In this document: in pieces, positions 1 to 26,487 of the stretch
How the letters are laid out: every line of letters begins with the position of its first letter
Position numbering within the stretch: position 1 is the first letter of the stretch
NCBI GenBank assembly: GCA_040437565.1
Contig: JBDOQK010000019.1
Location: 496,001-522,487, forward strand
Source of the DNA: Albugo candida
Lineage: Eukaryota
Reading direction: 5' to 3'
DNA: 26,487 nt
Position numbers and translations under genes: made by a program
The notes under the pieces: model-generated
Told to the model about the DNA's origin: nothing
What the model saw: the letters and a program-made list of their open reading frames with translations, nothing else
The model's database searches: none

Positions 1-1366
1 ATTGTTATTAAACCACAATTGAAATAATCTTTTTTGCCTCCGGTTGGGTAGATTTTGAGCTACGCAACCTTATATCCTCAAAGACCCTACGAATATCTTG
101 CATATACCGAAAAATCGCATTTATCCTTTGTGTGTGCGCTGGGTATTTTTTGCGTTACCTGCTACATTCACGTTCCTCAACAGCTTATTTTCTTTTGTAT
201 TCCCTCATTAACATTCAGAATCAAACTAATTGGACTCCACTGCTTCATCTTACTCCAGCTAACTATGTTGCTGATTTTGATATTTCTTCGTAAACCATTT
301 ACCAGTGCTGTTCGACTTTAAATGCCATTCCACAACCAAGCACGTGACATGAATGCTCTTAAATTTCATATGTGCTATCAAAAGTTTGAAAATNNNNNNN
401 NNNNNNNNNNNNNNNNNNNNNNNNNNNNNNNNNNNNNNNNNNNNNNNNNNNNNNNNNNNNNNNNNNNNNNNNNNNNNNNNNNNNNNNNNNNNNGAGCACT
501 GCATAAGTCGAAGCTTTGGTCCGATAAGCACAATTAAGGCATTCGATATCGTTTGTAGCAGTTCGCTAAATGCTTGAATATCGTTGTCGTTGATAGGGAT
601 TCGAACAAAAATCTCACACAATCCTTTGACACTAATTTGATTATTCATTTCCTTCTCCGTTATAACTTTAATTCGCCATACTTCACAGTTTCTTTCACCG
701 GACTGCTCTTGTCTCTTTTTCGATAATTGTTGGAAATCTTGATTTCCAAACCGTAAAATTTCTTCGGCATCAATCAACGCACGGCATTGAGCTGTTTCTC
801 TTCGGGTACTTACGTATATGGGGTACCCCACACGGTGATTCAAACGGTGATAATTGATTTCAAGTAAATCTGATACTCCAGTCTTGGTTTATTTAGTGAA
901 AGCCATGTTTCCAGTAATGCGTATGCCGCTGCTTCTTCAATTGCCATCCGTCTCAGCACGGATCATTTGATAGATTGTTATTAAACCACAATTGAAATAA
1001 TCTTTTTTGCCTCCGGTTGGGTAGATTTTGAGCTACGCAACCTTATATCCTCAAAGACCCTACGAATATCTTGCATATACCGAAAAATCGCATTTATCCT
1101 TTGTGTGTGCGCTGGGTATTTTTTGCGTTACCTGCTACATTCACGTTCCTCAACAGCTTATTTTCTTTTGTATTCCCTCATTAACATTCAGAATCAAACT
1201 AATTGGACTCCACTGCTTCATCTTACTCCAGCTAACTATGTTGCTGATTTTGATATTTCTTCGTAAACCATTTACCAGTGCTGTTCGACTTTAAATGCCA
1301 TTCCACAACCAAGCACGTGACATGAATGCTCTTAAATTTCATATGTGCTATCAAAAGTTTGAAAAT
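1..1366. repeat. Direct duplication 1-393 = 974-1366 around N-gap 394-493 (probable unmerged contig overlap)
   Basis: Sequences match at offset 973 (identical ORFs 55..321 and 1028..1294). The first copy ends exactly at the 100-N gap. Confidence 0.9.
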
Positions 1367-1396
1367 AAACAGATTTTACACACATCGTTTGCAATC

Positions 1397-4300
1397 ACTT
1401 ATCCCTTCTTCTATACTTCTCTCCAAATACCGTATTGAAGAAAACGCAATATACTTTTTCATTGTATTTAACTCCACGCCATGATCGTTGCATTTTCGCC
1501 AATGATATATCTTTCGCCATATACGGGAGCATCATTCAGCCACAAGATCAGCCCTTCAACATGTAGCGGTTCGATCATACGTTTAGCCACCTGCTGAGTG
1601 GAAGCCATTGCGTTTGTGATCTCCGGATTGCCCTGCTTACAATACAAAGACCATTGATCCCATATAAAAAAAATCTCTACGACAATCATCCGGTCATCCA
1701 AGTGTACTTGATCATAAAGCATGAGTAAGTCGAATGGATAATAACATATTTCATTCCAGGTGAGTAAGGACGACCTCCAAGTGCTGCAAATTTACAGTAG
1801 AATCCGCGAAATAAGCCTGGTCTTTAATGCAAAGTTCGATTCGGCTACCGCGCCTGCTTGTCGAGCGTTTCGTAATTTCTGACAAGTAAATCTAATTTTT
1901 TTTTCTCTTCAGCTGTCCATTCGTTTCTTTTAGCGTGATTAATACATAACCCTTCTCATCGCTACTGAGATCACCAATGTCGCCAGGAAGTTTACTTTTA
2001 CAATCTTGGGGAATTCCACACTTGTGATCATTTTGTAGGGCATTATCTTAGGCAATTCTGTACATTTGTTTCTCCCTTGTTCCAAGTAAAACTGCCAACG
2101 TGACGTCCTAACCTTATTCGTCAAGAGCCGATCGATAACCACGGTTTTTATTTTCGGTGGCATTTTGAGATCATCACCGAAGGGTCCCCGTCATACAATT
2201 CTCCTAGGTCTAGCGATACTATACAGCACTCAGAACCAGAAAGTCATATTTACTGACAATTTCGGATTGTTGCTTTTGCTCATCACTTCCAAGTACGGCC
2301 ATTTTTTGGCTGTAGTGTTTGATTTCGTTTTCACTTACCTCTAAGGTAACTTGATGACAGTATTGCTACTTCGGAAAGCACATCGATCAACTTTGAAGAG
2401 AATTCTCGTACTGCCGCTCTCAAAATTTCTTAACGTTATCTGGTACTCGAAACAAACTTGTAGCGTTATCTTTTTCAGAAGTAATTCGGTCGGCGGGCTG
2501 CATTTTATCGACCACTTAAGGGTTGATAGTCTCCAGCGCATCTCACCACAAATTCCTTACAAGACTCTAAAGCGTCGATAGTTCACTTGGCAGTACTTGT
2601 TACTACGGCGTATTCCACATATTGATGCAAGCCATGCTGATCCGAAACTTCTGCACAATCTAGTTTCTCGGTGGAGTTGGACTTGATCAAGCGTCCATTA
2701 AAATTATGCTTAGCCTGGATTTTGGGTATTCGAATAAGAATTAAAAAAATATGTGGCCGGCCTCTTCGGCTTCCCTATAACACTTGAATCAATATCTCCC
2801 CATCACCCCCAACGGTTTTTTTTGCTATTCGATTTGCATGATTTGTTGCTTGATTAACGCGTTTTCATGGAATTCTTATAAGCCAAGACTATGTTTTACT
2901 TTTATTTTTACACTCCGAGCAAATTTTTTTGAGCAAGCTGTGGTGCATTTGTAATCCGGATATCACCCGAATAGTCGGTCATTTCGGTCTCTCCGCGACT
3001 ATTTCTTCTCTTAGAGTACCAACGAGATCTTTAATAGATCTAGTTCTATCACCGTGGCCTTTATCGAGATGTGTGATTATCCTACTGTCTGCTTCAAATT
3101 GAATCAAGACAATAGTGCGTTTTGTATCGTCAAAATGTGTTGTGGTTTCTTCGAAAAGAACAAAATCGTAAACCCTGTATAGTAACAAAGCGTTAGGCGA
3201 CTGGAAACGCCTCTTCGTTGGTTCTGAAATTAGAGAAGTATAAGACCTAAAATAAAATAATTATTGATGTCTTGTTCAATCTTCTATATTATCTTCCGGA
3301 AGTTTTGATGTTTGCACCTCACTTCGCTGTTCAAGCATGTGAAATTCGTGCTCCAAAAAATATCAACGAAGCTTAGCAGGATGATGGATTAATCAGATGT
3401 TGCAAATGTAGGCAAGGCTTTAGTATAATCAACCCAAATGATGCAGACAAGATGGTAACCCATACCTAAGCAATTAGATCGGAGTAAGTGTAACGAAATC
3501 CTTCACGTTCTGTACTCTCGCCTCATGTTTATCATGATACCATCAAGTACACTATTTCAGCGCAAGTGGATAGAAATGAACGAAGTGGCCAGGGGATAGA
3601 GTTCAACACTTTCGAAGATAGACACTACGATGATTAGCGTGTGCCAATGACAAGACTCTTATGCCGTAAACAAGTGCTAGCCCCAACAATCGAAATCAGA
3701 TGCACCTAAACGTTTCGACGGAATCTCAATGCATAAAGCAGGAAGATTATGAAAGTGAAGCCTACCACGATCATTAGAAAGCGATCCGTGACTAGATGGG
3801 CTGATTTTTGACAACGTTAGAGTGATCTCGCAAACCTCTATCACAGACTTAATTAATGGTGTCGAAGATAAGGTGAGCACTCNNNNNNNNNNNNNNNNNN
3901 NNNNNNNNNNNNNNNNNNNNNNNNNNNNNNNNNNNNNNNNNNNNNNNNNNNNNNNNNNNNNNNNNNNNNNNNNNNNNNNNNNACTTATCCCTTCTTCTAT
4001 ACTTCTCTCCAAATACCGTATTGAAGAAAACGCAATATACTTTTTCATGGGATTTAACTCCACGCCATGATCGTTGCATTTTCGCCAATGATATATCTTT
4101 CGCCATATACGGGAGCATCATTCAGCCACAAGATCAGCCCTTCAACATGTAGCGGTTCGATCATACGTTTAGCCACCTGCTGAGTGGAAGCCATTGCGTT
4201 TGTGATCTCCGGATTGCCCTGCTTACAATACAAAGACCATTGATCCCATATAAAAAAAATCTCTACGACAATCATCCGGTCATCCAAGTGTACTTGATCA

Positions 4301-6468
4301 TAAAGCATGAGTAAGTCGAATGGATAATAACATATTTCATTCCAGGTGAGTAAGGACGACCTCCAAGTGCTGCAAATTTACAGTAGAATCCGCGAAATAA
4401 GCCTGGTCTTTAATGCAAAGTTCGATTCGGCTACCGCGCCTGCTTGTCGAGCGTTTCGTAATTTCTGACAAGTAAATCTAATTTTTTTTTCTCTTCAGCT
4501 GTCCATTCGTTTCTTTTAGCGTGATTAATACATAACCCTTCTCATCGCTACTGAGATCACCAATGTCGCCAGGAAGTTTACTTTTACAATCTTGGGGAAT
4601 TCCACACTTGTGATCATTTTGTAGGGCATTATCTTAGGCAATTCTGTACATTTGTTTCTCCCTTGTTCCAAGTAAAACTGCCAACGTGACGTCCTAACCT
4701 TATTCGTCAAGAGCCGATCGATAACCACGGTTTTTATTTTCGGTGGCATTTTGAGATCATCACCGAAGGGTCCCCGTCATACAATTCTCCTAGGTCTAGC
4801 GATACTATACAGCACTCAGAACCAGAAAGTCATATTTACTGACAATTTCGGATTGTTGCTTTTGCTCATCACTTCCAAGTACGGCCATTTTTTGGCTGTA
4901 GTGTTTGATTTCGTTTTCACTTACCTCTAAGGTAACTTGATGACAGTATTGCTACTTCGGAAAGCACATCGATCAACTTTGAAGAGAATTCTCGTACTGC
5001 CGCTCTCAAAATTTCTTAACGTTATCTGGTACTCGAAACAAACTTGTAGCGTTATCTTTTTCAGAAGTAATTCGGTCGGCGGGCTGCATTTTATCGACCA
5101 CTTAAGGGTTGATAGTCTCCAGCGCATCTCACCACAAATTCCTTACAAGACTCTAAAGCGTCGATAGTTCACTTGGCAGTACTTGTTACTACGGCGTATT
5201 CCACATATTGATGCAAGCCATGCTGATCCGAAACTTCTGCACAATCTAGTTTCTCGGTGGAGTTGGACTTGATCAAGCGTCCATTAAAATTATGCTTAGC
5301 CTGGATTTTGGGTATTCGAATAAGAATTAAAAAAATATGTGGCCGGCCTCTTCGGCTTCCCTATAACACTTGAATCAATATCTCCCCATCACCCCCAACG
5401 GTTTTTTTTGCTATTCGATTTGCATGATTTGTTGCTTGATTAACGCGTTTTCATGGAATTCTTATAAGCCAAGACTATGTTTTACTTTTATTTTTACACT
5501 CCGAGCAAATTTTTTTGAGCAAGCTGTGGTGCATTTGTAATCCGGATATCACCCGAATAGTCGGTCATTTCGGTCTCTCCGCGACTATTTCTTCTCTTAG
5601 AGTACCAACGAGATCTTTAATAGATCTAGTTCTATCACCGTGGCCTTTATCGAGATGTGTGATTATCCTACTGTCTGCTTCAAATTGAATCAAGACAATA
5701 GTGCGTTTTGTATCGTCAAAATGTGTTGTGGTTTCTTCGAAAAGAACAAAATCGTAAACCCTGTATAGTAACAAAGCGTTAGGCGACTGGAAACGCCTCT
5801 TCGTTGGTTCTGAAATTAGAGAAGTATAAGACCTAAAATAAAATAATTATTGATGTCTTGTTCAATCTTCTATATTATCTTCCGGAAGTTTTGATGTTTG
5901 CACCTCACTTCGCTGTTCAAGCATGTGAAATTCGTGCTCCAAAAAATATCAACGAAGCTTAGCAGGATGATGGATTAATCAGATGTTGCAAATGTAGGCA
6001 AGGCTTTAGTATAATCAACCCAAATGATGCAGACAAGATGGTAACCCATACCTAAGCAATTAGATCGGAGTAAGTGTAACGAAATCCTTCACGTTCTGTA
6101 CTCTCGCCTCATGTTTATCATGATACCATCAAGTACACTATTTCAGCGCAAGTGGATAGAAATGAACGAAGTGGCCAGGGGATAGAGTTCAACACTTTCG
6201 AAGATAGACACTACGATGATTAGCGTGTGCCAATGACAAGACTCTTATGCCGTAAACAAGTGCTAGCCCCAACAATCGAAATCAGATGCACCTAAACGTT
6301 TCGACGGAATCTCAATGCATAAAGCAGGAAGATTATGAAAGTGAAGCCTACCACGATCATTAGAAAGCGATCCGTGACTAGATGGGCTGATTTTTGACAA
6401 CGTTAGAGTGATCTCGCAAACCTCTATCACAGACTTAATTAATGGTGTCGAAGATAAGGTGAGCACTC
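1397..6468. repeat. 2486-bp direct duplication 1397-3882 = 3983-6468 separated only by a 100-N gap (probable assembly overlap or haplotig)
   Basis: Offset 2586, with all short ORFs duplicated identically. The only differences I noticed are T1463/G4049 and T1465/G4051, near the contig end. Both copies abut gap 3883-3982. Confidence 0.92.
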
Positions 6469-7758
6469 TGGATGAGTACTGTTTCTAGAACCACAAGTCA
6501 GATTAATTATTTTTATCAAACTTTAGTTGAAGAGCTTATTTCCTGCACACTGGAACTGGACACTACTTTATCACGCTTATATACATGTTTGACTGCTATC
6601 ATATCGGCTACACAAAATCCCCTGAACCACATTCCACCCAAGTGAAAAAAAGTAAAGCCAACCCAAGCAGTTGTATCGAAGTAGCAGCTCGAGATCACAA
6701 TGCGTTATGTGAATGTGCTGTGTTACCGCATGTCATACGATCGAATACAGAAATTATAGCGAGCTCGAGTATGACTGCATAGCAGTGTTGATCTTTATCT
6801 CAAACTAATACCTTTCATTTATCCCGATTTGACGAATGTCCGGATATTGCTCGAATCAAAAGTGATTGAAACGCAAGATTAGGGTCAAGAAGATCAGGGA
6901 TTATGGAGCTGTCAAAGTACTATCTCTTAGTTTCCCATTGGTACAGTACAAAAGTCTTCCTCTGGGTGTATTTGAAGAAAAGCGGAAGCTCATTACAACA
7001 TATTGTGTTCTTTGCTTTATCTAGAGTATTTTTAAGCTGTCTACGTCTACGATGTTCGCTATGATGGTATAAAGCTATACGTTTGTGTTGCGGCTTTTAG
7101 TCCGACTGAAGTTTATCTTATCTCTTCGAATGCAGTGTGACAATAAAAACACCGTAATTTTCCAGAATTGTAATACCTCGTAGCTGAGCGCAGGACTACG
7201 CATGATAATATCAATGTACACATTTTGTCTTAGCCCCACCTTGACTTATAAAACGACCAGAAACCTTATCTCAGAAATACAGCTTATATTGGTGCCGATG
7301 AGAATTACCTGTTGACATTTTAATAATATGATCGACAATAAATGCTGCGCTAAACACGAGATCTTTTTTCGTGCAAATGCATCAATTTAGGTGCCATTTT
7401 GCATGATTTGTAGGTGCTCCATTGCTTTTTATTGCGAGAATTGCTGCATAAGCAATGTTCATAAAGCCACAAAAATCGACAATTATGTAATGTCTCAGTA
7501 AATGAACTCCTTTAAATACCGTCGAAGCGCAGGAGTTCAATTAGACTGTAATTTATGGGTCTAGTCTGAAATTGATAAAACAAGGAGAAGTAAATGGTGC
7601 TTTGTGAATATTTGCTTAGACGTCACTCAAACCTCAATTGTGCCGCGCTGGGCAATGCTGACTTGTCTACATGGCCAAGTTATTCTATCGGTGCAATTGA
7701 TATGTGCGTTCGTCACATGAACGAAGTTTAGACCAGTCAAAACAGTAAGGCTGTAGAG

Positions 7759-8055
7759 ATGAAGATCTACCCCGAAGCTAAGCCATCGATTATCTATCAC
7801 ATCGGTAAAGATCGAGATTTATGTGTGTCTGTATATCGAACCATTCTATCACAGCTCGATCTTGTCGGAAATCAGGGGTATAGGTTTGTACAGGTCAGAA
7901 GAAAAATCAGGTGATCCTGATTTTATGCGAGTGAGCAGCTGAACCCAATGGGCTCTATTGATTGTTCTCATCCGATATACTGGATCTTGACGACTGTATT
8001 ATCCGGAGCAGAGATGGAGTCGACTGGATGAAGCTCATCGCGTCAAAACGTATCA
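7759..8055 (+). mobile_element. Possible heavily eroded Ty3/Gypsy reverse transcriptase relic
   Basis: Fragments occur in the RT motif order: KDRDLCVSVYR (cf. KDG..RLC.DYR), SQLDL..GY..VQV (cf. SKLDL..GY.QV), PMG (cf. MPFG), DLDDCIIRS at ~7983-8009 (cf. YLDDIIIYS). Spacing is strongly compressed and frames are broken. Confidence 0.35.
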
Positions 8056-8152
8056 TCAGTAGTATAATCGAAAAGTCTCGTCCATGCTCAGATTGTTTCA
8101 TTAAGCCTCATTCTTGCTACTGAGATATTGCTGCATTCGTAATTTCTCAATG

Positions 8153-9264
8153 CTAACCGTCCAATGATGACGCTCCTGAAATAATCTCAATCAGCTCCGT
8201 AGTGATTCGAGTTTGCCGGGCTTTATTATAAGATAATGTCAGCGAAGATATCAGATCTTGCGCGTTCGTTGTTGCATTTTCCATAGCAGCCATTCGCGAG
8301 CTCTCTTCACTGGTGGAGTTTTCAATGACCCCGTGATAAATTGCACTTGCCAGCTCAAACTCCTTCAAATCTGCCAAAATGTCCTCCTTTGTGTCCGGCT
8401 CAAGTTCGTACTGGTCGAGTTTGTCCGTATCCAAGCGAACGGATAGAGAACGAATCGAAGGTTGATACAGTACAGCCGAAACGAATTTGTTGAACAAAAC
8501 ATGAATCCGTTCCGTGTCTGCAACAGCTGATGATAAAATAGCTTGAGCAAGAGCGCTTGCGATACTGAAATTGAATGGATGTTGATAGGTCTCGGTGACA
8601 TTGCCACGAATTCGGTCTGCAAACTCACGACGCAGTAGTGCTCGCGCTTTTTCTCCGATAATGAAGAGGCTTGTATTATGTCCATCATTGGGTGCCAATG
8701 CTAATTGGCGGCGGGTTTGCTTTGCAATTCCCGAATTAATCCCTCCGCAAAGTCCTCGATCAGATGATATGACGACAATTGCATGACCATCCTTTCCGCC
8801 CTCTTCCAATTCTTCCTTCGGTACATGTCCGTCGACGTCAATAACGCGCACCTTCGAGTCGATACGGTCCAGCCATCCCTAAAGAGTTGTGTACACACAT
8901 TAACTACATATTTCTATATATATGACCCCAATTTTGCTAATTACCGCAAAAGGTCGACCATTCAGTAAACGTGTCTCTGCGCCACGCATTTTTGCCGCGG
9001 AAACCATTTTCATGGACTTCGTGATCTTCGATATGTTTTTCGTGGACCCAATCCGCATCAAAACTGGAGGGGAAGTCAGTGATGTGTTTATTGCATTGAA
9101 AGCCAGGTAAATGAAACGTACTTTGCTTCTCAGTCGCCATCCCGCGAACTTGATAGCTGAAGTATCTGCATACATCAAAAGTGAAAGCGTTTATTAGCAT
9201 CCTCTTACACCATTTTGTGCTAAGGAACGAACTTTGTTACAGGGACACCGCTGCGATTAAACAT
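8153..9264 (-). CDS. ATP3: Mitochondrial F1 ATP synthase gamma subunit, 4 exons, 306 aa
   Basis: Manual splicing: complement(join(8153..8878,8945..9063,9122..9165,9233..9264)) = 921 nt. Introns are 9232-9166 (GTTCGT..TGCAG, 67 nt), 9121-9064 (GTACGT..CCAG, 58 nt) and 8944-8879 (GTAATT..TTAG, 66 nt). Protein: [50 protein letters not shown]...SSDRGLCGGIN...SEESSRMAAMENATTNA...YNKARQTRITTELIEIISGASSLDG. These are hallmark gamma-subunit motifs, preceded by a presequence-like N-terminus. Confidence 0.97.
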
Positions 9265-10172
9265 TTTTCAAGAATTGAGCTTTGGACTGATACTGTTCAC
9301 CGGGAATACCAGTATTACCGTTATTTATACCGGGAAGAATTCAATGCCAAGTAGACCGACTGTTGAAGTTCTATTATTTCAAAATAGCAGATGCTTGATT
9401 GAAATAAAATGAACGCTAGGAAACTGTCAGGACTTCTTGGCAATGCTAAGCGATATATTGGGGAAGGGACATGCAGACAGTATCGCTTTGCAAATCTTGC
9501 ACTTTGAACACTAGCATCAGCATCTCAGATTTTATATAGTCGGGAACGATCAGCTGTAATAACGGAAGCATATACACGACGACTTGTCAAGGCAGAGCCC
9601 ATAGAATATGGATGACGTATACAGTTAAGTTATAAATATCGAGCAAGATACACCCAAACTGGTCATTTCTGCTAGCAATGGGGTAATACCCACAAACGGC
9701 CTCGCGAATTAATGAAGCCACGTGACGTAGATATGACTGGATCACATCATGGAAGCAGTATGCATATCATTTCGGTTCAGCTCTAGCTCAAATTGACTAA
9801 GTCACACTCACTGCGCCACGATGACAGATTATGATTATGCGCATATCAAGCAATTTAATTGGATGTCGTTGACTTTATCTACCATAACAGCAAGCAGCGG
9901 CAATATCCGACATCAACTTGAGTAACCATTACCAAATGCTGTAGCACAACCACGTTACATTATCGTAGGCAAGATACATAAATTCGACATTTCGCTCAAT
10001 GCTTTTTGTACGAGATTTTGTTTGTGACCTAGTGATCTATACTGCTCATCGCCATGCACCTTATTTTCATGATCAGAATCTACGTGCGATCTCTTTTAAA
10101 CAGATTTTTTGATCAATATGTTGCGATCTCATGGCAGAGTCGACACTTTGATACAGCTGTAAATGATTGATA

Positions 10173-10316
10173 TATAGCCACATCCCTAACTTAACTGAGA
10201 ACACCGGCATCGTCACCCCCCCCCCTAATTATCCTTAATAAACGGGAACCAGTATCAAAACACCCCCTAAATTAGAATTAAATTAGGGAACCGTTATCGC
10301 CACACCCCCTAAATTG
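10173..10316. repeat. Left terminal inverted repeat of outer MULE (~140 bp, built of subrepeats)
   Basis: TATAGCCACATCCCTAACTTAACTGAGAACACCGG...GGGAACCGTTATCGCCACACCCCCTAAATT is the inverse of the split right end. Confidence 0.88.
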
Positions 10317-10318
10317 AA

Positions 10319-11473
10319 TTACAGATTTGTTTTGTTAATTTTGAGTTGTGGACATGTGCGCCTGTTGTGATCTTCTTGTTTGCAGGCCCCGCATCTTCGT
10401 TTTGGCACTTCCTTCCCCTCCCTCTCAATGTACTCGAATGCGGACAGATATCGTTTGGCCCAAGTGCCCAAATGTAATCATCTTCTCATTCGTGTCGCAA
10501 GAAAACATAGCAAAGGGAATATGACTGGTTTTTGCATGCCACACCCATGACATGGAGCAATGGCATTTGAAACCTGGAGATTGTCTGCTCTTAGTTGATG
10601 TTGGGCAAAAATTGATTGCTAAGCATTTTACTCACCTATTGTTTTTTTTATTGATTTTTGNNNNNNNNNNNNNNNNNNNNNNNNNNNNNNNNNNNNNNNN
10701 NNNNNNNNNNNNNNNNNNNNNNNNNNNNNNNNNNNNNNNNNNNNNNNNNNNNNNNNNNNNTGTTTTTTTTATTGATTTTTGTATGTCGAATCTGCTAGAA
10801 GAACCCCCCCCCCTCCGAAGAAAAATCATTGTCTGTCGAGATGCAAGGCTTAGGTGCAATTAGAAGGCGCGTTAATTGACCCGATGAGGGGTCTCGATCA
10901 AGCTTATGCCTAATGGCATTTTACTCTAGTGTATCCAGCAATTCTTTGAGCGGGCTACGACCAAGGAGAAATTCCGCTCGTTCACGTTTCTTAACATTGT
11001 AAATGTCTTGTCCGGTGGCAAGAAAAGCAGATCAGACCGCTTCATCGTACTCAAAATTAGCCGAGGAGGTGCTCTACCTTTTGTGAAGTCCAGAATTTGC
11101 TGCCTCTCCACCTGGTTCAATACTTTGGCTTCTAGGAATGCTACAAGATTCTCTGCTGCCTCATGATTGTGAGTTGCAACGACCACACTCACTCGCCATT
11201 CTTGCACAGAATTTGATTCATTTGGCGCTGAATGGTTATTAACCATGGGCAGATTAGAAGCCGCGTTGATGTTTGGCGGATCCTCGTGCCCTTGTTGTTG
11301 TACCGACCACCATGAACGCAAGAAAGCCACACCTTCCTAGTAATTCCGTACTTGTCGGCCTTTGTGCGGGCTTTCTTTCTGGAATAGCCTTCTTGCCACG
11401 CAAAGGTTTTTATTGCCTCTTCTGCAATTTCATAGGTCTCATAGGTGTGATCCGGCGGTGGCGCAAGTGGCAT
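10319..11473 (-). pseudogene. MULE (Mutator-like) DDE transposase pseudogene with one intron and a large internal deletion
   Basis: ATG at 11473. FAR1/WRKY-like Zn domain (LSCVHGG..TSTRLLICPW..WRVSVVVATHNH), then QDIYNVKKRERAEFLLGRSPLKELL, then first catalytic Asp VLLADSTYK (~10790). After intron 10635-10574: NRFQMPLLHVMGVACKNQSYSLCYVFLRHE*EDDYIWALG, jumping directly at ~10460 to KRYLSAFEY and the C-terminal knuckle CGACKQEDHNRRTC (10393-10352). TAA at 10321-10319. Several frameshifts and stops. Confidence 0.9.
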
Positions 11474-11539
11474 AGTGAGCACAGTGTATTCACGTTAGCG
11501 TACGTATAGCAATGTATGCAGGTGTATAGCGAGTTGGAT

Positions 11540-11650
11540 AATTAGGGTGTGTGGCTATACCGGATTCCTCAATTAGGGTGTGTGGCGATATCGGTTCCCT
11601 AATTTAATTTTAATTTATCGAGTGTGGTGATACCGGTTTCCATTTATTTA
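11540..11650. repeat. Inner part of the right TIR of the outer MULE (tandem subrepeats TTAGGGTGTGTGGC.ATA.CGG.TCC)
   Basis: 11569-11650 is the inverse of ~10235-10316. An extra subrepeat copy lies at 11540-11570. Confidence 0.85.
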
Positions 11651-11754
11651 GGGTATTGATATCCCGACAACTTTTTTTTGATTACATTTTTATTTTGAGA
11701 GCCGCTATGGCCACAGACAAAACTACTACGGCCACAGACAATTGATCTAACCAG

Positions 11755-11770
11755 TCACTTCTCAATTTGC
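11755..11770 (+). promoter_or_regulatory. Oomycete INR+FPR core promoter upstream of LINE ORF1
   Basis: TCACTTCTCAATTTGC is a perfect match to YCAYTYY-NN-MWTTTNC and lies ~80 bp before ATG 11849. Confidence 0.7.
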
Positions 11771-11848
11771 TGGATACTAAGTAACCCGCTAATTTAGTAA
11801 AAACACCTCGAAAAAACAACTTTTTTCAACTCTTTCCTCTCGATAACA

Positions 11849-13756
11849 ATGGTTCAAGTCGACATATCGACACAACCCAGGGTGCTAGCGTCCACTTGTA
11901 GTGACGTGGCAACCCTCATGGGTCACCCAGCTTTGGGTGATTGCATGATTGTTGATGAGTCATCACCCCTGTGTGATGACGTGGAGAGTACCCCCACCCC
12001 CAGTGTAACGGTACAGGTTAAAACCGGTACTACCGGTGTCGGATGTGGTACCGGTGGTACGTGCGGTACTGTCATTGCCTCGTCACAGGATGACCCAAAG
12101 GCAACTGCAAGTGTAGACGACACTAAAAGTCCCACTCTTGCTGACATTATCAAGTCACAGGAGTCCTTACGTAAGGACCAGGCTAGAGCTCGGGCGAAAT
12201 TTTGCGTGGAGCTCCAAAAGCCGAAAGCCTCGGATATCGAGGCTATACTGCAGCTAAATCCTGATGGGGAGCACCCGGATTGGTCAGTTTTTTTCTGCGA
12301 AATTAGAAGCAGCAAGACCTTTCCAAATCCGGAAAGCAACCTTCCCAATGGTCGTGGAGACGGGCCAGTCCTTGAACCGTACTCCAAATGGGAAAAATTT
12401 GACCTCCCTAATGCGAGACGACGGCAATCCGGTATTCGAAAGCCTACTGGAGAGCCGTTCCATCGCTCAGGTGTCCAAAATGCCTGGTGGAAACATCAGG
12501 GTGATGGTCACCACGGCGGATGCCTGCCAGCACTGGGAGTGTCAGCTGGTGACTATCCTTGGGGAACAGTATTTCTTCCGGGAGTTTGATACTCTGGAAG
12601 CAAAATACTACCTCGATGTCTTCGGTGGCGGCGTGGAGGAAGACCGGACCAACATTCTGCGCTCTCTTCACAAACTCGGGTGTCAGGTGGTGTACGACAC
12701 CTTTCGCGAGACGGTCCCCACTAAAGAAGTGGTGTTGTCAACTTGGAGAATTTATTTTGGCTCTTAGACATGCCCCAGCAGCTGGTTAGAGTTGATAAAG
12801 TGATTGAACAAATCGCTTACGACAAACAACTTTACCCATTAAGCGGAAAAATGCTCCCATTCTATCAGAACGACCACGTTGACCGAAACGTGGTCCTTAT
12901 TGCTGGGATTTGGGTGCTACATCAGCCACGGGAGCAGGGCAACACAAAAGGAAAACAATAATAAAAAAAAGCCAAAATCAATCTGCAACTCAGAATCACA
13001 ACAACTAAAAACAAAAAAGCAACAAAAANNNNNNNNNNNNNNNNNNNNNNNNNNNNNNNNNNNNNNNNNNNNNNNNNNNNNNNNNNNNNNNNNNNNNNNN
13101 NNNNNNNNNNNNNNNNNNNNNNNNNNNNGGACCAAATCATCCGGGCAGCATTAGATCATCCCATCACCATGCATGGGGTGCTTATTTCATGCATGGAGTC
13201 GAATGATCCTGCGTTGGACGAAGTAGCACATCTACTTCTCATCAATCGCGTTTTTGTAGCGCACAATCTCGGCGAAGATGTCACATTTACGACGCGATGG
13301 AGTCGCCACGTTGGTGGGAAAGCTCCCTCCAAGAGATCTGTCTTGTTCGAGAAAGTCATGTCGTGGTGGACGTCAGTGCCGGACATAGTTCTCAGGTTGA
13401 CTCGAGCAACCAAAGCACTCGCGTTTTTGGAACTCTTCTTGATGTGTACTGCTCCGACATTCTACAAAAACGATCACTGGATCCAATATCTCACCGATAG
13501 ACCAGTGATTTGGATTCCGGGTCATCATTGTCGTTTACTTCCAGCTAATTTGATCATACTGTTCTTACGCTCCGACGTGGGCATCAAGTGTTGGTCTCAA
13601 TGGTTTGGTGGTAAATGGCGAGGAATTCTCTGTGGTGACATCTCTGAGCTTTCAGTCCATCTTAGCTTTTTCACAGAAGAGAAAGCAACACTCCAACTCT
13701 CAAAAGAAGATGATGAAATGAGGTTGATTGGTGGTCCACTTCAGCGTGAATGGTAA
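11849..13756 (+). pseudogene. LINE ORF1 protein (frameshifted, spans gap 13029-13128)
   Basis: Consecutive overlapping ORF pieces 11849-12589, 12264-12767, 12743-12961 and 13169-13756 (...STWRIYFG...; DQIIRAALDHPITMHG...GGPLQREW*) sit immediately upstream of the APE-encoding ORF2. The assignment is mainly positional. Confidence 0.7.
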
Positions 13757-14059
13757 GGGCTCCTCGATTATTTTAACGTGGAACAGTATCTCAGCACTCA
13801 CGGTGAATGTGAATGGAATTCATAAAAGTGGTCATCTTTTTATTGAGCACATCCTATCACAACACTCCATTTGTTGTGTTCAAGAGACCAAGTTTCACGA
13901 TCACAACCAACTGGACTCCATTCAGTTTTTATTAACATCAAAAATGCAGCACAAAATGTTTGTCAATGATCGCAACAGTGCTTTTCTCCATCCGACTCAA
14001 AACCGCAGTGGCGGCGTCATGAGAATCCTTCGTTCGGACTTTCCCGGTTATACTGAACG

Positions 14060-14279
14060 GATTGGTGAACACATGCAATTGCTCCAATTTTTCATTCACC
14101 TTTTCCAATGATTCCATTTCATGAACGAGAGATGGCGGTGGTTGTACGTTCTCCTGAGCTACATCTTCGACTGTATTGGTGGGATAGGTCTCGCCGTCCA
14201 GGCTTGGCGCTAGTAAAACACCACTATCTGAAGCTTTGATGAATTTGTCTTCACAATGCTCGAAAAACTCCAGACGCAA
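14060..14279 (-). other. 220-bp foreign segment inserted in the APE domain, open on the minus strand
   Basis: APE homology stops after SDFPGY and resumes at SIRNRYLVLRL. GAACG occurs at both junctions (14055-14059, 14280-14284). The minus strand reads LEFFEHCEDKFIKASDSG...EKLEQLHVFTN without stops. Confidence 0.55.
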
Positions 14280-15417
14280 GAACGAAGCATTCGAAATCGC
14301 TATTTGGTTTTGCGTCTTATCATTAACGATGCACCGGTGTATATCCACATTTCTCTCCAACACTTTCGAATCGACCGCAACACATATGGTATTTATTCTG
14401 TGATTTCAACACACCACTCGATCCAGCTATCGATGCCTCGAGTGGAACAATTCGACACGAACCAAGTCGATTAGCGTGTTTGGAAAGGCTTTTACAGTTG
14501 GGTGTGGCAGACGCTTGGCGAATTCAATATCCGACTGAAAAAGTATTTTCAGGACCATTACCGCGCAAGAATCAGCTTGATTACATCTGCATGTCGGAAG
14601 AGCTATTCAATATGGTATGCAAAACCTCTGAGTATTTTCGTCCACGACATGCGGGAGATCATCTGGCACAGAAAGTAACTTTTACAAGTCCAACTCAATC
14701 TCCGGGACGAGGATATTGGAAATGTTCATTACGACTATTTGAATATCCTAAAGTTGTCGAAGCAATCAACTTGGAAGCGAATTTGGTGCTCGAACAGTTG
14801 CGGACAACTTCGAATACCGGCAAAATGTGGGGCAGTTGGAAAACGAAAATCAAGAAACAGCTTCAAAGCATTGAAAAAAAGATTGCACAAGATAGCCGAC
14901 GTGATGTTGAGTCTAGCCAGCGTGTTTTGGAAGTCGCAGCAGCTCGATATCGCATTCCCGATACCAAAGAGTCACGGTATTTTTACGAATCGAGTCTCGA
15001 GCATTTCAGAATTTCGATCGAAAACAATGCGAAATACAACCAAGATGAAAGCTTCGACCATCACATGAGGCATATGGAGAACTATTCCAAGCATATTTCG
15101 CCCTCCGGATAGTTCTTATCGTCGTGTGCCGATCGGAAATGTCATCAAAAAATATGGCACAGTGACAGCAAACCCGAGGGAGATTATTGACGAATTCAGA
15201 GATCATTGGGGTGGTGTCATGGGCTCTGTTTATAGCTCCGAGACCGACTCCGACTCAAATGCTCCATGTTAAAGAAAGCAAAAAAAGTTACTCGATTCGA
15301 TCCAAGTTTCCCTTTCCTCAGCAGAGCAAGACCGTCTCTTAACTCGCTTAAGTACGACCTAGATGGCGGAAGCGATAAAGCACATGCGGAGTAGTTCTTC
15401 TCCAGGTATGGATGGAC

Positions 15418-15673
15418 TGTTGAAGAAGGGTGTATTGTTTTCAAGTTACGCTATCGCACGATGCATGCTGGTAACGGCAAAGGATTACCGACGCGCTGGC
15501 CAGTTGATTCTAATGCGCGACTATACGATTAGTAATGCGCGGTGTAGAAAACTGTCAAGGTATAGTCGAAGAAAGCAGTAGGCTTAGAGTAGCAAGAGCG
15601 TCTGCGAACTAAGGACCTGAATATATATCAGTATTTGATTTGCTACCTGCTGAGCACAACGCATCTTTTAACA
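15418..15673. mobile_element. Solo LTR (256 bp, Copia-like termini) inserted in the LINE RT
   Basis: Starts TGTTGAAGA and ends TCTTTTAACA (TG...CA, short imperfect inverted termini). Perfect 5-bp TSD TGGAC at 15413-15417 and 15674-15678. Removing it restores ATG GAT GGA CTA CCA GCT GCA TTT TAT (MDGLPAAFY). Confidence 0.9.
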
Positions 15674-15907
15674 TGGACTACCAGCTGCATTTTATAAGAT
15701 CGATCCAGAAACGTTTGGCGAGTGTCTGAAGATCGTGTTCGAATATCAGCTGGAAAGAGGTATCTTACATCGATCACAACGTCACTCGGCAATGACCTTA
15801 TTGTACAAAAAAGGATCACGAGGTGATCCTGGCAACTGTTGACCGATCGCACTGCTTTGCGTCGATGTGGAAGTACTTTGAAAAGTGTTGGCGTATCGAT
15901 TGCAACG

Positions 15908-15983
15908 TTTTTTGCCAAAATTGATCCATCAAGATCAAAAAGCATTTTTTTGCCAAAATCGATCCATTAAGATCAAAAAGCAT
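15908..15983 (+). repeat. 38-bp tandem duplication frameshifting the LINE RT
   Basis: TTTTTTGCCAAAATTGATCCATCAAGATCAAAAAGCAT followed by TTTTTTGCCAAAATCGATCCATTAAGATCAAAAAGCAT (two C/T differences). Confidence 0.9.
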
Positions 15984-16721
15984 TTGTGCGAGGAAGGTCA
16001 ATGCATCATCATATTCGACATCTCACCGACATCCAAGACTTGGTCACTCATCGTGGGGAGGAAGCTTATGAAACGTTTTTTCGACTTTGAGAAAGCTTAT
16101 GATCGAGTCAATTGGACGTACATGTTTCGCGATCTGGAAAAAATGGGCGTTGGAAAAAGTTTTATCGACTGGGTTCGACTTTTGTACAATAACACAAAGG
16201 CGCAGTTGATGATTAATGGAAACATCACACCGTCCATTACACCACAACGTGGAGTGAAAAAAGGTGATCATCTCTCAGCATTACTTTTTCTGATGACGAT
16301 CGAACCTTTGGGAAATTTACTTCGACAACATGAAGAACATGGCATTTGGATTAATGGCACGACNNNNNNNNNNNNNNNNNNNNNNNNNNNNNNNNNNNNN
16401 NNNNNNNNNNNNNNNNNNNNNNNNNNNNNNNNNNNNNNNNNNNNNNNNNNNNNNNNNNNNNNNAAATGCTATGTGTCAAATGGAAATTGTCAGAAGTAAT
16501 AGCCTATCACAGATGGAACGTTCCATGTATTAGCCAATCACAAATAATTCTCGATTGGAGCTGCTGGAGCAACATTTTAGGGTGTGTATGGATGTAGTTA
16601 GCTAGAAATGTAAAAAAATCATGTATGTATTTTGCAAAACAAAAGTTGCGAGAGTAGTAATTCAACTAGGCATGTTGTAATTCAAAAAAAAGTTGTCGGG
16701 ATGTCAATACCCATTCATTTA

Positions 16722-16813
16722 GGATATTTAGGGGGTGTAACGATACCGGTGTTCTCAGTTAAGTTAACGGTGTGGCTATTGCTAAAGTGGGGTGTGGCTA
16801 TACTGGATTCCTC
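16722..16813. repeat. Outer part of the right TIR of the outer MULE, ending GGCTATACTGGATTCCTC
   Basis: GGATATTTAGGGGGTGTAACGATACCGGTGTTCTCAGTTAAGTTA...GTGGCTAT is the inverse of ~10174-10234. The terminal subrepeat matches 11551-11570. Confidence 0.82.
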
Positions 16814-17342
16814 GAAAAATTGTCGATATAGGGATGGCTACACATGGGAATAAAGCCATCATCATACATCTGGTGATGATGGGAACAAACCAAATGCAAG
16901 CAAAGAAAAGGGTCTAATTAGGTATTTTGTTTTTTATTGGTTTCTACCAGACCTATACTGCTGTATACAATAAAAACTGGCTTTCATAAAGTACATGAAG
17001 AATCAGAGAATTAGCTGACGGATGTTACAGGCGCAATAAATTACTTCGTGCGTGCTCGTATAAACACAGATGATAACCCTGTACGCAAGAGAACAAGCTT
17101 CATTTTCACCTATCAATCAACTCAATTCAGCAACCTCCATAATTAGAAGTAAGGAAGCTTTTCTCCACGTACATGATCTTTTCCCTTTCTAAGAGAACGG
17201 CGTGAAGCACTCTTCACAACTTCAGTGGTGGTAACAAACAGCTGGTTAGGATCACCTGGGCCGATTAGTTAAGTGTTTACAGAATTCTCTCTCAAATGTA
17301 GCGCGTCAAACTGTCGCGTGATGGATAGGGCAGTCGTTTATC

Positions 17343-17358
17343 TCACTTAATATTTTTC
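17343..17358 (+). promoter_or_regulatory. Oomycete INR+FPR core promoter of the trypsin-like gene
   Basis: TCACTTAATATTTTTC has one mismatch to YCAYTYY-NN-MWTTTNC and ends ~20 bp before ATG 17380. Confidence 0.55.
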
Positions 17359-17379
17359 CCTTTTCGGCTGAAGGGTATA

Positions 17380-18252
17380 ATGTTCACACGTCTATCAATC
17401 ATCGGCTATCTTCTCATCGGTAAAATCATTGACGTTTCTGGCTTCGTCAAGAATAGAAAATGTAGTGCTCCGAAATCAATCCGACGAACCTTTCCACCGG
17501 TTGGATCAATTATGCTACAGGTCGGTGCGGGGAAAAGACAACCTTTGTGTGCGGCGGCTCTTATCGACAAGAAACATGTGGTATCCAATGTTAACTGCCA
17601 TACTTCAATAATCGATATTGCACAGAAATCAAAAGTGCATGTGTATTTTTATATCAATTCTACGTCCTACATCTTGACAAGTGGAAGAAGCGTTGGTATT
17701 CCAGAAGGAGCTGCGAATGACAAATATGACGAGAATACTCAGCAGGGCGACTTTGTTATTTTTGAACTAGCGTATACCCTACACATACTACCAGCGCTAC
17801 TCTCTAATAGTCCACCAAAGCCTAACACAGAGTTTTTCGTAGTTGGTAGTGGGGCAACCGTGTCTGCCGATTTGGATAAACATTCAAGATATGTAACGGA
17901 TTGGGAGATCGGCACTTTGACCGTTCAAGATACAAGCACATGTGCAAGCTCATACCAATACAATCCTTATGATGGTGTACACCCTTTGTACAATAGAACG
18001 CACCTTATCTGCGCGTTATCAGAATGTATTTCTCCGTGTGACCGTGAAAATGGTATGCCGCTGTTGGATGTGATAAAAGTAAATTCTCAAGATCGTGTTG
18101 TGATTTTTGGCATTCTATCGTTCAAAGCGAACAAGTGCACCATTGGCTCAGCTGCGACTTTTGGGATTCCTTCCGCATACAAATCTTTTTTCACGGAAAC
18201 TGCACCGGGGAATATTTTTGTAGATGTTTGTCATGAGACCGGAAAGTGTTGA
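17380..18252 (+). CDS. Secreted trypsin/chymotrypsin-fold (S1) pseudo-protease, glucanase inhibitor protein (GIP)-like candidate effector, 290 aa
   Basis: Intact single ORF with a hydrophobic N-terminus (signal-peptide-like, ~21 aa). S1 motifs: LCAAALIDKKHVVSNVNC (cf. CGG.LI...VLTAAHC; His->Asn), GDFVIFEL (Asp kept), VVGSG (cf. GWG), ICA, CDRENGMPL (cf. CQGDSGGPL; Ser->Asn), VIFGILSF..C (cf. GIVSWG..C). Confidence 0.85.
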   Translation: MFTRLSIIGYLLIGKIIDVSGFVKNRKCSAPKSIRRTFPPVGSIMLQVGAGKRQPLCAAALIDKKHVVSNVNCHTSIIDIAQKSKVHVYFYINSTSYILTSGRSVGIPEGAANDKYDENTQQGDFVIFELAYTLHILPALLSNSPPKPNTEFFVVGSGATVSADLDKHSRYVTDWEIGTLTVQDTSTCASSYQYNPYDGVHPLYNRTHLICALSECISPCDRENGMPLLDVIKVNSQDRVVIFGILSFKANKCTIGSAATFGIPSAYKSFFTETAPGNIFVDVCHETGKC

Positions 18253-18499
18253 TGTTTTTGCTTGAATATGTGTGTTGGTCTGTGTGCTTGAATACATTTG
18301 TTGATCTTTGTGCTTATACATGTTAAGATTGTTGTTTCTACCTCTAGTGGAGAGGGCATCATCCATTGAATGCAAATAACACTTTCCCACTTGTACATTA
18401 GGATGAGAACAGCTGAACCATTCGTGAAACATGATCATCCGGTAAACGACGACGATGAGTCAACTTCTTGTGTATATGGCATGTGCCACGGATGGATGG

Positions 18500-19250
18500 T
18501 ATAGGAGCCGAAGCAGTACTCACACGAAGCTGATGTATCGTAATACGTCGCTGGGAACGGCCAAAGTTATAGACGCGATTGACACCAGCGGTGGATAGTC
18601 AAGTTACGCATCTGGAAAATTGAGGGATAGAAAAGATGGCATGTTTTGTGGTCGTGGTGAACGTACTCTGAACATGAGAATTGCTGACTCTCAACGTAGA
18701 TGTCGGCAACTTGGTGACGCTGTCCTTCTCTTCGGTCGACCAGCAACATATTTGAATATCTCCAAAACCATGGTGCTGTGTCGACATCGTGATGCTTGCG
18801 GTAATGCGGCCAGAATTGCGCGATTCTTTAGATCAGGAACACTTGCAATGCAGAAATTGTTAGATGGTTCTATCCATAAATACCTCTCGTCTAGTAGATG
18901 CAGTGATTTACGGTCCAAGTGCGAATGCTACTAGAGCTTGTGGATTTGTCGTGCAATACGCAAGTAGATTGAGTACGGGGCACGGGGACACCAGCAATTT
19001 AACAATACTCATGGCAGTGTTAGTCCACTTCCTTCGATACTTGCGCCTACATGTCATATTGCTCGGTTGTCGGGAGTAATATTGTAATGAGCCGGGGAAT
19101 TTTCCAACGCACCGAATCAACAAACCCTGCTAAGGCAATGCTAAGTGTACACGTATACCTGTAGTCTGATTCCTTCAAGCTAATCATACCATTTTGTCAA
19201 ATACAATCGCAGATCTATTCGACAAAGCGTTAGTGCACCATGCTTTCACA
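18500..19250 (+). mobile_element. Highly eroded Ty1/Copia pol (RT-RNase H) relic
   Basis: Fragments in the correct order: EPKQYSHEA (cf. EP.TY.EA), CRQLGDAVLLFGRP (cf. YR.LVG.L...RPD), AARIARFFRSGT (cf. AAKRILRYLKGT), ACGFVV (cf. TSGYVF), IADLFDKAL at 19206-19232 (cf. IADIFTKAL). Confidence 0.55.
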
Positions 19251-20249
19251 GCTGCTCCTTGCCCGTAAAGAAAACTGTGTGACCTCACAAATATCTACCT
19301 CACACTACAATTATCTTGATATCGTGCCGAACTTCCACTCTCATACCAATGGAATGCTTAGAAGTGTGTTGACCACGTGAAGCAAATTTGGATTCCGTCA
19401 TGTACTACATAAAGTGTGATCCCAAAAAAAGGTACGACAATCCTGCTGCTTATAAATTATCAAGAGACGTCATGGAATGAAGTACAACGTAGGACCGCAT
19501 CACAAAACTCCCTACAAATCCTTGTTCTTGACTGATCGTTGTCGCGTATACGACCGCTACTTCATCTAGCATATTACCAGTACTGACTCGATACAAAATA
19601 CCAATGTTTGCTCAAAGTTCGCGACAGAAGTCGATCTCTCTTCATTGTTACGGCTAAACACGTTTTCAAGTCCGGCAGAATGCTCGTATATAGCTGCATG
19701 ATCTGATTCATCTACATTAATCCTTGATGCATCCTCGGAGCTATTTATGCACGCAGCTGGATTGATACAATGCCTTGCAACAGAAAATAATGTCGGACAC
19801 TGCTGTGTGTGAACCATACTCACTGGGCCACATTTTATATTCATTTGAGAAAATTGGGGTCTTACCGGTACAGCATCTTAAGGATCATCAGCAGCATTTT
19901 AGCTGTGACATTGAATTCTGGGAATGGGATTCGTATATTTACTTCCGTCTGGACTTTGTGGTTAACCGAATGGATATCTCAGGCAGAACCACTGGGAGGC
20001 ATGTTGGCTATCTCCCTCGGAGTCTTCAAATTTGAGCGTTCGTTCGATCGGCGCATGATGTGTTCAAATAGCCACTGGGCTGTCGTGATGTGCTACCGGA
20101 GAGCTACAATATGAGAAAATTCATACCATCCATATTGCCTGTACGTGAGGAACAAAGGATTTTAAGAACGCGGTGGAGTCGTCGCCAATGGCAGGAGTTG
20201 ACTAGAGTAAGTCCTAGTTCCGTCAAATCAAATCCGTGGAGGGAAATCC

Positions 20250-22240
20250 TGGCTTTTGGTTACGTCTGAATAGTTCTTGTCTGATATGATGGTGTGCAGC
20301 AGCTTAACGTACGCTTTTGGTGAAGGATTTTCATTCAAAACGGTGCTGAGCTATGTGGGCGAAAAAAAAAACTGAGGAGGACTCGAGCTGGACATTTGAC
20401 GATTGGACGTCTGGAGAGGACCGTTGGGAGACATGTTAGTGTTCCTCCTAGGAAGGTAAGAGTCCGGGAGGGGTGTGGATCATCATGGTTGTGCTTGGAT
20501 TCGTTCTAGGCGGCGAAAATTGTGCCCGAAAAGGCTTCTTGGGGCTGTCGCGATTTGCTGTCGAAGAGGTAGTCTGATACTTTGCAAATGTGCCCTGCTG
20601 CCGCTATGAGCAGGATAATGCATACAGAGAACGCGGCGGTGATAAAAGGATTTGGGTTGGCTAAGAACTCAATGCCCATGTACCGCATTTGTAGAGCTCG
20701 ATTGGCATAATAAACATGTTACAGAGATGGACTCTTAGGTCCACAGAGAAACGAATCCATCGTTTCCAGAATTCACAGACGCTCGATTTACCTTCTTTTT
20801 TCCGTTATGCTATTCCTCATGGTCGCGAAGGAAGCGTGCCTAACTTTGGAGTGCGATGCCACTAAATATCCTTGAATCTAAAATTTTTTGCCAGTGCAGC
20901 CTGGCCACATCAATGCAAAGAGACCATCTGGCAAATGTTGTTTGAGCACTGACAAAATTTGTATCAAAGGTAACTGCTTGAAAATGAACAAAGTTGACAT
21001 AATCGGCACAGATAATTGCATTGTAATGCTTCATAATCGCGTTAAGCGAAGTGCATAGGCTACGGAGCGCCACTTCGAAATTATAGAATAAGATACAGTG
21101 AATCATCTTGTGGGGTCATCTTGGAGGGTGACGGTTGTAACTAAAAAAGCTGAAAATGTCCGGGTCCCAAAGCGGAGCTGGAGTATAGTTTTGGCGAGAA
21201 GTGCTTGAATGAAATCGACTTGGTGCTGAGAGAGGGAAGAGCCTGACACTGCTATAAGTTAAATCTGTCGATGCTGTCAGATGCCTTGCTCAGATCAATA
21301 GCCGGTATGTGCATAGTGCGTTGATTTTCGCAAATGAACGCCACACTCCATTCATGGGCCCATACTGAGTCGACCACACTCCTGGTGCGTGTAAATCCAT
21401 TCTAATTGGTCATAACCAAGATATTACTCTAGATTTGCTTACGCGTGAACGTTGCTTCATTCTGAAGAGGCAAGCTGCATCTGCACCATATATGCCTCAG
21501 CGAGAAGCTTGGGATCGAGGCATGAGGATTTGTCAGCTGCTGCAGTGATCCAACTGAGTACGGCGGGCCACAATGTTGTCGGGGAGTGCAGAAAGCTATG
21601 CATCGATGTGGTCTTGTAGAAGTTTATTTACGTCGTCGTCCTTAAAAAGGAAGCGGTCAAACTCCAGCGTCGTTATGTTGCGGGAATGTACTTTCAGAAG
21701 AATCTTATTGACATTAGGAATCCAAAGGGAAGTTGACACTATTCTGTGGTCGCTATCAAACGTATGTACCGGGTGCTACTGAAAATTCATGAATNNNNNN
21801 NNNNNNNNNNNNNNNNNNNNNNNNNNNNNNNNNNNNNNNNNNNNNNNNNNNNNNNNNNNNNNNNNNNNNNNNNNNNNNNNNNNNNNNNNNNNNNACTCTT
21901 CCTTTTCTGCCAATAGTGTGCTTGGGTGGGGGTCATACACGTTGATAAATGTGGTCTGGATTGAGCGGCAGATTTTGATCTGGAGTATAACAAATCGATC
22001 ACTGAGTGCCAAATAGCGGTGCATGGAAGAAATAATTTCGTGCGAGATGGTGGACCCAGGACCATAACGCGGATTCCAACATAATATAATATTATCATAG
22101 TGGCATCGGTCGTGTGTATTTATAGATAGTGCCTCAATTTCGTGGGCAGATGTCACGCGTATATCTTTTTTGGTATGTAAGTAAGTGATGGTACTTGAGC
22201 TGTGATGTTTGGTCATGGACGTTGAAAATGACTATCCTTA
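20250..22240 (-). mobile_element. Degenerate RTE-clade-like LINE (APE + RT + RTE-type C-terminus)
   Basis: Minus-strand APE: LSDRFVIL..FINVYDPH (21943-21929), FDSDHRIV (SDH 21754-21746). RT: NGFTRTRSVVDSVWAH, IDLSKASDSIDR (21299-21264), ILF..FEVALRSL, IICADYV (decayed YADD). Post-RT: FIMPIELYKCGTWAL (~20670-20715), SFYHRRVL..HYP, LFGH, TCLPTVL. Both ends are approximate. Confidence 0.8.

Positions 22241-26487: not shown

Follow-up and report, generated by a model that had tools for sequence, protein, structure and literature searches.

Does a LINE that lies between the terminal inverted repeats (TIRs) of a DNA transposon in Albugo candida travel with those repeats as cargo, seek them out as a target, or lie there by a single chance insertion? 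The question is raised by positions 11642..16721 of the stretch of DNA analysed here (the window; 26,487 nucleotides of contig JBDOQK010000019.1), which an initial annotation described as a TIR-bounded unit with an L1/Tx1-like LINE as its sole recognisable cargo. Precedents for targeting are Tx1L in Tx1D of Xenopus, and Tx1-Mar and Tx1-9_AMi in Mariner and Harbinger DNA transposons of crocodilians; in PMC4494074, Tx1 is described as an animal clade and a family is called target-specific when more than 20% of its flanks lie in one repeat. Our results suggest, with a probability of about 80%, that these positions hold an ordinary nest of separately inserted transposons and that a composite unit is not supported.

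Results

The outermost component is an element, C, with a putatively Mutator-like left TIR at 10173..10320 (+ strand; other copies begin at 10172-10173) and inverted arms that pair 10174-10222 with 16731-16779 and 10230-10312 with 11573-11655. A Pfam search of its broken coding remnant (10926..11494, − strand) gave no significant match, and tblastn linked the remnant to two copies (L032 and L040) that have MULE-domain matches further along. The right TIR of C, with 31-bp subrepeats, is interrupted by element A: the portion before the insertion (11525..11641, +) is continuous with the rest (16722..16779, +) in L233. Since this copy of C has no insertion and can be aligned without a break through the position where A entered, the two TIRs of A represent one insertion. 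Neither C nor the two 100-N assembly gaps described below featured in the initial annotation.

Element A is preceded by the left copy of its 9-bp target site duplication (TSD; 11642..11650, ATTTATTTA). Its left end (11651..11696, +), comprising a TIR and a subterminal T-rich tract of a non-autonomous MULE derivative, is an 89% match to positions 1-44 of an empty A copy; A then resumes at position 546 of 786 with its right 249 bp, TIR included (16464..16712, +), and is followed by the right copy of the TSD (16713..16721, ATTCATTTA), which has one mismatch. The reported TIRs of about 36 bp and 9-bp TSD were borne out, the inverted arms 11651-11681 and 16682-16712 agreeing at 97% over 31 nt (extendable to about 36 nt at 86-95%) and the TSD copies at 8 of 9 bases. 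Contigs of other sequencing runs match both A/C junctions without differences (X2, 11495-11672; X16, 16652-17400). As also reported, the assembled interior contains no transposase, and the assignment of A to non-autonomous Mutator-type elements is upheld by MULE transposase remnants in long family members: L219 (2.7 kb, bounded by both A ends) is matched by MULE-domain peptides (E 3e-9 to 4e-9), PF10551 is found on an ORF adjoining an A end in L221, and short copies retain the last ~30 codons of a MULE transposase. The genome contains 54 exact A TIR 19-mers. Empty A copies measure 0.6-1.1 kb, and copies with both ends and no LINE are common, 14 pairs having their own TSDs. Among these 14 paired copies the TSD is an exact 8 bp in 9 and 9 bp in 2, one of them the window copy, with 3 mismatched or ambiguous; 9 bp is, hence, the minority length for A. 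An 8-bp TSD and GG ends are features of Merlin, which was hence considered as an identity for A and rejected: an IS1595-type transposase between the TIRs of A would be expected, and the two PF12762 loci proved to be short contigs without A or B TIRs.

Between A and the LINE lies the outer 60 bp of one TIR of a second Mutator/MULE family, B (11697..11756, +), the rest of which falls in a gap. The LINE had been placed immediately next to the TIR of A, at GATTACA/TTTTT, which is incorrect in that 11651-11696 is A and 11697-11756 is B; the LINE does lie inside the TIRs of A, together with the TIR of B, which had been overlooked. The B TIR segment occurs 43 times among the matches listed, and the genome contains 67 B TIR-core sites. 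Long B copies carry PF10551 (L213 and L208; E 4e-12 and 4e-11), and a 9-bp TSD is exact in 8 of 15 pairs and has one mismatch in 5 of 15, two false rows from L001 having been left out. A and B share with non-autonomous MULE derivatives and MITEs their G-started TIRs, their A+T-rich TSDs of 8-9 bp and a series of internal deletions from PF10551-bearing long copies; A differs in its mostly 8-bp TSDs and is otherwise not unusual.

The LINE (11757..16363, +) is a dead L1-group copy with a full-length 5' end. It comprises a 5' UTR, ORF1 (ATG at 11849 to about 13756) and, from about 13740, ORF2 with an APE endonuclease and the first half of the reverse transcriptase (RT). It is broken by stops, frameshifts and two inserts, both in ORF2: a foreign segment of ~230 bp (14051..14280), missing from most family reads and skipped by joints in run X21, and a small repeat of ~254 bp (15419..15672), flanked by a 7-bp repeat, missing from other LINE copies and family reads and with a second copy in L076. 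The remnants match PF00078 (RT) at E 3e-9 and PF03372 (APE endonuclease) at E 0.018, below the cut-off, and span residues 13-728 of the 1398-aa relative P0002.

Two gaps limit the view of this copy. One, of 100 N and unknown size, lies in ORF1 (13029..13128); the other, also of 100 N (16364..16463), must hide the 3' part of the LINE, the remainder of B and A positions ~47-545, probably over 2 kb in all. Sequencing reads run on from 16363 into RT sequence past the gap edge, and the distance from the RT to the 3' end is 1.2 kb in another LINE copy (L310). Neither a gap-bridging contig nor an empty allele was found among the joints listed for four public runs.

In the genome at large, all 31 of the aligned 5' ends begin at the equivalent of 11757, at least 155 exact 3' ends are present, and read depth indicates that the LINE interior is heavily collapsed in the assembly. 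The family has ORF1 and an ORF2 with an N-terminal APE endonuclease (relatives carry PF03372) and RT, and TSDs of variable length (11-17 bp, mode 14, in 30 two-ended copies), as expected of the L1 group. A 3' poly(A) tail is typical of the L1 clade, and the L1 endonuclease motif is TTTT/AA. In contrast, the Albugo LINE stops at ...CACCTTCAACT, directly followed by the TSD and with no poly(A), and its target motif contains G+C. With human L1 and the oomycete L1s of PMC5348765 it shares the ORF1-ORF2 order, APE endonuclease, RT, variable TSDs of ~14 bp and a short endonuclease motif. The oomycete L1s described there are aRNH-bearing and, according to the same text, such elements were not found in Albugo; full-length relatives of the Albugo LINE have PF03372 and PF00078 and no RNase H family. 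The RT gave PDB matches of similar score to R2 and human L1, which is a similarity ranking only; RT homologues of a sister family ranked oomycete first, with related elements in Globisporangium, Peronospora and Phytophthora, then plant and dictyostelid; and a homologue search with the endonuclease-linker ORF of the window gave one match only. Membership of Tx1 is thus not supported by the nearest homologues.

The targets were read from 97 distinct and readable 3' flanks, from the first 100 of 155 exact 3' ends. The bases after the LINE (G 89, A 82, G/A/T 51/25/19, C 55, T 50) define a top-strand motif Y-T-G-A-(G/A/T)-C-T, and TGA occurs 11-18 nt upstream of the 5' end in 63 of 90 copies, as against 9-13 in control windows. 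By repeat pattern, 80 of the 97 3' flanks were unassigned (79 once L109 was added), 14 were tRNA-SINE, 3 were A and 1 was B. At the 5' side, tRNA gene plus SINE-like head took 13 of 91 flanks, B took 4 and A took 2. The suggestion that the LINE targets a fixed site in A is not borne out by these figures, the three 3' ends in A being at two sites; A and B together take 4 of 97 3' ends and 6 of 91 5' flanks, and no repeat class reaches more than 20%. tRNA genes were struck at the same position even with a poor motif (L107, L165 and L288), which indicates that more than the motif is at work. The LINE is motif-guided with minor hot spots and is not MITE-specific. In the mostly open-access literature searched, no paper turned up that deals with where APE-type LINEs of Albugo or other oomycetes prefer to insert.

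One of these hot spots is in the TIR of B. In the window and at three other loci (L002, L003 and L004) the LINE-B junction is identical to the base, accounting for 4 of 98 exact 5' ends; two matching B-LINE 3' junctions occur genome-wide, and no LINE 3' end was found within 9.5 kb at L004. The 5' copy of a 14-bp TSD in the window (11743..11756, TGATCTAACCAGTC) is deduced from L002 and L003, where both copies are seen, because the LINE 3' junction and the rest of B lie in the gap. Both TSD copies read ...CAATC in L002 and ...CAACC in L003, and the window 5' copy reads ...CAGTC. The LINEs of L002 and L003 lie in opposite ends of B, and TIR subrepeat numbers differ between loci. In a 47-row tree of LINE 5' ends (~185 nt; 1 of 43 inner branches strongly supported) the four B-site ends require 4 changes and were joined in 0 of 200 bootstrap trees, and the AU test rejects a single clade for them (p=0.00035, one long row left out). 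The locus-specific TSD pairs, the opposite B ends and the lack of a clade make the four insertions look independent.

The motif is present at the B site (likelihood ratio ~135), and from the motif alone 0.011 hits per 97 were expected as against 3 observed without the window (Poisson P 2e-7), assuming a uniform genome and assembled copy numbers; the number of events is small, at four, and it was the window itself that drew attention to the site. Several explanations were considered and rejected. An extended motif (-4..-1, +6) gave an extra likelihood ratio of 0.94 and a CAAC match with P 0.05-0.10; taken as a whole, 8-nt microhomology at the 5' end did not reach significance (P 0.09), and the sole bases to stand out behind the TSD were A at +1 and T at +4/+6; and an inverted second motif in the B TIR would give a 22-bp stagger, where the TSD is, by inspection, 14-16 bp. 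A candidate further LINE at the same site (L068) proved to be internal sequence of a long member of family B.

Discussion

Judging from the nesting, four separate insertions plus two small ones would account for the locus. Element C would be the oldest and outermost; A would then have been cut and pasted into the A+T-rich right TIR of C with a 9-bp TSD, B would have entered the T-rich subterminal tract of A, and a full-length L1-group LINE would finally have entered the TIR of B by target-primed reverse transcription, a chemistry assumed from knowledge of the L1 group. Overall, A is found in the flanks of only 5 of 55 B ends (three loci, different sites) and C in the flanks of 4 of 92 A ends.

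It is very unlikely that the TIRs of A or B mobilised the LINE as cargo, with the B-LINE junctions stemming from a single event whose product was then multiplied by transposition, or by gap repair or gene conversion between B copies. The junction is indeed identical to the base at four loci, B is a genuine MULE family in which long members bear a transposase, and some 33 bp in the interior of A closely resemble the LINE 3' terminus and may be old LINE cargo. However, both TSD copies carry locus-specific variants, the insertions occupy opposite B ends and the LINE 5' ends reject one clade. Moreover, the junction proposed for a composite was not found elsewhere: the whole 11651-11850 query was covered by the window alone among 40 scored of 279 candidates, with no second A-B-LINE locus, and the paired A copies without a LINE, to which the initial annotation had pointed as a comparison, are common. 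The null explanation of a single chance insertion is also wrong in detail, because the B site was hit repeatedly. Chance alone, whereby a short motif, purifying selection and repeat clustering give four hits without any real hot spot, appears improbable. The motif at the B site, the heavy transposon nesting here, the post hoc choice of site and the few events would all fit such an account, whereas P(3 or more) is still 7e-4 or 9e-3 when 370 insertions are allowed only 1/4 or 1/10 of the genome, with 0.05 reached only at 1/20, and tRNA genes are struck in one position despite a poor motif.

A Tx1L-like element sequence-specific for a Mutator MITE is scarcely credible. The same base is hit in the TIR of B at 4 of about 65 sites, and Tx1L in Tx1D and Tx1-Mar in Mariner-N4 (PMC4494074) are precedents, but B takes only 1 of 97 3' ends and 4 of 91 5' flanks, far under the 20% threshold of that source; beyond the oomycetes, the closest homologues come from plants and dictyostelids, and the LINE tree does not show an unrecognised young subfamily. 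The proposal that a Mutator-type element offers the LINE a fixed site survives in weakened form, for B rather than A: four independent insertions fall on one TIR base, but they make up only ~4% of full-length copies. The likeness to Tx1L/Tx1D, as set out in that source, is that an APE-type LINE has entered a non-autonomous DNA transposon several times at a single position, through independent insertions and not co-mobilisation. In Albugo, however, only 1-4% of insertions are in the DNA-transposon site, the host is a MULE and most targets are dispersed motif matches. A further parallel is TRE5-A of Dictyostelium (PMC5391098), likewise a non-LTR element that favours tRNA genes and has a host with a compact genome. 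The Albugo LINE differs in that its 5' end directly adjoins that of the tRNA and the first nick falls in the A-box region; of its 91 full-length ends, only 5 are located at tRNA genes.

Within the nested-insertion reading, the APE endonuclease would prefer the short motif, and the LINE RNA would end in ...CAACU without poly(A), its terminal base doubling as the first base of the TSD; the second nick would fall 11-17 nt (mode 14) beyond the first. Most insertions would go to dispersed motif matches, while motif-carrying multi-copy sites, namely the tRNA/SINE A-box region (~14%) and the B TIR site (~4% of full-length copies), would be over-used beyond motif prediction, an excess that may come from chromatin that is open or occupied by proteins, together with the survival of copies where they do no harm.

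Annotation of the locus as a composite element is not warranted. At the level of the family, the measured target motif, TSD range and target spectrum are of modest value for an abundant oomycete LINE, and they add a second, non-Pol-III hot spot, the Mutator TIR, to sites of the tRNA type. We tentatively suggest that this oomycete L1-group lineage may be part-way to target specificity: the endonuclease would read the reverse complement of the tRNA A-box, the LINE 3' end would rebuild the target, and an extra determinant (a bound factor or DNA shape) would draw the element to tRNA genes and tRNA-SINEs and also to a sequence in the Mutator TIR of B that resembles the A-box, with 9 of 11 bases matching. 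If true, multi-copy 'safe-site' targeting would have arisen independently in APE elements other than Tx1 and R1 and, should the surplus beyond motif prediction be confirmed, the family would offer a tractable case of weak preference en route to strict targeting of the Tx1/R1 kind.

Nested architecture of the locus

The locus is a nested pile of mobile elements with a motif-guided LINE. Its outermost member, the putatively Mutator-like element C (10173-16779), has its right TIR interrupted by A, a TIR element at 11651-16712. The TIRs reported in the initial annotation stand, with arms (11651-11681 and 16682-16712) complementary at 97%, while the 9-bp TSD is imperfect, the direct repeat on both sides of the unit having one mismatch. 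The LINE had been thought to start directly after the left TIR of A; the left end of A stops at 11696, a TIR of a second family, B, intervenes at 11697-11756, and the LINE starts at 11757. LINE remnants in the interior comprise a reverse transcriptase (RT; PF00078, E 3e-9) and an endonuclease (PF03372, E 0.018). As first noted, no transposase was recognised in the assembled interior between the TIRs of A (11651-16712), which holds two 100-N assembly gaps. A copy of C without the interruption aligns across the insertion site of A, so a single insertion accounts for the two ends of A, the gaps notwithstanding. Contigs of other sequencing runs reproduced both A junctions, and none of them bridged the gaps. 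The nesting suggests that C would have inserted first, then A, then B and then the LINE.

MULE families repeatedly land in one another's A+T-rich ends, at differing positions: A lies inside the TIRs of C in the window and at loci L044 and L233, and B inside A in the window, L002 and L049. Long near-identical direct repeats at 1-6000 (spacings 973 and 2586) are probably assembly duplications beside gaps. An ATP synthase gamma subunit ORF (8153-8878, minus strand; PF00231), an ordinary host gene, lies 1.3 kb from the nest. An intact trypsin-family ORF occupies 17329-18252 on the plus strand (PF00089, E 2e-8); its catalytic His motif looks altered, and the ORF resembles non-catalytic oomycete protease homologues.

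Elements A and B

Paired A copies in the 36.6-Mb draft assembly, from a family found by searching with the right end, are mostly 0.6-1.1 kb long and lack the LINE, which leaves a composite TIR-LINE element unsupported. Of 14 such pairs, nine have TSDs of exactly 8 bp and two, the window among them, have TSDs of 9 bp. A 2.7-kb copy with A ends on both sides holds MULE transposase remnants, and the last codons of that transposase are kept in short copies; A is therefore a Mutator derivative, in agreement with the non-autonomous Mutator type originally proposed. B, with 67 TIR-core sites in the genome, is also Mutator (PF10551 in long copies; 9-bp TSDs).

Inside A there is a ~33-bp sequence closely matching the LINE 3' terminus, with the preferred target after it (e.g. 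L002:170-210, L220:5333-5368, L231:1887-1919). It may stem from an old, truncated LINE insertion that was multiplied together with A; at L032 this site holds a longer LINE 3' end. Merlin/IS1595-type transposase ORFs at L217 (C580) and L218 (C434) lie on short contigs and are unrelated to the A or B TIRs.

Structure and copy number of the LINE

All 31 aligned 5' ends begin at the equivalent of 11757. Genome-wide, 148 sites match the 5' end with no more than one mismatch, 98 of them exactly; exact 3' ends number at least 155, and read depth over the interior reaches ~100-200x that of unique flanks. The terminus, ...CACCTTCAACT, lacks poly(A), and two loci (L308 and L310) link it to the RT of this LINE. 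TSDs measure 11-17 bp, with a mode of 14 (30 copies with both ends). ORF2 in the window spans residues 13-728 of a 1398-aa relative; the endonuclease-linker ORF has one homologue, an Albugo laibachii protein (51%), which makes the host an Albugo-like oomycete. Relatives of a sister-family RT were ranked with oomycete APE+RT proteins first, then plant and dictyostelid ones. By structure the LINE would belong to the L1 group.

ORF2 also holds two further small inserts. A ~254-bp repeat at 15419-15672, with a 7-bp flanking repeat, recurs at L076:1572-1778; at one end it looks like the LINE terminus in reverse, and it may be a SINE-like partner or a small TIR element. At 14051-14280 a ~230-bp segment replaces ~22 bp of ORF2, and runs X16 and X18 show a close copy of it in another context on a long contig.

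Target preference

The 3' sample took the first 100 of 155 listed ends in contig order, less two assembly duplicates and one running into N (n = 97). After a T imposed by the search pattern, the target bases were G (89), A (82), G/A/T (51/25/19), C (55) and T (50); the upstream TSD copy was also T-initial in 29 of 30 two-ended copies. At the 5' side, 94 of 98 exact ends gave 91 distinct flanks. Of the 90 left when L004 is merged with L002, 63 had TGA at 11-18 nt upstream, versus counts of 9-13 in control windows. Reverse-complemented, the tRNA A-box region gives this motif.

The 3' targets comprised 14 tRNA-SINEs (9 clear by pattern, 4 A-box-like and L109; L109 and L169, one of the four, were confirmed by the SINE body), three A, one B and 79 others; one of the A targets may be its own LINE-like interior. 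The 91 5' flanks included five tRNA genes (Asn, Arg, Thr, Ile, Ala), eight SINE or SINE-like heads (six by BLAST, two by eye), four B and two A. These A and B counts give no support to a MITE-specific LINE. Landing at the A-box amounts to about 14% in these unbiased tallies.

The LINE lies head-to-head with intact tRNA genes at L025 (Asn), L107 and L165 (Arg), L288 (Thr), L297 (Ile) and L305 (Ala), its 5' end at most one or two bases from the tRNA 5' end. L107, L165 and L288 use the same tRNA position with an off-consensus motif, which favours a determinant beyond the hexamer. Head-to-tail LINE stacks, one TSD-length spacer apart, occur at L135, L165, L167, L287 and L302; the LINE 3' end joined to a consensus target recreates the motif, which fits the stacks at L135, L167, L287 and L302.

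Discussion

Four loci (the window, L002, L003 and L004) carry the LINE at the identical base of the B TIR, with two matching 3' junctions genome-wide. These insertions look independent from their sequences: L002 and L003 each have a locus-specific variant common to both TSD copies, the window has a third, L002 and L003 hold the LINE in opposite ends of B, and B subrepeat numbers differ among the loci. Their 5' ends do not group in a short, weakly resolved tree, and a single clade was rejected (AU p = 0.00035; 46 rows, long-branch L165 left out). A motif model trained on 80 unassigned targets predicted 0.011 B-TIR insertions among 97 ends versus three observed without the window (P 2e-7), for a site picked post hoc, four events in all, collapsed repeats and a null that assumes a uniform genome; significance vanishes if insertions are restricted to a twentieth of the genome. 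SINE insertions likewise exceed the model, by ~27-47-fold for a copy number of 152-182 and still by 5-7-fold if 1000 copies are assumed. Neither an extended motif nor 5' microhomology accounted for the B excess. The hot spot is small and real-looking.

In PMC4494074, a family is called target-specific when >20% of flanks fall in one class; no class attains this threshold here. The LINE resembles a weak Tx1L/Tx1D or Tx1-Mar (PMC4494074; Christensen 2000 as cited there), but falls below that threshold of specificity, and its likeness to Tx1 is one of behaviour. Utopia, comprising sequence-specific oomycete elements, differs in endonuclease and target (PMC4640811). PMC5348765 treats RNase-H-bearing oomycete L1s and has no Albugo entries. 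The literature searched, mostly outside subscription journals, yielded no account of which targets this family prefers.

By analogy with L1-group biology, the LINE endonuclease would nick the target at the motif, RNA ending ...CAACU would be reverse transcribed by target priming with at most short target pairing, and a second nick would follow ~14 nt off. The excess may come from DNA that is open or bound by factors at Pol III units and MULE TIRs, together with the persistence of insertions where they do no harm.
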